Below are positions 1-64,000 of a DNA stretch of 64,000 nt, in pieces. The notes under the pieces are model-generated. The model was not told where the DNA came from and ran no database searches. It worked only from the letters and a program-made list of their open reading frames with translations. The stretch's first letter is position 1, and each line of letters begins with the position of its first letter. The position numbers and the translations under genes were made by a program. This stretch comes from Somniosus microcephalus (taxonomy: Eukaryota), in the NCBI GenBank assembly GCA_052327205.1, contig CM126215.1, positions 97,526,001-97,590,000 of the forward strand, read 5' to 3'.

Positions 1-1206
1 CACAGGAGGCGTCTGGTCCCACCCACTGTTACGCTCGCATCCGCACATGCCAGCAAGGCACTCATGACTCCACCTGAAGCCTAAATAGTGCTTGCAGTGG
101 CCACGTTTCACTCGGGAAACCATCAATGAATTATGCCACATGCTGGAAACAGACATACAGACAACCTCACCATAGGCACCGCACTTCCAGTGGCTGTAAA
201 GGTAAAGGTTTTCTATGCTGCAGGGTCATTTCAGATTGCCTTTCGGGCCTGTAGTAATATTTCCCAATCAGTTGTGCACAAACGGATCAAGCAAGTCATC
301 GATGCACTATTTACCAGAGCTGCCCAGTACACTTGTTTCCCCATGGACAGACAGCACCAACATGACAGGGCAATTCAATTTTACCACACAGCAGGATTCG
401 CCAACGTCCAGAGTTATACATTGCTTCATATGCCCCTTTTCACAATCCCATCAACTACCTCAATGTGCTACCTCATTTTAGATTAGCAGCATCAGATCAT
501 GCAAATAAATGTAAAGGGAAATTTAGGACCACCCAACAACAGGTGACGTCACAGATTGCCATTTCATCTGTCAAGACCTTTTGACAGATGAAATATCAGC
601 GTTCGACAGCTGTTTGAAGCTGTCAAACACTGACAATCTGTACTCCAGGTTAATTCCTTCCTCTCAGGATGATTTAGAGATCTCCCCGGAACAGAAAGCC
701 GAGGCTGCAGATTTTGACAGCTGGTGGCCATTCTGCTTTCTATGCCGGTGAGATGAGGGACTCCCGAGACCTGAAGGAAGGAAGGCTGTAAAGGGAAGTA
801 AAGGTTAGTAGAACTTCTTTAAACACTTTACACACACCAAACACACTTACCTCTGCACTCATGCACCCATCACTCACCTGAACACCGGACATCTCAAACC
901 CTCCATGCCCTTCATCCCGATGGCCCGCCTCACTAACTTGGCGTGGTTTGGAGCTGTCGGGAATCCCACATTTCACCAATGAAAATAGGGATTAGGCTAA
1001 AAACTGCCTGTTAACAGGCAGTTAATTGGCACTAACCCCCTTCCACCTCAGGGAGGCGGCTCCCAATGCGGGTTGGATACCTGCCTCCTTTGAAACTGGC
1101 ATGGAGGCGGGTTGGGGGTGGGGTGGATTTCTGTCCCCCGATTTTGGGATTTTAACCCCCCACACACCTCCAATCCCGCCTGCATGGCCCAATGAAAACC
1201 CTACCC
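1..1206 (+). mobile_element. Degraded PIF/Harbinger DNA transposon (transposase fragment 133-486 plus terminal region)
   Basis: ORF 133-486 (ALPVAVKV..FYAAGSFQ..NISQSVVHKRIKQVIDALF..AGFANVQ) resembles the HTH region of HARBI1/Harbinger transposases. The element ends in GAAAACCCTACCC (~1194-1206), a GGG-type terminal repeat. Segment 578-645 matches the reverse complement of 44380-44460. Confidence 0.7.
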
Positions 1207-1704
1207 ATTGTCTCTTGAAAATATTGTCATTTGCTTGATATATGTGTGGATAGCAGACTATCTGATGTGGTAGATGTTTCCTGCTTGGAAGGATCTGGTG
1301 CCATAAAAGCTTACCGCTGTGGTAACACAGCTGTTACAAGTTTTAGGTCTGTCTAAGATATTCTCTCGGGTGCTGGTCAGCCCTATAAGAGATCCGAACG
1401 TCTCATATTCGGGAGTGTGCCTGCACTGCCAAATGTCCAATTATATGATAGTGTAACCCAAGGGTGGAGCAGGACCTCCTTTTGATTTGAACTGGATATC
1501 ATGTCCTTCACATGTGCCCTCACATGTACTTCTCCAAGCTTTCAGTCAGCAAACTGAAAGACACTTTAGTGAAATAAGAACTGAAGCGAATCTTCAAGCT
1601 GCTTTATTTTACAGACAGTATGTGAACATACCGAGTTGTAAATAAACCTAACTTTTGCCACACAATTTCACTTCTCTCCTCGAAAGAGGAGAACAAACAA
1701 TAAA

Positions 1705-2713
1705 TAGAGGGAACGGTAGCATAGTGGTTATGTTACTGGACTAGTAATCCAGAGGCCTGGACGAATGATCCAGTTAGACGTGAGTTCAAATCCTACCACA
1801 GTAGCTGGGGAATTTAAATTCAGTTAATTAAATAAATCTGGGATAAAGAGCTAGTATCAGTAATGGTGACCATGAAAAACTATAGGATTATAAAATTCTA
1901 ACAGGCCTAGACAGACTAGATGCAGGAAGGATGTTCCTGATGGCGGGGGAGTCCAGAACCAGGGGTCACAGTCTAAGGATAAGGGGTAAGCCATTTAGGA
2001 CTGAGATGAGGAGGAATTTCTTCACCCAGAGAGTGGTGAACCTGTGGAATTCTCTACCACAGAAGGCTGTTGAGGTCAATTCATTAAATATATTCAAAAA
2101 GGGGTTAGATATATTTCTTAAGGGACATGGGGAGAAAGCAGGGGCAGGGTACTGAATTTGGATGATCAGCAATAATCTCATTAAATGGCGGAACAGGCTT
2201 GAGGGGCCGAATGGCCTACTCCTGCTCCTATCTTCTATGACTAGTAAGGGCATCAAGGGATATGGCGATAAGGCCGGTGAATGGAATTGAGGCAGAAGAT
2301 CGGCCATGATCTCATTGAATGGCGGAGCAGGCTCGAATGGCCTGCTCCTGCTCCTATTTCTTATGTTATCATTAAAAACCCAGCGGTTCACTAATGTCCT
2401 TTACAGAAGGAAATCTGGTTGACTCTTCACTGCCCTCTAAAATGGCCAAGCAAACCATTCAGTTGTAACAAACCGCTACAAAAACAAAAATAAGAATAAA
2501 ACCTTGGCACCAGCTTCGGACACGACAACGGCACACCCAGCCCAATTGACCCTGCAAAGTCCTCCTCACTAACATCTGGGGACGTGTGCCAAAATTGGAA
2601 GAGCTGTCCCGCAGGCTCGTCAAGCCTGGCACAGTCATACTCACAGAATCATACCTTTCTGCCAATGTCCCAGACTCCTCCATCACCATCCTCCATCACC
2701 ATCCCCTGGGTAT
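1705..2713 (+). mobile_element. 5' portion of a non-LTR retroelement: tRNA-derived head followed by APE endonuclease N-terminus (interrupted by CR1 fragments, truncated by Gypsy LTR)
   Basis: A box TAGCATAGTGG (1717-1727) and B box GTTCAAATCC (1784-1793). From ~2553 the frame reads CKVLLTNIWG..VILTESYL..ITI, matching APE motifs I and II. Confidence 0.7.
1889..2366 (+). mobile_element. Two tandem CR1 LINE 3' fragments
   Basis: ORF 1931-2155 (RTRGHSLRIRGKPFRTEMRRNFFTQRVVNLWNSLP) matches the C-terminus of the CR1 ORF2 at 25509. The 3'UTR motif GGCCTACTCCTGCTCCTAT-like occurs twice (~2212 and ~2340). Confidence 0.9.
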
Positions 2714-2936
2714 TGTTATATCCGTGTATCTTAATGTTGTGTCCTTCAATAATCAGACAACAGACTGCAGGGAACGATCAACAGGTGTTTACTGAATGAG
2801 GGTTACTCTAGAACTAACTGTACAGATCACTACTCAGGGTTTATATACAGGTGTGGTCACTGCCGGTACTACAGTATACAGGAGCTGTAAAAAGTAGTTC
2901 TCTCCCTTAAGGTATATATACATTACATACATTACA
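2714..2936 (-). repeat. 3' LTR of Gypsy element A (223 bp)
   Basis: Direct repeat of 12031-12247 with a few substitutions and a 7-bp duplication. Adjacent to the PPT. Confidence 0.95.
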
Positions 2937-3023
2937 ATTCCTCCCCTTTTAGATTAACACTACCATAATACTCATTTAACAATTAACATTTTTATTATAC
3001 AATGTTATATGAAAATAGTCCAT

Positions 3024-4568
3024 TCATATATTCAGTCTGTGGGGAGGCTTCCTGATTCTTTCTGGATAACGCCTTTCCCGATTGTTTCGCTCTTGGTGCG
3101 GAGGCGATTCTAGCACCCTGTCGTCAGTTGATTCATCAGCTTCCAATGCTATTGTTTCTGAGGTAGATGCGACCTGTACGTCGGGTTCCTCACCAGGTAC
3201 GTATGGCCGAGACATGGGGTTGACTCGTTCCTGTGACTCTAGGATCTGGTCAGCATGGCGTCTCACGATGTTCTCCCCAACATCCACTGTGTACATTAGT
3301 GGCCCCTGCCGTGTGCATATCGTTCCTGGTTGCCATTTCTCTGTTCGGTAGTCGCGGGCCAAGACTTGTTGCCCTACATTGAAGCTCCTTGTCGGCTTCT
3401 CATTGATGTGCTGGAATTGCTTACTCTCAACATCTCTTCATACATTTGGTCTGAGCAAATCCAGACGAGATCTCAACCTTCGGTTATAGAACATCATGGC
3501 CGGGGCCTGGTTGGTGACTGCATGTGTCGCATTTCTGTAGGCTAACAGGAAATTGTCCACCTTATGCTGCAGTGGAATGTCGTCATCGCACATGGCCTTT
3601 ACTGCTTTTTTAAAGGTTTGTACGAACCTCTCAGCCAATCCATTTGTGGCTGGATGATACGGGGCGGATGTGTAATGCCTTACCCCATTCCTTTTCATAA
3701 ATCTTCGAAACTCTTCGGACACAAACTGTGGTCCGTTATCAGAGCAAATCTGCTCTGGCAAGCCGTTCCTGGCAAAAATGGTCCGTAGGACTGCAATAGT
3801 TTTCTCCGTGCTGGTGGAGGACATTTTGATCACCTCAGGCCATTTCGAGTGCGCATCCACGGCTATTAAAAACATTGAGTCCATGAATGGACCAGCAAAA
3901 TCAATATGCACCCGTTGCCATGGAGATGAGGGCCACTCCCATGGGTGTAGAGGGGCATGTGGTGGTGCATTTTGGACCTTCTGGCATCCTGAGCAGCTCT
4001 TTGTCAGGTCCTCGATTTGCTGATCGATCCCCGGCCACCACACATAACCCCTAACAAGGCTTTTCATTTTCACCCCTCCCAGATGACCTTCGTGAAGCTC
4101 ATTGAGCACTCTCTCCCTTAACTTGGGTGGAATTACCACTCGGGATCCACACATCAAGGTCCCCTGGCATACTGACAGCTGTTCTCTTCTGGATGAGAAT
4201 GCTGGCAACAGTGAGTCGCCATGTGCTGGCCATCCCTTCACCGTCAAATCATATACCCGAGACAGTGTCGGGTCATTTCGGGTCTCCTCTATACCAGCGT
4301 TAGTTACTGGCAAGCATTCAATTATAGTCGAATGAAATATTTCGACAGGATCCACTGTTGGTGCTTCCTCCGCAGTAGGCAGTGGCAGGCGTGATAGCCC
4401 ATCAGCGTTTCCATGCTGTTTCGTGCCCTTATACTCGATTTCATATTGGTGCGCCCCTAGAAAAAGGGATCATCTTTGTAGCCATTGCGCAGTCATCGCC
4501 GGAACGCCCTTCTTTGGATTAAAGATGGAGACAAGTGGTTGGTGGTCAGTCATCAAGGTGAACTTCTG
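3024..4568 (-). pseudogene. Gypsy A pol 3' part (RNase H end and integrase), frameshifted
   Basis: ORF 3438-4355 contains LHEGH..CSGC (HHCC), HIDFAGP, SDNGPQF and TNGLAER. ORF 3024-3362 is the C-terminal tail ending RKPPHRL. Confidence 0.92.
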
Positions 4569-4973
4569 CCCGTTGTAATGATATCAGCAAATAGAGATGG
4601 TATTTGCCTGTTTGATTATGATGCCTTACCAGCATGTTTGCATGTATTGATTGCTTGTGCCTGACCAGCAGAGGGCATGTGACAGAGACAAGCAAGGCAG
4701 TTTAGTTTGGTTTCAGTTTCGTTCCAGATGCATCACTAGCATGATGTCTCCTGTAAATGCTGTTATAAAGAGTTGAACAGACTTTAGATAAAAAGTCATT
4801 CTCTTTCATAAATGTCTCGTCATTGAACCCAGATACAAATCGATACATGGTGTCAGAAGTGATTGAAAGAGATGAAGAGGAAAAATCTGAAGTTAAATCA
4901 GCTCTCCACATATTAGCAAGCCAAAAGAGAACATCGTTACTTACCATTGGAGAATAGCTAACGAAGTGAAAAA

Positions 4974-5864
4974 ATGGAAGGTTTACACCCACCGGCGAAG
5001 CTTCAGTTGACAGGTAATGTGGCTGAAAATTGGAGAAGGCTCAAACAACGTTTGGAGTTGTATTTATCAGCAATCGGAGCTGACGAGAAAAGTGATAAAT
5101 TGAAAGCGTCAGTGTTCTTGCATGTCGTGGGTGATGAAGCGCTGGAGGTGTATAATAACTTAACATTCGCTGCTGATGGAGACAAAATGAAGCTAGATAA
5201 AATAATGGAACAGTTTGAGGCCTACTGCATACCTAAACGTAACGTGACGTTTGAGAGGCACAGATTTTTCACATGTGTACAAAAAACGGGAGAGACTATT
5301 GATCAGTATGTGACTGAACTGAGAAACCGAAGCAAAACATGTGAATTTGGGGGACTGACAGACTCGCTGATAAAAGACAGACTGGTGTGTGGTATTCCAG
5401 ATAATGGTCTAAGGGAAAGACTGCTAAGAGAGCAAGACCTAGACCTGGGAAAAGCCATAGCACTGTGTAGGGCTACAGAGACTGTGAAGTTGCAGGCAAA
5501 GGAGCTGTTCAGTGACAATAGCTGCAATGTGGATGCAGTGAGAATGAACGGACACAAACCGTTTAACAAAAAGAGCGTCAATGTGAAAAAAGAGGCGTGG
5601 CCAGCGAACAAAAATGAAAGGGGCAATCGAAAGTCATGTAGTCGATGCGGTACACAGCATACACCAAAAAAGTGTCCAGCATATGGTAAAAAATGCAATA
5701 GTTGCAACAAAAACAACCATTATGCACGTTGCTGTAAGAACCAAGCGCAACAAAGCAAGGTCTATACAGTAGATGAAAGCGAGATAGAGGAGTTCAATGT
5801 AGATGTTGTGTCTGAAAACAAAAAAAGAAAAAAGAGACTGGATGTTGACACTAAAAGTGAATGA
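4974..5864 (+). CDS. Gypsy B gag (two CCHC zinc knuckles)
   Basis: 296-aa ORF with GNVAENW, FERHRF, LIKDRLVCGI, CSRCGTQHTPKKC and CNSCNKNNHYARCC. Confidence 0.88.
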   Translation: MEGLHPPAKLQLTGNVAENWRRLKQRLELYLSAIGADEKSDKLKASVFLHVVGDEALEVYNNLTFAADGDKMKLDKIMEQFEAYCIPKRNVTFERHRFFTCVQKTGETIDQYVTELRNRSKTCEFGGLTDSLIKDRLVCGIPDNGLRERLLREQDLDLGKAIALCRATETVKLQAKELFSDNSCNVDAVRMNGHKPFNKKSVNVKKEAWPANKNERGNRKSCSRCGTQHTPKKCPAYGKKCNSCNKNNHYARCCKNQAQQSKVYTVDESEIEEFNVDVVSENKKRKKRLDVDTKSE

Positions 5865-8800
5865 CATACATATTCCATTTAAATTGGATACTGGAGCACA
5901 AGTTAATGTGATATCAGAGACTGATTTTAAGAAAATTAGACCCAGACCAAAGATACATGGAATAAAAGTGAAAGTGACAGGATACTCAGGTACTGATATA
6001 CCAGTGAAAGGAAGATGCATTGTCAAAGTAACACACAAGGACAGAGAGCACACGCTAGCATTAATCGTGGTGCCAAAGGATGTGCAAGCCATACTAGGTT
6101 TAAAAGCCTGTGAGAGACTGAACCTGGTAAAGAGAGTCCTCGTTGTGGAAAGCGAAGGAGAGACAGTCTATGATGAACTCATGAAAGAGTACAACGACCT
6201 ATTTAAGGGTCTAGGCTGCATTCCAGGAGAACACACGATCAGAGTAGATAAAAGTATGCCAACGGTCATACATCCATGCAGAAAAGTGCCGTTTGTTCTT
6301 CAAAAGCAACTGAAGGCAGAGTTGGACAGGATGGAAAGCCTGAGCGTGATTCAGAAGATAGATGAGCCAACTGAGTGGGTGAGTTCCCTCGTCGTTGTGG
6401 ACAAATAGAATGGAAAGCTCAGAATTTGCCTGGATCCAAGAGATCTAAACAGAGCAATAGAGAGAGAGCACTTCAAGCTTCCTACACGTGAGGAAATCAT
6501 GTCACAGTTTGCAAATGCAAAGTATTTCAGCAAGTTAGATGCATCATCAGGATTTTGGCAGATGAAATTGGACGAAGCAAGTTCAAGACTGTGCACGTTC
6601 AACAGTCCATTTGGCAGATACAGATTCCTAAGGTTACCATTTGGCATTGCCTCAGCTCCTGAAGTGTATCACAAAACTATCCATATGATCTATGAGCATC
6701 TGGAGGGAGTTGATACATCAATGGATGACATCATAGTATGGGGAACCACGAGAACTGAGCATGACGAGAGACTGAAAAAAGTGCTGGAAGCAACAAGGAA
6801 AACAAACCTGAAGCTGAATAGAGAGAAATGCCAGCTCGGGGTGACAGAACTGACATTCGTGGGAGATATCCTTAGCGGTGAGGGCATCAGACCAGATCCC
6901 AGAAAGGTGTCCGCCATTGAGAATATGCCAAAACCACAGTGCAAAAAAGACGTGCAGAGGTTTAATGGAATGATCAACTACATGGGTAAATTCATATCCA
7001 ACCTCTCAGAAAAGATGGCGCCACTGAGAAGACTAACTGAAAAGAACATAGAATGGGAATGGAATCATGAGCATGAGAAGTCATGGAGCGATCTAAAGAA
7101 ACTGCTCACAGAGGAACCAGTTCTGAGGTTTTATGACCCAGCGAGACCCATCAAGATATCAGATGCATCACAGAGTGGGCTCGGTGCCGTTCTTCTGCAA
7201 AAATATGACTACTGGCAACCTATTGCATATGCATCGCGCTCAATGACAGACGCGGAGACGCGATATGCTCAAATAGAAAAGGAGCTGCTCAGCATCACAT
7301 ACGCCTGTGAAAGATTTCACCAGTTTGTGGCAGGACAAGCAATCAGTGTAGAGACTGACCATAAGCCCTTGATTGCATTGTTCCAAAAGCCACTAAATAG
7401 CTGTCCGCTTAGAATACAAAGAATGATGATCAGGCTGCAACGCTATACACTGAATGTTGCGTACACACTGGGTAAGCTGATGTATACAGCAGACACATTG
7501 TCCAGAGCTGTTGACCCAAGTGAGCCCGCAAACACCAAAATGGATGAAAAAGTGAACGCCTACGTGGACATGATCACAAGTGCACTGCCCATAGCAGATG
7601 CAAAAATGGAGCTCATAAAGACTGAGACAAACAAAGATGAAACAATGAGACGACTGAGGAAAAGTATCTTGGATGGAAGGCCTAACATGAAGCAAGACTG
7701 CTCACCTGACATGGCAGAGTACTGGAACTGCAGGGCGGAACTATCAGTGGTTGAAGACATCATCTACAAAGGAAGTAAAATAGTTATCCCAAAGAGTCTG
7801 AGAAAAGAGATGCTAAAAAGGATCCATGGAGGACATCTGGGAATCAAAAAGTGTAAGCAAAGAGCACGAGAGGTGATGTACTGGCCACGAATCAACCAAG
7901 ATGTGACAACTGAGGTGTCAAACTGCACAATATGCCTGAAATATCGAGCAAGCAATCCGGTAGAACCACTAAAGCCACACCCAGCGCCAGACAGACCTTA
8001 CCAGAAGGTAGGCGCTGACCTATTCGTATGTCAAGGGAAGGACTATCTTGTAGTCACAGACTATTACTCCCTGTATCCAGAGGTTTGTAGACTGTACACC
8101 ACCACTGCAGATGCTGTGATAACATGTATGAAAGCCATATTCTCCAGGCATGGCGTGGCAAGCGAGGTCTTCACAGACAACGGACCCCAGTTTTACAATG
8201 CAAGTTTCCGACACTTTGCCAAAGAGTGGGACTTTGTCCACACAACGTCAAGTCCTCACTATCCACAGTCCAATGGAGTAGTGGAAAAATCGGTCCAGAC
8301 AGTGAAAAGACTGATGTACAAGGCAAGAGACGGTGGAACTGACTTCTACCAAAGCATACTTGTATACCGCATAACGCCGCTCGAGTGTGGTAAGTCACCA
8401 GCCCAACTCCTGATGGGACGTCGGCTAAGGTCAAACCTACCCATCCTGGAGAACCTCCTGAAAACAAAAGAGGGGGAGAAAGTGAGGAAGTTCAAAGAAC
8501 AACAGAAAGAAAAGCAAAAGTACTACTATGACAGAGGAACACAAAACCTACCTGAACTCCACACTGGTGACCAAGTAAGGTTCAAAGACAAAACAAACAC
8601 ATGGACTCAGAAGGGAACTGTCCTGAGTGAAGTTCAACCAAGATCATACACCATTCAGACAGATGAGGGTGCTGTTCTGAGAAGAAATCGTCGAGATCTT
8701 CTCATGGGACCAGCCATAGCAGGTCAAGAGACTGATACTGTTGAACAACCTGATCACACAGCTGAGAACACATCATCTGAGGCAACAACTCAGATTCAAG

Positions 8801-8865
8801 GACAATCAATCAGAAAATCCTCAAGACACGTGAAGCCTCCTGAGAGACTCATTGAGCAAATTTAA
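5803..8865 (+). pseudogene. Gypsy B pol (PR-RT-RH-IN), with a frame change at an A-run near 5820 and a nonsense codon at 6406
   Basis: LDTGA protease motif; KLDASSGFWQ and SMDD in RT; DAS and ETDHKPL in RNase H; IHGGH..CTIC, TDNGPQF and SNGVVE in integrase. The 788-aa open segment spans 6499-8865. Confidence 0.9.
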
Positions 8866-9361
8866 GGACTATTGTTATAGAAGGAAGTAATGTTATCTTA
8901 TTCTTTCTTCAAGTTCTAGTGTATTGACATATTTCATGTGAACACACAAAGCAAGGTTAAAAAACCTTGATCATGATAATGATAATGTAAGTTCATTAAG
9001 TGTTACAGTTAAAATGCAGATTAATACGAAGAAAACATGTTGTTAGTTAAAAGTAAAATACTTTTGTTTTAAGAAAAGGAGATGTAATGATATCAGCAAA
9101 TAAAGATGGTATTTGCCTGTTTGATTTTGATGCCTTACCAGCATGTTTGCATGTATTGATTGCTTGTGCCTGACCAGCAGAGGGCATGTGACAGAGACAA
9201 GCAAGGCAGTTTAGTTTGGTTTCAGTTTCGTTCTAGATGCATCACTAGCATGATGTCTCCTGTAAATGCTGTTATAAAGAGTTGAACAGACTTTAGATTA
9301 AAAGACATTCTCTTTCATAAATGTCTCGTCATTGAACCCACATACAAACCGATACACCCGT

Positions 9362-11693
9362 GCAGATAGTGATTGAACTTTTTCACTCCCCACACTAGGC
9401 TGAGTGCCTCCCTGTCAATCTGGGCGTAGTTACGCTCGGCTGAGGTTAGTGACTGAGGCGCAAAGGCTACTGGCCTCTCTGAGCCGTCCGGGAATTTGTG
9501 CGACAGCACCGCTCCAATGCCATAGGGTGATGCATCACACGCCAACCGAATTGGTAGTGCTGGGTTGAAATGAGCCAACACCTCTTTTGATGTGATCAAT
9601 GCTTTGCTCTTCTGGAAAGCTTGTTTACATTCGTCACTCCACTTCCATGGTACCCCCGTTTGCAGTAGAGTGTTCAGTGGGTGTAGTACGATAGACAAAT
9701 TCGGCAAGAACTTATGGTAGTAGTTCACCAGCCCGAGGAACGACCTCAGTTGTGACACATTTTCCGGTGCTGGAGCCTTGACTACTGCCTCAATCTTTTC
9801 AGGGGACTTATGTAACCCCTCTTTATCAATAACGTGGCCACAATACGAGATCTGCTTCTGGAAAAACTCGCATTTGTGGCGACTAGCTCGGAGCCCATAT
9901 TCCTTCAATCTAGTGAGCACCTGCTCCAGGTTGGCGAGGTGATCACTGTCATTTTCGCCCGTGACCAGGATGTCGTCCAAATAACACTGGGTCCCTGGAA
10001 TCCCTTGCAGGACTTGTTCCATTGCCCTTTGCCAAATAGCCGGAGCTGATGCTACCCCGAACACCAGCCGGTTGTATTGGTAGAGACCTTTATGAGTGTT
10101 GATCGTGAGGTACTGTTTCGAGGCTTCTTCTACCTCCATTTGCAGGTACGCCTGGGCCAGATCAATCTTAGTGAAGCGTTTCCCTCCAGATAGTGAGGCG
10201 AAAATATCTTCAATCCGCGGAAGTGGATATTGTACAGTGTGAAGGACTGGGTTCACTGTCACCTTAAAGACCCCACGGATGCGAACCTTCTTTGGTTCCC
10301 CAGGCGTATTACTCAACGACCTCTTCATTACAGGAACGATGGGTGTAGCCCACTCGCTCCAGTCCACTTTGGACAGTACTCCTGAACATTCCAAACCTTC
10401 CAGCTCTGCTTCAACGGCTGGGCGGATCGCATAAGGTACCGGTCTGGCCTTAAAAAACTTTGGGCTTGCATTTTCCTCTATTTTGATCGTCGCTGTTATG
10501 CCTTTTAGTGTTCCAAGTCCCTGCTGGAACACTTCTTGTGCGTCAGTTAGCATTTTTGACAGTCATCCAGGTGTGACATCGGCATCCTTTTTGGCATCTA
10601 CAGTCAGTGCTTGTATGGAATGCCAATCTAGCTGTATCTTCCAGATCCATTCACGTCCTAGTAGTGGTGGTCCTCCATCTGGCAATACATATAGGTCCAT
10701 TTTTGGTGTTTCCTTGCCGTTATATATAACGTTCACCCTTATTTTTCCTTTGGGGTAGACTTTTTGCCCCGTGTACGTCTTCAAGACAATCTTTGTATCT
10801 CTCAAGGGTATATGTGAGAATAGCCACTTGTAGTCCCTTCGGTTTATGACTGTTAGGGCTGATCCTGTGTCCAATTCCATTTTCACTTGGACTCCTGCTA
10901 TCTTGAGCGTGACCCAGATAGTTTGGTGATCCTCCATTTTGATCACATTATATAGTTTCAGACAACCCAGCTCCTTGCTTCCGGAGTCTGTATCACTTTT
11001 CTGTTCGTCTGGACTACTCTCCGTCACCTTATGTACCTTCTTGTACTTCTCCTGTGGAGATTTCTTGCTGCTGGTTTTCTTTCCCGACCTGCAGACTCTT
11101 GCTATGTGTCCTACTTTTCCACACTGTCTGCACACTTTGTCCTTGAACCAGCAATCATTATGGTCGTGTGTTGTTCTGCCGCAGCGATAGCACTTCACTG
11201 TTCTGTATGACATTTCATTTGTGCCATATTCTTGCGGTCTCCGTTGCATCTCTGCAGCGCCCCGTGCTGCTGCTTCATGTGATACTGCCATGCTGAAAGC
11301 CTTGTCCAGCGTAAGATCCTTTTCTCATAGAAGCCGTTTCTGGGTTCCTTCACTTTGAAGCCCACACACAAACTTGTCCCTTAAAGTATCTGCTAGTCCC
11401 GTTCCAAACTGGCAGTGTTTCGATAGCTTGCGCAGTTCCGTTAAATACTCAGCATTACTTTCACCTTTATGCTGGTTCCTTTTGTGAAACTTAAATCTTT
11501 CTGCTATCAGCAGCGGTATGGGGTTTAAGTGGTCCTGTAGGATTGACACTATGTTTTCAAAATCCTTTTCTACTGGCTTCTCTGGGGTTACTAGGTTTCG
11601 TAGTAAGCCATATGTTTTTGCACCCATTGAACACCGGCTGCGCTCTGCTCTCTCTCGTCTCTCTCCCCATTGACGCCGCTCGGTCCTGAACAC
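9362..11693 (-). pseudogene. Gypsy A gag-PR-RT-RH, disrupted
   Basis: ORFs 11325-11693 (gag), 10563-11291 (two CCHC, LDTGS protease) and 9315-10553 (YLDD RT, ACDAS RNase H). Confidence 0.92.
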
Positions 11694-12030
11694 CGGCTGT
11701 GCCCTGTGCGCTCTGCCCTCTCTCTCTCCCCCGTCGACGCTGCTCGGCCTTTTTCTGTGCCGCTCGGTCGGGCTCTAGCCGCCGCCGTCCGGGAAGGGTC
11801 TGCGCAGTACCTGTTGCCAGCCCGTTTCGCTGGACCACTGTGACTGGAAAGCCAAGCCTGGCTCTCGACAGCCTCCCCTGCGATGCTCAAATCTCCGCTG
11901 GATGACTGGGCGGTTGCCCGTGGTCGACGCCCGTGCTTCTGGACTCGACCTCCTTCCACTGTTCTCCAGCAGCGAATCCCTGGGAGGTGATGCAGAGTTG
12001 CAGGTAGGTTCGAATCTGCGTCATCGCCAA

Positions 12031-12247
12031 TGTTATATCCGTGTATCTTAATGTTGTGTCCTTCAATAATCAGACTGCAGGGAACGATTCAACAGCTGTT
12101 TACTGAATGAGGGTTACTCTAGAACTAACTGTACAGATCACTACTCAGGGTTTATATACAGGTGTGGTCACTGCCGGTACTACAGTATACAGGAGCTGTA
12201 AAAAGTAGTTCTCTCCCTTAAGGTATATATACATTACATACATTACA
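12031..12247 (-). repeat. 5' LTR of Gypsy element A (217 bp)
   Basis: Direct repeat of 2714-2936, next to the PBS. Confidence 0.95.
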
Positions 12248-12349
12248 CCTCCGACCCGAATTTCTGGGCCATTGTCTTTTTTTCTCACCTTGCATTCACG
12301 GGCAGTGCCTCCAACTTCTTCCTCCTTTTAAGGATTCATTACCTCCTCT

Positions 12350-12868
12350 CAACAACAACAATAACAACTTGCATTTCTATTGCGTCTTTAACGTAGCAAA
12401 ATGTCCCAAAGTGCTTCACAGGAGTGTTATCAAAATAAATTTGACATCAAAGCACATATTAGGACAGATGACCAAATGCTTGATCAAGAGGTATGTTTTA
12501 AAGAGCGTCTTAGAGGAGGGGCAAGAGGTACAGAGAGGAAGAGCTTTGGGCAGGGAATTCCAGAGCTTAGAACCGCAGCAGCTGAAGGCACGGCCGCCAA
12601 TGATGGAGCGATTAAAATCAGGAATGCTCAAGAGGCCAGATTCGGAGGAACGCAGAGATCACAAAGGCTTGTAGGGCTGGAGAAAAGTTACAGAGATAGG
12701 GAGGGGTGAAGCCATGGATGGATCTGAAAACAAGGATGAGATTTTTAAATTTGAAGCATTGCTGTACCGGGAGCCAAAGTAGGCCAGCGAGCACAGGGGT
12801 GCTGGGTGAACGGGACTTGGTGTGGGTTCGGATACAGGCAGCAGAGTTTTGGATGAGCTCAAGTTTAT
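12350..12868 (-). mobile_element. L2-type LINE 3' fragment
   Basis: (AAC)n tail followed by TTGCATTT..; the minus frame reads GGRAFSCCGSKLWNSLP..FKTYL. The same end occurs at 46833, 49672 and 57073. Confidence 0.8.
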
Positions 12869-13155
12869 GTAAAAACAGAAAATGCTGGAAATACTCAGCA
12901 GCTTAGGCAGCATCTGTGGAGAGAGAAGCCGAGTTAATGTTTCAGGCCGATGATCTTTCATCAAAACTGAAATAAATTAGAGATGTAGCAGGTTTTAAGC
13001 AAGTGCAGAGGCAGGAAAAGGCTGGGGGAGGAAAGAACAAAGGGAAGGTCTGTGATAGGGTGGAAGGCAGGAGAGATAAAAAGACAAAAGTGATGATGGT
13101 GCGAGGCAAAAGGAGATGGTAATGGGACATGTAAAGGAACAAAAGATGAGTCTCT
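12869..13155 (-). mobile_element. Penelope-like element terminal fragment (degenerate hammerhead)
   Basis: AAAACAGAAAATGCTGGAAATACTCAGC.. motif shared with copies at 16122, 20232, 32123 and 49800, three of which extend into GIY-YIG coding sequence. Confidence 0.8.
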
Positions 13156-13396
13156 GCCTTAAACATGGTTAATGACGTAGGAAGGGCCAGGAGTTTCCAT
13201 GGCCCTGGCCTGAGATGCGCTGAACAAAGCATTGGCGGCCTGCACCAGATGGAAGCAGGCGCACTGGCTATTAGAGTAGTGGATATGGGGTACGCTTGAC
13301 TCCAGGCCTGGAGGCTGTCCTGGATACCTGAAGATTGAGTACATTTTTTCTACTGCATTTTAGCCCCCTGTCTTCTTTCCTGGGAGAGGATTTCTA

Positions 13397-14912
13397 GCGG
13401 GGGTGATGGAGGGGGAGTGGGGGTGATGGAGGGGGAGTGGGGGCAATGGAGGGGGAGTGGGGGTGATGGAGGGGAAGTGGGGGCGATGGAGGGAGAGTGG
13501 GGCAATGGAGGGGGAGTGGGGCGATGGAGGGGGAGTGGGGGCAATGGAGGGGGAGTGGGGGCGATGGAGGGGGAGTGGGGCGATGGAGGGGGAGTGGGGG
13601 CGATGGAGGGGGAGTGGGAGTGATGGAGGGGGAGTGGGGCGATGGAGGGGGAGTGGGGGCGATGGAGGGGGAGTGGGGGCGATGGAGGGGGAGTGGGGGC
13701 GATGGAGGGGGAGTGTGGCAATGGAGGGGGAGTGGGGGCGATGGAGGGGGAGCGGGGCAATGGAGGGGGAGTGGGGGTGATGGAGAGGGAGTGGGGGCGA
13801 TGGAGGGGGAGTGGGGGCGATGGAGGGGGAGTGGGGCGATGGAGGGGGAGTGGGGGCAATGGAGGGGGAGTGGGGGCGATGGAGGGGGAGTGGGGCGATG
13901 GAGGGGGAGTGGGGCGATGGAGGGGGAGTGGGGGCGATGGAGGGGGAGTGGGAGTGATGGAGGGGGAGTGGGGCGATGGAGGGGGAGTGGGGGCGATGGA
14001 GGGGGAGTGGGGGCGATGGAGGGGGAGTGGGGGCGATGGAGGGGGAGTGGGGCAATGGAGGGGGAGTGGGGGCGATGGAGGGGGAGCGGGGCAATGGAGG
14101 GGGAGTGGGGGTGATGGAGAGGGAGTGGGGGCGATGGAGGGGGAGTGGGGGCGATGGAGGGAGAGTGGGGGCGATGGAGGGAGAGTGGGGGCAATGGAGG
14201 GAGAGTGGGGGCGATGGAGGGGGAGATGGAGGGAGAGTGGGGGCAATGGAGGGAGAGTGGGGGCGATGGAGGGGGAGTGGGGGCGATGGAGGGAGAGTGG
14301 GTGTGATGGAGGGGGAGTGGGGGCGATGGAGGGAGAGTGGGGCAATGGAGGGAGAGTGGGGGCGATGGAGGGGGAGTAGGGGCGATGGAGGGAGAGTGGG
14401 GGCGATGGAGGGGGTTGGGGTGATGGAGGGAGAGTGGGGGCGATGGAGGGAGAGTGGGGCGATGGAGGGAGAGTGGGGGCGATGGAGGGAGAGTGGGGGT
14501 GATGGAGGGAGAGTGGGGGCGATGGAAGGGGAGTGGGGCGATGGAGGGGGAGTGGGGGCGATGGAGGGGGAGTGGGGGCGATGGAGGGCGAGTGGGAGCG
14601 ATGGAGGGGGAGTGGGGGCGATGGAGGGGGAGTGGGGTGATGGAGGGGGAGTGGGGCGATGGAGGGAGAGTGGGGGCGATGGAGGGAGAGTGGGGCGATG
14701 GAGGGAGATGGAGGGAGAGTGGGGGCGATGGAGGGAGAGTGGGGGCGATGGAAGGGGAGTTGGGCGATGGAGGGGGAGTGGGGGCGATGGAGGGGGAGTG
14801 GGGATGATGGAAGGGGAGTGGGGCGGTGGAGGGGGAGTGGGGGCGATGGAGGGGGAGTGGGGACGATGGAAGGGGAGTGGGACGGTGGAGGGGGAGTGGG
14901 GGTGATGGGGGA
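13397..14912. repeat. G-rich minisatellite, 19-20 bp unit (TGGGGGCGATGGAGGGGGAG)
   Basis: Directly visible tandem array of about 1.5 kb. Confidence 0.98.
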
Positions 14913-16121
14913 TGTAGCGGCAGCGATCGGTTCCTTTACTTTTGAGATCGGAGGTTGTTTGGCAGTAATTAAGACTTATCACATCATTAAAAAATTCACT
15001 TACACTTGAATGGACAAGCCTAACTTTTTCTGGCACTTTTATCAGGTATCAGTACCCCAGCTTCACGTCTTTCCATATATTTGAATGCCCATTCTCTTGG
15101 CGAGAGTTATTGCGAAGCTTCTGGAGGAGCAGGGCTACTTGGACAACAACTTGCTGATTTCCGCTTTTAACTGCACATGTGCGGTCGCTGGAAGTTGCTG
15201 TTCGGTTCCATCAACCCATCCTCACCATTATTTTTATCGCAAAATCCAATAACTTTTAAAAGGGAATTAGATAAATATTTGAAAAGGAAAAATTTCCAGG
15301 GCTATGTGGAATGGCAGTGGTGTGAGACTAATTGGATAGCTTTTTCCAAGAGCTGGCACAGGCACGATGGGCTGAATTGCCTCCTTCTGTGCTGTATCAT
15401 TCTATGATTTATAGAAGGTAAATTTCTTGAAATACTATTTATAAAAAAAGTCTTTATAAAATACACTTAATAAAGCACTTTAACCTTGCCCCATATATGA
15501 AGCTGTTGCTTGTTTCTATTTGCTTCGTGATGCACTTATCATTGAGTGTAGCAATGCACTTAATATAGAAACATAGTTGTTCATGAACTTTATATTCTGC
15601 TATTTTTAGGTATCTCATGTAAGTATTATAATTGGTCCAGCAGAAGAGACAAAAGATTAAAAGATGTGTTTGAAACTTTCCATTGTAATTTTTTTATTAT
15701 TCATGGCCTGGGCTTTATCTATAGTAATCATCTATTGGTCTCTTAATTTCAACAGCAATATATGATTCTCTAGTGGTTTCAGGCAGAAGTACAATTCAAA
15801 TAATAGCTTTGCTAAGTGATGCTTATAATAAATAAAGGTTTTTAATTCTAGGGCAATAACCGAAAACAGAAAGAAACCATATACAAATAATTGCTCAGTT
15901 TGCATGAAATCTTTCGATATCCACAGGCCTTTAACCTCCTGAAGTTTTTCTTCGAAGAACTAGTTCAACGGGGAACCCTCGGTCTCTGAATAACATCAGT
16001 TGCTTTATTTTATATTACATATCTTATTATTAGATTTTTGATCACCATTCCCCATCTTATTAATAAACTTTTTGATTATATCTGATAAGAGTGTTTTATT
16101 AGCAAGCATTAATTTAATAAG

Positions 16122-16312
16122 AACAGAAAATGCTGGAAGCACTCAGCAGGCCAGGCAGTATCCGTGGAGAGAGAAACAGTGTTAACGTTTCAGGTCTGGG
16201 ACCCTTCATCAGAACTGGAAAAGGTTAGAGATGTAACTGATTTTAAGCAGGTGCAGAGACAGGGAAGGGTGGGGGGGGGGGGCGGAGGAAAGAATTGAAG
16301 GAACAGTCTGTG
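16122..16312 (-). mobile_element. Penelope-like element terminal fragment
   Basis: Same terminal sequence family as 20232 and 32123. Confidence 0.8.
16180..16216 (-). ncRNA. Minimal type I hammerhead ribozyme motif
   Basis: Minus strand reads AGTT-CTGATGA-A-GGGTC-CCA-GACCT-GAAA-CG-TT-AAC: intact core, stem II, palindromic ACGT stem III and a short stem I. Confidence 0.7.
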
Positions 16313-17357
16313 AACAACGTTGAAGAGGCAAACGGAAATCCCGTCGGAGAGAAGAGCAGGTCTTCACTATAGAGGATACAAGTAACATCCCAGAAATTGC
16401 TGTAAATCAGGAAATGGGAGAGAGGGAGGAACTCAGGAAAATTATAATCACCAGGAAAGTGGTACTGAGCAAATTGTTGGAGCTGCGGGCTGACAAGTCC
16501 CCGGGTCCTGATGGACTTCATCCTAGGGTCTTAAAAGAAGTGGCTAGTGAGATAGTTGATGCATTGGTTTTAATTTTCCAAAATTCCCTAGATTCGGGGA
16601 AGGTTCCAATAGATTGGAAAATAGCGAATGTAACTCCTTTATTCAAAAAGGGAGACAGAAAGCAGGAAACTATAGGCCAGTTAGCTTAACATCTGTCATA
16701 AAGAAGATGTTAGAAGCTATTATTAAAGATGTTATAGTAGGGTACTTAGAAAAGTTCAAAGTAATCAGGCAGTGTCAACATGGTTTTGTGCAAGGGGAAT
16801 CATGTTTAACCAATTTATTGGAGTCTTTGAGAAAGTAACATGTGCTGTAGATAAAGGGGAATTGGTGGATGTACTGTACTTAGATTTCCAGAAGGCATTT
16901 GATAAGGTGTCACATCAAAGGTTATTGCGGAAAATAAAAGCTCATGGTGTAGGGGGTAACATATTGGCATGGATAGAAGATTGGCTAGCCAACAGGAAAC
17001 AGAGAGTAGGCATAAATGGGTCATTTTCTGATTGGCAAGGTGTAATGAGTGGTGTGCCACAGGAATCAGTGCTGGGGCCTCAACTTTTTACAATTTATAT
17101 AAATGACTTGGATGAAGGGACCGAAGATATGGTTGCTAAATTTGCTGATGACACAAAGATAGGTAGGAAAGTAAATTGTGAAGAGTAAATAAGGAGGCTA
17201 AAAAGGTATATAGATAGGTAAGTGAGTGGGCAAAGATCTGGCAAATGGAATATAATGTGGGAAAATGTGAAGTTGTCCATTTTGGCAGGAAGAATAAAAA
17301 AGAAGCATATTATCTAAATGGTGAGAAATTGCAGAGCTCTGAGATGCAGAGGGATTA

Positions 17358-18669
17358 TGAAAGAATAAGCAATATACCTATTCAGAAAAATACACCATTC
17401 TTTGAAAGAATTCTGGCTTTATTAAAACATGACAAACTGAGTTTGGAAATCTAAAAACCTAACAATGGAGAAGCTGTATTGTTAACAACATACGGGCTAT
17501 GGGGATGGGATGGTTGTTGACACTGAATCAATAACCTTGTTGAAACAGAAGGTTGGAGGTTCCTGACGGTCTGAATCTTTGGAAAGAAGACAATGGTGCA
17601 CCCTGTTAAGGTGTTCTAAAGTACACTTCGTAAACAGGCACATAAAAGAAGAAACATATGCCTTCATAAAAATGACATCAAAAAGAAACACCTGTTGTCA
17701 TATCGCTTTTATGTTAAACTTAGAACACCTATGGAGGAGAGACACGAGTCTGTGTTACAACCAGCTGAGGTGACTTAAGAATTGCATAGATCACCCTGGT
17801 TGAGGTGTTCTAATTTACACTTCATAAAGAGACACAAACAGAAGGCCTTGGTAGAGATGACATCAAGTGAAATGCACCTGCTGTTACACGGTTTTTTATG
17901 GTGGGCTTGGGACACCTGGGGTGCAGACATAATTCTGCATTACTACCAGCTGAACTGACTGTAAGAATAGCAGGGGTCAGCAGAAAAATGACTAGAGATA
18001 ATTAGCTTACATCAGCAGAAAACTTCAAAGGAAATACCACTGAAAAAGGATATAAATATTGAACTTTCAAATGAGATGATAGACTCACTGTAAAGGGGCA
18101 AAGCGATTCTCGGCTTCAGAGGCAGGATCTGTAAGTCTACACTTCTTTGTCCCTTGGGTATCAAAGGTATTTGATTTTGTTGGATATCCTGGAATAAGAC
18201 TAAGAACTGTAAAACTGTAGAGAAGTTAAGATCTCTAATAAGAATTGTAAGCTTACTCTTTTTGGAACTGTTAATGTTGCGATTGAAACACCTACTGTAA
18301 TTACATATCAGTTCTTTAATAAATCTATATATTTTTGGAATTGTCTCACATAATACTTCTGTATCAAACTCTCAAACTCAATCTCTGTACACTGTTTGGT
18401 GAGGAGTTGCAGAATTCTGAGGGAGTTTTCCGGACCCTCATAATATCCGGAATGTTACAGTCTAGCTAAACTTATTAAAAGTGCTATCTGGAGGACGGTA
18501 ACATATTTAGTTGTTCCTTTCCTTTGGGGAGAGATAGTCTGGACCTTTAGATCCAATTAAGCATCTTTAGGATTCGGCTACTTCAAACTTTAGTTAAAAG
18601 TGAACGTCTGAGGAATATGCCTGATCCGGGGTAGCCCTAAAGGGGCTAGGACTAGTAATTATCCCTTCA
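17358..18669 (+). mobile_element. Putative long solo LTR (~1.3 kb)
   Basis: Insertion splitting a CR1. Termini TGAAAGAATAA..TTATCCCTTCA form an imperfect inverted repeat. GGAT occurs on both flanks. TATAAA at 18051, AATAAA at 18318, and an internal diverged ~195-bp tandem duplication. Confidence 0.65.
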
Positions 18670-18811
18670 GGATCTGGGTGTCCTAGTGCATGAATCACAA
18701 AAGGTTACTATGCAGGTACAGCAAGTAATTAGGAAAGCTAATAGAATGTTATCGTTTATTGCGAGGGGAATTGAATACAAAAGTAGGGAGGTTATGCTTC
18801 AGTTATACAGG

Positions 18812-18898
18812 TGGACAAATGTAAGAAATCACAGAACACCAGGTTATAGTCCAACAGCTTTATTTGAAATCACAAGCTTTCGGAGCGCTGCTCCTTCG
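18812..18898 (-). mobile_element. 87-bp Penelope-like (second family) 3' end with hammerhead core
   Basis: 13-bp TSD TCAGTTATACAGG (18799-18811 and 18899-18911). Minus strand reads CTGACGA-A-GGAGC-AGC-GCTCC-GAAA-GC-TT. Confidence 0.8.
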
Positions 18899-20224
18899 TC
18901 AGTTATACAGGGCATTGGTGATACCACATCTGGAGCACTATGTACAGTATTGGTCTCCTTATTTAAGGAAGGATGTAAATGCGTTGGAAGCAGTTCAGAG
19001 AAGGTTTACTAGACTAATATCTGGAATGGGTGGGTTGTCTTATGAGGAAAGGTTGGACAGACTAGGCTTGTATCCATTGGGGTTTAGAAGAGTAAGAGGT
19101 GACTTGATTGAAACACTGAGGGGTCTGAACAGGGTGGCTGTGGAGAGGATGTTTCCTCTTGTGGGAGAATCTAGAACTAGGGGTCACTGTTTAAAAATAA
19201 GGGATCACCCATTTAAGACAGATGAGGAGAAATTTATTCTCACAGAGGGTGGTGAGTCTTTGGAACTCTCTTCCTCAGAGGGCGGTGGAAGCAGAGTCTT
19301 TGAATATTTTTAGATAGATTCTTGGTAAGCAAGGGGGTGAAAAGTTATCGGGGGTAGGCGGGAATGTGGAGTAATCGGATCAGCCATGATCTTACTGAAT
19401 GGTGGAGCAGGCTCGAAGGGCCAAGTGGCCTACTCCTGCTCCTAATTCGTATGTTCGTATGTTCTTCAAGGTGGGCATTTCTAGAAGAGAAGTGGCAGTG
19501 AACCAAACACTTATTAATTTAATAAGTATGTTCAATATCCAAAAATATAATAAAGGCTACAATTTTTCAGTACATATGAAGAATTGTAATTATAAAGAAC
19601 CATTCTTGATCTTTTTCCCCCATTCTCTGTCCCTGCTTAGAATCACTATTTTAAATAGGATTCCTGTAAGCTGGTCTTGTGGCACAGTATGATGGTATGT
19701 GGCACAGTATGGTGATACACTGGCAAGCTGTACCATAGGACAGCAGGACATCAATTTGGCTCACCGACTCTTCACATGACAAGTTCTCAGTATTCATTGC
19801 GAGGGAGCACCAAATAGAGACCAGGGGCAAATTTTCCTGTTCCTGGGCTTTATGGATCACCTGGGCAAGGAAGATCCTCGAGCCAATTTTCTCTCCATTC
19901 ATTTAAATGGAAGGAAAAACCAAGCGGCCTTCCTTATAGGTGTGCAATCCTCTCTGCCCATTTTCCCCATGGGCAGTACCTGCTGGTGCACAAATGGTGA
20001 TGGGAGTGCAGTCAATGATGATTTCTACATAGGGATTGCCAAACGAGTGGTAAAATTGGATCTGTATTTCCAGTTGGTGCTGTGTGCTTTCGCAGAACTT
20101 GATGTATGTTGATGCACAGCAGAAGCAGCTATCTGTTACCTTATAATGACAGACCAATGAAATACATACAGGCTGATCTCCATGATTTCTCCTGTTGGTG
20201 CCTGGAAGCATCCAATGGTGTAAA

Positions 20225-21070
20225 AGTTGAAACAAAAACAGAAAATGCTGGAAATACTCAGCAGGTCAGGCAGCATCTGTGGAGAGAGAAACAGAGTTAA
20301 CGTTTCAGGTCGATGACCCTTCATCAGAACTGGAAAAAGCTGGAGATGGAACAGGTTTTTAAGCAAGTGTGGGGCAGGGAAAGCGGGTAGGGGAGGAAAT
20401 TCTTAAGGCTAAAGGGATCAAGGGGTATGGGGAGAAAGCAGGGACAGGGTACTGAATTTGGATGATCAGCCATGATCACATTGAATGGTGGAGCAGGCTC
20501 GAAGGGCCGAATGGCCTACTCCTGCTCCTATCATCTATGTTTCTATGTTTCTATGAAAGAACAAAAGGGAAGGTCTGTGATAGGATGGAAGGCAGGAGGG
20601 ATTAAGAGACAAAAGGGATGATGGTGCGAGGCAAAAGGAGATGGTAATGGGACGAGTTAAGAAACAAAAGATGGCTCTAGATGAAGTGTAAATGGCGATG
20701 GCAGAATGAAAGATAGCTACCATGTGAGAGAGAGGAAAAAAATAGAAAAAAAGATGGGGCAGAGGTTATGGTCTGAAACTGTTAAACTCGATGTTGAGTC
20801 CAGAAGGCTGTAAAGTGCCTAATCGAAAGATGAGGTGCTGTTCCTCGAGCTTATGTTGACCTTCATTGGAACAGTGTAAGAGGCCAAGGACGGTGAGGTC
20901 TGAGTGGGAGTGGAACAGAGAATTAAAGTGACAGGCGACTAGAAGCTAGGGGTCACCCTTATGGACTGAACGGGGGTGTTCCGCAAAGCGGTCACCCAAT
21001 CTGCGTTTCGTCTCCCCAATGTAGAGGAGACTGCATTGTGAGCAGCGAATACAGTATACTAAATTGCACT
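20225..21070 (-). mobile_element. Penelope-like element 3' fragment with nested CR1 3' end (20399-20553)
   Basis: Terminal family sequence plus GIY-YIG-like coding remnants at 20770-21060. The CR1 3'UTR with CTATGTTT tail lies inside. Confidence 0.85.
20295..20331 (-). ncRNA. Minimal type I hammerhead ribozyme motif
   Basis: Minus strand reads AGTT-CTGATGA-A-GGGTC-ATC-GACCT-GAAA-CG-TT-AACT. Stem I is AGTT/AACT. Confidence 0.75.
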
Positions 21071-22744
21071 TCCACTAAAAGTGGCCTCTGGTTATTGCTC
21101 CTATGTGTAGGTCTGGTTATAGGAGCTGAGACAGTTCTAAGATTGCATCTCTTTTGAACCACAGCCTCCTTACACACTGTTCCAAGATAGATCAGCAGTA
21201 CACACAGTGCATCAAGTAGCACTGAATCCTGAAAGTCTGGTCCATATAATCCTTGAGCCCCTTGGGCCACGGTCACCCACCTGCTGTTGCTGCTCTACCT
21301 CCCCCAGCCTTCCAAAGTACGTGGCATTGACAGGCTTGATGCAAAACTCATGGTGCAGAGTTTAACAAAAGACTTCTTTAGTAAATATCTCCTACTTTAA
21401 TGCCAGCTTTAAATGGAATAAAATAATACACTGTGGAAATGAAGTAAATCCTGAGTTATTTTGTACATTCCATGGCAAGCTGCTTAACAAGCAGTTAATA
21501 AAAAATAAGGTGTTAACATCACTCTGTGCATTAACATGTGTTAGAAATATTTATTTCCAGAGGCAAATTCAGGAGCAAAATGCACTAATGTTCTGTTAAT
21601 ACTTCAGACCAAATGGCTAAAATGCACTATTGTTGCATTAATGCTAAAAATGACTATGCCCTGACCAGTGTTGATTTAGCCACTTAAAATTGAAACATCA
21701 AATATTGTTTCAAATTATTATATTTTTGTCGACTAAATTAAAATCAGAAATGAATTTTTAAATTTAAAACTAAAACTAAAATTTGAGACAAGGTTACATT
21801 TTAGGAATGTGTGCTCCTGGCATGGAGCCATACCCACAGGGAGTGCACGTCAAAAAATCTTGGAAGCGTGTTCGGGATTTCCTGATATGCACTCCCAGTG
21901 GGCGAGGCTCTGTGCCAGGAGCACACATTTGTACAATTTATTTTCAAAACTATAATCAAAATTACTTCTAACACTAAACAACACTGAACTTTTGGAATAG
22001 ATATTAGAAATTAAAAAATACAATTATAACCGCAGTTCACATTCAAGCATCAATATATTTGTTTCTTAACATTCTCTGTGGAGGGCTGAGTTTATCCAAA
22101 TGGTCACCTCCAGTTACATATTTTTAAGAGATCTGCTGGTTTTATTGGTCATTCTTTATTTCTCTTGCAGGGTTAAATCATTGTATTTCTATATTAATGA
22201 TACCTTGTTTATGGCTGGATCTACCTGGATCTATCTTTTTATATTTCTATATTGTGTATTTTCTGTACAATAGGTCTTTATTCCTTCAAATTAAGTTGTC
22301 TTTTCAGATTAAGCTATGTTCTGCTTGGAATCAATTTTGCTTTCAATAAGCAATCTACACGTCCCAGATTTCATTTTTGAAACATTTTTATGAGGAAGCA
22401 AAAGTCATTTTCCCCTTTTACTCTCAATTATAAACCTGCTCAAAGCACAGAAACATTATTATAAATTCCCCATTTACTGTAACCCAGCATATTTAAACAA
22501 TCATTGAGAAGTGAGAGTAAAATAGGTTGGATTTCAAGAAAAGCAGTTTTGAGATCTCAGTTACAGCCTAATGTCTGACCGTAAGAAAGCATTTAGTGAG
22601 AAAAATCCACTCATTCCACCAATCCCATTCTTTCTATAGACCGTGTACAATCTGCTCTATCGTGGACTGAATCTCTTGCATCCTAAGCAAACGTTGGGTC
22701 ATTTGTAGAGAGAAATAAAGTAGAATAACACACACTTGTACAAC

Positions 22745-23060
22745 ACACTTCTTCGACAGCACCTTCCAAACCCATGGCCTCCATTACCGAGAAGGACAAG
22801 TGCAGTAGGTGTATGGAAACACCATCACCTCCAAGATCCCCTCCAAAATCTCCTCCAAGTGATACACCATCCTGACTTGGCCATCCCTTCATTGTTGCTG
22901 GGTCAAAATCCTGGAACTCCCTACCTAACAGCACTGTGGGAGAACCTTCACCACATGAACTGCAGCGGTTAAACAAGAAGGTTCAGCACCACTATCTCAA
23001 GGGCAACTAAGGATGGGCAATAAAGTGCTAGTGACGTTCATATCCCAGAATGAATTATTA
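22745..23060 (+). mobile_element. LINE 3' fragment (same family as 37924-40247)
   Basis: Aligns by eye with 39925-40235 (LLRQHLPNP..; CAAAATCCTGGAACTCCCT..GGATGGGCAATAAA). Confidence 0.85.
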
Positions 23061-23214
23061 AAAAAAAATCAATACTTACGTTGCACTAAAGAAAGAACTT
23101 CAGTCAATAGGAAAATGGTAAACATTTTAGTGACTATTACTATTTTATCCTGTTTATCCTTTGGTGGATGTACAAACAAATTAAATAACTTGGAAGTCAT
23201 TACAGAGGAAAAGT

Positions 23215-23550
23215 AAGAAAGGAGCTGACTCCTACTGGGTATCATTCCATGGGCACAGTACAACCATTTGTTAGTTCACCTAAGTGACCATTCTTCATGA
23301 CACTACGTATTAACAGATATGAGCACATTAAAGCTAATATTGATACACAGTTTCCACTAAATAGTCACCAGAAGTAACCTCCCTGATTAATGTTTCCCAC
23401 CTCTCTCCCAGGATTAGTAATGCCAATTGCAGAACCCCTTTTTTGAGATTAGCTAACTCAACACAGACTGGGAATTGAACCTTGGACCTTCTGGTCTGCA
23501 TGGAAATATGTCAGCAGCACACCAGGGATTCCTTTACCCACTAAGCTCTC
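23215..23550 (-). mobile_element. Diverged LF-SINE-like tRNA-derived SINE
   Basis: Minus strand has B-box-like GGTTCAATTCC followed by AGTCTGTGTTGAGTTAGCTAATCTC, and later ATGAAGAATGGTCACTT..GGAGTCAGC. This resembles the LF-SINE consensus as I recall it. Confidence 0.55.
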
Positions 23551-24866
23551 ACAAAACCTGTTTGAGAGCAAAACTGGCTGAATTTTGCCTGTCCTACAGG
23601 TTGAGGCACAGTGTGGAATAAAGAAAAATATGTTTCAGATGCATTCGAAATTTCCATTAGTGAGAATAAAAATTCCTGGTCAAAAATGTGGGGTCTCTTT
23701 TTCATCATTTTTGGGGAAGAGATATTTAAAATTGTTCAGACCATTACATTAGACATTACTGTTGATGATAATAGTAGACAAAATCTTAACTTGTTCATAT
23801 GACATTCTTCTCTTTGCTATTTTAACAGTCATTAACCCCCATTCGCTATTATCACCGACAGTAATTTCTAGCCTAATGCTACAGTATTGTGAAAAGTGTA
23901 GCCAACTCTGTCACCACCGCCACCATTCAGGGTAAGGGTGCCTGTATTTACATGCAGGCATTTTCATTCTTCCGAACAAATTGCTGATGACTGCGTGTCT
24001 TTAAAAAAACACCTGTTACTCTTTCGAAGTTTCAGCAGCCAGAATGAAATGTATAAACCAAGCTCAAGGAAAGCAAAGAAATGAACAGATGTCAAAGTAT
24101 CAAAAATACCATAAATCTCTTTGACACTAATTAGCGCTGGCCAAAATATTATGAGGCTGACTACAATTGCTACATTCTTTCATGTTTTTGAGCTGTAATG
24201 AGAAAAGGAAACTAGTGAAAACGTGTAAGTGGATCTGCCATTTTAGCTTTTAAGAGCAGGGTGCTTTTTTCTCCTTGTGCTTGAATATGGCTTTCAAGAA
24301 AATTATCGTTAGAATTTTAAGGAAAAAAAGGTCCATCTGATCATGCAAAGAAGATTTTAATCATTTGAGACACACGACTATATTTCCTATTTTAGCTTTC
24401 AAAACTTGCGCTTGAAACTGGGTGAGTGGGCAGCTTGCATTGGGGTAGCTCGACTTACCCCCTCCGATCCTGACGCCTTCCTGCAGGGTGTAATTTTAAC
24501 CTGCTGTTTTTAGCAGGACCCTCCGGCAGAGAAGTCCTGTTTTAAATATGCAGATTGAGCACTGATGACACCATTGGGGACCAATTGTAAATTTAAACCC
24601 GCGGCCTGAGCGGGGAACCCATTGTACATTCTCCTCAGGCACTGCCCTCATCACCCCACTCCTCAAGAAACCCACCCTCACCCCTCTGTCCTTACAAACT
24701 ATCACCCCATCTTCAACCTCCTTTCCCAAATCCATGTTGATCATCCACACAATTCCATATTTGAATTTCTCCGATCAGGTTTATGTCCCGCTAAAACACT
24801 GAAACAGCCTTTGTACCAAAGCCACAAATGACATCCTCTGTGCCTGTGACCGTGGAGCATTAGCCC

Positions 24867-25029
24867 CAATGTTCCCTCTTATTTTTTTTTTGTGTGCCAC
24901 CCCTTTAAGGGGCTATGCAGCCCATTCAAAATACCGCACATGCGCAATTTTTCACATTGAATAGCCGGCAAGCTGGCTACGCGGGAGATTCCGAGAGCTG
25001 TGTAGTTGCGCAGCTTCAAGGGAACATTG
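24867..25029. mobile_element. hAT-type MITE (163 bp)
   Basis: Terminal inverted repeats CAATGTTCCCT / AGGGAACATTG and an 8-bp TSD ATTAGCCC / ATTAGTCC. Confidence 0.85.
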
Positions 25030-25508
25030 ATTAGTCCTCCTTGACTTTTCTGCATTCTTTGACACAGTAGATCACTTCACCCATTTCCAACTCCTTTTCT
25101 CCGTTGCTCAACTCAATGGGATTGCCCTCACTTGGTTCCACTTTTATCTATTCAATCATAGCCAGAGCATCTCCAGCAATGACTTCTATTCTCTACCCTG
25201 CACCATTACCTCTGGACTCCCCAAGGATCTATCCTTGGCTCCGTCCACTTCTTTATCTATCTTTATCTATATCTATCTTGTTGACATCATCCACAGTCAT
25301 GTGGTCAGCTTCCACATATATGTTGTCGACAGACAGTTCTATCTCTCCACCATCTCTCTCGATACATCCATTGCCTCCAAGTTGTCAGACTGCTTGTCCG
25401 ATATCCAGTCTTGGATACATAGATACATAGAAGATAGGAGCAGGAGTAGGCCATTCGGCCCTTCGTGCCTGCTCCGCCATTTAATGAGATCATGGCTGAT
25501 CCTTTAAT

Positions 25509-28376
25509 TCAGTATCCCGTCCCCGCCTTCTCTCCGTAACCCTTAACCCCTTTTGCCCGTAGAAATATATCTAATTCCCTCTTAAATATATTTAATGAGC
25601 TGGCGTACACTGCCCTCTGTGGCAATGAGTTCCACAGGTTCACCACTCTCTGAGTGAAGAAATTCCCCCTCATCTCTGTCCTAAATGGTTTAGCCCTTAT
25701 CCTTAAATTATGTCCTCTAGTTCTGTTCTCACCCGCCAAGGGAAACATTCCTTCTGCATCCAGTCTGTCTAGACCTGTCAGAATTTTATACACTTCTATG
25801 AGGTCCCCTCTCAATCTTCTAAACTCCAGTGTGTACATCCCTAAACTACATAGTCTCTCCTCATAGGTCATTCCCGCCATTCCTGGTATCAGCCTGGTGA
25901 ATCGCCGCTGCACCCCCTCCATGGCAAGAACATCCTTCCTCAGATGAGGCGACCAAAACTGTACACAGTACTCGAGGTGTGGTCTCACCAGTGCCCTGTA
26001 CAGCTGCAGCAAGGTATCCCTGTTCCTGTATTCTAACCCTTTTGCTATGAAGGCCAGCATACCGTTTGCCTTCTTGACCACCTGTTGCACCTGCATGCTC
26101 GCCTTCAGTGACTGGTGTACAAGAACACCCAGGTCTCTCTGTACTTCCCCCTCTCCCAATCTATTGCCATTTAAATAATAATTTGCCCTCCCGTTCCTGC
26201 ACCCAAGGTGGATAACTTCGCACTTGTCCACATTATAGTGCATCTGCCATTTATCCGCCCAATCGCCCAGTCTGTCCAAATCGCTCTGGAGCTTCCTGGT
26301 CTCTTCCTCTGAGCCCACCCCACCTCCTAGTTTAGTGTCGTCTGCAAATTTGGAAATGCTGCATCCGACTCCCTGATCCAGGTCATTAATGTAAATTGTG
26401 AACAGCTGGGGGCCCAGGACAGATCCCTGTGGTACCCCACTTGTTACTGCCTGCCATTCAGAAAATGAGCCGTTTATTCCAACTCTCTGTTTTCTATCTG
26501 ACAGCCAGTTCCCTATCCACGCCAAAACTTTCCCCTTTATCCCATGAGCCTCAATTTTCCATGCTAATCTTTTATGTGGGACCTTATCGAAGGCCTTTTG
26601 GAAGTCCAGGTACACCACATCTACTGGCTCTCCCCCATCTATTCTACCAGTTACTCCCTCAAAAAATTCCAATAGATTAGTCAAGCACGATTTACCCTTT
26701 GTAAATCCATGTTGACTCTGTCCTATCCTGTCCCCATTTGCTAAGTGCTCCGCTATTTCATCCTTAATGATGGACTCCAGCATTTTGCCCACAACTGATG
26801 TAAGGCTTACAGGTCTGTAATTACCTGCTTTTTCCCTACCCCCCTTTTTGAATAGTGGGGTAACGTTAGCTACCCTCCAATCCATCGGCACTGTTCCCGA
26901 GTCTAATGAATTCTGAAAAATCATCCTTAGTGCATCCGCTATCTCTAGGGCCACCTCCTTCAGTACCCTAGGATGCATGTTATCAGGCCCTGGGGATTTG
27001 TCCACCTTCAATCCCTTTAGCTTCCTTAACACCATATCCTTAGAGATATTGATTTGCGTCAGTTCCTCCTTTGCCAATGTCCCTATTTTTCCCGATATCC
27101 CAGGGAGGTTTTTTGTGTCTTCCTTCGTAAAGACTGACCCAAAGTATGCATTTAGTTGATCTGCCATTTCCTTATTTCCCATTATATATTCCCCCGTATC
27201 TGACTGCAATGGACCAACTTTGGTTTTCACCAGTCTTTTCCTTTTGATATATTTATAAAAGCTTTTGGAGTTAGTTTTTATATTTTCCGCCAGCTTGTTT
27301 TCGTAAGCTATTTTGCCCCTCTTGATCATGCCCTTTGCCCTCCTTTGCTCTATCTTAAACTGTTCCCAATCTTCCGCTCTGGCGCTTTTTTTGGCTATTT
27401 TATACGCCCTATCTTTGGATTTTATGCTGTCTCTAATTTCCCCTGTTATCCACGGTTGAGTCACCTTTTTAGATTTCCTTTTATGCCAGATTGGTATAAA
27501 CAATTTTTGCAATTTTGTCATTCTATCTTTAAATGTTTGCCATTGTTTATCTACCTCCAGTCCTCTCAGGAACGTTGTCCAATCAGACCTACTCAGTTCC
27601 CGTCTCATGGCATCATAATTCCCCTTGTTTAAATTCAGGACCTTAGTCTCTGAGTCAATTTCTTCGCTCTCCATTTCGAGTGAGAAATCGATCATGTTAT
27701 GATCGCTCTGACCCAAGGGTCCCCGTACAACAAGATTACTGATTAGTCCCTTCTCATTGCACAGTACCCAGTCCAATATAGCCTGTTCCCGAGTTGGTTC
27801 CTCGACATATTGATCCAGATAACCATCCCTTAAACACTCAAGGAATTCCTCCTCCTCATTATTTTTACTGATTAGGCTAGTCCAATCTATATGTAAGTTA
27901 AAGTCACCTATGATGACAGCTGTGCTCTTATTGCACGCTTCTCTAATTTCCCTCGTGATGCCCTCCCTAACCTCTATTTTACTATTTGGAGGCCTATATA
28001 CCACTCCTATTAATGTTTTTCGCCCCTCGCTATTTCTTAGCTCCACCCATATAGATTCTGTATTAACTGAGTTAATATCCTTCCTTTCAATTGCATTTAT
28101 CCCCTCTTTTACTAGCAATGCTACCCCTCCTCCCTTTCTTTTTTGTCGATCCTTCCTAAATACTGAATACCCCTGTATGTTAAGCTCCCAGCCCTGCTCA
28201 CCCTGCAACCATGTTTCCGTAATCCCAATTAGATCATAATTATTAACCTCTATTTCCACAGCTAATTCATCTACCTTGTTCCTGATGCTTCTCGCATTAA
28301 GGTATAAAACCCTCAGGCTTTTTTTATGCTCACATTTTTTATGAATTAGTTTGGCCCTTTGTTTTTTGTTCCTCAC
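25509..28376 (-). CDS. CR1 ORF2: APE endonuclease plus reverse transcriptase (frame open upstream to the ORF1 stop; no AUG start)
   Basis: 955 aa uninterrupted, with YLNARS, GITETW, GDFN, SDHN, YLDFQKAFD, GVPQGSVLGP and FADD. The annotated start is GTG. Confidence 0.95.
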   Translation of the reverse strand: MRNKKQRAKLIHKKCEHKKSLRVLYLNARSIRNKVDELAVEIEVNNYDLIGITETWLQGEQGWELNIQGYSVFRKDRQKRKGGGVALLVKEGINAIERKDINSVNTESIWVELRNSEGRKTLIGVVYRPPNSKIEVREGITREIREACNKSTAVIIGDFNLHIDWTSLISKNNEEEEFLECLRDGYLDQYVEEPTREQAILDWVLCNEKGLISNLVVRGPLGQSDHNMIDFSLEMESEEIDSETKVLNLNKGNYDAMRRELSRSDWTTFLRGLEVDKQWQTFKDRMTKLQKLFIPIWHKRKSKKVTQPWITGEIRDSIKSKDRAYKIAKKSARAEDWEQFKIEQRRAKGMIKRGKIAYENKLAENIKTNSKSFYKYIKRKRLVKTKVGPLQSDTGEYIMGNKEMADQLNAYFGSVFTKEDTKNLPGISGKIGTLAKEELTQINISKDMVLRKLKGLKVDKSPGPDNMHPRVLKEVALEIADALRMIFQNSLDSGTVPMDWRVANVTPLFKKGGREKAGNYRPVSLTSVVGKMLESIIKDEIAEHLANGDRIGQSQHGFTKGKSCLTNLLEFFEGVTGRIDGGEPVDVVYLDFQKAFDKVPHKRLAWKIEAHGIKGKVLAWIGNWLSDRKQRVGINGSFSEWQAVTSGVPQGSVLGPQLFTIYINDLDQGVGCSISKFADDTKLGGGVGSEEETRKLQSDLDRLGDWADKWQMHYNVDKCEVIHLGCRNGRANYYLNGNRLGEGEVQRDLGVLVHQSLKASMQVQQVVKKANGMLAFIAKGLEYRNRDTLLQLYRALVRPHLEYCVQFWSPHLRKDVLAMEGVQRRFTRLIPGMAGMTYEERLCSLGMYTLEFRRLRGDLIEVYKILTGLDRLDAEGMFPLAGENRTRGHNLRIRAKPFRTEMRGNFFTQRVVNLWNSLPQRAVYASSLNIFKRELDIFLRAKGVKGYGEKAGTGY

Positions 28377-28450
28377 CCTTTTACCATTTATTTCTGTCTG
28401 CCTTTCACTTTCCTCTATTTCACTACATAGGTTTCTAGCCCCCTGCCATA

Positions 28451-29398
28451 CTAGTTTAAATGCTCCCGAACTGCTTTATCAAAAATTACCCCGAGAACAT
28501 CAGTTCCATCTCTGCACAGGTGTAGACCGTCCCTTTTGTATAGGTCACACCTACCACAAAACTGGTTCCAATGCCTCAAAAATTTAAAACCCTCCCTCTT
28601 ACACCACTGCTCAAGCCACGTATTTAGCCTAACTATCCTGTTCTCTGTACTCTTACTAGCACGTGGCACTGGTAGTAATCCAGAGATTACTACCTTCGAG
28701 GTCCTACTTTTTAGCTTGGCTCCTAACTCCCTAAATTCTACTTGTAGGACCTCTTCCCTTTTTTTAGCTACGTCGTTGGTACCAACATGTATCACGACAA
28801 CTGGCTGTTCCCCCTCCCCCTCCAGAATGTTCTGCACCCGCGTCGAGACATCCTTGACCCTTGCACCAGGGAGGCAACATACCATCCTGGAGTCTCGGTC
28901 GCGACCACAGAAACCCCTATCTATTCCCCTTACAATCGAATCCCCTATTACTATAGCCCTGCCACTCTTTTTCCCTCCCTTCTTTGCAACAGAGCCAGTC
29001 ATGGTGCCATGAGCCTGGCTGCTGGTGCCTTCCCCCGATGCGTCACCCCCCCCGACAACAGTACCTAAGACGGTGAACCTGTTGCTAAGGGAGACAACCC
29101 CAGGGGATTTCTGCACTACCTTCCTGCCCTTGCTCTGCCTTTTGGTCACCCATGTACTGTCTACGCTGGCCTTAACCTGCGGTGTGACCAACTCACTAAA
29201 TGTGCTATCCACACCCCTCTCAGAATCGTGGATGCTCCAAAGTGAGTCCATCTGCAGCTCAAGGGCCGTCATGCGGTCCCACATGAGCTGCAGCTGGACA
29301 CACTTCCCGCACACATAGTCGTCAGGGACACAGGAAGCGTCCCTGATTTCCCACATGTTACAGGAGGAGCATGACACAGGTCCGAGCTCTACTGCCAT
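28451..29398 (-). CDS. CR1 ORF1: N-terminal zinc finger/coiled coil plus SGNH/GDSL esterase domain
   Basis: 315 aa with CSSC..CGKC, IVIGDSIVRG, IHVGTND and DGLHL. Confidence 0.93.
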   Translation of the reverse strand: MAVELGPVSCSSCNMWEIRDASCVPDDYVCGKCVQLQLMWDRMTALELQMDSLWSIHDSERGVDSTFSELVTPQVKASVDSTWVTKRQSKGRKVVQKSPGVVSLSNRFTVLGTVVGGGDASGEGTSSQAHGTMTGSVAKKGGKKSGRAIVIGDSIVRGIDRGFCGRDRDSRMVCCLPGARVKDVSTRVQNILEGEGEQPVVVIHVGTNDVAKKREEVLQVEFRELGAKLKSRTSKVVISGLLPVPRASKSTENRIVRLNTWLEQWCKREGFKFLRHWNQFCGRCDLYKRDGLHLCRDGTDVLGVIFDKAVREHLN

Positions 29399-30692
29399 GA
29401 CTTAACCCTTATATTACTTTTTAATTTTCTAGTTTTAGTTTATTTATCGACTTTTGTTTTCCCGAAGCTTACTTAGACCAATGTATACTGTACTCCTCTT
29501 ATTCCTTTTTAAACTAACCAAATCCCACTAGTTTTGGTTTTACTTTCTAGGAAGGTTTGAGGAAAGTACTTACCAGTTAGTCTTACCTCCCTGGTCTTTC
29601 GCTGACTTCCCGGTCTTGTGTCCCCTTGGTCCTACGCCGACTTCCCGCTCCTCCCGGTTCCTGCCCTGCCCGGATGAGCCGCAATTTTCTCCAGTTAAAT
29701 AGTGGGAAGACTAAAACCATTGTCTTAGGCCCCTGCCCCAAATTCTGTACTCACCACCGATTCTTCCCCCTCTCTGGACATTGTCTTAGGCTGAACCAGA
29801 CTAGTCACAATCTCGGCATCCTATGTGATCCTGAGCTGAGCTTTCAACCCTATATCCATCACAAAGGCTGCCTACATCCACATCCATAACATTGCCTGCA
29901 TCTACCTGTGTCACAGCTCATCTGCCACTGAAACGCTCTCCATGTGTTTGTCACCTCCAGACTGGACTATTCCAACATCCTCCTGGCTGGCTTTCCATTC
30001 TCTACCCTCCATAAACTTCAGCTCATTAAAACTCTGCTGCCTCTATCATATCCTGCAGCAAGTCCGGCTCACTCATCACTCTTGTTCTTGCTGACCTACA
30101 TTGGGTTCTGGTACCCAACACTTCAAATTTAAAATTCACACCCTCGTGTTTAAATCCCATCATGGCCTTTCCCCTCACCCTCTCTGTAACCCCCCTGCAG
30201 CCCTACAATTCCCACCGCCTCTGAACTCTTTGTTCTTCTAAATCTGGCCTTTTGTGCATCCACCCTCCTTTCGCCCCGCCAGTAAAATTCATCTACATTA
30301 ACAGAACTGTGTTAAAAATCTCTTAAACACAGCCTCAGGCAGTATTTGAAGAGACTGTTTTACAAATTCATCATCCAATTAAGATGAGAATCTGACCATT
30401 CTTTCTGCCTTCTGGTTAAGGAATGAAGCATCAGGAACAAACATTAAGACAAAGTCTGGGACACTTATGCCTCTCTGCAAAGTGAAATGCAGAGAATGGT
30501 CTTGAATGAATCATTGAGAAACCATGTACTGTACCATTAATACTATAAAAAGCCAGCTGTAACTAAGTGCGTCACATTGTCAGTTATGTATGAGTTAAGC
30601 ACTTGTAAACAACGTAGGCTTTTCCTCCATCTAGTAAATTGGATTGATTGGGCTCTCCACTGTTCCATGGTGCTTGGATGCTAGATAATGTA

Positions 30693-31257
30693 GGGTGGAA
30701 ATTGGTTATTGCCCATTTTATGGGTCCATAACCAACAGCATGCCAACTGCGCAAGCCCCAACCGGGAGGCCTATGGTCGGCCTGAAATTGGTCCTTGAGC
30801 CTCATTAACATTTTTGAACCAGCTGCCGGTGCCTGACGCACCTTCACTGGCAGCTCGCATATTTTACTAAGAAGCAGCTCTAAGGTTAAGACTCAGGAGG
30901 GAGGTTGGACCGGCAACGAGGGGCGGGAGGCTAAATGCAAGGACAGTGAAGTTGAGGGAGCACTGCTGCTAAACGTTTTAAAAATATTTTTAAAACCTTA
31001 CCTTTTGTTGGCGATCGTTGCTTAGCCACAGCGATCGCTCAACAATCCCAAGCAGAGCAGACCCAACTCCTCCTCCAATCAACCCAAACTAATCTCTGCA
31101 AGGACCGTCCAGGGTGCCTGAAAACCCGGCTTTACTGATATGGTAGAGCCCGTAACACAGGCGCAGATTGGACACGGGACATTGCGTCCCGAAATTGGTC
31201 CTTTCTGCCCCCATTTTCTGCCTGGAAAATGAACGTAATGAGGACTAATTTCTACCA
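30693..31257. mobile_element. Harbinger-like non-autonomous element
   Basis: Imperfect terminal inverted repeats GGGTGGAAATTG / CTAATTTCTACCA with a GC-richer interior. Termini resemble those at 55915-56652. Confidence 0.5.
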
Positions 31258-31977
31258 GTGTGTGTTTACCTTCTTCCTTTGCATTTCATGGGATCTTTTA
31301 TGAACATTCATCCTACAGGGATGGGACAGCCTAAGATAAAATTCTGGTTATTACTACCAGGCAAAACAATATTTGTACTTTTATATTCAAGTTTGATGGA
31401 TGATCCCACCTTCAAAGATGCAAATGTCTATAAAAGAATGCCATGCTTCCAGGTTATTAGTGATTTTCTCGGTCTAAGCTTGTCAGAGGAAGTGATCCAC
31501 AACAAAATTTATGTTATGTACATTCTCATCAAGAGAAACATCCTGCAACCAACAGATTGTGCGGGTGTTGTGCTTACTGCACTATTTATTTGTATGTGGA
31601 GCAAGTTGAATGCTTGAGAGAAGTTAAATTAATCCTCTGTAGTTGATCTTCACATCTTTAAACAATTATGGATAGGGTAGAGTTCCCAGTTGGATAAATT
31701 GAAAATGGTCTGGAAGGAGCAGGCTTGAGGGGCTAAATGGTCCTTTCTCATTGCATTCTTTCTAGTGTTACAATAAATGACACTTGGCAGTATGATAGCT
31801 CTGCATTGCTTTTTAAATAATATTGCTTGCATTTTTATATCATTTTATCATGTCAAAATGTTTCAAAGTGCTTTACATAGTGAATTACTTTAGAAGTGCA
31901 TTTATGGCTGTTATGTGTCTGTGTTTAAGTGGTGATAGAACTCAGAATTAAGACATTCGCTACTTTGCACTGTGACA

Positions 31978-32090
31978 GAACATAAGAACATAAGAAATAG
32001 GAGAAGGAGTAGGTCATACGGCCCCTCGAGCCTGCTCCGCCATTCAATAAGATCACGGCTGATCTTCGACCTCAAAACCACTTTCCCACA
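31978..32090 (-). mobile_element. CR1 3' end fragment
   Basis: (AGAACATA)n tail plus the CR1 3'UTR. Confidence 0.85.
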
Positions 32091-33545
32091 TCTGGCACTC
32101 CCAGATCAGGACTGAAAGGAAATAAAAACAGAAAAAGCTGGAAATACTCAGCAGGTCAGCCAGTATCTGTGGAGAGAGAAACAGAGTTAACGTTTGAGGT
32201 CGATGACCTTTGTCAGAGCTGGAAAAAGCTGGCGATGTAACAGATTTTAAGCAAGTGCAAGGGTGGGGAAAGGGGGGAGGGGAGGAAAGAATAAAGGGAA
32301 GGTCTGTGATAGGGTGGAAGGCAGGAGAGATTAAATGACAAAATATATGATTGTACAAAGCAAAAGGAGATGGTAATGGGAGAAGTAAAGAAACAAAAGG
32401 TGGATCTAGAAGAGGTGTAAATGGATATAGCAGAACCATGAACTGCTGTCATCTGAACAAATAGGGGCAGAGGTTGTGGACTGAAATTGTTGAACTCTAT
32501 GTTAAGTCCAGAAGGCTGTAAAGTGCTTAATCGAAAGATGAGGTGCTGTTCCTCGAGCTTACGTTGAGCTTCGTTGGAAAAGTGTAGGAAGCTGAGGATG
32601 GAGAGGTCAGAGTGGGAGTGGAGCGGAGAATTAAAGTGACAGGCGACCGGAAGCTCGGTGTCACGCTTGCGGACTGAATGTAATTGGAAGAAGCACTGAG
32701 AGTAGCAAGGGCACAGAATGTACGCTGGGTGGTGGACTTCAATGTCCATCACCAAGAGTGGCTCGGTAGCACCACTACTGACTGAGCTGGCCGAGTCCTG
32801 AAGGACATAGCTGCCAGTCTGAGCCGGCGACAGGTGGCAAGAGAACTGTTGTGTATGTACCTTTAATGGAATAACTGGTCTCAGACTGCAGTACCGGCAG
32901 TGACCACCCCTGTATAAAAGGCGCTAGCAAGCCTCTGTAGTTTCAGTTTCCCGATTGACTCCATTCAGTAAAGACTTGTTTAAATCAACTCCTGCTGTCC
33001 GTGTCTCAATTATACACGGACATAATATTGGCGACGAGCAGATACGAACTTACCTACAGTCTGCACCACCTCCTGGGATCAATTCCTGAAGTGAAGTGAG
33101 CAGAGGTCGAGGCCAGAAGGAAGAAAGAAGCAGTAGAAATGGGCGTCGACTGTGGGCATCCGCCCCTGAGTCAGCGAAGTTGAAGATTGCTGGAGAAGCT
33201 GTCGAGAGCGGGGCCTGGTTCCTGTCGACGGTGCTTCAGCTAATCGGGCTGGTGGCAGGTAGTACACTGATCCTTCCTGGGCTGCAGCGGTCACAAACTC
33301 GAGCGGGTGGCTTGCAACGGGGCCGAGCAGCGTTGTCGGGAAGAGGAGAGAGAGAGAGGGTGGAGCACACAGGGCGCGGCCGGTGCTACGAAGCTGGGCA
33401 GCATACGGACCTGAGAAGAGGGAGGCAAGAGTCCCACAGGGTTGTTCCATGATGGGAAAATAATAAAAAAAGAAATATTAAACGCGCAGGAAACCGCGAG
33501 GAGCTGCAGGTTGCAACAGAAACCGCGGAAAGCAGCGCTAGCAAC

Positions 33546-33667
33546 AGCGGGGAAGAAGGCAAAGCGCGGGAGGCACCATCTTAATCAGCGGGGAAGAAGG
33601 CAAAGCGCGGGAGGCGCCATTTTGTTAAAGCGGGGAAGAAGGCAAAGCACGGGAGGCGCCATTTAAG
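33546..33667 (+). repeat. Three ~41-bp tandem repeats in the Gypsy C leader
   Basis: AGCGGGGAAGAAGGCAAAGCGCGGGAGGCRCCAT.. repeated three times just before the gag ATG at 33677. Confidence 0.9.
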
Positions 33668-33676
33668 ATTTTCAAG

Positions 33677-36600
33677 ATGCCGAAGACTGGCTGTATCACT
33701 GCCTTTGATAATACAATAGAGGACTGGACCACGTATGTGAAAAGAGTCGAGGTATATTGTGAGGCAAACAAAATAGCCGATGAGAAAAAGGCATCGCTAT
33801 TGCTAAACTTAATGGGCGCTAGAACGTATGGCCTATTGCGGGACCTGATTACTCCAGCCAAACCGAAGGCGAAGAGTTTTAACGAAATTGTTGCCGTCCT
33901 ACAGGAACACCTAAACCCTGCACCGCTGCTGATAGCAGAAAGATTTAAGTTCCACAGGAGAACTCAGCATAAAGATGAGAGCAATGCTGAGTACCTTACG
34001 GAACTACACAAGCTATCAAAGCACTGCCAGTTCGGAGCAGGACTGGCAGATACCCTACGGGACAAATTTGTCTGTGGACTCCTGAGTGAAGGAACACAGA
34101 AGTTACTCTCAGAGAAAGAGCTGACGCTAGATAAAGCTTTCAGCGTGGCAGTATCGTACGAAGCAGCAGCCAGGGGAGCTGCGGAAATACAACAAAAGCC
34201 ACAGGAATACGGCACCCACGAAATGGCATGGGGATTTGCAAAATGTTATCGCTGCGGCAGAACTAACCATGACCAGAAGGACTGCTGGTCCAAGGACAAA
34301 ATATGCGGGCAATGCGGAAAGATGGGACACATTGCACGAGTTTGCAGGTCTGGGAAGAAGACCAGCGACAACAAAAAGGCTACTAAGGAACCGTACAAGA
34401 AAGTACAAAAGATGACGGACAGTAGTTCCGAAGACCAGATGAGCGATAGTGAACCCGGGAACAAGAGAGTAAGCTGTCTCAAACTTCACAATGTAATCGC
34501 AAAAGAGGATCACCGAACCATTTGGGTCACCCTCACGATAGCAGGGTCCCAAGTTAAAATGGAATTGGATACAGGATCAGCGCTAACCGTCATGAATCGA
34601 CGAGACTACGAGCGGCTATTCTCACACATACCCTTGAGAGAGACATCCATCGTCTTGACGACGTATACGGGGCAAAAAGTATACCCCAGAGGAAAAATAA
34701 GGGTGCCTGTCGAATACAACGGCAAGAAAATACGGAAATTGTATCTCTACATACTGCAAAATGGTGGACCACCGTTATTGGGACATGAATGGATCAGGAA
34801 GATAAGCTTAGATTGGCACTCCATTCATGCAATGACGGTGGATGGTAAAAAAGATGAAGACGTCACTCCTGGACGATTGTCAACAATCTTAGCTGATGCC
34901 AAAGAGGTATTTCAACAAGAACTGGGCACTCTTAAAGGCGTAACCGCCTCAATAAAAATAGAAGAGAATGCAATTCCCAAGTTTTTCAAAGCAAGACCAG
35001 TACCATATGCAATTCGCCCAGCCGTCAAGGCAGAGCTGGAGAATCTGGAGAAGGCAGGCGTGTTGTCTAAGGTCAACTGGAGCGAGTGGGCGACACCCAT
35101 CGTTCCTGTCATGAAGAAAATGTTAAGCAATAAGTCTGAGGAGCCAAGGAAGGTTCGCATCTGTGGGGACTTCAAGGTGATGGTGAACCCAGTCCTTCAC
35201 ACAGTACAATATCCTCTTCCAAGGATAGAAGACATCTTCGCCTCACTATCTGGAGGGAAGCGTTTTACAAAAATTGACCTAGCACAAGCATATTTGCAGA
35301 TGGAGGTTGAAGAATCCTCTAGGAAGTATCTCACGATAAACACTCACAAAGGTCTTTACCAGTATCATCGATTGGTATTCGGGGTAGCATCGGCTCCGGT
35401 GATATGGCAAAGAGCGATGGAACAAGTCCTGCAAGGGATTCCGGGGACTCAGTGTTACTTGGACAACATCCTTGTGACAGGTGAAGATGACAGTGAACAC
35501 CTTAACAACCTAGAACAGGTGCTCACTAGACTACGGGAACATGGGCTACGAGCCAACCGCCCCAAGTGCGAGTTTTTTAAGAAACAGATATCGTATTGTG
35601 GCCACTCGATTGATGAAGAGGGGTTACATAAGTCCCCTGACAAAATTGAAGCAGTTGTTAAGGCCCCAGCGCCTGAAAATGTGTCGCAACTGAGGTCATT
35701 CCTCGGATTGGTGAATTACTACCATAAGTTTTTACCAAATTTGTCCACAATTCTGCACCCACTGAACGCCCTACTACGAACGGGAGTAGCATGGAAATGG
35801 AGCAATGACTGTAAGCGGGCCTTTCAGAAGAGTAAGGACTTAATCACTTCAAGAGAAGTATTGGCTCACTACAACCCAGCGCTGCCGATCAGACTGGCGT
35901 GTGATGCGTCTCCCTATGGCATTGGGGCGGTACTGTCACATAAATTCCTTGATGGTTTAGAGAGGCCGATAGCTTTTGCGTCATGCTCGTTAACTTCTGC
36001 CGAGCGTAACTACGCCAGATTGACAGAGAGGCCCTCAGCCTAGTGTGGGGGGTGAAGAAGTTCAATCACTACCTGCACGGTCATAAATTTACTCTACTAA
36101 CTGATCATCAACTTCTTGTCTCCATTTTCAACCCTCAGAAGGGCGTACCGATAATGACAGCACAACGGCTGCAGAGGTGGTCCCTTTTCCTAGGGGCACA
36201 CCAATATGACATCAAGTACAAAGGAACTAAACAGCATGGGAATGCTGATGGATTGTCGCGCCTACCGTTGCCAACGGCGGAAGAAGACCTTGCAGTGGAT
36301 CCAATGGAGATATTCCACTTGACCATAGTCGAATGTCTCCCTGTGACGAATGCAAACATAGAAAAGGAAACACGAAATGACCCGACACTATTCCGGGTCT
36401 ATGATTTAACGGTGAAGGGATGGCCAGCACATGGCGAACCACTGCTGCCAGCATTCTCGCCGAGAAGAGAACAGCTGTCAGTGTGCAGAGGAACCTTGAT
36501 GTGTGGATCCAGAGTAGTAATTCCACCCAAATTGCAGGATAGAGTGCTCAATGAGCTTCATGAGGGTCATCTGGAAGGGGTAAAAATGAAGAACTTAGCC

Positions 36601-37629
36601 AGAGCGTTTGTGTGGTGGCCGGGAATCGATAGAGAAATCGAAGAGATGACCAAGTGCTGTACAGGATGCCAGAAGGTCCAAAACGCCCCACCACAAGCTC
36701 CTCTACATCCATGGGAGTGGCCCTCATCTCCATGGCAAAGGGTGCACATTGATTTTGCTGGTCCCTTCATGGACTCGATGTTTTTAATTGCGGTGGATGC
36801 ACATTCAAAGTGGCCAGAGGTAGTAAAAATGTCCTCAACCACCACAGAAAAAACTATCACAGTTTTACGAACCATATTCGCCAGGAATGGGCTGCCTGAA
36901 CAGATTTGCTCTGACAATGGACCACAGTTTGTGTCTGAAGAGTTCCGGAGGTTCTTAAAGAACAATGGTGTTAAGCATTACACATCTGCCCCATATCATC
37001 CAGCCACTAATGGATTGGCCGAGAGGTTTGTTCAAACATTCAAGAAGGCTATCAAGGCAATGTGTAATGAAGATATACCTCTACAACACAAGGTGGACAA
37101 CTTCTTGTTTGCCTACCGGAATGCGACACATGCGGTTACCAACCAAACTCCAGCCATGATGTTCTTCAATCGAAGACTACGATGCCACTTGGATTTGGTT
37201 AAGCCAAACGTCCGAAAAGATGTGGCGAACAGGCAGTTTCAGAATATGAATGAAAGGTCGACCAGGAGTTTTAAGATAGGTCAACCAGTTTTGGCCCGGG
37301 ACTACCGCACTGAGAAATGGCAGCCAGGAACGATTTGTACACAGCAAGGACCTCTCATGTATACCATGGACGTTGGAGAGAGCATTGTAAGACGCCATGC
37401 TGACCAGATTCTAGAGTCACTGGAAAACGTCAACTCCACACCACGATCTGATACACCTGGCAATGAAATCGACGTACCAATTGCAGCTACCGCAGAATCG
37501 GTGATATTGGAAGCAGATGAACCAAACAACGACATGGATCCAGACTCAACCTTGCCAGAAGAACCCGATACCCCAAAGAGGCGTTATCCAGACAGAATCA
37601 GGAAGCCTCCTCAAAGGCTGAACTTATAA
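33677..37629 (+). pseudogene. Gypsy C gag-pol polyprotein (single ORF broken by one frameshift near 36020)
   Basis: 788-aa ORF (gag with two CCHC, LDTGS, RT with YLDN, ACDAS) plus a 528-aa ORF (RNase H end, HHCC, DDE integrase). Confidence 0.93.
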
Positions 37630-40600
37630 TTGCTTAACCTCAACCAATGTATCTAGCAACCGTAATTGTGATTGTAATTAGTTATCATTTAGTTGTTAAA
37701 TGAATGTTATGTACTGTTTATCTAAAAGGGGAGGAATTGTTGTGTATGTACCTTTAAGGGAATAACTGGTCTCAGACTGCAGTACCGGCAGTGACCACCC
37801 CTGTATAAAAGGCGCTAGCAAGCCTCTGTAGTTTCAGTTTCCCGATTTAAACAAGTCTTTACTGAATGGAGTCAATCAACTCCTGCTGTCCGTGTCTCAA
37901 TTATACACGGACATAATAAGAACCAACATGAGGGAAAAACCTACTTGACCTCGTCCTCACCAATCTACCTGTCACAGGTGCATCTGTCCATAACAGTATT
38001 GGTATCAGTAAACACCGCACAGTCATTGTGGAGAAGAAGTCCCGTCGTCACACTGAGGACACCCTCCATCGTGTTGTGTGACACTACCACCGTGCTAAAT
38101 GGGATAGATTCAGAACAGGTCTAGCAGCTCAAAACTGGGCATCCATGAGGCGCTGTGGGCCATCAGCAGCAGCAGAATTGTATTCCACCACAATTTGTAA
38201 CCTCATGGCCCAGCATATTCCTCACTCTACCATTACCGTCAAGCCAGGGGACCAACCCTGGTTCAATAAGGCATGTAAAAGAGCATGCCAGGAGCAGCAC
38301 CAGGAGTACCTAAATATGAGGTGCCAACCTGGGCAAGCTGCAACACAGGGCTGCATGCATGCTAGAAGGCAGAAGCAGCATGCTATAGACAGGGCAAAGC
38401 GATCCCACAATCAACGGATCAGATCAAAGCTCTGCAGTCCTGCCACATTCAGTCGTGAATGGTGGTGTACCATTATACAACTAATGGGAGGAGGATGCTC
38501 CATGAATATAGTCATCCTCAATGATGGTGGAGCCCAGCACGTGCGTGCAAAAGACAAAGCTGAAGCATTTGCAACCATCTTCAGCCAGAAGTGCTCCTCC
38601 TGAGGTCCCCACCATCACAGAAGCCAGTCTTCAGCCAATTCGATTTACTCCACGTGATATCAAGAAATGGCTGAACGCACTGGATACAGCAAAGGCTATG
38701 GACCCCGACAACATCCTGGCAATCGTGCTGAAGACTTGTGCTCCAGAACTAGCCGTGCCTCTAACCAAGCTGTTCCAGTACAGCTACAACACTGGCATCT
38801 ATCCAACAATGTGCAAAACTGCCCATGTATGTCCTGTCCACAGAAAAGCAGGACAAATCCAACCCGGCCAATTACCACCCCATCGGTCTACTCTCAATCA
38901 TCAGCAAAGTGATGGAAGGGGTCATCGACAGTGCTATCAAGCGGCACTTACTCACCAATAACCTGCTCACTGATGCCCAGTTTGGGTTCCACCAAGACCA
39001 CTTGGCTCCCGACCTCATTACAGCCTTGGTCCAAACATGGAAAAAGGAGCTAACTTCCAGAGGTGAGGTGAGAGTGACTGCCCTTGACATCAAGGCAGCA
39101 TTTGACCGAGTATGGCATCAAGGAGCCCTAGTAAAACTGAAGTCAATGGGAATCGGGGGAAAATGTTCCACTGGCTGGATTCATACCTAGCACAAAGTAA
39201 GATGGTTGTGGTAGTTGTTGGTCAATCATCACAGCCCCAGGACTTCGCTGTAGGAGTTCCTCAGGGCAGTGTCCTAGGCCCAACCATCTTCAGCTGCTTC
39301 ATCAATGACCTTCCCTCCAACATAACGTCAGAAATGGGGATGTTCGCTGATGACTGCACAGTGTTCAATGCCATTCACAACTCCTCAGGTAATGAAGCAG
39401 TCCATGCCCGCATGCAACAAGACCTGGACGACGTTCAGCCTTGGGCTGATAAGTGGCAGGTAACATTCGCACCACAAATGTGCCAGGCAATGACTATCTC
39501 CAACAAGCGAGAGTCTAACCACCGCTCCATGCCATTCAATGGCATTACCATCGCCAAATCCTCCACCATCAACATCCTGGGGGATCATCATTGACCAGAA
39601 ACTTAACTGGACCAGCCACATAAATACTGTGGCAACAAGAGCAGGTCAGAGACTAGGTATTCTGTGGCGAGTGTCTCACCTCCTGACTCTCCAAAGCCTT
39701 TCTACCATCTACAAGGCACAAGTAAGGAGTGTGATGGAATACTCTCCACTTGCCTGGATGAGTGCAGCTGCAACAACACTCAAGAAGCTCGACACCATCC
39801 ACGACAAAGCAGCCCGCTTGATTGGCACCCCATCCACCACCTTAAACATTCACTCCCTCCACCACCGGCGCACCGTGGCTGCAATGTTTATCATCTACAA
39901 GATGCACTGCAGCAACTCGCCAAGGCTTCTTCGGCAGCACCTCCCAAACCCGCGACCTCTTCCACCTAGAAGGACAAGGGCAGCAGGCACATGAGGACAC
40001 CACCACCTCCATGTTCCCCTCCAAGTCACACACCATCCTGACTTAGAAGTATATCGCCGATTCTTCATCGTTGCTGGGTCAAAATCCTGGAACTCCCTCC
40101 CTAACAGCACTGTGGGTGTACCTTCAACACATGGACTGCAGCGGTTCAAGAAGGCGGCTCACCAACACCTTCTGAAGGGCAATTAGGGATGGGCAATAAA
40201 TGCTGGCCTTGCCAGTGAAGCCCACATTGCATAAACAAATTTTTAAAAAGTGGTCACCCAAACTGCGTTTGGTCTCCCCAATGTAGAGGAGACAGGAACG
40301 TGAGCAGCGAATACAGTATACTAAGTTGCAAGAAGTACCAGTAAATCGCTGTTTCACCTGGAAGGAGTGTTTGGGGCCCTGGACGGTGGGAAGGGAGGAG
40401 GTAAAAGGGCAGGTGTTGCATCTCTTCTGTTTTTATTTCAGATTTCCAGCATCCGCAGTATGTTGTTTTGGTATCAGGAATGAAAGGAGCTGGATGCAGT
40501 ACACAACTATCTTTAATGACCATTCTATGTATCACAAGTCTAGCCTGAGAGCATCCTTGATGTACCCACGGTGTTCTGTCCGGTATCTAGCTCAATATTT

Positions 40601-41688
40601 ACGCATATAACTTTCAATCCTGTTCTTAGCCAGATATTTGTGCAGTACCCGTTCAAGGAATTAACTAGTTTTGATAGGAGTCTATTGCTTCATGGAGAAA
40701 AATATTTTCTAATTTCTGGCATTACTTCAGTGTTCCAATGCACTGTTCCAATGGAATGTTCCCATTTTGTGTTCCAATTCTGCCGATTGAATTGAATAAC
40801 TTGCTTACATCTATACCATTGATGCATTTCACCATCTAAAGACTCTGATCATGTCTCCTCTCCACCTTCTATTCTCCAATGAAAACAAATTCCATTTTTG
40901 TGACTTTGAAATTCCAAAATCCCTGTTCCTCTATATCCTCTCCAATTAATCGATGTTCTTTTTGAAGATAGAGAGCCTAAAATTGCACACAAAGATGGCC
41001 TACTGACGGTCACACAGGGTTAAAATAATGTTTAAATTAGGTTTGTTCACATGGCATTAGCTGTGATAGAAGGTCAGGTTTACTAATGGAATGTGAAGCT
41101 TATCAAAATACAATGAGCCTTAGCTGATTGGTAGTTAAATTTCATTATTTATTACTGATTATTTATTTCTGACCCATTTTTGAAAGTTGCCTTTGTAAAG
41201 ATAAGAAATGTTTGAGCTAATCAGATTGGGCAACAGTGAACACATTTTTAATGGTTTTCTAGCTGTTATTTTTCTGATTCTCTGTTTTTAATTGAAGATC
41301 CTCTAAAACAGATGTGTAAGCTCTGGTGAAATAATACATTTTTGGTTGCACTTTTATCTGCTTCTATGGTTTTCAATAAGCATTATACTGTAGATTGCTC
41401 AATGGTGATGTACTCGTTATTAACAGAAAGGAAACACTGCCATCTGCTGGGTGGCATAGCATAATGCAGTGGAAAACCTTAACTATGAAAGGAATTAACT
41501 GAATTTGGTTCAGAAAATTGGATTGATAGGAAAGTGTCTGCTGCTACACCTATGCTGGCTCAAGTTGCGAGAGGAACATTTTCAATTCAAGACCCAAGCA
41601 ATTTTGAAGATCACCAGTAGCCATAGGTTTGGGAAGATCTAGTCTGCTCTATAGGCAGTTTGTAGTGACAATTGTAAACTGGACTTAT

Positions 41689-43627
41689 AGAATAGAAACA
41701 TAAAATGGTTACAGCACAGAAGGAGGCCATTCAGCCCATCGAGCCTGTGCTAGCTCTCTGCAAGAGCACTTCAGCTAGTCCCACTCCCCCGACCTTTCCC
41801 TATAGCCCTGCAATTTTTTTCCTTCATACTTACCCAATTCCCTTTTGAAAGCCATGATTGAGTCTGCCTTGTAAGATTTGGATCACAGGTCACACACAGA
41901 TTCCCCAAAGGGTCTTAGGAGTTGTAAGGCTTTTTATTAGAGAACTACAGTTTAAGCATAATCAGATACTATACTGTAGACATACAACCCATGACAGATG
42001 AGGGTGATCTACGGCCCTGGAATGGAACGAAACGACCGTTGGGTCATCCCTCGAGCTGTTGGAGGTGTTAGGCTGTCAGCCTGCATTGATCTACCTCAGA
42101 GGCTAAACTTGACCAAAGTGTTAGGCCGTAGCCACCTCAGGGAAGCCTTCACCCCTAACTGCCTGTTTTCCTCTCTCGGTCGTCTGTTTTTGTACCTTAT
42201 TTCGATGGGCTGGTGGATACCTGGTGTCAATCATTTTTACCCATCCCATTGTCCAATTACAAGGGAGAGGCTACCTATGACAGCCCCCTCCCAGCCTCAT
42301 GAGGTAATTTTCCTCCTTATCTCTGTTCTAAAGGTCTTGTTGCCCTCTCATAGACAGCTTGTTTATCCTACAGCTCCTTGCTGCATCCCTTATCAGGCCT
42401 AGCTATGCCCACTCGAAGACCTGTTTTTGTGTTCTGACCTCGTAATTCAGCTTTCTGTACAGCTATTTTTCCTGACATGACTGGAATCTTTCTGTGTCAT
42501 CAACTTAGGCAAACTGCTGATCTAGGGAACCCATAACAGACTATTATTTCTTTCAATCCACGATTTCTTACAGCCTCCACCACCCTTTCAGGCAGTGCAT
42601 TCCAGGTCCTAATCACTCGCTGCGTAAAAATGTTTTTCCTCATGTCGCCTTTGGTTCTTCTGCCAATCACCTTAAATCTGTGTCCTCTGGTTCTCGACCC
42701 TTCTGCCAATGGGAACAGTTTCTCTCTATCTACTCTGTCTAGACCCTTCATGATTTTGAACACCTCTATCAAATCTCCACTCAACCTTCTCTGCTCTAAG
42801 GAGAACAACCCCAGCTTCTCCAGTCTATCCACGTAACTGAAGTCCCTCATCCCTGGAACCATTCTTGTAAATCTTTACTGCATCCTCTCTAAGGCCTTCA
42901 CATCCTTCCTAAAGTGTGGTTCCCATAATTGGACACTATACTCCAATTGAGGCCAAACCAGTGTTTTATAAAGGTTCATCATAAATTCCTTGCTTTTGTA
43001 CTCTATGCCTCTATTTATGAAGCCCAGGATCCCGTATGCTTTTTTAACCACTTGCTCAACCTGCCCTGACACCTTCAATGATTTGTGCACATATGCCCCC
43101 AGGTCTCTCTGTTCATGAACCCCCTTTAGAATTGTACCCTTTAGTTTATATTGCCTCTCCTCATTCTTCCTACCAAAATGTATCACTTCGCATTTTTCTG
43201 CATTAAATTTCATCTGCCATGTGTCCGTCCATTTCACCAGCCTGTCTATGTCCTCTTGAAGTCTATTGCTATCCTCCTCACTGTTCACTATACTTCCAAG
43301 TTTTGTGTCATCTGCAAATTTTGAAATGGTGCCCTGTACACCCAAGTCCAAGTCACTAATATATATCAAGAAAAGCAGTGGTCCTAGTACTGACCCCTGG
43401 GGAACACCACTGTATACCTTCCTCCAGTGTGAAAAACAACTGTTCACCACTACTCTCTGTTTCCTGTCACTTAGCCAATTTCATAGCCATGCCGCCACTG
43501 TCCCTCTTATTCCATGGGCTTCAACTTTGCTGGCAGGCCTATTATATGACACTTTATCAAACGCCTTTTGGAAGTCCATGTACACCACATCAACTGCATT
43601 GCCTTCATCAACCCTCTCTGTTACCTC
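41689..43627 (-). mobile_element. 5'-truncated CR1 LINE interrupted by a solo LTR
   Basis: YMDFQKAFDKV, GVPQGSVLGP, FADD and RTRGHRFK on minus. 3'UTR at 41689-41869. Confidence 0.92.
41870..42572 (-). mobile_element. Solo LTR (703 bp), ERV-like
   Basis: Perfect terminal inverted repeat TGTAAGA..TCTTACA, 4-bp TSD GCCT, and AATAAA on minus near 41935. Confidence 0.85.
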
Positions 43628-44039
43628 TGCTATAATTGAAAATTCTGGCCCTTGTGTTTGCAAATAATACTATAGATTGGGAAACCATAACAAAAAAATC
43701 CGAGCCCATTATGTGGAATCCCCTGAAACTGGATAAAAAATTTAGGACAGAAGGGGGCATTCAGCCCATCGTAGCTGTACAGCCACTAACTCCACATGAG
43801 CTATTGATTCTAAATGCATTTCTCTGTTCTTTCCTCATGCACTTTATTATTTCTCTTTTTCAAATGTTTATCTAATTTCCTCCTAAATGTCATGATTCAG
43901 TTGACTTCAAAAGCCCATTGAAACAACACATTTCATATTCCAATAACCCTTTGTGTGAAAATAATCTTTATAGTTCTAGCATTAATTCTAAATTTATGCC
44001 CCTTGTTACCAATTAACAGATAGTTAACAGGCAATTAAG

Positions 44040-44638
44040 AGGATTATCCCCATTTTTCCAGCAGAGGCGCGGGCTTCCCAACGTCGGGAAACCCTGCCAG
44101 GGTCACCGAGGCGAGCAGTGGGTCTGCGGGGTCCAAAAGTGCACTGTGGAGGTAAGTGATATGTGCAAGTGTGGAGAGGGAAGTGTGTGAGGTGAGTGAA
44201 AAGTGATAGAAAATGTTTACTTACCTTTGTTTCTTCCTGCAGGCTTCAACAGTTGGGGATCTGGAGACTCCCGCATCTCACCGGCAGAGATGACAGATGG
44301 CTGCTGCATTTTCCGATGTAACAGCCATCTAATTTCTGCTCACAAAAGAGGTTTGATGAGTCTTGAGTACAAGAACTCATCAAACTACAGAGAATGTCAG
44401 TGTTTGACAGCTTCACAGGGCTGTCAAATGATGACAATTCATTTGTCAAAACATCATATGCTGACGTTCTCTGTAACCGGCTTCCCCTTAATTGGCCTGC
44501 TAAGCCTGCTGGGCGGGCTTAACAAGGTCAATCAAGGGAAAATAGCGTGGGTTGGCCACAAGTCGATGGAGGCGGGACTAAAACCTGACAAGCAGCAGTC
44601 CCGCCTCCAACGCGCCCCCATTGACAAAATTGCCCCCA
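44040..44638 (-). mobile_element. Harbinger-like non-autonomous element related to 1-1206
   Basis: Internal similarity to 578-800 in reverse orientation. Ends in CAAAATTGCCCCC. Confidence 0.55.
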
Positions 44639-46832
44639 TGCTCTCAATATTGAGGTGCATAGTACTACTATTGTGGCCTAACCAATGCCTTGTATAGATT
44701 CATCATCACCTCCGTGATACCCCAAATGTAACACATTTAAGGACAGCACCTCATAAGGAAAACATTTGGCGCACCTTTATTTTCTTTGGCGAGGGAGAGA
44801 AGGTGGAAGAGCCCTATGTTACTCTCATTGCAATCATATTGTGCAAAAGTGACATAATGACACTTTACAGTATGATTTGAGTGGTTGCTCCATATGACTA
44901 CTAATGGAAAAAGTTTGCAAAACATTTTTCATGAAGAGTTATCTTGAAGGCATTAGCTATATACCAGATGCTATAACTCTACATGTAAGAATGTTTAGAA
45001 AGCCTATTCTCATTTTGCAAATACATAACGGTCTAAATCATATCAATGTGTTACTTACTTTTGATGTCTTTATAATGAAAATTGCACAATCAGTTTCATC
45101 TTCAAAGAAATAAAATATCTGTAACACATTCCCATTTATGGAAAATGCTTTTTTTGGGGAAGATAGTGCCACTTTAATATGGCATATAATATGCAGGAAT
45201 AAATTTCCTATATTGTGAGTGTTAAAAAATTGAATACAATTTTTTCCAAAAATAAAATGATTGCCAAATGCATCAAAATGAATATGTTAGAAGAACTGCA
45301 CAGATTTATGAATGCATGCACTTCTGTTTTTTATGACCATTGCATTTTCTGCCTGGGTTCAGCTGTCAATCTATAAATTAGCATTGCAATTCATGCAGTT
45401 ACAGTGTGTATTTTACAATCTGTGCAATACTTGAGAAATGTCTTCAGTAAGTTTCAAATCTAAAAAAGGAATTTAATGGAGTTAAATGCCAGTACCTCTA
45501 TGAATAAAAATGTAGTATTTCTGTGGATGGTTGGTATGGCTCGGTCAGTTTCATGGTGCACTTTAGCCTGAGGACATACCTGGGAAGATATTTCATAATT
45601 TTATATCTGTTGTTCATTATAATGCAGAGCCAGCTAGTGAAGATCACAATCAGTATACCAACATCCTGGAAACTCCTTTGTGGGGCAGTCCTCATAAGTT
45701 ATTCAAGTGTCATCCTCTTCTTTTACTCTGGCAGCTATACTTTCTTTCCTACTGGAGTTGGTGGACTGACATAATAAAGTTAAACTGAATGACTTTGAAG
45801 TGAACTGTGCAAGAGCATTCTGTTTTACTTTAGTATAATTTTGCACATGTATTTAGTATTGAATTCATTTTTTAAATTTAGTAGCAGACTAGATATTCAC
45901 AATGTATTCGAAACAAAATGTATTGCAATAGGTGACATGCTGGTACAGCATGTTGGAGCCTAAAATGCTCCAGCAATGCGTGATAAGTTGTGGCCTTGTG
46001 CCTATGATTTGTGGTCTCATTTATATTGCTGTTGTAATGCACTTAATGGAGGCCATATGTTGGCACATGGAGGAGTAGAGAAAAGTTAGTGTATCTGTCA
46101 CTTTAAGTCACTGTTATACAAAATGCAGTGCCTTTTTGGTCCTTTGTCATCATGAAGGATGTAGAGGAATTGGGAACAGAAAATAATAGTAATGAAAAGC
46201 TTTGCATCTAATGAATGTCAGTCAAGCTTCAGCTATCACACTTCAAAGTGTCAAAACTATTTTAAAAAAGCAAAAGCTAGTCATTGCCTATGGGTTATTC
46301 TGAACTTGATAACCTGGACTCTCCCCGAGGGCTAGGAACTGGGGAATTTACAGGCAGGTGCCAATCTATAGAAACTTCCCTCAATAAATCAGCTTTTTAT
46401 GACCTCAGAATATGCTTGGTTAGCTCACTTTCCCAAAGGGAGTACCTGAGCAGTGGCATTAAAGAAACAGGATAAGTTAAACAACATTCTATCTTAGCAG
46501 CTAAAGAAAATAACCATGTTCCAAGCCCCAGACAACATGTATCACCATGACAGACCAGCCATTTAAATGAAAAATGATGGGGATGATTTTTCTGACCTTT
46601 GCCCTGGGCAAAGCCCATTGCCTGGATACAAAGGTCACAAAAAAGGAGTGGCGTCTCTGCTCCTTTTACAATGCCTGGGATTTCTGGGAGTTGGTGGGAA
46701 TGTTGCTGGGCCTGCACCTGCAATAGGAGTCTGCGGCATCCTGGCAGCACGCTGAAGATCACTGCTGACATAACGCAGGTCAGAGATTTTCTCTAACCAG
46801 CATAATCTTAGGGCGTTGATGCCTTCTGTCTG

Positions 46833-48585
46833 CAACATCAACAACTTGCATTTATGCAGCTCCTTTAATGTAATTAAATTCCCAAAGCGCTTCACAGGAG
46901 CATTATCAAACAAAAATTGACACTGAGCCACATAAACAGATAGTAGGACAGGTGACCTAAATCTTGGTCAAAAAGGTAGGTTATTAGGAATACCTTAAAG
47001 GAGGAGAGAGAGGTAGCAAGGTGGAAAGGTTTAGGGAGGGAATTGCAGAGCTTAGGGTCTAGGCAGCTGAAGGCACGGCCGACAATGGTGGAGCCATTAA
47101 AATCAGGGATGCGCAAGAGGCCAGAATTAGAGCATTGCAGAGATCTCAGGGGGTTGGAGGGTTGGAGGAGGTTACAGTGATAGGGAGGGGAGTGGACGGG
47201 AGAAGTTATGGAGGTGGAGTAGGAGATCTTGGTGATGGAGTGGATATGGGGTCAGAGGCTCATCTCGGGGTCAAATAGGACGCCACAGTGGCGAACGGCC
47301 AGGTTCGGCCTCAGACAGTGGCCAGGGAGAAGGATAGAGTCCGTGGCTAGGGAACGGGGTTTGTGACAGGGACTGAAGACAATGGCTTTGGTCTTCCCAA
47401 TACTTAGTTGGAGGAAATTGCTGCTCATCCAGTATTGGATGTCAGACGAGCAGCGTAACAACTCAGAGGCAATGAAGGGGCCGAGATAGGTGGTGGTGAG
47501 GTAGAGCTGGGTGTCATCAGTGGAACCTGACACTGTGTTTTCAGGAGATGTCACCGAGGGGCATCATGTAGATGAGCAATAAGAGGGGGCCAAGGATAGA
47601 TCCTAGGGGAACTCCAGAGCGAACGGTGCAGAGGTCATTGCAGGTGATAATCTGGCTACGACTGGATAGTTAAAAATGGAACCAGATGAAGGCAGTCCCA
47701 CCCAGCTAGGCAGTGGAAGAGAGGCTTTGGAGGAGAATGCTGTGATCAATCATGTCAAAGGCTGCAGACAGGTTGAGAAGGACGAGGAGGGATAGTTTAC
47801 CACAATCAATCACATAGGATGACATTTGTGACTTTGATAAATGTTGTTTCAGTGCTGTGGCGGGGTGGAAACCTGATTGGCAGAGTTCAAACATGGAGTT
47901 GCAGAAAAGATGGACACAGATTTAGCAGTTGACAACATGCTCGAGGACTTTGGAGAGGAAAGGGAGGCTGGAGATGGGGCAGTATTTTGCAAGGACAGAG
48001 GGATCAAGACTGGGTTTTTTGAGGAGGCGGAGTGATGATGGCAGATTTAAAGGGGAGGGGGACAGTACCGGAAGAGAGGGAACTGTTAACAATATCAGCT
48101 AACATGGGGCCAGGAAGGGAAGTTGGGTGGTTAGCAGTTTGGTGGGAATAGGGTCGAGGGAGCAGGAGGTGGGCCTCATGGTCAAGATGAGCTCAGTGAG
48201 GGCAGGAGGGGAGGTAGGAAAGAAACTAGAGAAAAATGCGAGTTCAGGGCTACGGCGGGGGGGAACCTTAGGGGAAGTTTGGCTTCATGGGCTAGGGGAA
48301 GGAAGGGAAGTGGCAGAGGCAGCTTAAAGTTGGTCTCAATCTTAGTGACAAATAAGTCCATGAGCTCCTCGCACTTGTTATTGGAGATGAAGGTGGAGAA
48401 GGCAGGGGAGAGGGGTTTAAGAAGACGGTTTGTAGTGGAGAAGAAAAGCCGGGGGTTACCTTTGCATTCCAGGATGATCCTGGATTAGTGAGCAGTTTTG
48501 GCCGAGGAGCGCAGGACTCGATAGTGCTTTATGTGAACCAGACAAATATGGCGATGAATGGCTAAACCAGTTGTCCACCATAAAC
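46833..48585 (-). mobile_element. L2-type LINE fragment
   Basis: AAC tail; GRAFSCLDPKLCNSLP, DDTQLY and LSAAFDMIDH on minus. Confidence 0.85.
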
Positions 48586-48611
48586 ATTCAAGTATGCATC
48601 CCTTGGACTGC

Positions 48612-49197
48612 AATTATATAGGGCCCTGGTGAGACCACACCTGGAGTATTGTGTACAGTTTTAGTCTCCTTACCTAAGGAAGGATATACTTGCCATAGAG
48701 GGAGTGCAGCAAAGGTTCACCAGACTGGTTCCTGGGATGGGGGGATTGTCCTATGAAGACAGATTGAGTAGACTGGGCCTATATTCTCTAGAGTTTAGAA
48801 GAATGAAAGGTGACCTCATTGAAACATACAAAATTCTTACAGGGCTTGACAGGCTAGATGCAGGGAGGATGTTTCCCCTGGCTGGGGAGTCTAGAACCAG
48901 GGGTTACAGTCTCAGAATAAGGGGTCGGCCATTTTGGACTGAGATGAGGAGAAATTTCTTCACTCAGAGGGTGGTGAATCTTTGGAATTCTCCACCCCAG
49001 AGGGCTGTGGAGGCTCAGTCGTTGAGTATATTCAAGATAGAAAGCAATAGATATTTGAATATTAAGGGAATCAAGGGATATGGGGATAGTGCAGGAAAAT
49101 GGAGATGAGGTAGAAGATCAGCCATGATCTTATTGAATGGTGGAGAAGGCTTGAATGGCGAAATGGCCTATTCCTGCTCCTGTTTCTTATGTTCTTA
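48612..49197 (+). mobile_element. CR1 3' fragment
   Basis: ORF 48704-49108 is the CR1 ORF2 C-terminus, followed by the 3'UTR and TCTTATGT tail. Confidence 0.92.
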
Positions 49198-49765
49198 AGA
49201 GAGCGGAGATGAGGGTCGTACCAAGGGAACCACCCAGTCATTTTTCCAATCTCAAATATTTTTATAACTAATGAAAGAAAGTGTTCAAAGAAAATTAAAA
49301 AAAATACAATTCTTTTAATGCCCCTATGACTTTTCTCTTGGGTTGCTCGCAGTAGTATCCAGGAAATTCATCTTTAATTCATGGAGACTCCAGGACAATC
49401 ATGGAAAGTTGTCAACCCTACCGGAGGCTGTTGGCCAGAAATGCAACTGCAGGTCTGACAGACCTGAAGCTGTGCATGAATTTTCTCCCCCTCTTTACCA
49501 GTAGCAAGTCCTGCCAGGGAGTGATCCTGTGCCAGGGCATGCTAATCGCCCAGAGTAGGAAACACCAACGATCCTAACCCTGGACACATGAATCAGTGAC
49601 TTCAGGACCAGAGTGAAGATAACTGTGTAGGAGAAGGGAAAGGAGAATAAGGGTGGAAAGAAGGTGAGATTAACAACAACAGCAACTTTAATGTAGTAAA
49701 ACGTCCCAAGGCGCTTCACAGGAGCGTTATCAAACAAAATTTGACACCAAGCCACATAAGGAGAT

Positions 49766-50815
49766 AGCAAAATACTGCAGATGTTGGAAATCCGAAATAA
49801 CAACAGAAAATGCTGGAAAAACTCAGCAAGTCAGGCAACATCCGTGGAGAGAAATTTGAGTTGACGTTTCGGGTTTGACCCTTCTTCAAAACTGGAGAGA
49901 AAAGGAACTAGATCGAAGGCAGGGCTGCGATCGGACAAAAGAATAAAAGAACCAAAAGAAGTAAAAGAGATTAGAAGCTAGACGAGATGGTAATAGGCTG
50001 TGATTAGGTGTAAAGTGTACTGGCAGGGCAAAAGATAGCTGCCAGGTGTGAGAGAGAAACAAAAGGAAAGGGGGGGGGGGGGAAAGGAGAGGAGTGGAAA
50101 AATATAAGTGAAAATGAAATGGGGGCCGAGGTTATGATCTGAAATTGTTGAACTCGATATTGAGACCGGAAGGCTGCAGAGTGCCTAATCGGAAGATGAG
50201 GTGCTGTTCCTCGAGTTTACGTTGAGCTTCCGTGGAACAGTACAAGAGGCCAAGGACGGTGAGGTCCGAGTGGGAATGGAGCGGTGAATTGAAATGACAG
50301 GCGACCGGAAGCTCGGGGTCACCCTTACGCTCCATTCCCACTCGGACCTCACCGTCCTTGGCCTCTTGTACTGTTCCACGGAAGCTCAACGTAAACTCGA
50401 GGAACAGCACCTCATCTTCCGATTAGGCACTCTGCAGCCTTCCGGTCTCAATATCGAGTTCAACAATTTCAGATCATAACCTCGGCCCCCATTTCATTTT
50501 CACTTATATTTTTCCACTCCTCTCCTTTCCCCCCCCCCCTTTCCTTTTGTTTCTCTCTCACACCTGGCAGCTATCTTTTGCCCTGCCAGTACACTTTACA
50601 CCTAATCACAGCCTATTACCATCTCGTCTAGCTTCTAATCTCTTTTACTTCTTTTGGTTCTTTTATTCTTTTGTCCGATCGCAGCCCTGCCTTCGATCTA
50701 GTTCCTTTTCTCTCCAGTTTTGAAGAAGGGTCAAACCCGAAACGTCAACTCAAATTTCTCTCCACGGATGTTGCCTGACTTGCTGAGTTTTTCCAGCATT
50801 TTCTGTTGTTATTTC
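49766..50815. mobile_element. Penelope-like insertion forming a near-perfect inverted repeat, inside an L2 3' remnant
   Basis: Arms at 49794-50283 and 50328-50815 with a 44-bp spacer. TSD ACATAAGGAGAT (49754-49765 and 50816-50827). The GIY-YIG C-terminus is encoded on both strands. Confidence 0.93.
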
Positions 50816-50999
50816 ACATAAGGAGATGTTAGGACAGACGGCCAAAAGCTTGGTTAAAGAGTCACGGCTGACAGGAGGCATGCAAAGAGTTAAAATGATG
50901 TATCGGTGAGTATTTGTTTTTGCAGAATAATCAAGGTGAAGCGTTGCTGACTCTGTTGGGAGAGATTGCATTGAATTGGAGTGCCTGGTGCCAATGTGA

Positions 51000-51430
51000 G
51001 AGAGCGAGTCTGCTTCTACTACTCGTCCTCCCCGCCGCCGGGGGGCGCGGTAACGCGGCTCCCAAACTGTGAACAAACCGGTTGGGGGACTGCGAGTTGA
51101 GAAAGGGAAAACAAATTAGAGGAGCGGAAACAGGAAGATATATATATATATATGTAAAATAAATAAACGCACACACCTTCCTCATACTTCTAAGCCCCTG
51201 ATGCTCACACTGCAGCAGCGTGACTGAGTGGTACTGGGCACCGTCGTTTCCAAGGTGACGGGGCAGAAAATGTCGCTGTTCGGGAAGAAGAAGACGGCGG
51301 AAGGTAAGAGGCCTCCCTTTAAAACAAGTCTCTGGCACACTGGTGCCTTGGTGTGGCCGGCTCCGGAGCCCCAAACAGGGCTGCTTGAGGGGACCGGACT
51401 GTGGCAGCTGATGCTAGGCCCGGCTCGGGA
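51000..51430 (+). promoter_or_regulatory. CpG-rich promoter/first-exon region of CHMP2B
   Basis: Local CpG enrichment (e.g. CCCCGCCGCCGGGGGCGCGG) and ETS-like CGGAAA/CAGGAAG at 51125-51137, directly upstream of the ATG. The transcription start is not determinable from sequence. Confidence 0.6.
51270..51303 (+). CDS. CHMP2B: CHMP2B coding exon 1 (MSLFGKKKTAE-)
   Basis: ATG at 51270, 34 nt, GTAAGA donor. Phase is compatible with exon 2. Confidence 0.88.
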
Positions 51431-51769
51431 GTCACACAGCCATTGCTCAGAAGTAGCTTTTATTAAAAAAAATTCAACATGTAATTGTAATAACTTTTTT
51501 TTTAAAGTGTGGATAAATTCCTTAGTAGTATTGCTAGCAGTGTGGTAACGGATCTCCTGAATATGTTTATGTTGTCCTGTTCATATTTATTGGAAACATA
51601 TTAAACAACTAACATAAATGGTGTGAAACTTTATCAACATTTCTAGCCTGTTATTGCTGGTAGCAATGATCATTTTCCCAACTTGGAGCACTTAAGGTGC
51701 AAGTATGTATAGATGGTTTTTTGCATACATGCAGAAGAATCGGTCTGTTTTAAAAGTTTCTTTGTCATC

Positions 51770-52250
51770 ATCCCTCCTTTCCCACAACCACCTCAACCTT
51801 TCTGCTGCTACAATCCTTGTGTTTGTCACCTCTAGACTTGTTTTTACTCCAGTGCCCACCTTTCTGGCCTTCCAACTAATCCAAAACGCAACCACTTAGT
51901 TGTATCCTGACCTGCACTAAGTTCGACTCACCTGTCCCCCTGACCTCACTGATCTACATTGGCTCCCTGTCCCCTGGTATATTAAATTCAAAATTCTTAT
52001 CTTTAAATGTTGCCATGGCCTTGCCCAACCCTATCTCTGAAACCTCTTCCAGCCTTATACATCATCCTGCTTGGTTGCTCCAACTTTGACCTTTTTGCGT
52101 GTGTAACCACCCTTCACTCCACCGTTTGTGGCAGAGCTCTTCACTGCCTTAGCCTCACTCCCTAGAACTCACTCCCTAAGCCCCTCCACATTTCTCTTTT
52201 AAAAGCCTTCTCAAAGCCCATCTTTTTTGATCAAGCTTTCACTTGCGCCT
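51770..52250 (+). mobile_element. Old L2-type 3' fragment (intron 1)
   Basis: FVTSRL.. and QLIQNA remnants; similar to 29890-30280. Confidence 0.65.
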
Positions 52251-52556
52251 CCAGATCTTTCCTTGTCTATTTTTCTTTCAACTTGTGATTTTTATTGTAA
52301 CTCTTTCAGTTGCAGGAGCCAGGAACAACAGGATCGTTCTTTTAGATTGATGTTAATGGCACCAGCAGTAGATCCCATTAATAAAGAGAATCACCAGAAC
52401 ATTATTTGTAAATGTTTCCATTCTGTACGGTTTAATTTAGAATTCTATGGGGAAAAAGTTTTGGTTATGGAGTAACACAGGTTTTAAATACCGTCCTGTA
52501 GAAGTCATAGTTTTCTCTGAAACAATAGATTTTGATGTTGATTCCAAAGGATAACT

Positions 52557-52761
52557 TCACAGAAATCACAGAAACCCCACAGTGCAGATAGAGGCCATTT
52601 CGGCCCATCGAGCCTGCACCGACACATATCCCACCCGATCCCCGTAACCCCTACACCAACACATATCCCACCCTATCCCCGTAACCCCACGTATTTAATC
52701 CCCCTAACACTAAGGGTCAATTTATCATAGCCAATCAACCTAACCCGCACATCATTGGACT
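52557..52761 (-). mobile_element. V-SINE/HE1-like SINE 3' part
   Basis: Minus strand AGTCCAATGATGTGCGGGTTAGGTTGATTGGCTATGATAAATTGACCCTTAGTG resembles the V domain, followed by a CR1-like tail. Confidence 0.7.
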
Positions 52762-54358
52762 TCGTGGAGTTTTCACTGTGTGGAACAGTATTATATAGGT
52801 TTGACAAGAGTTGACTCATGTAGGGTTAGTCATTGGCTCACTGATACACCCAGTCATATGATGTGATTGAGACTCTTGTAATTGGTCATTGATCACAGAT
52901 TTCAACATTCAGATCTGAAGCTGAAAGTATCAGTTATTGTGGTGATTATTTTAAATCACATCACAGGACTTTTCCTAGAAAGACATGTAAAAATCTTACC
53001 ATTATTGGGTGATATAGAAGCAGTTTTGAATTTTACTTATGAGTGAACAGAATAAAAGTAAAACCAATCTGAAGGCAGATTCAGTTGCACTGTGTCGTGA
53101 TGCCGTGGAAGATGCCAGAGAATGAATTGGTTATGGTTCTGACTGGGGTGGGGGCGTGATCTATTAGTTAGCTCGAGTCTCCTGTCTATAACATGCTCAC
53201 TGGTTGTTGAGATGTTTATTTGGGTTTCTTCACTGGTTGAAAGAGGAAAACAACTTTCAGGTAAAAAAGAAAATCACACGTTTTGGGATTCCCATCATGA
53301 ATAGAAGATTCTGAATGACACTCGGTTATTAAATGTTATAAATTATGTAAAATGTCTACAATTCTTTATGCTGGTGGCTTGTGATAAATTATTACAGTAG
53401 ATTATGATGTTGGTCATAATCAAGAAGAAATATCGGGCTAGATTTTCCACCCATTAAATATGAATGGTGGAGTGTGAGTGTGTGAACCAAGTTTACAAAT
53501 CAAAGTCTTATTTCCATTTTTTAAAAGGCAAAAATAAGTTTTTACCATGGTTAAGAGTCTCCAAACCAAGCTACTGAAAAATACAGCAGTTTATGATTGC
53601 CTGTTATCGAGCACATACACTCTCCACATAGGGGATGCATCCTACTTAACTTAGGTTTACAAAGATTAGGTGCAATTTGGCATCTGTCAATGTGTAAGGA
53701 CCCCAAAGTGTATGCAGAGATACTGCTGGAGCTTAACCAGTTAGAATTGTGCAACAGCTAGCACAGAGCATTTGTAAGCTTCCCAATAATTGTATATCTA
53801 TAAACTCTCCCCATCTCTTAGGGCATTGGCTTGTAGGGTTATCTGAAGCTGAGTGGGAGGAATCTCGTCTTTTTTAATGTGTCAGACTAGATAGTTGATC
53901 TCGATAATGCTATGGAGTACTGGTCACCTGGCTTTGGTATTGTATTACTGAGTGTACCATAAGAGACTCAGTTCTAACTTCCATCACCAGATGTATCTTC
54001 ATGGAGCCAATTCTAACCTGAAGAATCGCTGGTTATCTTCTCTCCCTCCCCCTTTAAAGGAGGATGGTTATTAATTGAGAGAGAGTGAGAACCGTCCAGA
54101 TTCACAGCTAAGGATGACTTGTCTGGTTTTGTAATATTTTAGAAAAATGCATTTTTGGAAATCGGATTGTTATGTTTGTGTGTATTTCAACTTTTTTTTT
54201 CCCCAATCTTTTTAAATTGTGTACTATAGCTTGCAAGATCACGAGCAGCGATATCTAGTTATGACAGGAAATGACTTGATACAAGCTGATTGTTTTTCAT
54301 ACAGTACAACATTGATGGTTCTAATATTTTATTTCAACTATTCTTAATTTCTCTCCAG

Positions 54359-54450
54359 ATATAATAAAGGAACAGAATCGAGAGTTGAGGGGAACTCAAC
54401 GATCTATAGCCAGAGATAGAGCGGGCTTAGAGAAACAAGAAAAACAGCTG
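54359..54450 (+). CDS. CHMP2B: CHMP2B coding exon 2 (-D IIKEQNRELRGTQRSIARDRAGLEKQEKQL)
   Basis: TTTCTCTCCAG acceptor, 92 nt, GTGAGT donor. The peptide matches vertebrate CHMP2B. Confidence 0.96.
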
Positions 54451-54564
54451 GTGAGTAGGTCAGAAATCACCTTGATGGCAATTCCAGGCTGAATATAGAG
54501 CCTTGGCTGCTTAATATCATCTGGCACTGTGTGAATAGTACTTCAGGTTAGCACAAACCCAGTA

Positions 54565-54720
54565 ATGTGAAATACTGCAGATTCTGGAAATCTGAAACAA
54601 ACAAAAACATAAAATGCTGGAAACACTCAGCAAGTCAAGTCAGGCAGCATCTGTGGAGATAACAGACAAGGTAATGTTTCAGGTAAGGACCCTTTATCAG
54701 AATTGAAAGATAATACAGAT
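54565..54720 (-). mobile_element. Degraded Penelope-like terminal fragment
   Basis: AATACTGCAGATTCTGGAAATCTG..ATGCTGGAAACACTCAGC..GGCAGCATCTGTGGAG family motif. Confidence 0.7.
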
Positions 54721-54758
54721 TAATAGTATTTAAAATGAATGGACCAAGAGGAGAGGGA

Positions 54759-54760
<2 letters not shown>

Positions 54761-54806
<46 letters not shown>
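54761..54806. repeat. (CA)n microsatellite
   Basis: About 23 CA units. Confidence 0.98.
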
Positions 54807-54807
<1 letters not shown>

Positions 54808-55134
54808 CAAAATAAATAACATTACCTATAAAATGCTTAGGTGGAAAATGGGAGATGATTAAATGGCATAAGTGATATAAGCAAGAGGCAATAGAAGGTA
54901 TGAGAGAAATCAAAAAAGTAAAAGCCATATAGGAGACAAAGAGAATGTGTGAATAGCTAAATGGGTGAGGGATAGGCAAGTGGAAAAGGAAGCATGAAAA
55001 ACTGGCAAAGCGGAGCAAGCACCAGTGGCCCAGGAGCTTGGCAGAAGAGTGAAGCAGGTTGACACAAAGGGGTGCAGGCCACCTCGCCAGCACGGTGTTC
55101 TGACTGGGGCTCCCCGCATCAAGCACTAACCTGT

Positions 55135-55505
55135 TCCACTCCAAGATGCGAGTACATTATTCAATGCAGTTCCATTGTTACATCTGCCATCCTTTGAATG
55201 AGACATTAAATCGAGGTCTCATTGGCTGTTCTGATGGTACAGAACATATATGACACTATTTGAAGAAAAGTAGGGAGTTCTCCCAGCATCCTGGGCAATC
55301 TTCCTCTTTCAATGAATACCACTCAAAAAACATCATTCATTCATTCATTCATATTGTTGCTGTTTGTGGGATCTTGCTGTGTGCAAAATGGCTGCCCTAT
55401 TTGCCTACAAAACAACAGTGCCTGTACTACTTAAATTAATTATATGGGAAGCATTTTGAGGTGTTTCTGAGATGTGATGAGGTGTTCTATAAATGCAAGT
55501 CTTTT
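55135..55505 (+). mobile_element. Diverged DeuSINE-like SINE
   Basis: GAGACATTAAATCGAGG..TTGCTGTTTGTGGGATCTTGCTGTGTGCAAAATGGCTGCC..TATAAATGCAAG; reverse complement of the copy at 63345-63740. Confidence 0.65.
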
Positions 55506-55914
55506 TGTTAGTGTTGCCACATTCACTTCTGTGCATCCAAAATCACTTTTCATCAACACACAAATAGCAATATAGCTATGTTTGGTACTGAAATTTTATT
55601 GCTTATATTATATCTCTGATTTTACATCGTTTTTAGTTGTCATTTTATGGATGTTGAATGCATTACCAAAATTCCAGTTCACTTTATTGCCGCAGGCAAA
55701 GTTGTATTCAGAAACCATACTAAATGTATGTTGAGAAACTGTTCAATCCAGTTCCTTCCCTGTATTCTATTATTACAACTTTAAAAATGGTAGCATTGTT
55801 TGAAACTAGTTCTAGAAACACTTCCTGTTACTGAAAGATCTTAGGCACTTCTTTTTTAAATGTTAGTCTGCACAACCTCTCCTTAGTATTTATCATTAAA
55901 GAAAGACTTTGGTG

Positions 55915-56652
55915 GGGGGAGAAATTGGCCTGGTTTGCGCCTTCCGTTGGCGCCTCTGGGGGGTGGTAACAGGGCGCTAAGGGCTTACCGACCGGGCGTG
56001 GTGAAATCACCGATGCCCGTGAACTTCCCTGGCGGGTTTGCACTTCCGCTGAAACTTACCGCCTTGATCTCTTGTGCCCCGGAGATTGTGATGTCATCCG
56101 GTGCGCAGCGGCCTGTTATCGCCCCGGATGCAATATTCGCTTCCGCCCCCTGCAACACCGCAGGGCGTCAACAACGTCACCTCGGCTGGCCACTTGGGGA
56201 GCGCTAATTAAAGGCAGCTGTGGTCAGGTAGGCCAAAATTTATTTATGTTCCCATTCTGGTGTTTTTTGATTTTTTTTTGTACATCGCGATTGCTTAGCC
56301 CTGCACACTTGGTGTTTAGGGCTGCAATGCGTGTATCGCAGGTATTGTCGCCCAACAGACACAGCCTAAGGATTCCTTCAATGCAGCATTGGCCCTTCCC
56401 TTTAAGGGAGGGAAGGAGCCTGTAAAACTGGCGGCGTTGCTCCGAACGTTGCTCAGTGCTCTGCTGATACCGCCCCTCTCACTCCCTTTAGCCCTCTAAG
56501 GGAAGTGGTAGCGCTTGATTTACCGCTCCACTTCCCTCTTGGAGCGCTAAAGCGGAAGTTCCCGGCAGCAACAAATCTTTTTCGCCTGGCGATACTTTCG
56601 CGCTCCCGCAAAAGTTATTGCCCCAAACGGGGCGCTATGCAATTTCTAGCCC
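55915..56652. mobile_element. Harbinger-like MITE
   Basis: Terminal inverted repeats GGGGGAGAAATTG / CAATTTCTAGCCC, 3-bp flanks GTG/ATG, CpG-rich interior. Confidence 0.65.
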
Positions 56653-56659
56653 ATGGAGT

Positions 56660-57016
56660 TATACAGTGCCTTCCACGACCTCAGGATGTCCCAAAGCGCT
56701 TTGGAGCCAATGAAATATTTTTGAAGTGTAGTCACTGTTGTAATGCAGGCAACGCAGTAGCCTATTTGTGTACAGCAAGGTCCCACAAACAGCAGTGAGA
56801 TAATGTTCAGATAAGAGTGAAGTGGCGCCATGGGATCTTTTACGTCCACCTGAGAGGGCAGACTGAGCCTCGGTTTAACGTCTCTTCCGAAAGACGGCAT
56901 CTCCGACTGAGGGAGTGCTGCACTGGACGATCAGCCTAGATCTTGTGCTCCAGTCTCTGGGGCTTGAACCCACAACCTTCTGATTCAGAGGCAAGTGTGC
57001 TACCACTGAGCCACGC
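56660..57016 (-). mobile_element. DeuSINE-like tRNA-derived SINE
   Basis: Minus strand has A box TGGCTCAGTGG and B box GGTTCAAGCC, then a Deu-like core and an L2-like tail. Confidence 0.75.
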
Positions 57017-57072
57017 TTGTCACCTTCCAACAAGTGATTGTAATGCCTTTTGCATCATTTACTTTTAACCCT

Positions 57073-58520
57073 ACAACAACAACTTGCATTTATATAGCAC
57101 CTTTAACATCGTAAAACGTTCCAAGATGCTTCATAGTGATTATCAAACAACCTTTGACACCGAGCTAGTAAAAGAGATGTTAGGACATGCTTGGTCTAAG
57201 AGGTAGGTTTTAAGGAGCGTCTTAAAGGAGGAGGAAGAGGTAGAGAGGTTTAGGTAGGGAATTAGAGCTTGGGGCCTAGGCAACGGCCATCAGTGGTGGA
57301 GCGAAGAAAATCGGAGATGCACAAGAGGACAGAATTGGAGGAGCGCAGAAATAGGATTGTAGGGCTGGAGGAGGTTACAGAGATAGGGAGGGGCGAGGCC
57401 ATCTAAGGATTTGAAAACAAGGATGAGAATTTTAAAATTGAGGTGTTGCCAGACCAGGGAATGTAGGTCAGCGAGCACAGGGTTGATGGATGAACAGGAC
57501 TTGGTGCGAGTTAGGAGACGGGCAGCAGAGTTTTGGATGAGCTCAAGTTTACGGAGGGTGCAAGGTTGGGAGGCTGGCCAGGAGAGCGTTGGAATAGTCG
57601 AGTCTAGAGGTAACCAAGGCATAGATGAGGGTTTCAGCAGCAGATGAGCTGAAGTAGGGGCGGGTGATGTTATGAAGGTGGAAGTAGGAGGTCTTGGTGA
57701 TGGAGAGGTTATGGGGTCGGAAGCTCAGCTCCCGATCAAATAGGATGCCACAGTTGCGAATGGTCTGGTACAGCCTCAGACAGTGGCCAGGGAGAGGGAT
57801 GGTGTCATTGGGTAGGGAATGGAGTTTATGGCAGGGACTGAAGACAATGGCTTTGGTCTTTTCAATATTTATTCAGCGGAAATCTCTGCTCATCCAATAC
57901 TGGATATCGTACAAGCAGCGTGACAAATCAGAGACAGTGGCAGAGTCGAAAGAGGTGGTGGTGAGGTAGAGCTGGGTGTCGTCAGCGTACATGTGGAACC
58001 TAATGTGTTTTCAGATAGTGTTGCCGAGGGGCAGCATATAGATTTGAAATAGGAGGGACCAAGGATAGATCCTTGGGGACTCCAGAGGTAATGGTGAGGG
58101 ACTGGGAAAAGAAGCCATTGCATGTGATTTTCTGGCTACGACTGGACAGATAGGAATGGTACTAGGTGAGGGCAGTCCCACCCAGCTGGACAATGGAGGA
58201 GAGGCGTTGGAGGAGGATGGTGTGGTCAACCGTGTTAAAGGCTGCAGACTGGTCTAGAAGGATGAGAAGGGATAGTTTACCACAGTCACATAGGATGTCA
58301 TTTATGCGTTTGATGAGCACTGCTTCAGTGCCAGGAGCGGAAACCTGATTGGAGGGGTTCAAACATGGAGTTGCGGGAAAGATAGGCACGGATTTGGGAG
58401 GCGACAACATGTTCAAGGTCTTTGGCGAGGAAAGGGAGGTTGGAGATGTGGTAGTAGTTTGCGAGGACAGTGCGGTGAAGAGAGGGGTGATGATGGCAAA
58501 TTTGAAGGGGAGGGGTCAGA
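57073..58520 (-). mobile_element. L2-type LINE fragment
   Basis: AAC tail; KLELIQNSAARLLTRT, PQGSILGP and SAAFNTVDHTILLQRL on minus. Confidence 0.88.
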
Positions 58521-58728
58521 TCCAAGTACTAGTTACAAGCCTTGTTGATATTTCTATTTTTATGAGCTGATGAAAGGTCTATACCCAAAACATTAACCAA
58601 TCTTTTCTTTTTACAGTTGTTGATGTACCTACTGTGTATTTCCAGCATTTTCTGTTTTTATTTCGGACTTCCAGCATTGGAAGTTTTTTTTCTCTTTGTA
58701 TTGATGATATTTATTTGTACTTGATCAG

Positions 58729-58923
58729 GAAATGGAAATTAAGAAAATGGCTAAGTCTGGCAACAAAGATGCCTGTAAGATTCTTGCAAAGCAACTTGTG
58801 CAGCTGCGGAAGCAGAAGACCCGTACGTATGCTGTGAGTTCGAAGGTTACTTCCATGTCCACTCAGGCTAAATTAATGAACTCTCAGATGAAGATGGCTG
58901 GTGCCATGGCTACCACAACAAAG
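58729..58923 (+). CDS. CHMP2B: CHMP2B coding exon 3 (EMEIKKMAKSGNKDACKILAKQLVQLRKQKTRTYAVSSKVTSMSTQAKLMNSQMKMAGAMATTTK)
   Basis: CAG acceptor, 195 nt, GT donor. Snf7/ESCRT-III sequence nearly identical to vertebrate CHMP2B. Confidence 0.97.
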
Positions 58924-59198
58924 GTACATTTAATGAAAAAATCCTGTTTATACATTTTGAAGCACTGATAAAAGAATGATTAATTTGCCAATAAATATCC
59001 TAGAGAAGACTTTGTTTATGATTAAAGTAAATATAACCTATTGACCCTGTGTTTAAAAAGTTGGATTTTATTGAGTGGGATTAACTGGCAGTTTGTTGAT
59101 TGAAGGCTGCCCTTCATTACAATTGAGTTATGCACCCTTGTCCTGTTAGTGTTGATATTTATGTTAGCCTACTTGTTTTTTTTCTTGCTTTACAATTA

Positions 59199-59532
59199 CA
59201 GGAAACTTTCTGGTATCTGGCACTGACGGGACCGAGCTGGTGCCGGTCGATCAACATTGCCGGAAAAATGAGCGCTAATGTTAAAACATACGGAGCTTCT
59301 GAGCTCCGTCTGAAGCAACAAACCCTGTTGCTTAGCAACAGCTTCAAAACAGTCGGCGCAGCTTGCAAGCGTCTCTGTAGCTAAGCAACAGCTTCAGCTA
59401 GACGCTTGCAGAGCCAGGACTGGAGAAAAAAAGCAACGAAAAGTAAAAAAACCTATCTGAACCGACTCCTGAATTTTGCCGGTGGATAGAGCATTCCGGA
59501 TATTTAACCTCCGGTTAAATGAAAGTTTCCTG
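59199..59532. mobile_element. Tc1/mariner (Tigger/pogo-like) MITE
   Basis: Perfect terminal inverted repeats CAGGAAACTTTC / GAAAGTTTCCTG flanked by TA on both sides. Confidence 0.75.
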
Positions 59533-60000
59533 TAGTGGGATATTAGCCATGGGTTTTTGAGGCTAAGGATACTCTTTTGGTCTCCCAGAATAGATGGATG
59601 GGAGGGCATGAATAGAATTTTTGCAATATTGTATCTTGCTGGCCACAACTCCTACAGTAAGTGGGGATTGGTGAAGAATCACATTTTAAAGCAAATTTCA
59701 TAAAGTCACACAAAGATGCTGCACTGTATAGTAGTATTTAAAATGTATGCTTTGACTAGAATTTCTATCAACAGGTACAAAATATATGGAGTCAAAATTA
59801 AAACAAAATTATTCTCCGCCCCTTCAGCTCAAAATTAATAGCTCCCCAAACTGCCTTTTGGACAGAGAAAGCTAAAATTTAGCGCCTGTTGAAATCTTGT
59901 TCAAAGCTTGCAGATGTAAGCAGCCCTGTATTGCAGAGTATTTATCAGGCAACATAGCAATAGATTCAATCACAAAACCTTTTTAAAAAAATTGGTTAAT

Positions 60001-60516
60001 ACATAAGAACATAAGACGTAAGAGCAGGAGTAGGTCATTTGGCCCTTCGAACCTGCTCCGCCATTCAATAAGATCATGGCTGATCTGATCTTGGCCTCAA
60101 CTCCACTTCCCTGCCCCGCTCCCCATAACCCTTGACTCCCTTACCTTTCAAAAATCTGTCTATCTCCACCTTAAATATATTCAATGACCCAGCCTCCACA
60201 GCTCTCTGGGGAAGAGAATTCCAAAGATTCACGACCCTCCAAGAGAAGAAATTCATCCTCATTTCCGACTTAAATGGGTGTCCCCTTATTCTGAAATTAT
60301 GCCCCCTAGTTCTAGATTCCCCCATGAGGGGAAACATCCTCTCTGCATCTACCCTGTCAAGCCCCTTCAGAATCTTATGTTTCAATAAGATCCCCTCTCA
60401 TTCTTCTAAACTCCAATGAGTATAGGCCCAACCTGCTCAGCCTTTCTTCATAAGACAACCCCTTCATCTCCGGAATCAACCTCATGAACCTTCTCTGAAC
60501 TGCCTCCAATGCAAGT
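60001..60516 (-). mobile_element. CR1 3' fragment (intron 3)
   Basis: ORF 60074-60385 is the CR1 C-terminus; (ACATAAGA)n tail. Confidence 0.92.
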
Positions 60517-62258
60517 TAAGAATTGTGATTAACAACAGTTAGCAGTCAGGATTTAATATCTCTTTATATTTTTATTTGTAGTGTCAGTGACTTACAGAAT
60601 TAAATTGAAACTGGCTCTGTGATATTAAAATAAAATGTTAATTTAGAGCTTTTACAAATGACTTCAGGGCATATAAGAATCTAATTCCAGTCCCTCTAGT
60701 TGAATAAAGATGCAAATTTTAAAGAAATTAGGGAAGAAGCACAAAATCATCAACATTTTTCCCTAGATTTTAAACTTAACACGAGAGCAATACCCTTTTA
60801 AAGGGAAGAAATTAAAAATTAGGTGAGAATGTCTGTGTTTTTATCCTCATTATAAATTCACAAAAAGCTTGGCTCACGTGGACTGTTACAATGAGCTCCG
60901 TTATTATTACCTCATCCCAAATTCTTGTGGAAATAAAATTTGCTCCACAGTAGCGATTAGAATTGTTTCAAGTCAGCAGTTGAACTTTCTGCTTCTGGAA
61001 ATTCTTTCTTGCATGCATCAAACCGATAAATTCCCTTAAATTTCTATTGCCTCAAGGAAATTACTCAATTTTAGCAATGTCTCCTCAATGTGTTCAATAT
61101 GTTACCAGATGTTAGGAGACCCTCAGGAAAAGTACAGTGTGTCTGTGTGTGAAAATTATTAAATGAAGTGGATAGTGCAGAAAATTAGGTCAGACAGAAT
61201 AAAAGCACGATACATGACCCCCATTTAGCCCCTCGTATAATTTTTGTATGAGTTCAAATAATTTATATGAATTAAACTGTGAATCAAATTTAGGGAATGT
61301 CTATGGAATAACATTTCTGTAGCAACTAGTGATTGGAATGTTTACAGTCAAATTACAAAGCAGATGCAATACCCATTGACTTAATGTAATCTGTCTTCTG
61401 GAGGCTAGGACTATTGCTCTAAGTCTAGCATTCTGCAGAACTGAGGCTACCCTTAGGAAATCGCAACAGATTATTGATTGCCTTATTAACTAAGAGTACA
61501 GATATCCTAGTATTTTTATTTCTGGGATTTCCCTGCAGCGTTTCATCAAGCAAGGGCAATATCATTGCACATCTGCCTTGATGATTTCTTTTTATCATAA
61601 AATGGTAATGATTTCAGTCCCAATAGGCAAATGTTACTATGCTTCATATTAATCTTTTTGGCTCCCTTTTGCTACGTAATATTGAAAATTTAGTTGGCTA
61701 GCACAAAAGAACGTTCTGAGTGAGCCTCTACTGCATAGAGGAAAAAGGGACATAAACCACGGTGTCAGGTTTATGCAGTCTTTGTACTGTCCTAGGATTT
61801 GCGGGTTTCCCGAGGCGAGGCGGTGTACCTCAAACAAATGCAAGCATTCAAATCACATTTAAATGAGGCAGGACTGACATAAGGGCACCTCCCACCTTAT
61901 TTTCCTCTCTGTACACCAGGTAGGTTCCCGTGCTCAAAATCTGTTTTCCTATTAAGTGTAGGAATTGCAACATACGTGAGTGATATGCTAGTGCATCAAA
62001 TTGTATAAATGACATTTTGGATGCCTGTACAATATGTTCGAAAATAGAGATTAACCTTTAGGTTTGTAATGTGAATTTTGGTCAGCTAGGGCCCAATAAT
62101 AAATAGTCTCCAATCAAAGATTACAGATGATGCAAAAGGATTGAATTGCTATTTAAAATTGCCTACCCTCCACCCACAGTTTTTATTATATGATGACATA
62201 CTACTGAAATAAAAGCTTATGTTCGAGATAGGGAAAAAAAACATGCTTTATATTTCAG

Positions 62259-62361
62259 ACGATGCAAACTATGAACAAGAAAATGGACCCACAGAAGACC
62301 TTACAAACGATGCAGAATTTCCAGAAAGAAAACGTGAAAATGGAAATGACCGAAGAAATGA
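62259..62361 (+). CDS. CHMP2B: CHMP2B coding exon 4 (TMQTMNKKMDPQKTLQTMQNFQKENVKMEMTEEM-)
   Basis: TTTCAG acceptor, 103 nt, GTAAGT donor. In frame with exon 3. The remaining exons lie beyond the window. Confidence 0.97.
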
Positions 62362-63344
62362 GTAAGTATGTCATTACAGGGGATAAGTTCTGCTTAAAAT
62401 TGCTTACTTTTTAAGCGCTTTGCTAAACCATTTATGCAAAAGGTGTTCAAAAAAGAATAGCTTGATGAGAATTGCACATTAATTTAAAAGAAATTTGGGC
62501 TTCAAGATTTTCTATACCGTACAAAGAAGTAGCTTGGTGAGCGTGAAGAATTTTACACTGAAGGGAAACATTGTAAATCAGTTGGGACCTGAGAACTTCC
62601 TGATATCTCCCCTTCCCAAAAAAATACTTACTCCAGATAGACGAGTTACTGTAAAACTAACTTTCTGTATAAGCTCCGTCATTGTACATTTTTTATGTTC
62701 CCGAAATACAGTGGAGGCACAATTTATACACTGGATTTCCTGATGAGCAATTTCTTTAGACCTGGTTGGTGAATTCTTTATTGCCTCCCTCCTCCATTGT
62801 AGTTCTATCCTTGCTACCACTTCAAGCTTGAAATAAATGTTGCATTTTCATATTTAGTCTGATCTGTAATCCTGGTGATGCATTAGTTCAACAAGTAGAC
62901 AGGATATAGTCTCAGACAAACCTGTGAATTTTAAAAGTTGGAAAAGGCATGGCTTTCAGCAGATTTTGTAGTGATGCTGAGCTTTCATGTTGAGTAATGT
63001 TCGATGATCTCCTGTAGCATTGCTTACTGGCCAAAAAGGTCTTTTTTTCGAGTAACTCTGCTTGTCCCCCCACTTGCCCATCTACAAAGCAAAGTTGAAG
63101 ATCTAAATCTCCGATATTTTCAGAAATGATCAAGTCTCTCTCTGGGAATAGGGAGCTGATGTGCACACCACCTTTTTGCCTTCATGCAAGGAAGTGGAAG
63201 TGGGCACAGGAATGGGTGGGGAGGAAAGGGGAGAGGGTCAGGCAGTCAGGGTTTGAAAATTGGGAGAATTAGAGTTTGGTGGCTAGGTTTGTAACTGGGT
63301 GGTTAGCCCCTGGGACTCTGGCTTGGTAGGAGCAGGAAAAAGAA

Positions 63345-63740
63345 AGAAAAAAGACTTGCATTTATATAGTGCCTTTCACGACCACCAGACGCCCCAAAGC
63401 ACTTTACAGCCAATGAAGTACAATTGGAGTGTAATCACTTGTAGGAAACGTGGCAGCCAATTTGCGCACAGCAAGCTCCCACAAACAGCAATATGATAAT
63501 GACCAGATAATCTGTTTTAGTGATGTTGTTTGAGGGATAAATATTGGCCAGGACACTGGGGATAACTCCCCTGCTCTTCGAAATAGTGCCTTGGGATCTT
63601 TACATCCGAGCAGGCAAGGCCTTGGTTTAACGTCTCATCCGAAAGACTGCACCTCTGACAGTACAGCACTCCGTCAGTACTGCACTGGAGTGTCAGCCCA
63701 GATTTTTGTGCTCAAGTCTCTTGAGTGGGACTTGAACCTG
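63345..63740 (-). mobile_element. DeuSINE-like SINE
   Basis: Same family as 56660-57016 (GACTTGCATTTATATAG tail, Deu-like core, B box GTTCAAGTCC on minus). Confidence 0.75.
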
Positions 63741-63759
63741 AAGTGGAAGAGGAGGGTTA

Positions 63760-63870
63760 CATGAGAACATAAGAAATAGGAGCAGGATTAGGCCATAAGG
63801 CCCCTTGAGCCTGCTCATTCATTCAATAATATCATGGCTGATCATCAACCTCAATGCCACTTTCCCGCCC
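63760..63870 (-). mobile_element. CR1 3' end fragment
   Basis: AGAACATAAGAAATAGGAGCAGGA.. 3'UTR. Confidence 0.8.
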
Positions 63871-64000
63871 GCGGGTTGGGCTACAGAATGATAGTTAAGC
63901 TGGAAACGGGGTTTAGTCCCATGAATGATGATACATTAATGGTTAGCATAGCTGAAGCAGATCTGTGGGATATAGTGGCTATTTATGGGCTATACAAAGG

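Follow-up and report, generated by a model that had tools for sequence, protein, structure and literature searches.

A conserved slippery heptamer at the ORF1-ORF2 junction of a CR1 retrotransposon from Somniosus microcephalus and its candidate role in -1 frameshifting

In the available portions of recent accounts, CR1-group elements are the dominant retrotransposons in most vertebrates (PMC13343379) and canonical vertebrate CR1 elements (ORF1 type IV) combine an esterase ORF1 with an ORF2 encoding an APE endonuclease and a reverse transcriptase (PMC13343379; PMC4120745). The accessible text of PMC13343379 contains no match for 'translat', 'ribosom' or 'overlap' and is silent on ORF2 translation, as is that of PMC4120745; for two-ORF LINEs at large, ORF2 translation has been called an open question (PMC3894237, as excerpted). 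The ORF2 of TRE5-A and TRE3-A, APE-type LINEs of Dictyostelium, is said to require a -1 frameshift (PMC5911963, in part), and the accessible part of PMC5009743 counts U_UUA_AAC as one of the heptamers on which vertebrate ribosomes shift most readily. Our literature search found no report of frameshifting in CR1, the 1997 CR1 papers lying outside that search.

Here we describe a CR1 copy within a window of 64,000 nucleotides, the whole stretch of S. microcephalus DNA that was analyzed. Its sequence leads us to consider it likely that -1 programmed frameshifting yields an ORF1-ORF2 fusion of ~1296 aa in this element.

The element and its junction

The copy is a young and intact CR1 LINE, 99.4–99.9% identical to its siblings, and its layout is that of CR1: an ORF2 with APE endonuclease and reverse transcriptase, a short 3' UTR, a terminal repeat and no LTR. 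Homologues of ORF1, together with CR1-labelled rows that share the junction, suggest that it belongs to vertebrate CR1; the closest named homologues came from sharks and rays. ORF1, which starts at the ATG at 29398, matched the SGNH/GDSL esterases (Pfam PF13472, E = 7e-11) and a solved relative, 4C1B (E = 2.4e-44), and the -1 frame carried the Pfam domains Exo_endo_phos and RVT_1. A first look with the ORF1 C-terminus gave >100,000 candidates across the genome.

25415..29669, minus strand: full-length young CR1 LINE (blastn ends against 8 sibling loci)
28451..29398, minus strand: ORF1, 315 aa, with N-terminal Cys motif, SGNH esterase and Leu-Asn-stop end (ORF translation, Pfam, 4C1B match)
25509..28460, minus strand: ORF2, 983 codons of the -1 frame, comprising linker, APE endonuclease and reverse transcriptase (open frame and Pfam)
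27693..27695, minus strand: first in-frame ATG of ORF2 (codon 256), past the last motif of the endonuclease (translation)
25415..25508, minus strand: short 3' UTR with a terminal tandem microsatellite-like repeat (element end comparison)

The junction itself contains the following features.

28476..28478, minus strand: TAA stop that lies 5 codons ahead of the heptamer and shuts the -1 frame (frame scan)
28454..28460, minus strand: slippery heptamer T TTA AAC in the X XXY YYZ register (letters; lineage representatives)
28451..28453, minus strand: ORF1 stop TAG adjoining the heptamer, TAA or TGA in relatives (letters, representatives)
28439..28443, minus strand: GGGGG tract, 11–15 nt past the heptamer, a candidate second cis element (representatives and copies)
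28435..28449, minus strand: four-codon mini-ORF opened by a +1-frame AUG (AUG present in 2/9 representatives, not conserved)
28305..28450, minus strand: purine-rich linker of ~50 codons, open in the -1 frame only and lacking an in-frame AUG (no stops in -1, five in frame 0 and eight in +1)

On the minus strand ORF1 ends CAT TTA AAC TAG, and the letters bear out the claim of a preliminary description that the heptamer stands in register directly before the ORF1 stop. The 955-aa ORF2 given there in the -1 frame is correct when counted from the GTG at 28376; the frame is open for 983 codons from the heptamer (28460) onward, with no AUG between the upstream TAA and the heptamer. ORF2 was rightly said to lack an AUG before or within the endonuclease, its first in-frame Met (27695) coming right after SDHN (codons 252–255). 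The AUG following the ORF1 stop is indeed out of frame (+1) and encodes only four codons, but it is not the sole nearby AUG as had been stated, since a second +1-frame AUG lies 25 nt past the start of the ORF1 stop and meets a stop at once.

Because ORF2 lies in the -1 frame and here lacks a start codon of its own, slippage likely produces it as a fusion. Ribosomes would slip on the U_UUA_AAC adjoining the ORF1 stop and read on into the endonuclease and reverse transcriptase, giving a mixture of the 315-aa esterase ORF1p as main product and an ORF1-linker-ORF2 fusion as minor product. In this model tRNA-Leu and tRNA-Asn would re-pair on UUU/AAA, the slip rate may be raised by slow decoding of the adjoining stop and by the G5 tract, which lies at a fixed distance and would sit at the mRNA entry channel, and the linker would act as a flexible spacer. 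A low frameshift rate would probably suffice because few ORF2p molecules should be needed per RNA.

Conservation of the heptamer, register and linker

We compared the junction within the genome and across CR1 lineages. In arbitrarily placed genome stretches totalling 600 kb, any XXXYYYZ heptamer preceded 283 of 54,985 stop codons (0.5%) and T TTA AAC preceded 11 (0.02%). Against this chance rate, the heptamer stood in register at 133 of 142 ORF1-ORF2 junctions of the same genome, and the endonuclease was in the -1 frame at 127 of them; these junctions were gathered by protein searches, and for search-returned loci the ranking queries contained the Leu-Asn end. When queries lacking the last 8 residues were used on 600 kb of arbitrarily placed sequence, 6/7 ORF1 ends carried the heptamer. 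It was identical in 15/15 lineage representatives, including bird/reptile-type loci, and NNT TTA AAC stop was found in all 13 representatives compared, although counts across lineages are not independent events because ancestry is shared. At other conserved Leu/Asn positions of the 13 representatives, two to three or more codons were used and TTA was never fixed.

Protein comparisons, the form in which fish, amphibian and turtle homologues were examined, gave a similar picture. Leu-Asn followed by the end was present in 92 of 98 homologues spanning the esterase end. The preceding residue was variable, yet compatible with NNT in 90/93 homologues, compared with ~52/93 at the two positions before it; the remaining 3/93 ended in Glu-Leu-Asn, for which the first T of the heptamer is impossible. 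Published consensus rows from 12 vertebrate species had the motif at the ORF1 end, and looking up the esterase motif upstream in such rows gave the heptamer motif in 8/8 among the matches listed. Synonymous variants of the heptamer occurred at no ORF1 end among the 21 of 42 places listed. A metagenome scan returned 38 loci, of which only 6 included the ORF1 end, five intact with the motif and one with a deletion and a changed stop; the viral contigs searched held no relative, and the genome contigs searched yielded two fragments, neither with the junction. Judged by these sequence comparisons, the site is conserved at the nucleotide level, including synonymous positions, across CR1 lineages and vertebrate classes. 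The check that had been proposed, conservation of the heptamer-stop and the -1 register in related CR1s, thus turned out in favor of the site, as did the adjoining stop and the open -1 frame.

The linker keeps its frame rather than its sequence. Linkers were 188–284 nt long and differed in sequence, but fell into a single frame class (-1 kept), and they were open in 119 of 135 clustered copies, with one cluster having 0/2 open copies. Shuffled linkers were open with P = 0.0015–0.066 for 8 representatives and 0.29 for a short bird linker. Across 5 copies, whose pairs are not independent, pN/pS was 2.2 for the linker and 0.14 for the endonuclease; the linker amino acids are free of purifying selection and evolve at an approximately neutral rate.

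Copies with ORF1 and ORF2 in one frame were considered as a transposing fused-ORF lineage and rejected as such: the G run ahead of the heptamer has gained bases in them, on several different linker backgrounds, a pattern that fits recurrent homopolymer slips or assembly errors. A search for longer proteins recovered no natural family of full ORF1-ORF2 proteins. One ray gene model in that search reads through the junction.

Candidate stimulators and rival explanations

Most natural -1 frameshift sites have a stimulatory structure. In line with the preliminary description, which saw no strong downstream pseudoknot, folding of this element gave no strong downstream structure (z = +0.33 versus shuffles), and no pseudoknot-like fold was found. 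Local structure in 13 sequences was no better than in shuffles (z from -0.46 to +1.84), and a local hairpin was rejected as stimulator; no fold beyond shuffles occurred at the canonical distance of 5–9 nt downstream. A two-tier G-quadruplex was predicted in 4/13 sequences, but not in this CR1 family. Pairing of the junction with the element 3' end was not above shuffles (z from -1.67 to +0.8; 19 elements with the ORF2 end located), and the best such helix is broken in one lineage with no compensation. Pairing with the 5' region was strong in some lineages (-37 and -35 kcal/mol), though at differing places, and weak in this CR1 family. The GGGGG tract, by position, was G in 15, 15, 15, 14 and 14 of 15 representatives, and it was present in 121/134 copies. 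Its fixation 11–15 nt after the heptamer is a new observation here.

We weighed slippage against other routes to ORF2. Termination-reinitiation, in which the ribosome stops, steps back and restarts at a nearby non-AUG codon of the -1 frame to make a separate ORF2p, would turn the motif and G tract into reinitiation signals. It is described for L1 and SART1, the L1 ORF2 start is codon-independent, an open linker would likewise be needed and the ORF1 stop is conserved in place. However, none of 9 representatives had an ORF2-frame AUG that overlaps the stop (the UAAUG-type stop-start of SART1), and no AUG within 40 nt kept a conserved place or frame among them. The exact in-register X XXY YYZ, with its first T fixed under many amino acids, is also left unexplained, and we regard this route as improbable. 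We give still less credence to an independent start in the linker, at a lineage-specific AUG, GUG or CUG reached through leaky scanning, from an IRES or on a shorter RNA, with the Leu-Asn end kept for a protein-level reason. An in-frame linker AUG is lacking in 4/9 representatives and present in the remaining 5/9, at unrelated positions upstream of the endonuclease. The latter suit such a start, as do the GTG at 28376, a CTG/TTG six codons ahead of the first Asn of the endonuclease in 6/9 representatives, the near-neutral linker residues and the IRES that the literature has put forward as one option for LINE ORF2 in general. An independent start leaves unexplained the synonymous fixation, the frame open upstream of the starts and the indels in multiples of three; moreover, the solved L2-type esterase (4C1B) stops short of the Leu-Asn positions, and the starts of RNA reads did not pile up at the junction.

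Joining at the RNA level, whether by a splice onto the AG within the stop or by slippage of the polymerase at the T/A runs, appears the most remote of these routes. The stop of the TAG lineages resembles a 3' splice acceptor, but the stop is TAA in 9 of 13 representatives and TGA in one. The preliminary description had named spliced RNA as another source of ORF2; between 28200 and 28750 we found no splice joints among 513 and 860 RNA reads and no indels at 2% share (depth ~76 and ~97 at the heptamer). These reads map in both directions and derive from many copies, so they do not establish that this element is expressed as an mRNA of its own, and a rare true transcript could be hidden among them.

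Significance and comparison with known systems

The proposal of a retrovirus-style ORF1-ORF2 fusion by -1 frameshifting finds its support in comparison; the in-frame linker AUG of some related lineages weighs against it. If frameshifting is true, CR1 'ORF2p' would be a fusion with the dimerization and esterase domains of ORF1, made at a fixed ORF1p:ORF2p ratio, and the frequent lack of a start codon in CR1 ORF2 would be explained. ORF2 annotation would also be put right, CR1 retrotransposition assays could be designed accordingly, and the recoding catalogue would gain a frameshift that lacks an evident RNA structure; a conserved -1 site offers a precise and cheap test of CR1 ORF2 translation. 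A broader and doubtful extension is that esterase-type CR1s in all jawed vertebrates have been producing a Gag-Pol-like ORF1-ORF2 fusion for >400 million years, by structure-free -1 frameshifting that is driven by the abutting stop and by the fixed-distance G5 tract, the tract being read by a trans-acting RNA-binding protein and the reverse transcriptase thereby being built into ORF1p dimers.

The CR1 junction can be set beside several known systems. TRE5-A and TRE3-A differ from CR1 in clade and host, and their ORF1 is not known to be an esterase. L1 and SART1 share with CR1 a bicistronic LINE RNA and low ORF2 output, but they have an ORF2 AUG (within the UAAUG overlap in SART1) and a separate ORF2p, whereas CR1 here has neither. 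In protein-stimulated frameshifting of arteriviruses and cardioviruses, a short motif located ~10 nt 3' to the slippery site replaces strong structure; this motif, either a C-rich sequence or a small stem-loop, is bound by a viral protein. CR1 shares the short 3' motif in place of strong structure, but its motif is a G5 tract and its trans-activator is hypothetical. With retroviral gag-pol and coronavirus ORF1a-1b, CR1 shares an in-register X XXY YYZ where the first ORF ends and a second ORF in the -1 frame, and the heptamer is the same as that given for IBV in the available part of PMC5009743. It differs from these sites in belonging to a non-LTR retrotransposon whose ORF1 is an esterase, and in place of a pseudoknot or hairpin, neither of which was detected, a G5 tract occupies +11 to +15.

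Layout of the CR1 junction in the window

The window carries a CR1 element with the following features:

25415–29669, minus strand: CR1 element, 99.4–99.9% identical to 8 sibling copies
Minus strand, 3' end reading CAT TTA AAC TAG: ORF1, 315 aa, SGNH esterase
28476–28478, minus strand: stop closing the -1 frame upstream; the frame opens 5 codons 5' of the heptamer
28454–28460, minus strand: heptamer T TTA AAC
Heptamer to 25509, minus strand: ORF2, -1 frame, 983 codons, endonuclease and RT domains

The preliminary description had placed an in-register heptamer at this ORF1 end, an open -1 frame through ORF2, and no ORF2 Met before the end of the endonuclease. All three are present on the minus strand; the first Met is codon 256, downstream of the four endonuclease motifs (codons 53, 80, 185, and 252). 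The junction is identical in all 30 top copies, which were chosen for 100% protein identity, and 29 remain open across the 502 codons covered. Given this agreement and the near-identity of the siblings, the layout is the design of the CR1 family and not the decay of one copy. The genome measures 6.4 Gb, and cartilaginous fishes supply the closest named homologues among the matches listed. The CR1 is flanked by a 4-base direct repeat and surrounded by an older, decayed RT-like element (25031–25414 and 29670–30200; RT-like translation at 25031–25507), which we read as a putative L2.

Conservation within the genome and across vertebrates

Five protein searches, whose queries included the ORF1 end, provided 150 own-genome loci. 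Motif-anchored parsing gave 142 junctions (rows not de-duplicated) from 140 of 151 sources, window counted; the other 11 were left out because an anchor motif was unmatched. The heptamer is in register in 133 junctions, and the endonuclease lies in frame -1 relative to ORF1 in 127, +1 in 8, and 0 in 7. For comparison, any such heptamer precedes 0.5% of stop codons. The stop has stayed in place in 135 copies, which form nine linker clusters at 80% identity; 119 of these copies are open in -1 (31/31, 4/6, 8/11, 0/2, 1/2, 2/3, 11/14, 60/63, and 2/3 per cluster). In all nine cluster representatives a stop shuts the -1 frame one or five codons upstream, and no AUG intervenes. Because these loci were ranked using queries that included the ORF1 end, 60 arbitrarily placed 10-kb stretches were searched as a bias control using queries trimmed of their final 8 residues; seven ORF1 ends were recovered, of which four carry the heptamer where predicted, two have it displaced by upstream indels, and one is decayed. 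A further protein search gave no new junction types among the 9 of 30 loci examined. Lineages sharing the junction carry two different 3' UTR types (L161–L173 and L213–L223 versus the window and L204–L211).

A Leu-Asn C-terminus ends 93 of the 120 ORF1 homologues listed, and 92 of the 98 that reach the esterase end; the homologues span rays, sharks, coelacanth, teleosts, frogs, turtles, and lizards. PMC13343379 dates the ray-teleost divergence to ~462 Ma. Among 38 metagenome loci, six include the ORF1 end: five have the heptamer followed by TAG, TGA, or TAA, and the sixth has a deletion and an altered stop. At one metagenome locus (L039) the -1 frame is open for 438 codons, reaching the endonuclease. 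Within the 400-letter cells of the PMC13343379 consensus supplement, 18 of the 22 motif places shown are ORF1 ends by eye, from 12 species (elephant shark to crocodile), and locating rows through an upstream esterase motif makes the heptamer visible in eight of nine CR1 rows, the ninth being truncated by its cell. Six synonymous heptamer variants gave no ORF1 end among the 21 of 42 places shown in that supplement. The alignment across vertebrate CR1s proposed earlier as a check has come out in favor of conservation, both in these consensus rows and in the -1 endonuclease of the own-genome junctions.

Some records stand apart. Row AldAff_Crack-2 of the supplement has a CR1-type esterase end and the heptamer, though the paper reports vertebrate Crack without ORF1. 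Homologues P0005, P0105, and P0113 end in Glu-Leu-Asn, incompatible with the heptamer's first base; two look related and may represent a variant-site lineage. Vertebrate-type CR1 proteins filed under bacterial or flatworm names (P0009, P0146, L070, and P0089) are likely host-DNA contaminants.

Constraint on the RNA around the junction

Codon usage was compared in 13 representatives. Five are metagenome loci; the other eight are the first open copies of their clusters, the one cluster lacking any open copy being excluded. The final three ORF1 codons are NNT, TTA, and AAC in all 13, whereas the stop differs (TAA 9, TAG 3, TGA 1), the catalytic-loop Leu is CTG in 9, TTG in 3, and CTA in 1, two upstream conserved Leu use CTA/CTC/CTT, and two conserved Asn use AAT and AAC. 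The residue preceding Leu-Asn takes 13 identities, yet an NNT codon is impossible in just 3 of 93 proteins, compared with 41 and 42 at the two positions further upstream. The solved ZfL2-1 esterase chain, a structural relative, stops two positions before Leu-Asn, although that end may not be native. Together, these patterns place the constraint at the ORF1 end on the RNA.

Linkers measure 188, 212, 227, 233, 275, 278, or 284 nt from the anchor, in one frame class throughout. Nine representatives contain no stops in -1 (chosen so), 3–9 in frame 0, and 2–13 in +1; the P for an open frame in shuffled linkers ranges from 0.0015 to 0.29. Four of the nine have no in-frame AUG, and in the other five its position is scattered. 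Shared variants (1 synonymous, 28 non-synonymous) create no -1 stop, versus 4 and 3 in the other frames. Linker pN/pS is 2.2 versus 0.14 in the endonuclease, and its residues lack conservation, which fits a spacer needing only to stay open and is no proof of translation. In the 227-nt group (L106, L131, L133, L174, and L188), linker synonymous change is 0.043 versus 0.09–0.11 in the flanking coding parts; with this group's linker pN/pS of 2.2, these small numbers could reflect RNA-level constraint or diversifying selection.

Local folds at the junction do not exceed shuffles, in line with the earlier remark that no strong downstream structure is evident, and neither does pairing with the element's 3' end. 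At L211, L214, and L216, a G-rich stretch after the heptamer is predicted to pair strongly with the 5' UTR or ORF1 start (-33 to -37 kcal/mol), as happens in some lineages but not in the window's family. G occupies positions +11 to +15 in 15, 15, 15, 14, and 14 of 15 representatives (6–10 of 15 at neighboring positions), and this tract is kept in 121 of 134 copies. In the -1 frame, +11 and +14 fall on wobble positions, and frame 0 does not code there, so the tract resembles a second RNA signal, a role we infer; part of its conservation is accounted for by a Gly codon within an element rich in GGG.

Candidate mechanism and known systems

The heptamer-stop junction is a real, conserved feature. 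We consider it probable that tandem -1 slippage on U_UUA_AAC would yield, at a low rate, a 1296-aa ORF1-ORF2 fusion (315 + 981). Codon-independent reinitiation at the ORF1 stop is unlikely, internal initiation of ORF2 more so, and joining of the frames at the RNA level very improbable. Against the last stand two raw RNA-seq runs from a species that carries the family (scanned to 24% and 31%), in which 513 and 860 reads cover the junction and no joint, indel, or substitution reaches a 2% share at the heptamer. Because these reads run in both directions and derive from many copies, they do not demonstrate the element's own mRNA.

Among 13 + 3 hand-picked loci, several copies with single 1000–1300-codon frames have extra bases in the G run 5' of the heptamer; at L161, L162, L220, L221, and other hand-picked loci, a single frame of ~1300 codons spans both ORFs. 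A fused-ORF lineage was rejected, as in-frame copies sit on several different linker backgrounds; they appear to be recurrent slips in the G run, whether real or assembly errors.

We found no proposal of CR1 frameshifting in the portions of the literature available (including PMC13343379, PMC4255032, PMC4120745, PMC3905857, PMC4316615, PMC10275272, and PMC3894237), and an earlier remark in the primary 1997/2003 CR1 papers is possible. In the accessible part of PMC5009743, U_UUA_AAC ranks among the shiftiest heptamers, L1 is treated as reinitiation, and CR1 goes unmentioned. The retrotransposons TRE5-A and TRE3-A are said in PMC5911963 to need a -1 frameshift.
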